Program-made: the position numbers and the translations under genes
From: Girardia tigrina
Lineage: Eukaryota
Length of the DNA: 52,690 nt
Assembly: GCA_001938485.1 (NCBI GenBank)
Contig: MQRK01183776.1
Span: 75,592-128,281, forward strand
Direction: 5' to 3'
Shown: positions 1-52,690 of the stretch, one piece after another
Position numbering within the stretch: position 1 is the first letter of the stretch
How the letters are laid out: every line of letters begins with the position of its first letter
Notes under the pieces: model-generated
Databases searched by the model: none
What the model saw: the letters and a program-made list of their open reading frames with translations, nothing else
Told to the model about the DNA's origin: nothing

Positions 1-639
1 CCAGGAAGAAAATGTCAAAATGTTTGAAAAAGTGATAATCAGTAGGCGAGAGGTAAGCTGAGTATGGTGGATTACTCAAAGTTTCGTAACCAAGTTTGTT
101 CAACAGTCGCATTGTCAGACGTGGCAACGGTAAACCCCCTGAAGGGAGGTGGGACAGAACTTTCATCTTTCCCCTATTAATTGGAGATTCCGAATTCTAA
201 TTTCATTTTTTTTAATGCAAATCTGAAACAATTATCTTTTACATCCCGTTCAGAGGACGCTTACCTGAGATGGATTAGACTTTCAAATAGACATCTAAAT
301 GCGCAAGCATACCTTGTAAAAACATATTTTCCTAAATACAAAATGGTCTTCATAATAGCTTCCAAAATCTAGAAAATAAAATAACGAATTAAATAATTTA
401 AAAGTATATTAACAATTACACTAACCGTCATCTGACTTGTCCTGGATTAGCAGGTTTGCAGACCTAAAAGAAAATTCACCTCGAGTTAGCAGACTGTAAT
501 CATAAAAATAATAGAACGTGAATAATCATGAATCACTTACTTACATGATGTATTCAAGTTGTGAGACTAATATAGAAAGCTAACGATATCAACACAACAC
601 TTTGTATTTAGAACAAGCATGAGAAATAGGCATCATTTC

Positions 640-900
640 TCAAAATAATTTCCTTGTGCCTAGACATATTTTTTCCAACGAATGAGGTTTTGAAGGTGTA
701 TTTGAAGAATTCTTGAGGATTTTCTCCAGTCGTTTCTACTTATCCTCTGACATCCATTTGTAATCCATTTGCTGCAGTCAATTTCTGATTTGTTTGTTCC
801 ATCCTTATGTTATTTATTTTTTTTAATATTCCTTCCGTCATAACATTCAACGCTGCTCCCGTGTCCAGTTTCTATGTTTTCCAATCTATACTCGGTGGGC
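640..900 (-). mobile_element. Ty3/gypsy aspartic protease remnant (start of pol)
   Basis: Minus-strand translation KLDTGAALNVMTEGILKKINNIRMEQTNQKLTAANGLQMDVRG* contains the retropepsin DTGA motif and the downstream A-A-N-G flap; in-frame stops are present. Confidence 0.75.
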
Positions 901-1057
901 CTTGTAATTGGAATATTTTCACAATTATTTTAAACACACCCAATGAAATTACATTCACAACGTGACCCAATTGGTCAATTCAAATTGAAATGAAACAAAA
1001 TTCATTTGAAATGTGAATTTAATTCACACTAAAAAAATTGTTAATTTGTTTAACTGA

Positions 1058-1070
1058 GTTGCCTAGCAAC
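1058..1070 (+). promoter_or_regulatory. RFX X-box motif (GTTGCCTAGCAAC), followed by a TATA-like element and an ATG at 1104
   Basis: Near-perfect palindromic X-box; TATATAA at about 1092; decayed coding-like sequence downstream. Confidence 0.45.
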
Positions 1071-1288
1071 TCAAGGCCAACGTTTTGAATTTATATAATT
1101 TGAATGTCTCTGAAAATTGATTCAACACAGAAAGATTTTAAAGATAAAGAGTTTGTTTGATAAAGACATAACAGACGAAGAACTTTGGTTGGAAAATTGA
1201 GATCATAAAAATTTAAATGAGACAGATCGACTCATAAAGCGGCAATCATCACAAAACCATATGAAAGTGATGATCATATACATTTATT

Positions 1289-1298
1289 TATATATATA

Positions 1299-1338
<40 letters not shown>
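1289..1338. repeat. (TA)n microsatellite
   Basis: Seen directly. Confidence 0.95.
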
Positions 1339-1342
<4 letters not shown>

Positions 1343-1539
1343 ATTATTTAATTCAATTAAATCTTATTTAATTTTTTATTTCTTTTTTATTTTAATTACT
1401 TATTTAATTATTTAATTTTATTTTTATTAGTTTAATTAATTTTTTTTATTTAAATTACAAATAAAAGGTTTAAGGCTATCGCAGCGCGACCACTATATAT
1501 AATTTATATGATCTGGTTCATGCCTATGAAAACTTACTC

Positions 1540-2621
1540 CAATGCCCAGATCGGGTCCTCGTCGTCTTGGCACGATTCGTTTTTTTCTGTATGTTCTCGT
1601 TCTTCTCGGTTATTCTTCCTTCTCCATCATGACGATCTGTCTTCCTCTTTCGAATCCATTTCTATAGTCGTCTGAGTTCCGGTTTCCTAAGCTTTTCGTT
1701 TGTGCATTTGAGAATTGTCGGCTATCTCTTTAGGTTCTCCTTTGATAATTCGTTCTTCCTTGATATCGTATATTCAAATTCGTGTAACATTCATCAGCTC
1801 TATGTCCTGGATTGTTACATCTTCAACATCTTACCTTCCTGCATTCGCGTCGCACGTGACCTTTGCCTCTACATACATGGCATGTGATCTTCCTCTGACG
1901 TTTACAATCGTGACTTTTATGTCCTCCTTCCTTACAGTTCCAACATGTGATGTGTTTCTGCATAGAAGATTGTCTTCCAAAAGAATCTCCTTTCTTCGTC
2001 ATGTTTCTTGTTGTCATTTCCATTGTTGGGCCTGCTTTGACCACATCTCTATATGTTGGTCGTATTGCGTGCACCGGCTTTTCCATTCTCCGGATTTCGC
2101 CTCCTTTCTTAATGACGTCCTTCACTTCTGTTAATTCTTTCACTTCTCTAAATCTGATTTCTTTCTTCACGTCACTATCTTTTTATGTGTGGATTAGAAG
2201 GCCTTTCTCTAGCTCCTTCTCTGTCCACTCATGTCTTATCAATTTTGCCGCCAACTTTTTGCTTTTACGAAGAATTCATCCACTGATTCTCGAGATCTCT
2301 CGAAGTTTACCGCCACTATCAAATTTTTCATTAACGTATTTTTCGTCTGAAAAGCTTGTCGACACGGGCTTCCTATCCCTTCACTTCGGGACCCATGCTT
2401 TCGTATTTTGGTATGAGTTCATGTGACAGTAAACCAATTACCAATATTTCTTGCATACTTTCCGATACTTTTGCCACTTTGAAGTATCTTGCACAAGCCG
2501 AAATGAATGTTTCCACATTATCTTGTAGCCTAAACTTGTCTGGTATGAGTCTCGAAACTATTTGTTCGGAGTTGCTGGCGATGGTCGACATGTTGGGTTC
2601 TTGATTAATAGAAGAAGTCAT
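1540..2621 (-). mobile_element. gag: Ty3/gypsy gag remnant
   Basis: ORFs 2373-2621 (IPDKFRLQDNVETFISACARYF) and 1823-2170 with two CCHC knuckles (CWNCKEGGHKSHDC, CHVCRGKGHVRREC); broken by stops and frameshifts. Confidence 0.85.
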
Positions 2622-2728
2622 TAACGCAAAACTTTATCTCTTACAAACAATTTTTTAAACAAATTTTTGAGGAACAATGTTTCATTTTTAGCACAATCAG
2701 ATATCCTATTTAAAATATAAATATTGAT

Positions 2729-3965
2729 TAGGGTGGTCGCAAGAAATCGATGTTGGAATTTCTCTGACGGGAACCCCTTAAAAGTTGTCAATTGGTATAA
2801 AAATGAGAATGTGAAATTTTCAGCTCGATCGGATAAGGTTAAGACCTGCCTCATCAGCCCTAAAGTATTAAAATCAACTGTTTTTTTTAATTGAGGATTT
2901 TCCGCTATAAAATTACATCGGCCTATCATTGGAACTTCTTATTATAGTGTAGTGTAGTGTACATGTACGTATAGGTGTCCATATTTGAAAGAAGAAAAAA
3001 TAAATTTTCTATTGATCGTTATTCCATTGAATTGTGAGCCTTTTAACAATGAGTCAACCCGACAAAAAATGTCACCCACACAAACTACATTTAACTGACT
3101 TTTAATTACAAGCAGGTGTTCGAGTGCGCCTTCAATGTAGGCCCTACACATAGAGTATGTCAAAAATGGTCTTTGTGAGTGAGTGTCTTAGCATGAGACT
3201 GTCTTTAATGTTAGACGACAGGAGCAAGTGTGGGAGCGCTTTTTACTAGGATTTCTCGGAAATGAGTGTACTGAATAACCGTTCCTACACGTATATAAGG
3301 CTTGTTTGTTCAAGGGTATGTCATTTTCTGTTCATTCCATTGCATTATTAGATGAGTGTTTCCATCAGCATTTATATGTAGTTAACATATGGTAGTTATA
3401 TGACTAAACATATTTTTATTGTTCGTTCAATTCTTTACAGTGCACCACATCAAAGTAATGTTTCAATATAAGTTTTTAATATTAAATTTTGGTTTTTTAG
3501 AGATGTAATAATGAAATCACAACCTTCAACATCGTTGTTTACAGCTACAATGTGTGTCAGTTCCAGGCAAAAAGACAAGATTTTTCTGATTGGATGTATG
3601 TCCCATCAAATTACTGGCAGTAAGTTGCAATCCAATGGACAAGTTTTACGCAGTTTTTTTACAATAAACGCCAAGTTAAACTAGAAACCAGAGATGCTGC
3701 AAGGCTCACAATCCAGGAAGTTCTTCTTTTTTTGACAGAAAGCTACACTGAAATTAAAAATAAATGTGGATGATCTCGACCAGATGTTTAGTTTTCTTTC
3801 AGATCAAATACAAAAAACTACGGCATCAGCCCAGAGAAGATTATAACGAATTTTTACAGTTGTGTTTGATTTTTTTTAGGCCGTGTTGCCCCAGGAAACA
3901 TTTCGTTTAGTGCGCCAGGTGCCATGAATAACGGTAGGTAGATGGCAAAAGTCATTTTCTACAAA
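2729..3965 (+). mobile_element. hAT-superfamily (hATm-like) transposon remnant with internal deletion
   Basis: Terminus TAGGGTGGTCGC at 2729; decayed peptides IFLIGCMSHQITGSKLQSNGQVLR..ETRDAARLTIQEVLLF (~3580-3740) and FSAPGAMNNGR*MAKVIF (~3900-3960) resemble the PGAxHHARWMAK motif of this family. Confidence 0.55.
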
Positions 3966-4315
3966 TCAGTCTCATGAAACGGAAAGTAATTCTCATATTT
4001 GCTATTATTGTAGAAAAGTGGGACACATTCGACGCGACTGCCCGGAAATAAACAAGGATGTCGGGGTGCCGGACATATCCGGAACGATTGTCCATATACA
4101 AAATGTTGAGTTTGTAATAATCATGGAAATTTAGGATACCAGTGCTTTCAGAGGTCGACAACATACAGCCCACGCTGGAATCAAGGACAAAGTCGATACA
4201 AACCCCAGGACCGATACATACGAGAAGTCGCTGGTTTAGATGACAACGAGGAATCCTGATCGGTGACAGACGGGCCACAAAATTCGGAGGCCCCATCAAC
4301 ACAAGAGATGGTGAG
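3965..4315 (+). mobile_element. gag: Ty3/gypsy gag C-terminal remnant with multiple zinc knuckles
   Basis: Plus-strand ICYYCRKVGHIRRDC, then after a frameshift GCRGAGHIRNDC and C*VCNNHGNLGYQC, followed by an acidic gag tail (REVAGLDDNEES..EAPSTQEMV). Confidence 0.75.
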
Positions 4316-4829
4316 ATATGTTCGGCCATATGTTCGGGATTCGAACATTTTAATTATTATTTTGTTTTTTTAAATTAATTATTATCATTATTATATATTC
4401 GTTTCAAATTGCAGAAAATCAAATCAAATTGAAATGGAAAATGAATTCATTATTTTTTGTCATTTGAAATTATTCGATGGAAATTGAGCAATTTTAATTG
4501 TAATTTTGAATATTTAGTAATTGAAAATTGATAGTGTGAAATGACCTTGAGTTTTGTTTTGCTGAATTAAATTGATGAACTTGTAAAAATGATTGTTATT
4601 TTGATTGATGAAAATAAATTCGATATCGTTTTGAATTGATAATAGAGTGAATTTCTTTTCTGGATGGTGAATTATGCTAATCGCGATGTTAAAAGAGACC
4701 GCAAATATTAAAATTACAAAAACATTGAATGATACGATTTTTGATGCGTCGATTCTTCTCGTCGATATTATCAAACTCGAATCGATTTTAGATCGAAATT
4801 TGAATAGAAATAATCATAATTAAACGGCA

Positions 4830-4927
4830 CAGTGTTTCTGTGTGATCGGTGAATAGAGAATTGTTCCAATAAGATTGGTTTTTACAAAGCGAAATGTGAA
4901 TCAATCAATTCGAAAATCAATAATGAA
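4830..4927. promoter_or_regulatory. Putative bidirectional promoter with opposed CCAAT boxes
   Basis: TTCCAATAAGATTGGT (~4864-4879) lies between the plus-strand ATG at 4928 and a minus-strand coding-like stretch at 4514-4817. Confidence 0.3.
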
Positions 4928-5520
4928 ATGGATAAAGTATTCTGTGAAAGATTCGAAAGATTTAATGACAATTCAAATTCGATGAGCGTTAATTTTCAAA
5001 CGCTTCATCCATTCAAACCGTCATCGACTAATTGCACGAAAAACATCCGATATAATGCAATCAATTGTCTGGCCGGATTACTGGCGCCGGTCACCGGCAA
5101 CAATGTGGATTTCTGCAGTGTCTCCTCGTGCGAAAGAGCGAGTATTGAATCGGTCGACTTGAGGGACGGGCTCGTGAGTGTCGATCCGATTTTCTCTATC
5201 AAATTCCGGTTGAGTGTCATGTGGATCGAGTTCAGTTGCGGTGGATCGATTCTGTTGGTCGCCTTGGTGACCGATGATGGTCGATTGGCGATTTTCGGGT
5301 TGTTCCGTGTCGAGAGATCACTGCTGGAGAGTGGAGAATCGATTTTTTGTAAATATAAACTGAATATCGAGAGCCAGTTGGTCGATTTGCGGTGGTATCC
5401 AAATGGGAAAGAGTCGTTTGGGTGGTTTTGAACGATACGGTCTCATTGTGTTGTGTGAAAGAAAACAAAATCGATATTATAAATTAGTGTTTTGTGTATC
5501 CTGGAGTCCGAAGGGATTTG
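4928..5520 (+). pseudogene. 5' fragment of a Nup214-like nucleoporin (N-terminal beta-propeller), frameshifted and truncated
   Basis: ORF 4928-5431 matches recalled Nup214 spacing: F-x14-A-x5-GL, EFSC (LALSC), FCKYKL (FAYHKL), LVDLRWYP (VIDMKWNP). It continues in shifted frames as VVLNDTVSL and CVSWSPKG (Nup214 VCWSPKG). Confidence 0.6.
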
Positions 5521-5899
5521 TCATTAATCAGTAGGACAATTTGATGAATGAAAAGCGCTCGAGTTTGATGAAAGACATTATTGACTCTCTCAGAGCATCT
5601 CTATGGGCCCAGATGCTCCTTTCCTCCGGAAAATTCGGAAACAGCATAAACTAAGTATTACGAATATTTTCGATCCATTTATATGTAATAGTAGTATCTG
5701 TAATTGTATTTATTATAATTTTAATAATATTTATGATATTTATAATAAAAATAATAAGTAAAATAATAACATTGTTATAAGTGGTAAAAGTATTGCAACA
5801 ATAGAGAACAATGGATATGTTAACCGAGCGCAGGATGATGAACGTCATGTAGTAGAGTTAATTATACACTCCAAGGGGTATTTCGATTATCAAGTTTTT

Positions 5900-7690
5900 A
5901 ATTGAAGACCCAGTATATCGACTAAAATTGGCGGGTATGAAGTATACAGTTTATTAGACACAAGTTTATTAATTTATTAGTTTATTAACGTATTAGATAT
6001 GAAGATTGCCGAAAAATCTCAAATTCCTGTAGATAATAAGCTGTTAACCTCAGTAGTATGTGCGATTTGAAGTGGCATGGATATATTAAAGACGTGTAAA
6101 ATAAAAAAGGTTTGGGGACGTATGCAAATATATACTGTATTTTATGTAGCAAAGAAGTTGTTTTCATCTGTTATTTTCGGTATGAATTTAATTAGTGCTT
6201 TAGGAATTGAGCTGAAATGTAAGGGCACAACGTTGGGGGAGCTATAAGACATAGTGAATAGATCTAATTTGGAAATTTGTGCTTCAGATCCTTATGTAGG
6301 AAAATTCAAATATTCGAAGACAGATTTATATAAATGTGTGGAAAAATATAAAGATATATTCATGGTCGGTAAATGAGATATCGGGAAAACGATGTTGGTC
6401 GAACATCAGATTAAAACTACAGGGGAACCAAGATCAGAAACCCAGGCGCCAACCGGCTCATTTGGACAGACATATTGAAGAAACCTTACAAAATTTGAAA
6501 CAACATGGAATAATAAAGAGATGCTCTTCCCCGTGGAACGCACCAATGATTTGTGTTTGGAAGAAGGAAAAGAAAGAAATTCGCTTATGTCTAGATTTTT
6601 TCAGACTGTTAAATCAAGTTACTGAGAGTTCAGCATTCCCAATGCCAAATATCAAACAGATGTTGGATGCTTTGAAAGGTACAAAGTGGTTCAGTTCGGT
6701 TGATTTAGGAAGCGCTTACTATCAGGTATGGTTGGAGGAAAATGCGAAACTGAAAACTGCATTTTCATGCAAGACGGGTAAGTTTTGTTTTAGGCGAATG
6801 CCATTTGACAGAGCCGTCGCTACAGCAACATTTCAGAAGTTGATGACTGACGTTTTTGGAGATATGTTGTGGACATTAGTGTACTTGGACGACATCCTTA
6901 TTTTTCTGTAACAGAAACCCAACATCTGGAGAGACTGGATAAAGTTTTCTCAAGAATTCAAGCAGCAGGGCTTCGAATAAACCCTAAAAAATATAAATTA
7001 TTTCAAAGATAACTGAAGTTTTTTTGGGACATATTGTGAACAAAGACGGTGTTAAAAGAGACCCAGAAAAGATCAGAGCGATTCAAGATTTTGAGCGACC
7101 TAAATGCGTGAAGAAATTATGGAGTTTCTTGTGACAATGCATCTACTACAGAAAGTTCATTTAACAGTATTCGAAATTATCCAAACCGTTGGAGGAGATG
7201 TGCGGTAGCAAGAAAATACGCTGTATTGGTCCGAACCACATACGGAGGCGTTTAAAAATTGATGAAATCACTAATTCGACCCGGGTGTTATGTTATCCTG
7301 ATCTCAAAAGACAATTTATTTTATACACGAATGCATCATTTGATACTATTGGAGCTATCTTATCACAAATAAATGATATAGCTGAAGAGGAGATGGTTGC
7401 ATATGGGTCAAAGTCGATGTCAAAACACGAAATGGGTACTATTTCACTCGGAAAGAATTATGGGCGATTTTCAATTTTACACAACATTTCCAACATTACC
7501 TATATGGTGAAAGTTTTAAGCTGAGGACCGATCACATAGCGATAGAATACACGATGACCACGAAGAAACCCATAATACCACAATTCCATAACTGGATTAA
7601 CTATTTGAGTAGCCTGGATATGGTGTTAGAATACAGGAAAGACATATTGCATCAAAACGCGGATGTACTCTCAAGAAAAAATTGTCAAAC
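5900..7690 (+). mobile_element. pol: Ty3/gypsy pol remnant (protease-RT-RNaseH), decayed
   Basis: RPSISTKIGGYEVYSLLDT (~5905); RT motifs SSPWNAP, IRLCLDF, VDLGSAYYQV, KTAF, RMPF, VYLDDI; RNaseH motifs LYTNAS..IGAILSQ, RTDH, NADVLSR; many frameshifts. Confidence 0.92.
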
Positions 7691-7924
7691 GAGGGAATCT
7701 GGTTTAACATTATTCATTTATTTTTATGTTTTTTAACAATAGTAAAAAAAGCGAATTTGTAAAAATCATAAAATCCATTATTTTTACAGTTACCATAGCA
7801 ACGCTAACCAAGGGACGTTTTTCATTAACAATGGATACAGTGATTCAAGGCGGTTGTAACCATGGTAATGTTTACCATATCCATAGCAACCGCGACCATT
7901 TCCTTAGCAACCGAAGAAAAAAGT

Positions 7925-8400
7925 TCTAATCGATTGCTGCACAGTGTCCAGATGTTCTAATCGATAGTGCACATTGTGCCGCACATTTCTAATGTGCTGT
8001 ACATGTGCTAATCTGTACTGCACATGTGCTAATCAATAATGCACATGTGCAAATCAATACTTCACATGTGTAAGTGTGTAAAATCAATAAGGTAATAAGA
8101 TATCGAAAATCTGTCTGAACACGTGAAACTGTAGGGAGAAACCCATAGATTAATAGTCGGAATATGATCTTAGATTTTTGAAGAAACGTACACTAATCGA
8201 TTAGTGGGATGTTGTGTTTTATAGTGTAAAGTAAGGGAGAACTCTCATAGGCAAAAGGTGAAGAAAGCAAAATATGAAAAATCTGTTTGAATACATGGAT
8301 AGTAAACTCATATAAGAATAGTCAGATTCTATATCAACATTTTTGAAAAAAAATCGATACCTTTTCCGAATATATGCACATTATGTATGCAAATATTATA
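7925..8400 (+). repeat. Left arm of long inverted repeat with GCACATGTGCTAATCAATAAT-type tandem units
   Basis: 8094-8400 is the reverse complement of ~10985-11298 with scattered mismatches; the ~21-bp tandem units are mirrored at 11340-11470. Confidence 0.85.
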
Positions 8401-8599
8401 TTATAGATATGTATTATATTATGATATTATACTATGTTATCAACCAATATCGTATCAACCATTCAAAACGTGGCCGTATCCAAGGTGATATCGTCATGCT
8501 TCCATCATGTCAATGTATTGCATTCATCGTGTCAGTGCACAGTTGAACATGTAAAAATACAGAAAATACTGAATAATATGTAAAATACTAAAAGAACTA

Positions 8600-8830
8600 C
8601 TTTATCAACCATTACCATCATACTATCAACTATTAACTATCCGATAAACCTTATCAAACGTACCATTAACCATCATATTTACCATATGAAACATCAAAAT
8701 TACATTAACAACTATATCATCAACCATCACATTTACCTCAACAACCATCAAAATTGACATATCAACCATCAAAATACCTTACAAGCCATATCATAAACCA
8801 TCAAATATACTTTATCAATCATTAAAAGTA
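8600..8830. repeat. Degenerate AACCATCA-rich minisatellite
   Basis: Many AACCAT(C/T)A units seen directly. Confidence 0.6.
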
Positions 8831-9129
8831 GTAAATGATTATGGTCAACATATTAATACTATGGATATATATATATATGAATATGAGCGATATAGTCTGT
8901 TACATGATAGAAAAATGTACAATTGTGTAATCATTCAATCTTTTCCTTGAATGTGATGTTTTCTGTTATGTAAATCAATATATTGCTAGAGATAATTATA
9001 CTATAAGGCACGTATCTTCATCATTGAAAATATGGTAACCGGATGAAACAGCAAAGGAAAAAACAACACAAAGAAATAACAGCACAATTAATATAACTAG
9101 CATTTATTGATGAATTTTGTATTGCATTT

Positions 9130-9650
9130 TGACATGTTACTCACTGCAAATTAGCCATCCTTCGCAAATACTTCAACTTGTCTTCTTCAGCTTGGTATCC
9201 TTGAGTTGCAGCAGCAACATGTTGATGGAGTAGCTGGTACTTCTTCTTCAAGATCTCTGGTTGACCATCCTGTGCTTTTATCAATATCAGCTTCCTGTTA
9301 GCCATGTCAATCTCAAGACCAGAAAAGAGAGACCAGACACTTGGATGACTGCCGTGGAAGATGGCATTAAGCGAATTATGAACGCCTTCACAGCAGTTTG
9401 TTGTCTTTGGTGATTGTTCATCAGCAGCTTCATAGTGATTCCAGATACTGTTGGGAAATTGTGGCTCTCAACCTGCTGCACCTTCAACGTAAGTAGAAAA
9501 GAAGTAGGTAATGATATCATTGTAGCTTTCCTCATCTAGAAATTTGGTTGCAAGTGTATCGAACACAGCTCTCACTTCTTGCATTGGTACAAATGCTAAG
9601 ACAGGCAATGATTTTAGCATCCACTTGACTTCAATATCAGATTCAAACTC
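9130..9650 (-). mobile_element. MULE (Mutator-like) transposase C-terminal fragment
   Basis: LPVLAFVPMQEV..YFFSTYVEG..WNHY..KTTNCCEGVHNSLN..HPSVW; clearly the same family as 22205-23560. Confidence 0.8.
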
Positions 9651-9789
9651 GATTCGTGAACAAAAAACATACCTACACACTTTGATCTTGACACTGAGCG
9701 TTTTAAATTTTTTAAAAAAAATATCATTTTGATATTCAATCTAATCATTGACGAAAGTCAATTTATTGCGAAGTTAATTCCAATTGAAA

Positions 9790-10985
9790 ATGGTTTTGTC
9801 AACGGAGAAGAGAATATTTTTGATTGGGCATGTCTTTCGTTCGAATGATGAATACACATAAGCAGTGAAGGAAAAATTTGCCGAAAAGTTTTCCGAAACA
9901 GCAATACCTCATCGAAATGCAGTTCGAGTGTTAGTGAACAAGTTCAGAGAAACTGGATCCGTTCATGATGCCTCCCGCTCAGGTCGACCAACGATTTTAA
10001 CGGAGCAAAAAGTCCATGTTATTTCGAAAGCCATGAGCCAGAGTCTAACAAAGCCAATGCGCCGTTTATCTCAAGAAGTGAGTGTATCCGTTGGAACTGC
10101 ACATGCCGCCGTGAGGAAAACTTTAAGCTTATATCCATATCATGTTACTTGTCAACATGAATTGAAAGACATAGACTTTGAAAAGCGACTCCAGTTTTGT
10201 CATTGGTTCAAGGAAAATCTGAATGAGGATGACATCCTCGACAAGACTTTTTTTCCGGTGAAGCGTGGTTTCATTTGTCTGGATATGTGAGTAGCCAAAA
10301 TTCTCGAGTTTGGTCCAGTGAAAATCCGCATGAATTTGTTGAGAAGCCTCTCGATTCCTTGAAAGTTGGAGTATGGTGTGTCATGTCCAGGAGGTGTGTA
10401 ATTGGTCACATCTTTTTTACTGAAACCATAACATCAGAAAGGTACTGCAAGGAAATCCTTTCTGCTTTCATCGACCAGTTAACTAAAGAAGAACGATCGA
10501 CTGGCTATTTTCAGCAGGATGGTGCAACAGCACATACCGCAAACATTTCGCTTCGTTTTTTGAATGAGATCTTCCCGAAGAGAATAATTTCCAAAGGAAT
10601 TTGGCCGCCAAGATCCCCAGATCTAAGTGTTTTGGACTTTTACCCGTGGGGAGCGATAAAGCAAAAGGTTTACCGAAACAAACAACAAACTTTGCAAGAC
10701 CTATGTGATAACATCCTACACCAAATTAAAGCCATCACCCAAGAGGAAATTCATCGAGTGTTCGAAAACTTGACACGTCGAATTAACGTTTGTATTCACG
10801 AACTTGGTGGGCATTTCCAGCAGTTGTTGTGACTCTTTTCTTGTTATTTTTAATAAATTAAGAGACGGTCATTGTTCTTCACATAAAATTGACTATTCAA
10901 AATATTTTGTTATTGATTTTTAGAACACAGGATATCGTTCTTGTTTTGAAATTGCAGGTGCACAGTTACTTTTTGAACGCACTGT
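9790..10985 (+). mobile_element. Tc1/mariner rosa-like (DD38D) element; transposase pseudogene 9790-10832, right TIR ending 10985
   Basis: N-terminal HTH, GRP, EAWFHL (frameshifted), FQQDGATAH, WPPRSPDLSVLDF; TIR CACAGTTACTTTTTGAACGCACTG followed by TA; left TIR not seen. Confidence 0.88.
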
Positions 10986-11470
10986 ATAATATTTGCACAT
11001 ATAATGTGCATATATTTGGAAAAGCACTAGGTATCGATTTTTTTCAAAAATGTTGATATTGAATCTGACTATTCATATATGAGTTTACTATCCATGTGTT
11101 CAAACAGATTTTTCATATTTTGCTTTCTTCACCTTTTGTCTATGAAAGTTCTCCCTCGCTTTAAACTATAAAACACAACATCCCACTAATCGATTAGTGT
11201 ACGTTTCTTCAAAAATCTAAGATCATATTCTGACTATTAATCTAAGGGTTTCTCCCAATGGTTTAATGCTTTCAGACAGATTTCCGATATTTTATTATCT
11301 GCGACCTCTGCGTAGCTCTATTATATAGAAAACATAAATATAGTACACTTTGTACAATTGTGAACTTATAGATTTTACACACTTTGCACAATTGTGAACT
11401 TATTGATTTTACACACTTGCACATGTGCATTATTGATTAGCACATGTGCATTATTGATTAGCATATGTGC
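10985..11470 (-). repeat. Right arm of long inverted repeat
   Basis: Reverse complement of 7925-8400. Confidence 0.85.
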
Positions 11471-12796
11471 AGTCTAGGTAGCACAAGAGCAGACGAGTGT
11501 AGTATTGATTTTTGCACTTTTTTGTGTAATTTTATATTTTATTTTATTTTTTTAACAGAAATAAATACAATGTATTTTCATATTACACCGGCGACGATTA
11601 ATCAGGGATCAACCGCCGTGATGATCAACTCGATAATCCTGTTCAAATCATTTATATTTGGATTACTGACAATAATCTGCTTAACCAAGGATTTGATGGT
11701 CGGAAAAACTTCTTGGGCACGCTGGTACAAATCTATTTGATGACCTTCCAGGATTTGTGTCTAATAGTCATTTGAAAGATGATTGCGTTTGCTCTAATTT
11801 GGCCAAATCTCTCTGGTTGGTAACACTGGACGACAGCCAACTGCTAATGTCAAGACATTTGGTTGAAATGAGTAATAAATTACCCGCCTTAATCCTACTT
11901 CCATGGGCTCATAGTTTAGTGACATGTTTATTGAGACCGGAAGGTAAAAATGTGTTGGGGTTTTAATTATTAAAAATTATCTTTAATTCAATTATTCACT
12001 TTTTAAAACACAAATCTTAAATCTTTATCTTTAATCGTAAATCTCTTTTCTTATTTCTTTAATCAATAATCTTTAATCAATAATTCTCAATCAATAATNN
12101 NNNNNNNNNNNNNNNNACTCCAATTATTCAGAAAGGTCTTCCAACATAAATATATGAATAATGAACACAAATTCTTTTATCAAACTTTATTTCAAATAAC
12201 AAATATCAACAAGTCACAAATAATAATAATAATTCAATTCTTTGATGACAGAATACAAATACAATCAATATTACGTGCGAGTTAACAGATTACAGTAAAA
12301 ACTGTGAATCTCCCAAAATGAACGATGCTTTGATTTAAACTTAAAACTTTTCTATAAACCTTGTTCTCCCATACAGGGTACTACAGGTTGTATTCAACTT
12401 TGAAAAGTATAAAGTAAATATTAATAATAACTCTACTTACGAACAATTNNNNNNNNNNNNNNNNNNNNNNNNNNNNNNNNNNNNNNNNNNNNNNNNNNNN
12501 NNNNNNNNNNNNNNNNNNNNNNNNNNNNNNNNNNNNNNNNNNNNNNNNNNNNNNNNNNNNNNNNNNNNNNNNNNNNNNNNNNNNNNNNNNNNNNNNNNNN
12601 NNNNNTTTTAATTCCAAGTTTTGTTAAACTAAATATTATTTTATTTGAAGTTAATAATTTTACTAAAAGAATTATTTAAAAATTTCCTATATAAAATTTT
12701 ATCAAAAGTGTTCACATGTATTTTTTCAGAACCCTAACAAATGTAGTGTCGATGCTGATTCGATTAGCAAAAAAAGTGGTTTGCATTTGGCACTTT

Positions 12797-14011
12797 TCAT
12801 ACTGTTACTGATTTTACTGTTGTTCGATACTGAAATCGTTTTTTTAGTTGATGTCTGATCGGTAGTTGATAGTTGATAGTTGATAGTAGGTTTCCCATGA
12901 CAAAATTCGTTTGAGGTTGGCTTTTGAAAGGAATAGATTCTGACAATAGTTCAAAACTATCTCCTTTAAATGAATAGCGAATCAATCTTTTGGCAATTAT
13001 GTCTTGATATTTTTCTATCCTTGTAAGACTTTGATACTGATCATTTGATATCAAGACGCCGCCTGTTGCTTTAACGATATCAAAAATTAAATTGGTGAAA
13101 CTAGGAGCTTCTCTGGCGTTATTGATTTTTCTAGACGGTGTGTATTTTAGATGATTAGAATCTGTCAATGTCTGAAATATTTTTTTCCCAAACCATTGCC
13201 GATGTCGCGGCAAGAGGGCATAGACTTCAGAATATCCTCGATGGATGAAAAAATCCACAGCAATTTTAATTCCAATACAACTAAAGGATCTTCCTTTTCC
13301 GTGTCCATTAGCGATATTTTCTCCATCAATAATTATTGTTTTATAATCACATGGATGTTCCAGAGAAACATTGAGAGCCAGCGTCTCTTGGTCAGAGCTG
13401 CAGCGCCAGTCACTTAAAGTGCCGTCAGTGGTGCATTGATGGTCATCTGTTTCATTCTTTGCCGTCACTATCGGTAGAGTAGTCATCAACTCGGCGCGGT
13501 CTTTCAATACTAAATAGATGAAAACCTTGCTTCTCACAGAAGACAAATATCTCCAGTCAATAGATATTTTGAGATCATGACACAGCCGCCTCAATTTCAA
13601 TTCTTTCTTTTCTGAAAAATCAAAATCGATATTTTTATCAACTATTCGGTTGTAATGAAAAAAGTAGTCATTGACGCGAGAAGTATCGTTCACACTGCTG
13701 TAAATATTAAGAAAATCGCCATCAATCGTCATCAGAACATTGCAGTTCGTCTCAAAGAAATATCGAACAGTATTTATTCTCAGAGCTTCTTTTGAATGTT
13801 GATTTAGGGATAATTTGAAGTGACTGTCAAATTTATTGAAATAATCAACTTTTTTTTGACAAAGAATTAATTCCGATTGTTTTCCGGATATAATTATATC
13901 AGAATGATCGATTCTAATTGACACTTGGAATCGATTTTCGAGATGTCGTTTTAAGGCGTTTCGTAGAATTAAATTCGGACAATTTACAGTGATTGGTTCG
14001 TTAGATGCCAT
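12797..14011 (-). CDS. KH-like repeats + NYN/RNase_Zc3h12a (PIN-like) domain protein, KHNYN/N4BP1-like, intronless, 404 aa
   Basis: Intact ATG-to-stop ORF. IIIDGENIANGHG..FSCIGIKIAVDFFIHRG..YTPSRKIN..GGVLISNDQY..RLIRYSF matches the Regnase-1/N4BP1 NYN domain. The N-terminus has 2-3 degenerate KH-like helix-strand-strand-helix units (e.g. LKRHLENRFQVSIRIDHSDIIISG). Confidence 0.85.
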   Translation of the reverse strand: MASNEPITVNCPNLILRNALKRHLENRFQVSIRIDHSDIIISGKQSELILCQKKVDYFNKFDSHFKLSLNQHSKEALRINTVRYFFETNCNVLMTIDGDFLNIYSSVNDTSRVNDYFFHYNRIVDKNIDFDFSEKKELKLRRLCHDLKISIDWRYLSSVRSKVFIYLVLKDRAELMTTLPIVTAKNETDDHQCTTDGTLSDWRCSSDQETLALNVSLEHPCDYKTIIIDGENIANGHGKGRSFSCIGIKIAVDFFIHRGYSEVYALLPRHRQWFGKKIFQTLTDSNHLKYTPSRKINNAREAPSFTNLIFDIVKATGGVLISNDQYQSLTRIEKYQDIIAKRLIRYSFKGDSFELLSESIPFKSQPQTNFVMGNLLSTINYQLPIRHQLKKRFQYRTTVKSVTV

Positions 14012-14069
14012 TCGGGAAGATTTATTAATACACTAATTAATGAATTCAAATTTTTAATAATAAAATATA

Positions 14070-14078
<9 letters not shown>

Positions 14079-14118
<40 letters not shown>
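14079..14118. repeat. (TA)n microsatellite about 70 nt upstream of the KH-NYN start codon
   Basis: Seen directly. Confidence 0.95.
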
Positions 14119-14125
<7 letters not shown>

Positions 14126-15239
14126 ATTATTTTCATTTGTTTTATTTTAAAAAGAAATTATTGGTTTAAAATGTTAAAATTATTATTTTTAAATTTTTAA
14201 TTTCTATTACTTGTATTTTAATTTTTAAATTATATTTTAAAAAAATTCGTTAGCAGTTATAATTTTTGTGGTTTATTTACTATTTTAATTTGAATAATTT
14301 AATTGTTAATAATTTAATAATTTAATTGCGTAAAAAGTGTTGATTTAATTAGATTTTTTATCACATTTTTATTTACTCATATTTACTCATATATATTACG
14401 TGCAATATATTTGTAAATATTTAAATAATTTAAATTTGTATTATAATGCATTTCGTATCTTTTTTAATATCTTCATTATTCATTAAATCTTCGTTTTATC
14501 TTTATTTTATAATTCAATGTGAAAATTCTTTAAATTATTACATTATTCATTCTATTTAAATATATGTATAAAAATTTTTTTCAATTAAATTGATGATAAT
14601 TTAGAATTCTTTTAAAACATCTTTTGTCACATAATTAATATTATTAAAAAAATATTTTAAAATTGTTTATTTTTTATTTAATTAAATATTATTTTAAATA
14701 TATACATCAATTTTTGTATTTAAATATAGGTTTAAAAAATTTTATTTCAAATTTCATATGCTTTTAAAATTATGATAGTTTAGAATTTCTTGTTAAAACT
14801 TTTTTTATAGCATAATTAATATTATTTACAAAAATTTGATTTTAAGGTTGTATATTTTTAATTTAATAAATATATACTATAAAATTTAGAAGTTACATAA
14901 AAAAGTTTACGTTAAAAATTCAAATTACGGTTCTGTTTGAACAATAAATTGTGAAAGTATTAAGAATTATTTAATTTAAATAATTTTTAAAATTATAATA
15001 TTAAATCATTTTTGAAGCAATAAATAAATTGAGTTTTTGTAAATATATTAATGAGATTAACTTAAAAGACTTTTAAAATTAGAATTGATACGATAATAAT
15101 TAATTGAAGTGATTTATAATTATTTATTCTTATGAGTTTTGATCAAAATGTTTTTACAGTTATTTATTATTATATTTTAATTTTTTTATAATATATTATT
15201 TTTTATACTTGCTTACTTTAAGATAAATATTAAACAAGC

Positions 15240-15960
15240 TTATTTTCCCAATGTAATTCTTGTTTAATATCAAATTTTTGACACAATTTGTCTCAATTGG
15301 GAGCCTTCAAACGCTCTATCCATTTCTGACAAGAAGGATTTGGGCTTCCCATACCGATTTATCGAAACATTTAGAATTGCTCTAGTTATTGTCTCCTGTG
15401 CTTAACTTTTTAAGGAAACTAGAACGACTACTTTGCTGAACCTGTCAATTAATACTAACATGTATTTTTTACCAGTTTTTGATACTATCATGTAAACAAT
15501 GTCCATAACCACTTGTTCAAATAGTTGAAAATCTACTTGAGGTAAAAATGTTTCTTTCGTAGGTGTCGTTGTACCTTTTCTTCTTATACAAACTTTAGAT
15601 ATTTGCAATATTATCCTTATTGATTCATTCATTTTTGGCCAAAAATAAATGTCTTTCTTGTATTCATAAAGCTTTTTGGTCCCAAGGTCACATAATTCAT
15701 TGTGAATATGCTCTACTAAATGTCGTTTACCAGCTTCAAAAACTATTAATCACTTACTATTTCCATCATTGAAACATTATAGACCATCTTCAATTACCAT
15801 CTGATCAACAAATGACCATAAAGTATTTCTTTGAACATCCGGTGTTGGTGGTTCGTTCAATTCTATTATGATATCACTTATATCTTTATCGATTTTCTAT
15901 ATTTTTGAAATATCCAGAACATCTGCTACATTTAGTGCATTTAAATACATACTTTGCTTT
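15240..15960 (-). mobile_element. Ty3/gypsy integrase fragment
   Basis: HIHNEL..LGTKK..YFWPKM..C zinc-finger region, FEQVVMDIV, KYMLVLIDRFSK, RYGKP; decayed. Confidence 0.85.
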
Positions 15961-17981
15961 TAATAGCCTTTGCTCCAATGTGCTTCGTAAGACAATGTAC
16001 ACACAATAATTCTGCTATTCGTGAAAAGTAATAACTAGTCAATGATACTGAATTTAAGAAAAACAACAGTGAAAATATAAAAAATTTAAAGTATAAGTAA
16101 AATATTATTTTAAAAGTCGTTTCTTTTGCTGACTGACTGACAATTGAATTTTATAATTATAGATTCATTTGATTAAAGAATCGTAATTAAACTAATAATT
16201 TATAAAAATTTGAAAAATTAAATAAAATAAATATAATTTTATTTTAATAAATAATCTAACTAAGATTTATTATTTAAAATGTTAAATAACAATATTATTG
16301 CATAAATCGATATTGTATTTATAAAATTATACCAACTCCATTTGATACCGAGTTACGCAGAAGCGTCTAATGTATTTTTAAAATAATTAAATATATTTAA
16401 GAAAAATATGATCAACTAAAACTTCATAATAAGATAAGATAATATGTTTGAGGAATTGAATTTTTAATGATAACTAATATTAATTTTCTAAATAATATTA
16501 ATTATGAGTTATTATACAAATAAAATAATTATACTCAAAACAACCTATTATATTATTTGAATATAACACTATTTTTTCCTAATTATCCACTGACCTTCCA
16601 AAAGTTTTATCAGTATATATGATACTGAACTCAAGAAAAACGCGTATATTTAAAATAATATAATCTGATAGTAAAATATAATTATTCAAAAGTCATCACT
16701 TTTGCTGATTGTAAAATATCATTTAAATTCCAATATACAAATTTTTTACATAAAGATACATTATTTTTTAAAAAATTATAACAATCAATATATTGAGTTT
16801 AAGAAAATCAATTATATATTTACTGATAATAATTACAAATGTTAAAAATAATATTAATTATAAAATATTATATATACGAAATAATAATATTTTTTTTCAG
16901 AATATGATTTGTCATTAGAAAGAAAAATACATCTTTTTAACACATAAATATACACTGTTTTTTAAAAATTCAGTATGATACAAAGTATTAGACAAGCCAC
17001 ATGAGTATATTTTAAATAATTAAATTTAAAAGTAAAATATTATTATCAACGATAAATCCATTTGAAATAAAACATTAAAAGTCCTATTCGAAATTTTTTT
17101 TTAGTAAGTAAAACCAATTTTATAAATAAAACGTATTAAATTTTAATTAATAAAATGTTTTAGTTGTTATAACTAGTCAATCCGATACTGATTTTAAAAC
17201 TAACGGCATAGTGATAAATGATGCAGTAATTGCAGTAATTAACTATTTAAACGATATTTATTTTATTATGTATTAACAATAATTTCGTTCAAATTTCTGA
17301 AATGTAATAAAAGGAATAATGATAAAGATTTTCAAAAATCCGTACAGTCACTTTTACGGAACCAATCGAATAAAAACTGGCCTATTGTAAAACAATTAAA
17401 ATTTTGGTTTTCGTTTTAAAGTTACTTTTTACAAATTAATTTTGGATCAACAATATTATTATTTAACAATGAATTATTTAAAATTGATTCAATTTTTTTA
17501 TTTAAATTTTATCAATTATATTAAATATAGTTTTAATGAAAAGTAAATTATAATTATAAGTATCGGTTATTTTATTACTAATTTAAAATAATAAGGAAAC
17601 TTTAATTTGTAATTAATATAATAAATTAGAATAATCATTTAACTATAATTTATTTTTAAGTTTAAAATTTATTTTTATAAAAATAAATTGTGGGAATAAT
17701 TGTAAAGATTGGAATTAGTTAGTATATGTTATTTAAGCTATTAAATATTTTTGTGAAGCTTAATAAAAATTACTATTGTGAGATTTTGAATTTTTAAATT
17801 CATTGTAATAAACAAGAATAAGGAAAAGTACATTAAAATATTTTAAGATAAAAATTTAAATAAACATTTTAAAATGGATTTGAATAGAAAATAATTTTTA
17901 TGTAATTTTAAATATTTAATTGGTAAACAAATTTAAAATACATTTAAAGATCTTTTTTAATAAACTCAATTGTATTATAAT

Positions 17982-18266
17982 TGTTGATGAAATTCTATTT
18001 GGAATCAATTTAATTGTTTTGTTCTGATTTTAAAGAAAAATTTTCATCAACAGACAACAATTTATCAATATGCACGATTCTGGAATGTATTTGAAATGTT
18101 TTTATACATTTAGTAAAAGATTGTATAATTTATACTAAATGTATAAAAACATTTCAAATACATTCCAGAATCGTGCATATTGATAAATTGTTGTCTGTTG
18201 ATGAAAATTTTTCTTTAAAATCAGAACAAAACAATTAAATTGATTCCAAATAGAATTTCATCAACA
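17982..18266. repeat. Perfect 134-bp inverted repeat with a 17-nt spacer
   Basis: 17982-18115 is the exact reverse complement of 18133-18266 by eye. Confidence 0.9.
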
Positions 18267-19612
18267 GCACAATATTCCACATTTGCATGTAGAAGTATGC
18301 ATAATAATGAGAGGAAATAACAAAATCATTTCAAACATTTCCCTCATTAAATACAAATTATAAAATATTTGTATTTTTTGAAAAAAATATTTAAAATAAC
18401 TGTTTATTTTAAAAATAAATTACTTTATGCATAAATTATTTTGAATTTGTTTTAAAATGGAAATTTTTACTGAGCTTCTTGATCAATATCATTATACAAT
18501 CATTATTAATATAATGACATGGGTGTTTTTTATCGAATGTAGTTAGTTACAATTTAACATATTATTCTGTTATCCATATCTTATTTTTTATTTACAGTAG
18601 CTCATGTAGTAAGGATATATTACAGAGCACTTAAGAGGATAATGTTGCATTACAACTTCAAGGGATATTTACAAAGTACCAGATTAAGTGAATAAGTTGT
18701 TTCACAAATCTTCACAGTTTTATGGATTAAAGTTTCTAATTAGGAAAGCATTCGAAAAGCGTGTACAAATTTATTTTCACTGATATAACTTGCCCTACGA
18801 AACATATAATCATAGCCATTATATATTAATAAATATTTTATTATTATTTGCTTATAAAAGTAATTATTTTTAGTTTTAAATAAAACAATTGCTTGAGAAC
18901 CATTTACTTCGCGGTTGCTTCAAAATTTGAAATACAAAGAGTATAAGCTATTATTTCTTCTTTGTTTGAATTTCATTATTGCTGGCGAATAATGTCATTA
19001 TTAAAGTTAAAATTTGTTCCTTTTTAAGGTCAGTTGTCTTGGTAAATTTAAATGAAGATTGTAAAATGTTAGAATCTATGTTTTTGTTGTCCTTAAAATC
19101 TTGTAAATTTCAAATACGAAATTTCCAAATTAACATAACACTCTCTAAAGCAAATTCCTCTATTGATGAAAGGAATAAGGAAGAAGAAAAATTTCAGATC
19201 TATTATAAATATTTTATATTGTTTTTTAATATATAATTACAGTATTGCGCATTTATTAAAACCCGTTTCTGTATTAAATAACTTTTCAATGATGATATTG
19301 AAAAATTAATTTTTTTAGATTTTTTCCATTTAATATTAAATAAAAAAATGGTAAATCGTATTTAAAATATTTATTTAATTCTTCAAATAAATTTTGGATA
19401 ATTATTTTTAAATTTAACTATATCGTTGATTTTCAAATATCATTTCAAATGAAAATCATAAAAAATACATTTTATTTATTTAAACAAAAGTCACCTTTTC
19501 ATCTGATTTAACCAACTAATTATAATTAACTAAAATATAACATTTTAATTAAAACTGTAAAGTAAACAATTTTTAGTAGAAATTATTTGCTTTTATCATA
19601 CTTGTTTAAATA

Positions 19613-20712
19613 TTAGGTTGTTCGATATGAAACGGGTCAAAATTAAAGTAAAATGTAAATCGATTTTTTTTAAATAATAAAATTTTATTTTTAATCAAAA
19701 TATCCCCCCATGTTGTCAACACACTGTTNNNNNNNNNNNNNNNNNNNNNNNNNNNNNNNNNNNNNNNNNNNNNNNNNNNNNNNNNNNNNNNNNNNNNNNN
19801 NNNNNNNNNNNNNNNNNNNNNNNNNNNNNNNNNNNNNNNNNNNNNNNNNNNNNNNNNNNNNNNNNNNNNNNNNNNNNNNNNNNNNNNNNNNNNNNNNNNN
19901 NNNNNNNNNNNNNNNNNNNNNNNNNNNNNNNNNNNNNNNNNNNNNNNNNNNNNNNNNNNNNNNNNNNNNNNNNNNNNNNNNNNNNNNNNNNNNNNNNNNN
20001 NNNNNNNNNNNNNNNNNNNNNNNNNNNNNNNNNNNNNNNNNNNNNNNNNNNNNNNNNNNNNNNNNNNNNNNNNNNNNNNNNNNNNNNNNNNNNNNNNNNN
20101 NNNNNNNNNNNNNNNNNNNNNNNNNNNNNNNNNNNNNNNNNNNNNNNNNNNNNNNNNNNNNNNNNNNNNNNNNNNNNNNNNNNNNNNNNNNNNNNNNNNN
20201 NNNNNNNNNNNNNNNNNNNNNNNNNNNNNNNNNNNNNNNNNNNNNNNNNNNNNNNNNNNNNNNNNNNNNNNNNNNNNNNNNNNNNNNNNNNNNNNNNNNN
20301 NNNNNNNNNNNNNNNNNNNNNNNNNNNNNNNNNNNNNNNNNNNNNNNNNNNNNNNNNNNNNNNNNNNNNNNNNNNNNNNNNNNNNNNNNNNNNNNNNNNN
20401 NNNNNNNNNNNNNNNNNNNNNNNNNNNNNNNNNNNNNNNNNNNNNNNNNNNNNNNNNNNNNNNNNNNNNNNNNNNNNNNNNNNNNNNNNNNNNNNNNNNN
20501 NNNNNNNNNNNNNNNNNNNNNNNNNNNNNNNNNNNNNNNNNNNNNNNNNNNNNNNNNNNNNNNNNNNNNNNNNNNNNNNNNNNNNNNNNNNNNNNNNNNN
20601 NATATCTGTCAAGAAATACCTTATTTATTTTCATACGATAGTTCAAAGTTAAGTTATACGCGATTGAAATGTAAGGTGTGAAGTTTGACCCGTTTCATAT
20701 CGAACAACCTAA
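19613..20712. mobile_element. mariner-type element with interior lost in an N-gap
   Basis: 29-bp TIRs TTAGGTTGTTCGATATGAAACGGGTCAAA at both ends, flanked by TA. Confidence 0.85.
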
Positions 20713-21189
20713 TAGTAAATAAATAAATTTTAAACTAAAATCAATAATTGTCTAGGTGTCAACTTTCAGGTGATAAGGTTAGTAAGTAGATAAGTTAATA
20801 CATTTTTCATAGGTTGTGGTAAAAGTATATATGTTCATTGGTTATGCTTTATTATTGGTTTTATTTTTAATTGCTGAGAAGAATTCAAGTTTTTTAGCAT
20901 TATTCATTAATAATTAAAAAGAAATTTTATCATAATTTTAATAATACAGCTCTTATATTGCAACATAAATATTCACTTAACCTTGATTTAAATCGAACAA
21001 TCATAAATGAACGTGATTACGTTCTTTTAAAGTTTATAATATACAAATTAAAACTAATCTTGTCAGTAATTAGGGCTTGTTACTAATTTTATCTTAATTT
21101 TATATTTCTAACAATGCTTCTACTAATACAAAATTTATATTACAAAAAATTTTGAATAAATTAGGTATGTTAGTTGTCATAATTTTGTT

Positions 21190-21990
21190 CAGCATTTGAA
21201 ATGATGGGTCTTGTCATAATCGTCGGCAACGCCGTCAACTGTGAAGGGAGAGAGCCGGCGTCTACAAACTCCCATGTTCGTTTCCCGACCGACAATATTT
21301 TGCGATATGACCCGGTTTCTGACATTTGTAGCATATTGTTTGTCTGTTTAATTGCCACTGACAACCCTTATGATGATTACTTTCCTTCAATTTAGTGTCT
21401 CTCTCACGATGAACATAGGGTCCTTTCTGAAGATTTGCTCTGGGTTTATCGAGTTCGCCCTGACCTCCAGAACTCCTTGTTTCTTTGATGTTGTTTCGGT
21501 GTTGTACTGCTGCCATTGAACCCTATAATAAACCGTTTTTAATCCCCAAATACCTGCGGCTATATTCGATCATTTCGGTCAGGGGTTGGTTGCCTGCCCG
21601 TTCCAAATCCACCTGCAACTCGAAAGGCTGTCCAACCATGAAGACAGCCTTTGTTAGATCGTCGACCTTCGTTGCTAACATTTTCACTTGAGATGCATAT
21701 TCATCGATAGTATGTAAGTTTATCAATTGACTGTACGCAGAACGTCTAGTCAGGCCGAACGAATTGTTTAATATCTTGAAGAACCGATCGCAGCTGCTTT
21801 GCCTCTTCTCGTCCGATTCCATGCAGATAGTCAGTGCAACGCCCGATAGTAAAAAAGGGAGATACGGGGCTGGATCAGTAATCTTCTGGATTTTCATGAT
21901 CATTTCAAATTTCTTCTGCCAAATCTCGAAGCTGATGCTTCCATCGAATTTTTCCAAAAACTCCAAAACGATTTTCATATCATTCATTAT
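21190..21990 (-). mobile_element. gag: LTR-retrotransposon gag remnant
   Basis: LEKFDGSISFEIWQKKFE..YLPFLLSGVA capsid-like region; knuckle CYKCQKPGHIAKYC; SGNE tail. Confidence 0.85.
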
Positions 21991-22204
21991 GCCCGGATAG
22001 CTTGTAACACGCGAAAAGTTTATTTTCAAAACAATGTTTAATTGATAATATTTAAACAAAATATTTATCAAAAAAGCATATATTAAATATTTGAAATAAT
22101 CAAAATATCTAATATCCAACAATAACTAAAATGAAATATTTTCATTATTAATACACATTTTTTGAAACACGACATTTTCAATAACTATATTTTTAGTTAG
22201 ACTA

Positions 22205-23560
22205 ATGAGTTTTCCTGTATTTAATATGAAAAATAGGTATTTAATATAAAAATATGTATTTAATATAAAAATATGTATTTAATATAAAAATATGTATTTA
22301 ATAAAAAAATATGCATTTAAATATCAATTTCGCACTAATAATGGAGTCAAAACTTGGAGATGCAGGCAGCATCAAAGTTCAAGATGTCATGCTTTCCTTA
22401 AGACAGCTGACGACCATAATACCATTTTGTGCCTTCCATGTAATCATTCACATGTTTCCTGCCCTCAGAAGGTTGTGGTAAACATTGCTCAAAGTAAAAT
22501 GAAGGTTGCCATGAAGGAAGTAGGTGCCACTATCCGTAATATGATGGGCCATGCATTACGAAGCTTGAGCATGGACATTCTTGATCATATGCCTAAGAAA
22601 TCATTTATTGTTAGAACCTTACATAGACAGAAACAGGCTGATCATATTCCCAATCCAACTGCACCTGACTTTGTGATTCCTGACAAATATTCTATACTAG
22701 TTTTGTATGATTCTGGGCTTAATGATCCTAACAGAGTTTTGGCATTTGGTGACAGAGAAATATTACTTAAACTTTGTAATGACACCATTTATAGGGATTG
22801 AACATTGGACAAGTCACCTGAGATATTTTATCAGCTTTATACTTGGTATTCTCAAATAGGCACATCATATCCACCTTGCATTTACTTTCTTTTGCAAAAA
22901 AAGGATGTTTCAAATTCTTAAAATACTACTGCCGCAGTTGTCACCAACTAAAATCTTGGTTGATTTTGAAAAAGCATGTATGAATGCAGCAAAAGTCGCA
23001 TTTCCTGATGTAGATGTTAGAGGTTGCTACTTTCACCTCTGTCGAAGTCTTATCAGAAAATTCAACATTGTTGGATTAAAGAATGAATATGAGAGCAACA
23101 TTGGCATCAAACTTAGGCTAAAATCACTATGTGCTTTGGCTTTTGTGCCTGACACTGATGTCCAGAATGTTTTTGATATTCTTGCTGCAACATTCCCTGG
23201 TGAGGATAGGTACAATGAAATTCTCACATTTCTTATCAACTTATATTGAGGGTGCTCTTGGTAGAGCTGGAACCATTTCGATTCTGCTGGTGAGCAGACA
23301 CCAAAAACTACAAATTGTTGCGAAGGTTTCCACAATGCTCTTAATGCCACATTTCAATGCAGCCACCCCAGTATTTGGACCTAGCTTGATGGACTTGGAA
23401 GAGATATAGCTTGTCACAGACTGACTTTGGCAAATGCTCTGTCAGGTCGCCCTGAGGTTGTAAAGAAAAAATATGTATCATTGAGTGAGGCTATTGCAAT
23501 GGCTGTGCAAGAATACAATTTGAATGCATCGAATGATGAAAAACTGAAATACTTGAAATA
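22205..23560 (+). mobile_element. MULE transposase pseudogene (FLYWCH + MULE domain)
   Basis: WRC..C..HSH FLYWCH-type finger; FYQLYT; ILVDFEKACMNA..RGCYFHL; KTTNCCEGFHNALN; a 19-bp tandem expansion (TATTTAATATAAAAATATG) at ~22218-22305 disrupts the 5' end. Confidence 0.88.
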
Positions 23561-23879
23561 TATAATTAATGATAATAACAATATAATAACAATAATTGAA
23601 TCCCGAACAGTAATTATAATATACGAGTCTTAAGCCCGTCATGTATGTATTCGGTGGACTTTTTTTGTTAAAAAAAATTCGGTAGACTTTTTTTGTTAAA
23701 AAAACTCTTGAAAAACATTTAACTATCACATAACCAAAAATCCAATAGTACTAAGAAAGATACTAAAACATGAAAAAAGAGATTCTGTTTTGCTGTACTT
23801 CTTCATGTGCTGCTCTGTAAATACAATACATGACGTCATAGCGTTCTTGATAGATTCAGTCAGTCAGTCACAGATCAAG

Positions 23880-23884
<5 letters not shown>

Positions 23885-23928
<44 letters not shown>
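23885..23928. repeat. (TA)n microsatellite
   Basis: Seen directly. Confidence 0.95.
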
Positions 23929-23931
<3 letters not shown>

Positions 23932-24175
23932 TCTTTTAACAATCTAGAACTCATCTTAGAGGCATAATAATGTAAGTAACGAGTCGTTGAATTATTTGTC
24001 TCGGCAATTTTCGTAGTGTTCGGGGTTATAACTTTTTGCATGGTTCGTTATAAATAGTGTAAATAGTATAAATAAATAAACAATGTAAGTCGAGGTCATG
24101 ATGTGAGTTAAGAAACCTTGTAAGTTAATAAGGACTCTTCTTGTAAATCTATCCCTTATGTAAATAAGTATTCAT

Positions 24176-24305
24176 TATCAACTTATATTGAGGGTGCTCT
24201 TAGTAGAGCTCCTCAGTTTCCAATAAAATGCTGGAACCATTTCGATTCCGCTGGTGAGCAGACACCAAAAACTACAAATTGTTGCGAAGGTTTCCACAAT
24301 GCTCT
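24176..24305 (+). mobile_element. Short second copy of the MULE transposase segment
   Basis: Near-identical to 23233-23342 but retains an extra 22 nt. Confidence 0.85.
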
Positions 24306-25329
24306 AGTATACAATAGTTGGAGCATTAAAGTGAAACATGTAAATAAATTTATATAAAATTCTTCAAATTGAAGTAGTAGAACCTTTTAAAGATAACGCG
24401 GGCCGTCCCCCGGCGAACACGCTGGATAATCGTCCTCTATTCTCTCAATGCTCTCTTTACTTGAGTCTTTAAGAATAAAATGTAGATCATGTAAATATTA
24501 TACGCAAAATAATAACCATACCAACGTGAACGCAGAAGCTACCGGTTGGGCCATACTCATTACCGGTTTGAACCGGAAGGCGCTACGAAATCCATACAGC
24601 TTGCTGATATGCATGGATGAGATGCGTCCGTTTCCCCAATGAGTTGAAAACATAAAGTGATGGTTCGAGAATTGTCATGAGTTGTTGTTTATCTCGGAAA
24701 ACGACTAAGGGCTCAGAGCTCACAAAAATGTTGTTGAGGGAGGGAACGTGACATATTCGTTAAAGGTGTTCTGGGCTGTGTCACATATTTGTTTCAATAG
24801 TCGTCAGAGTTCGACATGTAGGTTATTCTTAAAAAAACTGACTTTTTCTTTACGTGATATAGTAAGAGTTAACGTTTGGCATGAAATCTTGATGTATTTT
24901 CTTATAATGTCTCTAAACAAAATAAGTTCCAGAGAATATGGCCTTATAGCTCATTAGATTATTGAAATCTTGAGAATTTTATAATTAAACAATTTGTGAA
25001 CTAATAAAATTTTAGTTTTCTTTGCCAAAGCCCTCAATCTCGCTACAACGTTCTATGTTTAAATTTGAGATTCCAGAGGGGGTAATTTGATTGCAAAAAA
25101 CAAGAATTTTGATTTAAAACAGACGGATTTGAATGCGAAACCCTGTACTAGATAAACACACAACAAAAGGTGTTACTAAATCCTCGAAATCTCCGACAGA
25201 CAAATTGTCAAATTGGTACTACCGAGCTTCAGCTTCTAGTTTCATTGCTTATAATTGAGGTAGGTTAGATGCTAGACAGATCCAGGGGACATAATTACCT
25301 CCTTTATCCCTCTCCTGGATCTGCCCTTG

Positions 25330-27510
25330 GTGAGGAGAATATGCATAGTACTTTTGTTCATATTTAGATGGGTTGTCAGTTCTCTCATCGTTATTCCTAT
25401 CTTGTTTTGCACGATTATCTGCAGTTTTTCTGAGGTTCTTCCAGATCTTTCTTCGTCCACTACGGAGGTTCTACCCCTCTAAAAGTAATTGAACCAACGA
25501 AAAATTCTTGCTTTTGATGGGTACCCTTGTTGGTAAACAGTTTTCAATTCAGAAAGAATTTCTTCTCCATTTTTTTCCTTAAGAAAGAGAAAGCAAATAA
25601 CGCTAAGGAATTGAGTAGTTTCCAGTGACATTTTTCGAATATTTGCAAAAATTGACTTAAATAATAATAGATACCCTAATTTCTTGTGTATAACCCGCGG
25701 GTTATACGAAAAAAAGTAAGTTTTCCCGAAAATTCGAGAATGCGGGTTATACGATAGGTGCGGGTAATACATAAAATTTTTACTTTAATACATGATACTT
25801 TTATTTTAAAAATTATGCTTGAAAAACCGTGAAATACATGAAATTTATTCAAAGCCATCAAAATCTTCGTCAGACTCAAAATTAAATGCTTCTAGAATAT
25901 CACTATACGGCGTAAGAATTGAAACTANNNNNNNNNNNNNNNNNNNNNNNNNNNNNNNNNNNNNNNNNNNNNNNNNNCTATTATCTTCATTTGTTTGACT
26001 AGCATTATTAATGCTATAAACATGAAGCTTTGATCTCTTGAAGCCATTTTTTACACACTCAGGTGTGACTTCATTCCAACTTTCAAGAACCCAATTTCAA
26101 ACATCTTCATAAGTTGCGCGTTTCATTCTGTTTGTTTTAGTGAATGTGTNNNNNNNNNNNNNNNNNNNNNNNNNNNNNNNNNNNNNNNNNNNNNNNNNNN
26201 NNNNNNNNNNNNNNNNNNNNNNNNNNNNNNNNNNNNNNNNNNNNNNNNNNNNNNNNNNNNNNNNNNNNNNNNNNNNNNNNNNNNNNNNNNNNNNNNNNNN
26301 NNNNNNNNNNNNNNNNNNNNNNNNNNNNNNNNNNNNNNNNNNNNNNNNNNNNNNNNNNNNNNNNNNNNNNNNNNNNNNNNNNNNNNNNNNNNNNNNNNNN
26401 NNNNNNNNNNNNNNNNNNNNNNNNNNNNNNNNNNNNNNNNNNNNNNNNNNNNNNNNNNNNNNNNNNNNNNNNNNNNNNNNNNNNNNNNNNNNNNNNNNNN
26501 NNNNNNNNNNNNNNNNNNNNNNNNNNNNNNNNNNNNNNNNNNNNNNNNNNNNNNNNNNNNNNNNNNNNNNNNNNNNNNNNNNNNNNNNNNNNNNNNNNNN
26601 NNNNNNNNNNNNNNNNNNNNNNNNNNNNNNNNNNNNNNNNNNNNNNNNNNNNNNNNNNNNNNNNNNNNNNNNNNNNNNNNNNNNNNNNNNNNNNNNNNNN
26701 NNNNNNNNNNNNNNNNNNNNNNNNNNNNNNNNNNNNNNNNNNNNNNNNNNNNNNNNNNNNNNNNNNNNNNNNNNNNNNNNNNNNNNNNNNNNNNNNNNNN
26801 NNNNNNNNNNNNNNNNNNNNNNNNNNNNNNNNNNNNNNNNNNNNNNNNNNNNNNNNNNNNNNNNNNNNNNNNNNNNNNNNNNNNNNNNNNNNNNNNNNNN
26901 NNNNNNNNNNNNNNNNNNNNNNNNNNNNNNNNNNNNNNNNNNNNNNNNNNNNNNNNNNNNNNNNNNNNNNNNNNNNNNNNNNNNNNNNNNNNNNNNNNNN
27001 NNNNNNNNNNNNNNNNNNNNNNNNNNNNNNNNNNNNNNNNNNNNNNNNNNNNNNNNNNNNNNNNNNNNNNNNNNNNNNNNNNNNNNNNNNNNNNNNNNNN
27101 NNNNNNNNNNNAAATTCGGTGGTATAAGACTTACGTTTCGGTGGCATTTTTGTTTGGTTTCAAATCCATAATATTTATAATATTAAAACAACATTTTCAA
27201 AACTATTAGATTTTATTTAAATTATTATTGATTATATTAAAAGTACATTAATAGTACATTAATAGGTAGAAATTAAACTGACTTTATTTAAGTGCGGGTT
27301 ATACGTAAAAAATTATACTTTTCATAGAAATTTTTGATATTTTTAATGTGCGGGTTATACATTGGTGCGGGTTATATGCAAGAAATTAGGGTAATTAAAA
27401 CAAAATACATTTTCTTAATTTATATATATAAGTTTAAATAAGTCTCTATCAAGTTTTTTAACTATTATTATTTTTGTACTAGTCTCACGACTTTTTGAGC
27501 ACACAACTTA
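25330..27510 (-). mobile_element. mariner 5' half (HTH region), interrupted by a pogo element
   Basis: MSLETTQFLSVICFLFLK..IFRWFNYF*RGRTSVVDEERSGR at 25330-25631; TIR-like AAGTTGTGTGCTCAAAAAGTCGTGAGAC on the minus strand at ~27480-27510. Confidence 0.7.
25674..27391 (-). mobile_element. pogo-family DNA transposon (interior mostly N-gap)
   Basis: TIRs CCCTAATTTCTTG..TATAACCCGC with flanking TA; subterminal GCGGGTTATAC repeats; MPPKRKSYTTEF (Brinker-type DBD start) and C-terminal WVLESWNEVTPECVKNGFKR. Confidence 0.85.
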
Positions 27511-27942
27511 TTTTTATTTTAAATTCATTATTTTTATGTGCGTGAAAAAATGAAGTGTTCCTCGAAAATTTATTCTAAAAAACTAGTTTAAAAATGTTAT
27601 TTTGCTGTTATTAAGTAAAAGTTTCAAAAATGTCAACTTCTGATCTTTCGACTACAAATTATCACAAACCGAACAAAAATGACGCAAACCTAAGAAAATT
27701 TGGTTAATAATTGTCCTGGTGCCAAATCAACTTGTGATAATAAAAATGTACAGTCATATTAGTGTTATTAATACTATCCTTCGACTAAACTGAAATTGCA
27801 ACATAATTTGAAATTAGATCAATTTAAATGAGACATTAATAAAGAAAGAATATATTAAACAAATATTTTTCATACATATTCTAGACATAAAATGTTTAAA
27901 GAAACACAGCCTTAATGATATGAAATATCGTTGATTAAAAAA

Positions 27943-30900
27943 TCAAACATCATCAGACATCTCCGTCGGTGATCGAATATCGTATGGAGTAGCTTTTTCT
28001 GCCACATAGTCGTCATACGTCAGTTGCTGCTTTTCCTCTTTATACTTCTCCAGTTCGTACGAAACTTTCAAAAACAAATGCACAAGTAAGCAAAACACTG
28101 CAAACGTTATGATAAAAGCGATTGCAGCAAAAGCGTATGACCATGACAGAAAATTATACTGAGGATATTGTATCCATCTTGAATCCTTGCTTTCCACGCC
28201 AAAAGCAATCAATGCCAGTAATAAACAGAGTCCTAAATAAAAATAACTCCAATAAATGCATGAAAAAAAGAATCTATGCTACTTTCTACAAGATTTAAAA
28301 TAATACTAGATATCATCTTTCAATCAAATAGAAATTTAAAATTAGGTTAAGGAACAATGGTTAATTGGCTTTGTGGGCATCCCATCTCTTTCAATGGTAT
28401 TCAGCCGTAGACTATTTAGAGGGTCCACCCCAGCTAAAAAGCACTAGCAGTCACCCGATAGACCTCCTACGAGGTTGCCAGCTTTCCGTTTACAATGTCT
28501 CTTCGGACTCCCAGTAAAACACGACCAACCATGTAAGGATATTCCATGATTTAGCATTCCTTTGGCCGTTCCTGTAGACTTTGAACAGCCAGCGAAGGGA
28601 CAGTTGAAATTTCCTTTTTCAGATAAATCCGTTAAACGGAAATTTAACACTTCTAAGGAGATCGTTTCCGAGATATTCGTTGAAACATTCGTATCGACGG
28701 TCCGTACCTGAATACTGCTTGTAATTGTTGGATTGCCTTCCTTTTTCCAGGTATCGTCGATCAATTTTATCCCACAGCACTAATCGCCATCACAACAGTC
28801 CCCTGCCTTTCTTCTTTGATATTTCTGTTGGATTTGATGGGATTGATTTGCTTCTTCCGTGGAGCAGTACTGACAAGGATAAGGTTTCTGCTTTGTAAAT
28901 TGGCTTTGTAAATATTTAAACACCATCAAAAACTTTTATTATCAGCTCATGTAATTAATTTTGACAGATTACAAATCATCATCAGAAGAATTAAAATTAA
29001 AAATACTTTATACATTAGGATGTCCCAAATGAAATTATCATTTTAAGTCAATAACATTGATTTTCTATTCTGCATCAGAAAGTTAATGTATTACAGAAAT
29101 AGAAAACAAATTTTTGTTTCGCATGATCTTGCCATAAGTGCCAACCTCTACGCCGAGCAGCTGGATTTGGAAATCGCAGAAAGCACTTTTCCAACATGAA
29201 GACACTTCAGCCACTAATTCACGGATAATGCAGCATTTTCTATTTCTATAATACATTAACTTTCTGATGCAGAATTTGGAATCATTTTTACCTTTAATGA
29301 ATTATAATTCATTCATCAAAGTTTGCTTTCTGTCACTTAATATCACTTTTGAGAAAGTTTTCCAGTGCCGTGACACTACTACTCAGACAAATTCAAGGCA
29401 AAAAAATCGGCCATTGCAGTTTTTTCATGATTCTCATATGTAAATTAACGTTCACGTAGAAAATAGGCCAACAAGCGGCACAGGTGAAAATCAAAAAAGG
29501 CGAAGTCAGGGCTATATGCAAAGTGGAGCAAGACTTCAATACTTAACAATTCTTTAATTTCTGCTGAATTATCCGTGAATTAGTGGCTGAAGTGTCTTCA
29601 TGTTGGAAAAATGCTTTCTGTGATTTACAAATCCAGCTGTTCGGCGTTGAGGTTGGCACTGAAGGCAAGATCATGTGAAACAAACTCCCAGTATACAGGC
29701 CTTCTTAATTCAACCACACGCACAATATAATTTTCTTTTTGAAGCGCCCATTTATGACGACATATTGAGCTGGTTGACCAGATTGTAGTTACTAATTTTT
29801 ATTCACTGTGAAAGAAGAGACATTTTTAAATAGAATTGCTAAAAGATTTATTTGAAGAAAACTTGCTACAATCTCTAATTCTACTCTCGGAAACATTCAA
29901 ATGTTTTCCAGCTGATCTATTCCCGATACTCCTAACCAATTGAACAGCTTTTCTTTGAAGTCAATTGAATACACCTTTTTCATCATGAGATTAAAAAAAA
30001 TTTATTTAATAAATACTTATTATTAAAATATTTTATAAAAATAATTCATTTTAATTTATTTTAAATATTTTTACAATCAATATTTTCAAATTATCGATTT
30101 TACAAATACAAATACAAAATAAGGATTTTCAATTTAAATTTAAAGATAAAATATCAATTTAAAACGTGAAACACTACTTCTGTGTGTTTTGTGTGTGGAT
30201 GTTATATTCTTTCTTTTGCTTTTGTACAAAGTCTTGGTTTGATTAGTTTTCCTTTGTACATAAGGATTCCTGTGAGTGATATGTGTTGCGTTTGTGATCA
30301 TTCTTTTTGGTTTTTGATTTTTATCGTGGTCGAAATTTTGTTGGCAACCCAAAACGTTTGGAGCATCTATGGAGTTGTCTAGAGTCTCAGTGTTGGGCAA
30401 CCTGTCAGATTGAAGTGAATCGGATCATGTGAAAAAAAATAAACAAGAATAAAGTCAGTATCCCAAATAAATAATTTAATTCGCATCTCTATCATAAATA
30501 ATAAAAATATTCTTATTTCCCAACAAGGTCATGGCGAACCTTCCTGACAGAAATTACTTCTACTATTCAAAAAACAATGTGTTTTACGGTATTCATATTT
30601 ATATGTTGCTTTTTTGTCTCCTGCGATCAATTGACTTTGGCTTATGAATGTGTTATGAGAAATAAATATCCAAAGTCATACTGTGAAGGTTGTTCCAACA
30701 GGTGTTACAATACGCTGATCAAATGTTATTAGTAAATTAAAATTCTCTGCTGATGAAAATGCAATTCAAAAGCTGACCCATTTTCTTAAAAAAAGATCAA
30801 TCTGAATTTAACAAAACATTATATGAATTTTTATAGTATTGATGGCAATTTCCTAAAGAAAGATAATAATATTTCGGTTGCTGATGATTTTTACACGGTT

Positions 30901-33900
30901 TTAGAAGAGCAGATTCAATTGATAAAGATAGCTGGCGAAAGAAATTTGGCATCAATTAAACGAGAAATAAATATAAATTAAAAATAAAAAAATCAATTAA
31001 CGATTAATTAATATGAAAATTAATTTAAGATTATGGCAACAGTCGTTTTGGCAAGAATGATGATATGTTATGTCGTGAAATAAAATTTGTTATACACTGA
31101 CGGTATTATTTTCTTTGGTTTACTAATTTTGGTTTATTGCTAGTTTTTGATAAGTAATTAATTCAATCCAATTAAGACGTGTCTGTTGGATTGGGTTGAT
31201 TAAGTTTTTTTTGTGGTAAATAAAAATATTGATATCTCTAATTATCGGAGAGTCCGTATTTTTATAGTCTCTTTTAACTAAACAAAGCTTAACCCATCAG
31301 AAAGGTTAATAACTTTCTTGTAAAAATCTCAATTTAAAATGATCAAATCTTATATTATAAATAATGATATTTTTGTGATTACACAGCGACTTGATTTAAA
31401 AAAACAGCGCCTTCGATTAAACGGTTCTCACAAAAACCTTCAATTGTAATAAACGGCACGCCGTTTATTCGAGAAAATACGGCAATTATTATTATTTGAA
31501 TGTTTTAATAAAGTGGTTGAGTGTCACTTGAACATTAATTTTTAGCATTGGGACTGTGAGAAGTGGTTGCAACATCAATATCAGAATTCATTTTTTAACA
31601 CCAAAATTTATTAATATGACAACAATTCACATATTTAAACAAATTTTTCTGTTAATTTAATTATCTCGCCACAAATTAATCTATTAAATTCTTTTCCATT
31701 CAATTTTTAAAATCTTGCAAATTTATTTAATATATTTCACATTAAAACTAAAAATTTATTTTAAAATTTATTTAAAATCTTGCAAATTTATTAAATAATT
31801 TTATTAAAATAAAAACTTCTATTAAAATATATAAATTGTTATGACTGTAAAAATATTTTTATTTATAAATAAATATTTAATATTTTTTGGTTTTCTTATC
31901 ATTTTTATTTTTAAGATATTTATTAGATATATTAAAAGATATTTTTTTATTTTTAAATAGATATTTATTTTTTTATGATTTTCTTTTGTTATACCATTTT
32001 TAATTTCAAAATATTTAAAAAAACACATTAAAAACATATTTTATTTTTAAATACGTATTTGATTTTTTAGGAGTTGTTTTATTATATCATTTTTAATTTT
32101 TAAATATTTAATAAGCATATTAACATTAAAATATTTTGCCTTTTAAATTAAAAAAGTAATAAATCATTCTGGCGAGATGCAAATTTAAATTAACCCCTCA
32201 CAGGGACCAAATTACAACGTTTTGCTCATTGTTTGCTCAATTTTAGTGCATTGTTTTTATAAGGAATTAGTTCATTTTCTTTTCGCTGACAAATTTTAAT
32301 AATTTAAAGAAAGATTAAAATTGTAAAATATAATTAAATTTTTTTAATATCTTAAATTAAATTTGGATACCATTTTTCGTAATATAATTTAAATAAAGTA
32401 TATAATTTTTGAAAATAATAAATAATAATGAAATTTTCCGTGTTATTAACGTTAAACATATGGCCGAGTTTCAAAGTCAATATGAAAAAAATACGAATTG
32501 AGAAAATTAAATTCCAAGAAAACCATCCCAAGTCATGTCAAGAGATTAGCAGTTTACAGCTCAAGAACAACAATGATTTTCAATGAAGGTTAGCAACCCA
32601 GATATCGTGTACAAAGTTTTTACAGGAATATTTGAAGATTCCATAGCTTATCTTTTGCCACACCCTAAATAATAAGCCATAATGTGATCTCGATAATTTG
32701 AACGTGTTGAGTGTGATTTAAAGTTTTTAAAGCTTTGTTACACGTGTCTGCTCTAGTTGTTACAGTAATTGTTATCCTATATAAATATGAATATCAATTG
32801 TTTATCAAACCATAGTAGTTCAGACACGGTTCAAGACGACTATTGTTTACACCCGAACATGATAAAAGAATATTGAGGAAAGAATTATAACTGTGATACC
32901 TCAGATCCGGTGATAAGATTTGTGTTCGATTTTATCTTGCTTTTGGTTTTTGTACAAAGTCTGAGTTGATTAAGTTTTGCTTGTATATAGTTGTTCCTGT
33001 TCCTGATGTGTGGTATGTTTGTGGTTGTGTTTTGTTTTCTTTTCATTTTTGACTTTTCGTAAAAAAAGAAAGTTTTTCGAACACCGTCATAAGAGAAAAA
33101 ACAAAGGCGACGATTAGTATAATATTACTTGATGTCAGCCATACGACCATAAAAGATGATTCAATGCTAAAAAAACAAAACAATTCTAGTGAACAAGAAA
33201 GATTGGCTAACATTTAAATCTTTAGAATGAGAACACCTGTTTGATGTCACGGGGTATAAATATTAAACGCTTGAAAAGAAACATTTCACTGTGAAAGAAC
33301 TGATTCTTACCAAAAAAAGAAAGCATCGCATCGCTAGACGAAATTAATAAATTAAAGTCGAGAAAATCAAATGAATTGGATCTTAAAAATATAAAAGGGA
33401 ATGTCAAAGAAAAGAAGATTAATTATCAATTTTAAAAAAAGCAAAATAATATTTTCAGAATTATTAATGAAATCTAAAAATCGATAAAGATTAATGATTC
33501 AAAATTTTAAAAACAAAAAAAACATTATTATTATTTACCGTGTATTTGTCCTGACAGTTGTATGACTACGTTGAATAAAATTAGTATTTACAGCGGTAAT
33601 TATCTTCTTTTATTTACTGTTTCTTATTTATTTTCGTTTACTGATTACTAATTAATCTAACCCCACTAAGGCATATCAGTTGGGTTGGGTTAATTAAGTA
33701 TTGTTTTTTGCATTTTATTGTAAATAAAAATAGCGGGTCCATTAGATATTTGGATCAACTGTTTTTATAATAACAATAATAAAAGAACATTTTGATAAAT
33801 GATTAATTTTCACTCAGCAAACATTTTGTTCCCATTTATAATTCTATAAAATATTTATTTGGTCCTAGAGAACTTATTCCAATGTTTACCCAGACAAAAT

Positions 33901-34395
33901 CAAACAGAAAATCAAAACCAAATCGAACCGGTAAAGAAGTTCGTCAAGAGCATCGTTGAGATTGTCGTCGTATTGACGTGAGAGAATATCAGCACGGTCT
34001 GACAAATGACGATGAAGGTGGATATGATGTGAGTGATGATCCCGAGCGTGCTCATCACCTGCACCGCGTACAGCCACACTGAAACGATCTCTCTCGTCAA
34101 TCAAGTCTATTTCATCAAATGATTAACCTGGATTCAACCATTCTCTAATTGCATCATATTCAGTATAGTAAATGTAGTAGCATCCAAAATAAGCTCGTTG
34201 ATAATTATAAGGGCGCATGTAACCATTGAAACAGACCGTCCATAGACCGATTCGCATAAACGGGCGATTCTCGCTCGGGTTGGTCGAAATCCAGAATGGA
34301 CTCACATATGCGATGAAATGAAAACAAAATCCTATGATCGTACAATAAGCGATTATTTTGAAAAGGGTTTTAGTATTGCGATCTAGATCATTCAT
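27943..34395 (-). CDS. Invertebrate claudin / PMP22-Claudin family tetraspan (kune-kune/megatrachea-like), 3 exons, 235 aa: join(34395-34128, 34078-33929, 28232-27943)
   Basis: SPFW..GLW-x-V-C..GC claudin loop-1 signature; four hydrophobic segments; FG..W..P..N.LSWSY motif; GT-AG introns (49 nt and 5696 nt) with matching phase 1; spliced length 708 nt. Confidence 0.9.
28343..28900 (-). mobile_element. Probable non-LTR retrotransposon 3' fragment (C-terminal zinc finger) in claudin intron 2
   Basis: CPFAGCSKSTGTAKGMLNHGISLH C2H2-like finger followed by a stop and a short TAACCT-type tail. Confidence 0.4.
29700..29985 (-). mobile_element. pogo-like transposase N-terminal (Brinker/HTH) remnant
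   Basis: MKKVYSIDFKEK..VQLVRSIGNRSAGKHLNVSESRIRD with frameshift; a pogo-like end TTATTCGAGAAAATACGG at ~31465-31482 may belong to it. Confidence 0.55.
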
Positions 34396-34745
34396 CAATA
34401 CTAAATCGGAAAATTGTTTGAAAAAAAATTAAAGGAAAGATATTTAAAATATCGTTATTTATTCTCTAATTCTTTTAGTGTAGTAAAACAAAGATTTAAA
34501 ATTATTATTTAAGTTCATGTCTGTTTTTGATTTTGTAATGATGTTTGTATTAATTTTCAGGTGCTTTTTTCATTGATGAATGTTTATATTTTAAATTAAA
34601 TTTTGGTTAGAATTAAATCAACGACCCGTGTGATAATTTCACTAATTTTTTATTGATTTAATATATATATATATATTTCATTTTAATTATTTTTTAATAT
34701 ATTAATAGTGTTACAAAATTACACTTTAACACATTTATAATATAA

Positions 34746-35138
34746 TTATTAATAAAAATTTTTTTTATAAAAACAACCACGTTTTTCAAGCATTACCAAT
34801 GCACTAAAAGAGGAAAATAATTTTTTTTCTAGACATGTGAGAAATTTTATACCTAACCAAAAANNNNNNNNNNNNNNNNNNNNNNNNNNNNNNNNNNNNN
34901 NNNNNNNNNNNNNTATACCTAACCAAAAACGTGGGGCGGATTTCTGAATTACTGCTATTAGTAACTGCTATTTCCTCTTTACTGCTTTTTAGTAACAATC
35001 GATCATTTCTATGCCCCACGTTTTTGGTTATGCATAAAATTTCGCACATGTCTAGAAAAAAAATTATTTTCCTCGTTTTAGTGCATTGGTAATGCTTGAA
35101 AAACGTGGTTGTTTTTATAAAATTTTTTTTATTAATAA
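34746..35138. mobile_element. Foldback/MITE with ~130-bp imperfect TIRs just upstream of the claudin gene
   Basis: 34746-34863 plus 34914-34937 is the reverse complement of ~35012-35138; a short N-gap lies inside the left arm. Confidence 0.75.
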
Positions 35139-36081
35139 AATTATTTAACTATTTTTAGTTATCATTTAGGAATTCAAATCTTTCGATTGATTTCGAATAA
35201 CAGAAATGATAATAAAACCAAAATAACAAAGTTTTATTTCAAAATAATATTTAAACCTAATTTTAATACTTCTACACTTAATTATCACTTGATTTTCAAA
35301 ATATTTGTTCAATTTATTAATTTTTTCCGTACATCCGTAAAGTAAATGTTTTAAAATATTGTATTGTCATCAGAAGCAAGCCTGTATAAAAAAATTCAGC
35401 TCAATTGGATGACTGAAAGTGGTCGAAAAATCAATCGCAAGATTTGTTCCAGACAGACAAGAAACCAAGCTAAGAAAAACGTGGTAAAAATAGAAAAATA
35501 TTTGGAAAAATAAATTCTGTGTTCTATTTAATTTAAAATTGATCTAATATGTACCTAAACGCATAACGCTTTATATTACTTTAAATCAAAATAAAATTGT
35601 CCAAATTTTAACAAAATTTTTTATTTAATCCGAAACAAATTCCATTTTAAAATAAAACATTTTCAACTTAAAGTAAAAATCTCATTATAATTTTAAATTG
35701 TTTTCTTAAATTTTGGAAAATTTTTAAAATTACTTTTATGATTTTAGAAAATTAAATTGTTTATTAACTGGTTTTAGGTAGCTGTGAACCGACTTGTAAA
35801 AATAAGTATGCATTTCATGTCTTCAAATATCAAATTTTACAAATATATTTTTGCTAAATATCAAAATGGAGATCAATTTTAAAATTTTATAATTGAATAA
35901 TAAATTAAAAATGCAATTATTGCAAGGACTAAAATTACAATAACATTTTCAATAGATTAAATCAAAATAACACAGAACGTCTGTAAATAATACAGAGTTT
36001 TTAGCAATAATGTCGTCTCAATAATACTTCATAATAATTTATTTTGACTAAATTAATGTTCCTTGAAAGTTTATCTGAATA

Positions 36082-39000
36082 TCAAAAATCAGTGTGGATA
36101 TCTGATCGGCCAGTGACGCATCCTAGAGATTTTGATAGGTGAGGTAATAACTTTATTTCGTTTAATTTTTGGAAACTGCTCAATGTATATGAAACGAATT
36201 CCAGTTGGCTTTGATAATTTTCCAAAAGAGTTTTACCTTTCTGAAGAACGAAAAATTATAAATTTAATTTGTGAATTAAAACAATAAAAATTGGATACTA
36301 TGATTATTTTTTGCATTTAAAATTAAAGCCATAAAGAAAAATTAAAATTAAATTAAATTAAAAAAATAATTACAAACAATAGTATTAAACCAATATACTC
36401 TTTAAATTTGTCCAATAAAATGGAGATTTTAAGCTCCGTAATAGGCCTCCTTCAGGATGTCAGTTTTCGCTTCGGTATTCTAGTGAGGAACGACTACTCA
36501 GGGGTATTAGTCCCATAATTCTGCATCTCCTAGTTGTGTCCATGTACTTAGCACATACGCGAAACAGATAGGAAAAGAATCCTCTCGCATTAAAATCGGT
36601 GAACCGGTAATCTCGGTCTGTTTCTAAGGGAGTCATTTCTAACTCTAATGTAGAAATAGCATTCAAATCGAAAATTGGTGATTGATGTTTTTTGGCTTCT
36701 GCATTTTGTATTGAAAGCTTATTGTCTTTCTTCTGTATTTCTGGATTGATTGGAATCATTTGGTGATACTTGAATTCACTGCATTTATTCCATTTTGTGA
36801 GCTGTCATTATATATTTGGTTAGACATCCTCGGGTTTTTAGAATTTGCTGAATAGATGGGTTTAGTATTCTCCCGATGCTTCTAGAGAATGTATTGATTT
36901 GTGATATTTTTTTCGTGAGAGTTAAGTTTTTTCTGCTCCGTTAACTTTTTAAGACAAGAATAATAGTATTAAGAACACCAATGTGACTTTTAATATTTTT
37001 ATTAATATATTCAAAGATGTAATACATTTACATTCTTCTAATTGATTAATGACTTAAATTTTATTATTTGAGTAAATATGGATTTTATAGACCCTTAAAA
37101 TACTGATTATATATTTTATTATTTAAAAATTAAAATGAATATTAATTATTTAAAAAGTATTAATTCAATTTATTTATTTAAAAATTGTAAATAAAATTAA
37201 TCAACTTATTTAAACTTTTACAACTATTTTAAATTAGAAATAAATTGAAACATTATATATTTTTATATAACAAGAATTAAAATATTAATCAGCCATCATG
37301 GTATGAGATACACAATTCCAAATCAACATACAACATTCAAACACAAAACATCAAAAATTCCAAATATTTCTGACACATAGGAACACTGTAATAATTTAAT
37401 TTGCATTCTAATAAGTTTCGGTGGGGCCTCCGATTTGTGTTTTGTTATGGGGCTTTTGCAAATAATCGTGTCAATCCTGCCTCGTATTCGAAGCAGAGCC
37501 TGTCCTGCTGAATTATTCTTAAAAAATCATCAAATTAAATGGTTTCTCTGAACAGCCATTCCATATCAACTTGCAGGCAATGACTAATGTGCTGTTTCTT
37601 TCTGTTTGAAACTTTTCTTCCTTCTGTTATGCAGGAATCTATAACACTTCAACTTCAAAGTAACAAATCTCAAGTTAAATGAGAATTAAGTACTATTCTC
37701 ACTTCATTAAAGTTGACTTTTGATATGTGTAATCTTAACTTTTACTTAAGGAATATCTTTTAGATCGAATTGATTTGATGCAACTAGTCAAAAGTTCTCA
37801 TGACAGCTACTGAAGATTGATCTTTGGATCATATGACATTATTTGTTACTTTTATGACACTTCTAGTATATCTGTAACCGTAATTTTTGTCTTATTTAGA
37901 GATAAAATATGGAGTCTCTCCAGTGTAAATGGCATTTCATCTATTACAAGTTTACGGAAAGTGAATGTTTGGATAGCAATTATATTACGTGATCTTTTGA
38001 TCATCAATTGTCTAAATGTCAAAGATAACAAAAGATTAGTAAATATTAGAAACATGAAATAACTGATCCAAATTATTTTGAGAAAGGTTTGTATTAGGAT
38101 TATTTATATTAAAAGAACTACAATTAGCTGTTGTCTTATCATTTTATAATTTTTTGTCTTTCGTCTTCTTCGAAGATTTCAATTTAACGAAGTAATTAAT
38201 TCATTTAATTAATCTTGATCGATCACAAATTCAGTAAATCGATCAGATTTTCTGATCTACCAATTGATTAGTAATTTATTAGCAACACTTAAAGAACCTC
38301 AAAAAATCTATATTTGTATAATATCAGAGTTTTTATACTAATTCGGTAATCTGTGTACTCAAACTTCATTTACAAAGAATTTATGATAAAATTAACTTTA
38401 CCAGTGCTATTCGAAATATTGAAGACCAGTATCTCAAAGACGCTTCGGAAGGAGCACAAAAATATGTAATATATTTCGGATTTTGTTCTCCATATGTCTA
38501 AATTTTAATTAATCCAGATTGAAATTTAAAAATCAAAAAACTTTAAGACAAAATCCATAGGGAGTTGGAGTTTTGCACTGAGACCAACCTCCGATGGTAG
38601 TGTACAAATGCAAACTCGGATGAAGACTGATGATCAATTCCAAATCAGAGAACTACAATATTTACAATTAAAGAACGATATTCATATGCAAATTACATTG
38701 TTTTTATTTGACTTCTTGTATGAGTAAATACCTGAATTACGTAAAACACAAAGACTTTTTTTCCAAGTTTTCCTATGAATTTTTCGATAAAATAAGTGAG
38801 ATTTATATCTTGGTAACTGAGGAACAGGTCCTTCAAATATTTCCTAATACGAAATTATATGTAAATTTTATAAAACTTATTATTATGAAAATATTATTTA
38901 ATATTTAAAGAATATTAAACATAATTTATTGAAACGTCTTTACACATTCTCCATGTATTGTCTGTTCAAGTGGAATTTCTCAATCGGTTTTAAAGTTTCT

Positions 39001-39158
39001 TCCTTTTAGCTTTGAAATTTTGAACACAGCTTAAAACTACATGACAATATAATATTTCACAAAAAACTGAAAAAAATTTTGAGAACCGTTGTTTTAAAAT
39101 ATGGTTTCATAAAACATCGTTATTTATTGTTATATATAATGAAGCTACTTGTTGTTTG

Positions 39159-39202
<44 letters not shown>

Positions 39203-42200
39203 GAGCTAATAAAAAGAATGGAAAAACTCTTTAAACATGCGATTATTTTTTTAATTTTAGTTTTGATATTGAATTATTAGTCTAAAAATCATTTTTTTTA
39301 CCGTGTTTGAAATATCTATATAAATTAAAGGCCTGATTTTTCGATTATCCGCTATAAAAGCTCAGAATCTCTGTCTTTCTCAAATTCAAGTAATATAAAA
39401 TAATTTATAATTTTTCTTCTCAAGATTTAATTGTTCCGATAAATGAAATATCTTTTAGAAAATCTTCCTAAAAGTTTTCTTAAAAAACTTTTGAATCAAA
39501 TCGATAATGAATCTTAATCTAAAAGCGTTCCCTGACATTGGTCAATTACCATCGAGGTCTTCTAAAACAATAAAACACTCCGGCACACACTGCACGTTGG
39601 ATTCGTGGTAAAGTGCAATAGCTGCAGGGGATCGAAGTTTTATCACAGCCTACTTACAGCGCCAACCTTGCCCCCAGTGACTACCACCTCTTTCGGGCAA
39701 TGGTAAATTTTCTCAAAGGGAGGCAGTTCGATTCAGAATAAGAGATTGAACAAGGGTGCCGCTATTTCTTTGCTTCCAAAACGACAGAGTGGTATCCCCG
39801 TAGAATTGAGCAACTTGCGGAAAGATGGTTGAAATCCATCGAAAATAAATGCGTGTATTTTGAATAATAAATGTGTTCTGTTTACATGCTTTGTTATCTT
39901 GAAAATATGAATGGAAATACGAAAAAAACTTTTGAATGACCCTCGTACTAAACTAATATTATAAAACTATATTAATAATATATTAACACTTCTATTTTTA
40001 CCTATAATATTTTTAACAAAAGAATTGCATAAAAACGCATAAAAAGACTGTACAAAAAATGTTGGACTGTATACTAACTCTAAAATATAACAACGACAAA
40101 AATCATATAATAATAATAATAAAGCAGTATTAAATATGAATTTCCCAAATATTATTTCTGTTGGATTGTTATGCATCTTGATAATTATCAAATATTCAAA
40201 GTTATCCGAAGGTTGTTGAATGTAGCAAACTTATAATATTATTAAAATTTTATAAAAAAATCCTTTTAATGTTTCATTTATTTACTCAATTAAACAATAA
40301 GAATCTGAAATATAATCTTACAAATATTGACTTTTTATAATTTCAGTAGTTATAACAACTGATGAAAATAATTTTGGCCGCTGGGTAATTATGAAATGGC
40401 AGCATCTTAAACAAAGATTTGAAGGAAGACTAAAGAAAACACTACCAAACTTTCTTAAAGGAAACCGACAATAGATAATATTGAATCAATAAAGTCAAAA
40501 CAATCAATGAAACGATAATTGATCTTCATTGGAAAAGAAGAAAGATATTTAAAAGCTTAACATCAAAGTCAGAATTCATGGGTATTCAATCAGTAACATT
40601 AAAATCTTTTGATTACCACATTCGCGGTCGGTTATCTCATATGAAGTACTTTTGCTTTGTTCCAAAAAATTAGGGGTGCGGAATTAATTTCGCTAAAGAA
40701 CTAATTTCGCTAAAGAATTAATTTCGTAAGTGGACAAATTTCACTAATGTTGATATTATTTTGGTTATGATTAATGAAACCCGATATTTTAGAATAAATT
40801 AATTAATAAAAAATTGTAAAAAATTAACATTTTTTGTCTTAATGAAATCTAGAGAATATCAACATTACAAGTTGGTTATTCAGAAAATAAAAGAAAAGGT
40901 ACCTCAATTTTGGCCGCCATTAGCAATTTGACTTTGAAAAAGCTCCAAACAGAACATTTCGTGAAATATTCTTACCGATTACCTATCAAGGCTGCTATTG
41001 TCATTTTAAGCAGGCCATGGTAAGGAAACTTGGCGAACTTGACTTGAAATATTTTTTTAATTCGCAATAAAGAATTTAACCAGCTGATAAATTTGAAAAT
41101 GGCGCATAGATGTTTGCCATCTGATAAAATATCTACATTATTTAGTACATTGAAACAAACAAGGATCGGAACTCGACAACAACAAACAAAAATAGCCTCT
41201 TTTCATCTCTACTTTGAAAGGACATGGCTTATTGATCCCGCGATAGTCAATTGGTTCAATTCCACGAATCTTGACCAACAATTTCTCCGAGATCTTCAAC
41301 AAGAAACTAAAGATGAAATTTGGGGTTCATCATGGCAATCCATTGGTTTTCACTGAAACTCTGAGCAACATTATTGATGATATGAGACTAGAGAGTTTGC
41401 GCATAAGAAATGAACTTAAAACTACTAGACAGCGTGATCCTAATATTCTATCAAATCTCTTCCGAGCTCAAAGATAGTTTAATAAATAAGGAAATCACTC
41501 CATTCTAATTTCTTTGCAGACACTTGAACATTTTGGAGATTGAACCTGCAATTCAATCAATATTTTAGACCAGCAGTGACCTTAAAGACGATCAATTTTG
41601 TGTCAAAAAAAGATATTTCGTAAACAAAAATATTTGTAGTGAAATATATTTTTCGTTAATAATATTGCGTTATTTTTATATACAGAGACATGTTATAAAA
41701 GGTCGTTCAAGTTATATTCAATTGTTGTTTAGTCTATGCATTATTTGTGTATAATTTTAATATTTCCTAATTAATTTTTTAAAAATAGACTTTCATTATT
41801 ATTAAAATTATTAATCACTTTAACCCGTTGACTACTGGAGTAGTGACTACCGTAAACCCCGTATATGGGTTTACGGCTTATAAGTTTTGAACGAAGAGGA
41901 ATTTTTAATGCGGTTTTTTTCAAAATATTACTATTAACTTTTCTAGTCAAGCTCTCTCGCTCTCTAGTCCAACTCAATTCAATTTATTGCATCAGAACAA
42001 AAATGGAGCATGTGGAACAGTGAGAAAAAATCATAAAGGATTGCCAAAATTCAATGGAAAATCACGAAAAGGAGATATTCAATGATTTTCGTCTTCAGCT
42101 CTTCCAGCAATGAAATGGAAAGACAAACGAGATGTCCTCATGTTGTCGACTGTAAATAGTACAAATTTCTTGAAAATTGGAAAAATTGATAAATCAAATG

Positions 42201-45200
42201 GAACAGAAATTATGAAGCCCGCTCTAGTCATGGAATATTCGAAAAAAATGGGAGGTGTTGATAAAACTGACATGCAGATATCATTCTCTGCTTCAATTAA
42301 AAAAACTTTGAAGTGGTATTAAAAGTTATTCTTTCATATGATGGATATGGTGATATTCAATTCGTATATAGCATACAGAATGAAGCACAATGCTAAAGAC
42401 TTACAGCTTGCTCAGTTCAAATTGCTTTTGGTCAGAGAAATACTTCAAAGATATGGTCCTTCAGAGAGAAATAGAGTTGGTAGACATTCTAATGCTCCTA
42501 CATCTTTGAGATTTGTTGCTCGTCCCTTTCCCGACAATGTTCCACAAGATCCAAAGAGTAGAGAACGAAGTAGAAGAAATTGTATTGTTTGTAGTGCGAA
42601 ACAAATTCGACAACGAAGTTAATTCATGTGCCTTGACTATAATGTACCATTATGCGTACCAAATTGTTTTCGAATTTACCACACTAAGCTTCATTTTGAT
42701 GTAGATGAATGATAAAAACCAATTCTAATCAGTAAAATATAATAATACTGCAATATTCATTGAAAACTCTTGTTTGTAGCTCAAAGAACTCATTTTTGTA
42801 ACTCTTATGTAATAAATATTTCTAAGTCTTTTTTAAATTTTTTTCATGCTGAATTACTTTTGTTACGTCTAAAACTTCAATAAAATTAACATATATCCAA
42901 AAAAATTATTTATTTTATTTATTTGTGTAATTTGAAGAATTAATTTACCTTTTTCTACAATTTTACTTTAATTTTTTACAATTTTTAATTAATTAATTTT
43001 TTTCTAAAATACCGGGTTTCATTAATAATAACCAAAATAATATCAGCATTAGTGAAATTAGTTTACTAACGAAATTAATTCTTAAGCAAAATTAATTCTT
43101 TAGCGAAATTAGTTCTTTAGCGAAATTAATTCTTTAGCGAAATTAGTTCTTTAGCGAAATTAATTCTTTAGCGAAATTAGTTCTTTAGCGAAATTAATTT
43201 CGTAACCCAAAAATTATCTTTCTGAAATTATAACTTTATATCTTATATTATTTTTGAAATTGTAACTCCATTAATTGGAAACAGTAATATGAGAAAAATT
43301 TTTCATGGAAGGATGTTCTAAAAAAGGTGCTCAAATCCACATCTTATGTGAATTCAGACCATCCACAAAGGTAAAAAAATATTTCTTGTAATTAAATTTA
43401 TGAGTTAAAATAGATATTCGATAGAATCCCTAGGTTTATTTAGAGATTGACCGAGAGTAGTAGAGTCATGGCGCATATGGATTTGCTGCTGTTCGTGATG
43501 GGCCTATTTTTAAGATAACTGTTTATTCAGATTTCTCATGATTTAATCGGCTCGAGCGATATGGTCTTTTATTTTACTTCAATCGTTAAAAATAATTCAA
43601 ATCTATAGAGAAATAAAACACAACCAAGTCTTGAAAAGGAATTGTCAAATTTAAAGAAAATCTCGATCATAAAATTTTAGCAAAAGAATAATTCGTGAGC
43701 AAAATCTGTACAGTAAATCGTTAAATCAAATCCTTTAAAATTTGAACAAATATACAGTAAAAAATTGTAAAAAATCAAAAATTCGTTTAAGTAAATTATT
43801 GAACAAGTCTGGGAGGACTCCCGAATAAACCACCAACATGGTGCATTCAAACAATAATAATTTATTTTCAAACAATTATTAATAATTATTAATGAATAAA
43901 TTAGTAATTTTTCACCAAAAAAAGAAACAGTACTTAAACTAATCAAAAATCTATTTTTAATTCTTATTTTTTATAATTTTATTACTAAATTCTTTATAAT
44001 TATTGTAATAAAGCAAAACGCAAGGCGGTTGCAGCAATATTTATTTCGAATAGAAAAACTACGATGACAAATCACCGATTCAAACAAATGAAATAAATAT
44101 CTCTACACGCCCCCTGATATCAAGTCACTCAAGCCGTGCAAGGGGGGAGAGCATTATAATCCAATTGCGGTCCTAATACTACATCCCGAGTGGCCGAGCT
44201 CAGCCCATACCCGAACTTTAGCTTGGCTCTCGCGATAGCCATAAAATCCAATTTATCTAGTTTCCATGTCTTCTATCCTCGCTCACAAAAGTAGTAGGCC
44301 CTGTCGGCTCAACAATAGCGCCTTCAGCGCTCTCATGGACACAACTCCTGCTCCACCCAAACGATCAATCAGTGGCTCGTTCAAAACGCTTATTCGCCCG
44401 ACATGCGTCCGTAATCGATCGTCAAATTTAACGCCATCCACGAATCGAGCCCTGACGTCAACTTGATATCGTCCAAAATCCCTGCGACGCGTTTCTCAAT
44501 CGCCCGCGCTTCCTCGGGACCCGCCTTCTGATCGCCTGATTGTCCTTGAACACGAATACCCCGGTCACTTTCACCATGCACAACCGCAACCCGAGTCTCA
44601 GCCGGTCGAGCATAAGCGTCGTCAACGCCCATCCGTCCACGCTCTCGGACACCAGCACGAATGACCATTGCGATTTTCTCCTAATCCCTCGACCACCTCG
44701 AGCTCTCCACATTGTGCTACCGTTCCCGATCGCGATCGTGCCATCCCCCTGGATCCTCCAAATTACCTCCGAGGTAAAACTACCGACCAGCCGGTCCCAA
44801 TGCCACCTGTACGATCACCTCATGCACCGCCACTAGACTCGACATCCCCTCAGACCAGCTACAACACTCCCAACCAGAAACCGATTTGAATGGCACCCCA
44901 GTCGAAGTGAATCACGCCTTCGAAATTCCACCAAACACACAAAAGTGTCTTCCTTGAGAAACGATCTCGTTTCGCCATTTGTCCGGGGTCCAAACATTGA
45001 TTTGGTTGTTCTGGATTACTGAAGTAAACCCACTTTTCATTGCAAGTTACAATTTTCAATTCTTTTATTCAAATTGTTTTTGGGACTGGGAGAAGTTTGT
45101 CTGATAATCATTGTATGTTGATTGAAATTTGTTGAGTATGTAGTTATTAGGGTGAACCAAAAGTCTTTTCGTATTTTTTATTAAAAATTTCAACATAATT

Positions 45201-48200
45201 TTACAACAAATAAAAAACATTAAAGTTTCAAAGTAAAGGCCATTTGAATCTATAGCTTGAACCCATCTATGGGCAAGTTGTGCGATCCCACTGCGGTACC
45301 AATCCTTGTTCTTAGAAGCGAAGAGCTGGTGACACCCGTTTTCGACCTCGGCCAGATTATTGAAGCGGCGACCACGAAGAAAGTGTGCCATAGAGCGGAA
45401 AAGGTGATAGTCGGATGGCACAAGATCCTGACTATACGCTGGGTGTGGAAGAAGTTCAAAGGCGTCGAGATATTTGATTTTTTCCTTTGTTTGTTTGGCG
45501 GTGTGCGGTTTTGTATTGTCCTGTTGTAGAAGAACTCTCTTTCAATTGATCAAAGCGGGGTATTTCTGGCCAAGTGCCGCATACATTCGATCAAGTTGGG
45601 CGCTGTAAAGGTCAGCGTCGATGGTACGACCATTTGGAACCAGCTTGAAGTAGATCACTCCTTCGAAATTCCACCAAACACACAAAAGTGCCTTCCTTGA
45701 GAAACGATCTCGTTTCGCTACTGGTTTCGCCATTTGTCCGGGGTCCAACCATTGATTTTGTTGATCTGGATTACTGAAGTAAACCCACTTTTCATTGCAA
45801 GTTACAATTCGACGGATGAAACGGTCATCGCGCGGATTTTCAAGCAATTTTTGGCAAGTTTCGAAACGCTTTTCGGCTTGAATTTGTGTCAATTCATGAG
45901 GCACTTCTCGACATCGTCTATTGACCTTGCCAAGAGCGTGAAGGTGTCGTACAATGATGTTTGAAGAATATCGAGTTCGGCCGACAATCTGCGAGTACTT
46001 ATTGACGGATTTGTCTCGACGGCTTCACGAATTACTCCGTAATCTGCGGCGATAGGTCGGCCTGAACGTGCATTGTCTCCGAGGTCAATGTTGTCTTTGT
46101 TGAACCTTTTGAACCAATTTTGTGCAGTACGATTTGAGACCACATTATCGCCTTAAACTTCTCATACCTTCTTTGTTGGTGCAGTTGTGTTTAAGCGCTG
46201 TTTCCAGTAATGGCGTAAAAGAACACGAATTTCAAAATTTTCCATGATTTTTCTAAAAGACCATAAAAATTATATTAACGACTAATTAGAAGTTTTAATA
46301 TGTATTGTGATAGAGCAGTTCAAGAGCTTTAAAAACATATAACACTTGTGTATAAAATATCTTTATTTGGTAATAAGAAACAATTGAACACAAAGACGTA
46401 GAAAATACGAAAAGACTTTTGGTTCATCATAATATTAGAAGAAGACCCGTCATATATGACGGGTGAGCTGAATTTTCGTTTTTAAAAGTTTCTGCTTTAA
46501 TTTTTAAATCGTAATTATTATAATTTATTATTTATTGTTTCGAAATCTGTTTTGATTTAACCGTCAGTCAATTAAGTCGGCTCTCGGCACCTTTCGGCGA
46601 AGGCGCAATACAGACAGAACCGTCTCGATGCGGACTACGCAGACTGACGTCAACTTTACTCTCTGTTATTACACCATTTCGCATTTTATCAGCATATATA
46701 TGATCATAGTAAAATTTGAGCTTGACAGACAAACCGTGATTCAGATGATAACGAAATTTTTCAAATTTAACCTGAAATGATTTTTAGAAAAATAATTAGT
46801 AAATAAGTAATAGAAATAGTCATTTGTCAATTGAATTAATATGTTATTCACAAAATAATTTATTCTTCTTAATTAATATGTTATTCACAAAATAATTTAT
46901 TCTTCAAATAAACTGAAAAATATATACAAAAAACCTGTGTCTAAAATTCTTTAAATATTATTTTCCAAATTTTATACTGTTTTGTGAGAATTAAAATTTT
47001 TTTTATATTAATTATAATATTATAAAAGCACTTCGTCTCAAAAACAATTTAAACATTTCTGACCCCAAATACAAGCAAAGTAAACAGGCAACGTGAGTTT
47101 GAAAGACTCTCAGGAAGTAGCAAATGATAATATAATAGTATTTAAGCAAGTATATTTTTAAACTCAAAATTATAATTATTTATATATTTAAATACGTATT
47201 TCTTAGTTAATGTATTTATTTAAATATTTGAAGATTCCAAAAGACTCACGTTGTCTGTTCTGGAGTTACTGAATTGTATTACATTAAGCAATAATAAAAA
47301 ATTACATGTATATAACATTTTTCGGCTTCGTCAGCGAAACTACTTCCAAGCCATTTCTAAAAGAAACCGAAAATTAATTTCACTTACTCATTTTATAATT
47401 CTTGTGTCAAATATTATAATATTACTAAATTATACAATCAATGAACAGTAAAATTAAAATTGCTTACGTGGGTACAATTTATAATTACACGTGATACGAT
47501 CAAAAACTTCGTGGACTCGAATATATAGGAAAATAATGCAATCATGAAATTTTTGTGTCTGATAATAAAAAATCGATAGTTGTTTAACTTCTTACATTTG
47601 TTTATTTTACAGTGCGTTCCAAAAGTCTGTTCGCACCCATAAAAATCATCACTTATATAAATTTCCTAAGTAAAAAGACGATGAAGTGGAAGTAAATATT
47701 ATATTTACAAATAAAAATGTTATTTTTAATATTTTGTGTGGTATCATTTCATCTTGATGATTGAAGACACCCTTCGCGGCATCAAATCGACAAGTCGACG
47801 ACATAAATAAACTTGGTATGTTGTAACACAACTTTTGTATTTCTATCCACATTTTCTCTGAATTCAAAGTATCCATATTATTTATTTTTCTCTTTATAAT
47901 ACCCCACAAGTTCTCAATTGGGTTTACATCTGGTGAGTTGGCAGGCCAATCAAGAATATTTATCTTCTTTGTTTTCAAAAAAGACACTGTTGATGNTGAT
48001 CGATGGCAAGGCGCATTGTCTTGCTGAAATATAAAATTTGGAAGAGGGAATACCAAGCATTGCCCTGTAATGTCTATGTCATTGACAATTAGGTCTTGAT
48101 AGTTCTTCGAATATAAATTTCCGTTTATCCGTTTTAAGATACCAACACCAAATCTGGAGAAAGGCACCAAATCTGGTGCCCATACATGAATTTGGGCACC

Positions 48201-51200
48201 GTGTTGGAGGACCTTCTTAGTACAAATGTAACTAAGCCTTTCATTGTCAAATCTTCTAACGATTTCGCTACGAGTGTGGCTATATGTGCGGAACATAGAT
48301 TCATCGCTAAAAACTACATTCGAGCACTTATCGATGTCCCAATTTTGTTTATCCCGAGCCCATTCAACTCTTCTTTTTCGTTGCTTTCCATTCAATAAAG
48401 GCTTGCAAACAGCATAATGACTTTTTAAACCGTACTTTATCAAAATTCTATTCACTGTACTTCGTGATGCATGTATCATTCCAGCTGCATTGAAAGCTCG
48501 TGTTATTTTACTTATCGACATGCACCTATTTTTCAAGCATATACGGCGAATAATTCTTTCAGAACGTTTTGGTAATTTTGAAGGTCGTCCACCACGTTTT
48601 TTATCTTCATATGTACCTAATGTCTTCAACTTATGTACAATATTTTGAATGCCCCGCTTTGAAACAATAATACCATGTCTAACCTTCATAATTTCTTGTA
48701 TCCGACCCGTTGAATGACCGAATAATTCTACAATAATAATCCTAAACCTTATATCTATATTTCGATATTGAATCTAAAAGATAGACATTTAATTAATTCA
48801 TTTTAAAAAAAGATGGTCTTGATACTTCAATTTTAAATTTACTAAAATTATTTAAATTAAAGCATTTAAACAAATTAAAAAATTTAATAAATAGCATAAA
48901 TCAAAATTTCAATGGGTGCGAACAGACTTTTGGAACGTACTGTAATATTCGCTGATAGAAAAAATATCACGTGACGTACTACTCAGAAAAGTGTTCTTAT
49001 ATGTGGTGAAGTAAATATGGAAGGGAAGGAAATTATTGAAAATTTGAATGCTTTAAGCGTGGATTCGATAATGTGTCAGAAACTTTACTAGATGTTGACT
49101 TGTAGTAATCGGAAATTAAATGAAAAGTTAGATCGAAACAATTGTGCGACACGAAAAGGTAATTACAATTTACAAAAATAGTAGCTCGAATCAACATTAG
49201 TTATGAATCTTGTCAGTCTTTCTTAAAGTCCGTGTAAATAAGAAAAATAGCATCTTCATTTGTTCCTACGTTTCTTATCGGAATAATGAATGAGGCTCAA
49301 GCTAAATGTTGCAACGAAAATCTCAATCTGTTACATTAATATGATAATGCATATTTAAATAAAATTCTCACTGAAGATGAAACATCTTTGTCAATGTAAT
49401 TGTCCGAATAGAAAATGAAAAGTACTAAACTAAAGTTTCCTGATTTAGCTGCTTGAAAAGGTTGATAAGGAACGAAGAGACAACCATGCATTTTAATAAT
49501 ATTGTCATTTCAGATCAAAGGATGAACTGAGGAGCAGTTTAATAATTACGTTATAATTATGGATCCTAAATTTTCTAATTCTATTTATTAACCTCTTGTA
49601 CTCGTAAAAAGAGTACAGTTGCCTGGAATGTTTTCCTCATTTGGGCGTAAATCGACTAAAGTCCATGACTTGTAAAAGACGTTAAATTAAATTTAAGAAA
49701 AAAAAATTTTTTGATATTCAAATTTCATATTTTTAGCCCCTCATCTCTCTAAATATAACCTGACAACTATTTTTTGGTGTATTAAATCAAGATATTGATT
49801 AAATAATATTAGGAGGAGTTTTATGAAATAGTTAATTCTTTTATATTATAGATCTATAAGGGAATTGGTGTATTATTATTTCCTAAAAAGAGAGAAAATA
49901 CCCGTACGGTGGACTAACTGTATTATATTCGGCAAAGATGGGGGTTGGGAATAGTCATATTTCTGGTATCGATAATTTTTTTAGTATTAAAACGTTATTG
50001 TAAAAATTGGCACCCAAAAGTCAAATCATATTAACTTGAATTTACTGAAGCTTCAAGTTGTGTCTCTGTTTATACATTGGTCTATTTGTCTGATAAAAAT
50101 ATATGTCTTATGGGAGATTTCTGCAATGTATGTGTTGTAAAATATGTATTTGATTTTCTTAAATAAAATAAAGATTGAAAATCGGGAAAGAAAAGATTAC
50201 CAATCAAACCAATATAGACCATTTGAAGCAATATAGAGCAAAATTCTTCTGGAATACTTCTTAGCAAAAGAGACTCCACTTACACATATTCAGTAGTCTA
50301 AAAGGGATTCTCTTTCAGAATGAAAAAAAGCTTTGTGAACATAAACTAATTTACATTAGTGTCATAAACTACAATAACGTTGTAATAACAATCAAAGAGA
50401 AGAGGAGAAAGCAGGAAAAGGTTCTGCTTTCTTGTTCATACAAAGGAATTTATAGACCAGATTGGTTAATGTTGATTCATTTTAATTTCATCCTGATTCA
50501 TAGATTTAACAAGTTCTTCAACAAAAACCCAAGAATATCTAGAAAAATCCATTTCTATAACACCTACACTGGTGGCAGAAATGTATGAAGGGACAAGAAT
50601 AACACATAAAATACAGTCTACCAATGAGATATTTATTTTTGTAAGAAAACTTCTACCGCTTTTAGTTTACCTTAGATCAAAGACTTATTGGACGAGCCAT
50701 ATATAATAGCTTTTATCAAAACTTCTAAATGTAAACACATTACAATCGATTTCATTACTTTTAGGGGAATATATTTTTTATTAGAAACTAATAATAGCGT
50801 AATTGCTGAAGAATATCACTACGGACTAAAATTGCTCGACTTCGATTCCGAATCCAACTCCTATATTTTTAAAATGTCCGACTCCGACTCCGACTCCAAC
50901 TTCGACTCAGCCTTCGACTCCAACTCCTTTTTAGATCAATTTATAATATTTGTTATTATTTTGGTCGGAGTCGAGTTTCATGACTCCGACTTCTGAAATT
51001 CTCTACGACTCCGACTTCGACTTAGCCTTAGACTCCGACTTCTTCAAATATCCTTAAACTCCGACTCCTTGACTCCGACTCTGACTATGCAGCCCTGCTT
51101 ATTGAATGTCAATTCTTTCAATAAGTTAATCTTACAAATCCTTTCTCGTTCAACAATGATGTTTTCCAGTTTCATATGGTTATTTTATTTGCTACGAAAT

Positions 51201-51405
51201 ATATATTTAGAGATTTATTATACTGTCGTTGTATATTAATATAAAAAAATAAAAATAATAATACGAATTAGTAATATTACTCCTGGATCGGTAAATAATC
51301 CATATTTATCTTCTCGGTCTTCAAAGAACACCATACTTTTATTTGCTCCACCAGGATAGGATAACAAACACAAAACTGGCTTTTCATCGTCTTCGAAAAT
51401 CCTTT
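36082..51405 (-). CDS. RA-PH adaptor, MRL (Lamellipodin/RIAM/pico)-like, 5'-incomplete: join(51405-51281, 47356-47306, 38843-38697, 38652-38542, 38497-38402, 36240-36082)
   Basis: Spliced peptide (E)RIFEDDEKPV..FEDREDKYGLFTDPG/KWLGSSFADEAEKCYIH/EIFEGP..RKTWKKSLCVLRNSGIYS../FSDL..KTPTPYGFCLK/..KYITYFCA..YWSSIFRIAL/KGKTLLENY is colinear with recalled Lamellipodin motifs ERIFED..KYALFKNP..SWKK..LRASGIYY..KAPTDY..LC..W..IRIAKYGKQLY. All five introns are GT-AG, phase 0. Confidence 0.85.
39590..39947 (+). mobile_element. mariner 3' fragment
   Basis: QPTYSANLAPSDYHLFRAM..LAERW; terminal AAATACGAAAAAAACTTTTGAATGACCCTCG followed by TA. Confidence 0.8.
40673..43208 (+). mobile_element. MULE element with long TIRs containing 18-bp tandem units and an 8-bp TSD (AAAAATTA)
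   Basis: 40673-~40828 is the reverse complement of ~42968-43208, with AATTTCGCTAAAGAA(C/T)T-type repeats; MULE transposase remnant at 40840-41480 (DFEKA, YQGCYCHFKQA, YFERTWL, TNNFSEIFNKKLK). Confidence 0.85.
41824..42720 (+). mobile_element. piggyBac remnant nested inside the MULE
   Basis: TTAA|CCCGTTGAC left end; ACGTVRKN, MKWKDKRDVLMLST, YSKKMGGVDKTD, KWY, C-terminal Cys-rich domain (CIVC..C..VPLC..CFRIYH). Confidence 0.9.
44140..44890 (+). mobile_element. GC-rich decayed ORF1-like sequence, possibly the 5' part of a non-LTR retrotransposon
   Basis: Sharp GC/CpG island in an AT-rich background; fragmented frames end in a knuckle-like SQCHLYDHLMH; family not identifiable. Confidence 0.3.
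44895..45057 (-). mobile_element. Duplicate fragment of the adjacent mariner transposase
   Basis: IVTCNEKWVYFSNP..LLCVWWNFEGVI, near-identical to 45645-45810 with a 12-nt deletion. Confidence 0.9.
45147..46432 (-). mobile_element. Full-length mariner (DD34D type), pseudogenised transposase 46245-~45225
   Basis: TIRs TTAGGGTGAACCAAAAGTCTTTTCGTATTTT / AAAATACGAAAAGACTTTTGGTTCATCATAA with TA TSD; PHELT, IVTCNEKW (first D changed to N), QQDN, PSDYHLF; stops and frameshifts. Confidence 0.93.
46436..46790. mobile_element. Helentron/DINE-1-like non-autonomous element (tentative)
   Basis: 20-bp perfect palindrome ACCCGTCATATATGACGGGT (46444-46463), internal CGTCAGTC..GACTGACG inverted pair and GACA units; similar end-type sequences at ~35370-35490 and ~39010-39225. 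Confidence 0.35.
47490..49480 (+). mobile_element. Highly decayed mariner, host of the Tc1 insertion
   Basis: KIASSFVPTFL..CCNENLNLL..LNKILTEDETS (WVP and TGDETW equivalents) at ~49225-49390; TIR-like sequence near 47490. Confidence 0.5.
47610..48942 (-). mobile_element. Full-length Tc1 (DD34E) element; transposase ~48773-47720, C-terminus frameshifted
   Basis: TIRs CAGTGCGTTCCAAAAGTCTGTTCGCACCCAT at both ends (1 mismatch) with TA TSD; GRP, VFSDES, FQQDNAPCH, WPANSPDVNPIENLW with 34 residues between D and E. Confidence 0.95.
50835..51097 (-). mobile_element. (GACTCC)n-containing hAT-like MITE end
   Basis: Tandem CGACTC units ending in GCAGCCCTG, i.e. CAGGGCTGC..GAGTCGGAGTC on the minus strand. 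Confidence 0.6.
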
Positions 51406-51493
51406 CTAAATGTAAAGCATGTATTTTTATAATATATTCTTACAATAAACATTATCTAAGGTACAAATTAGTATTTCATTAGTATTTTGATTA

Positions 51494-52160
51494 TTAGGTT
51501 GTCAAATATGAAATTTTTAGAACTAAAGTCAAAGTTTATTGATAATTAACCAAAGCGAATATTTATCTCATTCATCAAAGTATGCAACCATATTTTCGAA
51601 ACACTTTTGGCATTTGAGTTACAGCTTGTTGAGGCAATTTGAACAAATATTTGGTTGGAAAGAATCTATTAATTCCTGGAAGGCCATTTTTTTGGTATCT
51701 TCGGAATTGAATTTCTTTCGATCAAAAAGTTGTTCAAATTGAAAAGAAATGGTAGTCAGATAGGGTAAATCTGGTGAGTATGGAGCACGATGAAGAAGTT
51801 CCAAAATAAGTTCCTGTAGTTTTGTTGCGGTCCTAAGTGCCGTATCGGGTTTCGCATTGTCATTGAGCAAGATGGAAGTCGACCTGTTTACGAAACTCGG
51901 ATGTTCTTCTTTGATTTTCCGCATCATATCCTTCAATTAGTTTCAGTAGAAATCTACTGTGATCAACGAACTAGGTTTCCTGAAGTCAAATTTGGATTGC
52001 ACCTGCGGCAGACCACAAAACAGTCACCATCAACTTCAGTTGAGGAATACTGTACTTTGGACTGTGTTTTAGTGCTTCATTTGTATCCACGCAGCTTGCT
52101 AAACGTTTGTGATTATCATATTAGATCCTCTTTTTATCTCAAACGACGATGCAGTTCCAA
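51494..52160 (-). mobile_element. mariner 3' two-thirds, decayed
   Basis: ILLNDNAKP, LLHRAPYSPDL; TIR TTAGGTTGTCAAATATGAAA preceded by TA. Confidence 0.85.
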
Positions 52161-52664
52161 AAGTGATTCTTTGAATTTAGGTTTAAAAATTACATATACT
52201 ATATAAAGTATTATAATTACAGCTAATTTTTGCTATCATAACAGTTGTTTGAAAGTATTAAAAATACATTCTTAATATATAAATTGTTCACATAAAATTT
52301 CCAATTTTTTAGCTATTTTGCAATATTAATGTAAATAAAAATTAATTTTGTTTTAAAATCAAAAAAATTGAACTCTCTTATTGTTAAGACAACTCACTCA
52401 TTTGTAACAACATTTATTGCAATCACAATTTGGATCATCTTTATGACAATCCGTAATAATGCCTTCGCTCAAATTTATCACTCAATGTTTATTACTTCTC
52501 ATCCCAAATCTGAAATACCTTGAAAAAAACTATTTGATTTAAAATATTTACTTTATATTTTATTGGTTAAAATAAAATTACTTTTTATAATCATTTAAAA
52601 ACAATAATTTGATTTAATTATTTAAAAATTAACAAAAATAAAATTAATAAAATTATTTAAAATT

Positions 52665-52690
52665 CAGTGGCGTAGCGAGGGGGGGCAGGG
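52665..52690 (+). mobile_element. hAT-like terminal sequence at the window edge
   Basis: CAGTGGCGTAGCGAGGGGGGGC is typical of hAT ends; truncated by the window. Confidence 0.5.

Follow-up and report, generated by a model that had tools for sequence, protein, structure and literature searches.

Two gypsy remnants in Girardia tigrina are interrupted by BEL/Pao LTRs that probably carry host mRNA pieces in frame with ubiquitin and Gag

In a 52,690-nt stretch of Girardia tigrina DNA (contig MQRK01183776.1; the window), two gypsy remnants, A on the minus and B on the plus strand, are both interrupted between gag and protease, which raises the question of what the interrupting DNA is and how it got there. 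The preliminary description took it for host promoter and first-exon DNA captured by the gypsy elements. Our analysis revealed that the gypsy elements have not captured any DNA; what fills each gap is LTR sequence of a BEL/Pao retrotransposon inserted in the gypsy gag-pol linker (Table 1). We consider it fairly probable that the LTRs of these two families acquired mRNA pieces by template switching and are translated in one frame with ubiquitin and Gag, from which host deubiquitinases are predicted to release Gag. Domain searches detected zinc knuckles in A (1826-2182; Pfam zf-CCHC, E 2e-7) and zf-CCHC (3928-4131), RVT_1 (6300-6908) and RNase H (7165-7733) in B. Together with the relatives, these matches bear out a split near the gag/pol junction in both. 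Positions 1-9000 of the window contain zero N. Gag and pol halves match in one locus for 15 B and 8 A relatives, in agreement with their assignment to the same family. The breaks stood as described but their limits did not: the gaps actually span 927-1492 and 4331-5643, and 5644-5905 was assigned to the linker of element B, as it is found in its relatives. The A linker and protease remnant shows several small deletions and is cut off near 730.

Table 1. Positions of gypsy and BEL/Pao features in the window
Feature	Position	Strand	Basis
Gypsy A, end of gag-pol linker and protease remnant	730..926	-	79-89% to A relatives
First 566 bp of second BEL/Pao LTR (A-type)	927..1492	-	12 dispersed copies among 40 scored
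X-box-like palindrome in AT-rich 5' part of A-type LTR	1058..1070	.	consensus kept in 4/11 copies
Gypsy A, gag and leader remnant	1493..2838	-	zf-CCHC; match to A relatives
Gypsy B, gag 3' end	3954..4325	+	zf-CCHC; 72-86% to 15 relatives
Left target-site duplication CCATA	4326..4330	+	single copy in relatives' empty site
Solo LTR, BEL/Pao family B-type, 1313 bp, TGTT...AACA	4331..5643	+	dispersed copies, termini, 5-bp duplication
AT-rich 5' part of B-type LTR, 22% GC	4331..4673	+	shared indels shift frame
LTR-borne reading frame, 40% GC	4674..5643	+	open in other copies; PF16755
Stretch matching two exons of host gene on G000:C237622	5335..5578	+	exon junction after 5496
Right target-site duplication GCATA	5644..5648	+	one mismatch
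Gypsy B, own AT-rich gag-pol linker	5649..5905	+	present in relatives
Gypsy B, pol remnant: protease, RT, RNase H	5906..7690	+	domain matches, relatives

A search for copies of the B-type LTR gave 2243 first-look candidates, of which 40 were scored. All 17 copies with both ends showed a 5-bp target duplication (12 exact, 5 with one mismatch). Shared indels in the AT-rich 5' part of the LTR are frame-shifting in 9/9 cases, as non-coding DNA would show, and this part is likely the U3/promoter. The reading frame behind it comprises, in order, about 85 coding-like codons, Nup214-like mRNA and a short tail, which determines the frame in which the primer-binding site (PBS) is entered. It is broken by small indels and stops in the window copy and open over 316-328 codons in copies L009 and L013; longer open frames (644-1545 aa) proved to be assembly gaps. 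The CCAAT motif that had been read as part of a host promoter in gap B lies inside this frame (CCAAT at 4866, ATG at 4674).

The A-type LTR in gap A has a sharp TGGT start. Whole copies measure 1.9-2.4 kb and end with CAACA, and 5/6 of them have a 5-bp duplication; elsewhere, A-type 5' LTRs are followed by PBS, ubiquitin and Gag. Gap A lacks the LTR 3' part and about 190 bp of gypsy linker, and its junction has 3 bp (AAT) common to both sides. The X-box and the TATA-like word (1092) reported for gap A are both present, whereas the ATG with a decayed coding stretch runs antisense to the LTR and meets a stop within about 20 codons in 11/11 copies examined. The A-type cargo may resemble Vps33; no tool supported this identity, and an Atlas search gave nothing for the cargo.

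Across the genome, we collected 26 distinct B-type LTR-PBS junctions and 27 of the A pattern. B-type elements (L132/L135) encode, in order, PF03564 (DUF1759 Gag, E 1e-18), PF05380 (Peptidase_A17, E 2e-12) and PF17921 (integrase zinc finger). The A-type Gag is 28% identical to the B-type Gag (E 3e-37), and the protease-side pol also matches; no A-type RT or integrase was seen. A purine tract precedes the 3' LTR in L144 and L181, and none was seen for the A-type. CCT1-type LTRs likewise have 5-bp duplications, and LTRs across families are 0.75-2.4 kb long and mostly coding. Complementarity to the PBS was detected at 14 genomic sites, one of which has a CAT anticodon loop and a CCA end; ARAGORN and Rfam gave no tRNA calls at the PBS-complementary partial copies. 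Initiator tRNA-Met is the likely primer. The elements thus depart from typical BEL/Pao traits (tRNA-Arg or -Gly primer, LTR of 0.2-1.2 kb), which do not define the family. In this fragmented assembly we encountered no intact element that combined full length, both LTRs and a target duplication; the two LTRs of element C206773 are alike only over the last 90 bp. An internal-region candidate from the first search was rejected as a nested unrelated repeat.

Most of the LTR length is spliced host mRNA. In the window LTR, the exon junction of the Nup214-like stretch is exact and a 2187-bp GT-AG intron is absent. The Nup214-like cargo lacks introns of 2187 and 3630 bp, with the first junction contiguous in 46 LTR copies; the CCT1 cargo lacks a 59-bp intron (L170 alignment) and a 72-bp intron (24/25 loci), and the DHDDS cargo of an A-type LTR lacks one of 51 bp. 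Intron loss relative to the host gene was therefore seen in 3/3 host genes found. The CCT1 match breaks off 19 nt inside the 5' UTR exon, and the promoter, which was checked for CCT1 only, gave no match. Since the introns are absent from the cargo, capture took place from RNA and not, as had been supposed, at the DNA level with untranscribed promoter sequence. Pack-TIR or Helitron capture was rejected as well, since the inserts show neither TIR nor Helitron ends and retain no introns or promoter DNA. One mid-exon switch point coincides with a 7-nt word common to the Nup214-like exon and the LTR tip.

Many different cargos precede one and the same short tail, with CCT1, DHDDS, PSMD5, HSP90, LRR and LSM12-like sequences in sister LTRs. 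Pfam searches of the cargos detected PSMD5, LRR, CCT1, the HSP90 N-terminus (weak), the LSM12 AD domain, SH3, DHDDS, folate receptor and Nop. Internal host pieces occur after the PBS too (HSP90 middle, COP9-like), and a DHDDS family search of the genome gave 170 matches. The proposal that LTR elements carry 5' pieces of host genes therefore holds in spirit, with BEL/Pao LTRs inserted in gypsy as the carriers instead of gypsy itself.

The earlier Nup214-like reading of gap B is likely, as PF16755 was detected in 4/11 scans of the ORF and its copies and a multi-exon host gene matches. All PF16755 matches lie below the curated cut-off (best E 3.4e-5, 23.7 bits versus 29.6); the window's own truncated ORF had no match, nor had any of five host gene exons. 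Searches for the host gene with the PF16755 family and sequence patterns missed it, all 27 matches of one pattern being LTR copies; its first exons and promoter lie off its contig. A single-sequence fold model of the cargo reached pLDDT 42 without a fold match. PDB sequence searches found nothing that names the cargo, protein collections gave one LTR-like protein only and the representative library two, and an Atlas search gave weak propeller leads. The Nup214-like cargo shows weak selection (pN/pS of about 0.57 for shared changes versus 0.6-0.9 in other frames), and none was seen on the CCT1 cargo.

In both families the LTR frame crosses the PBS into ubiquitin and then Gag, and the two traverse the same PBS in different frames. 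Natural open frames from LTR through PBS and ubiquitin to Gag extend over 574 aa (L132) and 373 aa (L284). Among linker indels of at least 3 bp, 10/13 in B and 6/7 in A are multiples of three (16/20 in total, p=2.5e-5 against 1/3), compared with 3/10 private indels in solo LTR ORFs as a control. Over the first 20 codons past the B-type LTR, the LTR frame has 3 stops and the other frames have 25 and 13. Ubiquitin is in the LTR frame in 11/12 A-type copies, at five linker lengths, and in only 6/16 B-type copies (p=0.45); the B-type frame breaks are mostly 1-2 bp homopolymer slips, three of them common to two copies each. Homology-defined junction classes are in frame in 6/8 cases (p=0.02), and the out-of-frame cargo classes are the long Nup214 variant (L063/L071) and HSP90 (L126).

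Ubiquitin is present in both distant families and has diverged from host ubiquitin. Changes common to at least four copies comprise 23 synonymous and 8 non-synonymous ones, and Gag behaves alike; the synonymous excess of ubiquitin could partly stem from repeated exchange with host polyubiquitin mRNA. Gly-Gly-Met stands at the ubiquitin end in 29/34 distinct copies, with a variable residue before Gly-Gly. The canonical ubiquitin end is LRLRGG; here we found LRLQGG, LRLKGG or LRLNGG, an alteration that might impair cleavage. Presumed RNA runs, mainly of other organisms, yielded assembled contigs in which both the LTR and the HSP90/ubiquitin part are represented, with a depth that cannot show expression; none of the pieces bridges the PBS linker.

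We propose that during minus-strand strong-stop synthesis the reverse transcriptase would copy 10-90 nt of the LTR tip, jump at a short common word onto a co-packaged mRNA, copy toward the mRNA 5' end and then jump back into the 3' LTR, so that both new LTRs would receive the piece. Repeated rounds of capture would yield mosaic cargo. The indels suggest a transcription start ahead of the cargo and a translation start inside the LTR; captures would therefore survive mainly with a frame open into Gag. A predicted cut after the ubiquitin Gly-Gly would give the same Gag N-terminus whatever precedes it, which would make the cargo slot cheap to change. Finally, LTR-LTR recombination would leave solo LTRs and so scatter host-gene fragments by hundreds or more.

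Capture of host promoter-plus-first-exon DNA at a gypsy gag/pol junction could account for the breaks in both window elements with the insert in the same orientation, for L004, where the protease of a related gypsy holds a B-type LTR, and for the X-box in gap A. However, the inserts come with termini and target duplications of their own and are dispersed genome-wide, while relatives have empty sites and cargo introns are absent. The junction is not the recurrent capture site it was thought to be: the site is empty in 15/15 B relatives with both sides in view, and 0/27 A relatives have the A insert. This explanation is refuted for gap B and, overall, almost certainly wrong. A preference of BEL/Pao integration, or of insertion survival, for the AT-rich gypsy gag-pol linker is very improbable too. 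Two adjacent cases in the window point to it, as do L004 and the linkers of L033, L039 and L157, which hold unrelated inserts; but these linker inserts belong to unrelated families and the window was chosen for showing two breaks. Of 49 distinct LTR ends, 2 fall inside a gypsy gag-protease region and one of these is the window's own, which leaves 1/48 besides it.

The same nested LTRs and RNA capture might also be combined with an untranslated cargo and linker, Gag starting at its own Met, with frame and ubiquitin as relics or serving another purpose such as avoiding nonsense-mediated decay. The low share of in-frame B-type copies, weak or absent selection on cargo residues, the Met after Gly-Gly in all intact copies and the altered ubiquitin residue 74 are consistent with this; the frame-keeping larger indels, the scarcity of LTR-frame stops and a ubiquitin conserved as much as Gag argue against it, and we regard it as unlikely. 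Alternatively, an LTR-tip remnant in a host gene could have been included in a host-promoter read-through RNA that was spliced and reverse-transcribed, a route for which SVA 5' transductions are a precedent. This would likewise yield spliced 5' ends without promoter, and in C206773 only 90 bp of the 5' LTR remain, surrounded by unrelated AT-rich DNA. It appears quite improbable, since the switch points lie mid-exon, one with a common 7-nt word, and not at splice sites, the examined parts of the three host genes contain no element, exonic insertions in the housekeeping genes that serve as cargo would be costly, and the element's own AT-rich 5' part needs a second switch.

With template switching as the preferred reading, we tentatively suggest, as possible rather than probable, that in a BEL/Pao clade the LTR has become a slot in which 5' ends of host mRNAs are exchanged, with ubiquitin serving as universal release linker; this would be a ubiquitin-fusion system of natural origin. 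Swapping itself may be favoured, by renewing most of the LTR sequence against small-RNA silencing or by borrowing housekeeping UTRs and start codons, and as a by-product the genome may be filled with promoter-equipped fragments of essential genes. If true, a retrotransposon tolerates, and perhaps profits from, constant host capture in its own LTR, and ubiquitin-Gag gets a testable role. It would explain the genome-wide litter of host-gene starts, such as the DHDDS matches, which would mislead annotation, copy-number estimates and RNAi design in this species. Small RNAs against cargo LTRs would also match essential host mRNAs, creating a conflict.

In the literature library searched, we found no description of this LTR-cargo and ubiquitin-Gag architecture; supplements of PMC5131818 and PMC3118150 may list cases. 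LTR-mediated retrocopies, as outlined in Tan et al. (2016; PMC5131818), are spliced, truncated mRNAs joined at short common words by template switching, with further copying rounds; one BEL case in mosquito is given, and Ty and maize Bs1 are cited. Our cargos resemble them in their spliced, truncated mRNA pieces and intron loss, and one Nup214-like junction has a short common word. Those retrocopies are internal and retrotransposon-flanked, their loci behaving as non-autonomous elements (PMC5131818), whereas the cargo here fills most of the LTR, is repeatedly swapped before a fixed tail, is scattered in the form of solo LTRs and is kept in frame with Gag. With Belpaoviridae, whose LTRs are described as non-coding and 0.2-1.2 kb long and whose primers are tRNA-Arg or -Gly (PMC8742986), the elements share two LTRs, PBS, PPT, Gag followed by PR-RT-RH-IN and Pao-type domains; the main text of a BEL-Pao paper (PMC3118150) uses the word ubiquitin 0 times. 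They differ in their mostly coding LTRs of 0.75-2.4 kb, the likely initiator tRNA-Met primer and the ubiquitin ahead of Gag. The Ty1 LTR contributes just a few codons of gag and is not known to carry host cargo, whereas the LTR here adds as many as about 330 codons derived from the host. A frame that can cross the PBS is common to both, as Ty1 is described with a 53-nt 5' UTR and a tRNA-iMet binding region within the gag-coding domain (PMC5454406). Cytopathic pestiviruses, as described in PMC8310069, carry captured ubiquitin in a polyprotein that is cut by host ubiquitin hydrolases to give the proper next N-terminus. Here, too, Gly-Gly directly precedes the downstream protein, with cleavage predicted only; in contrast to these RNA viruses and their sporadic variants, both of the distant families have ubiquitin as a fixed component, which has diverged from that of the host.

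Domain searches matched zinc knuckle, reverse transcriptase (RT) and RNase H sequences across two gypsy remnants, gypsy A and gypsy B. Matches and coordinates bear out the preliminary description of each remnant as broken between gag and protease. In the searched genome assembly (1.43 Gb, fragmented into 255,254 contigs), both sides of the break were matched within one locus in 15 relatives of gypsy B and 8 of gypsy A, so that in each remnant the gag and pol halves belong to a single family. The suggestion that gypsy elements had themselves captured host DNA did not hold as the source of the gaps: the reported pattern corresponds to two nested insertions, which are ordinary as such.

Coordinates of features in the window
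Feature	Position	Strand	Remarks
Gypsy A remnant	730-2838	minus	domain matches; head to head with gypsy B
Gap A in gypsy A	927-1492		
Gypsy B remnant	3954-7690	plus	domain matches; head to head with gypsy A
Tandem duplication, ~12 bp	4314-4337		spans left LTR junction; explains -13 offset against empty sites
Gap B in gypsy B	4331-5643		
Long inverted arms	8017-11473		92% over 263 bp; around DDE_3 remnant
DDE_3 transposase remnant	9862-10832		
Intact single-exon frame	12797-14032	minus	411 aa; Zc3h12a-like NYN ribonuclease domain (E 4e-28)

A genome search with 3900-6400 returned, apart from the window, matches that nearly all covered gap B (40 scored of 2243 first-look candidates). Both ends of this repeat were present in 17 of 20 fetched loci, with termini TGTT...AACA in most, and all 17 two-ended loci showed a flanking 5-bp duplication (12 exact, five with one mismatch, among them the window copy with CCATA/GCATA). 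Of 19 gypsy B relatives, 15 showed both sides, all with a single CCATA-type site and without the repeat; the gag side was absent in the other 4. The duplications and empty sites indicate that gap B arose by insertion of a solo LTR (B-type). Previously described as reaching the pol start near 5900, the insert ends at 5643, and 5644-5905 is gypsy B's own linker.

With 560-1800 as query, 12 of 40 scored matches covered the insert of gap A alone and 27 the gypsy gag end alone; in 15 of these 27, alignment placed the protease ~190-230 bp beyond the gag end. The insert starts sharply at 1492. It represents the first 566 bp of a second repeat, the A-type LTR, whose whole copies measure 1.9-2.4 kb and carry a 5-bp duplication in 5 of 6 cases; the remaining LTR and the gypsy linker are lost, with 3 bases common at the junction. 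The X-box reported in gap A is indeed present, but it sits in the 5' part of the A-type LTR and is kept in only 4 of 11 copies. Further inserts lie within or close to gypsy linkers (L039, L033, L157, L004). They comprise an unrelated ~700-bp solo LTR with an AATAT duplication, a putative mariner-like element, a 1.3-kb element bounded by inverted ends and a B-type LTR lying in a related protease. Upstream of the window, L073:7039-7362 and 532-840 hold an exon resembling selenoprotein O and a putative kinase fragment.

Some B-type LTR copies are followed by a primer-binding site (PBS) and a common internal region, and a purine tract sits before one 3' copy. Within it, coding sequence for an HSP90 middle fragment is joined by ubiquitin and a DUF1759 Gag, with Pao peptidase A17 and integrase farther along in the internal region. 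The A-type LTR shares the PBS and also has ubiquitin; the Gags of both families are 28% identical, and no A-type RT or integrase was seen. Both repeats are BEL/Pao LTRs, and the primer is likely initiator tRNA-Met; partial tRNA copies matching the PBS were called neither by ARAGORN nor by Rfam. In one element on contig C206773 (G000; L132/L133), the 5' and 3' LTRs are alike over the last 90 bp only (98.9%) and the 3' LTR bears a PSMD5-like piece; the element may have been truncated or may be an intermediate of capture.

The first 343 bp of the B-type LTR are AT-rich. The frame that comes after them extends over >300 codons in some copies without a stop, and its middle weakly matches the Nup159/214 propeller (4 of 11 scans). 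The CCAAT of gap B, taken earlier for a promoter element, lies within this frame. Sequence beyond the cargo in RNA-like contigs led to the host gene on contig C237622, whose exons are joined exactly in the LTR with a 2187-bp GT-AG intron missing; the junction lies after 5496 in the window copy, and the same intron is missing in 46 copies. A longer variant, which lacks a 3630-bp intron, departs from the exon at a 7-nt word common to exon and LTR tip. PSMD5-like, LRR, HSP90 N-terminal, CCT1 and unassigned pieces precede the same short LTR tail in elements with the same PBS and internal region. The CCT1 host gene was located: its 72-bp coding intron is missing in 24 of 25 LTR loci (the remaining locus gave no match) and its 59-bp 5' UTR intron in the one copy aligned; likeness to the LTR stops 19 nt into the first exon, and no promoter match to the cargo was found. 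In A-type LTRs the cargo comprises LSM12-like, SH3, DHDDS, folate-receptor and Nop pieces. A 51-bp host intron is missing from the DHDDS piece, and a search for the DHDDS family gave 170 genome matches, few of them inspected.

The DHDDS cargo (L302, L335, L343) spans almost the entire coding sequence, falling a few codons short of the stop codon of the host gene. For HSP90 there was more than one capture: LTRs of either family hold N-terminal pieces, and in the B-type a middle piece precedes ubiquitin (L126, L128, L294, L105). A COP9 subunit 3-like piece stands in frame directly after the PBS (L236:1185-1721, L239), which shows that capture also takes place within the element. Serpin coding sequence follows a solo LTR in frame (L243:1352-2101, L240; PF00079, E 6e-15), which may be a fusion gene of LTR and host or an LTR inserted into a serpin.

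The LTR frame of either family carries on across the PBS into ubiquitin and then Gag, with natural open examples of 574 and 373 codons; the identical primer sequence is crossed in one frame by the A-type and in another by the B-type. In the linker that leads from the LTR to ubiquitin, indels of at least 3 bp were divisible by three in 10 of 13 cases for B-type (16 copies) and 6 of 7 for A-type (10 copies), with p=2.5e-5 for the two families together, compared with 3 of 10 private indels in decaying solo LTRs. For both Nup214-like cargo (28 of 41 copies) and CCT1 cargo (8 of 11), the commonest length keeps the frame, as do 6 of 8 junction classes (p=0.02). Of the A-type copies, 11 of 12 have ubiquitin in the LTR frame; for the B-type the count is only 6 of 16, and its AT-rich linker has many 1-2 bp slips. 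Changes common to copies show purifying selection on ubiquitin and Gag and little on cargo. In 29 of 34 copies Gly-Gly-Met closes ubiquitin, and the residue before Gly-Gly is Q, K, N or I. This pattern fits a cargo that has to remain open but is largely free in its residues, together with an important ubiquitin. The main rival, that host mRNA is captured and the cargo stays untranslated, seems unlikely to us.

What the sequences establish is nested insertion, the identity of the inserts as LTRs, loss of introns, a single tail shared by many cargos, indels that preserve the frame, and a conserved ubiquitin. In the proposed mechanism, cargo would be acquired by template switching during strong-stop synthesis. 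Transcription would begin at the AT-rich LTR start and translation inside the LTR, solo LTRs would form from such elements, and host deubiquitinases are predicted to release Gag. Capture by 5' transduction we regard as quite improbable. Still less probable is a BEL/Pao site preference for the gypsy gag-protease region: the window holds two such insertions side by side, yet only 2 of 49 LTR ends, one of them the window's, had this location, so that the pair in the window looks coincidental in a genome so full of nested insertions. The LTRs in both gaps represent a new form of mRNA capture by LTR elements, with a specific and testable mechanism.

No report of a coding LTR combined with ubiquitin-Gag was found in the searches, which covered freely accessible papers. 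The ICTV BEL/Pao profile (PMC8742986) has neither coding LTR nor ubiquitin; the portions seen of a BEL/Pao survey (PMC3118150) likewise give neither. As far as the excerpts of the respective papers go, capture by template switch is known for LTR elements (PMC5131818), ubiquitin is known as a processing signal in pestiviruses (PMC8310069), and the primer region of Ty1 is located within gag (PMC5454406).
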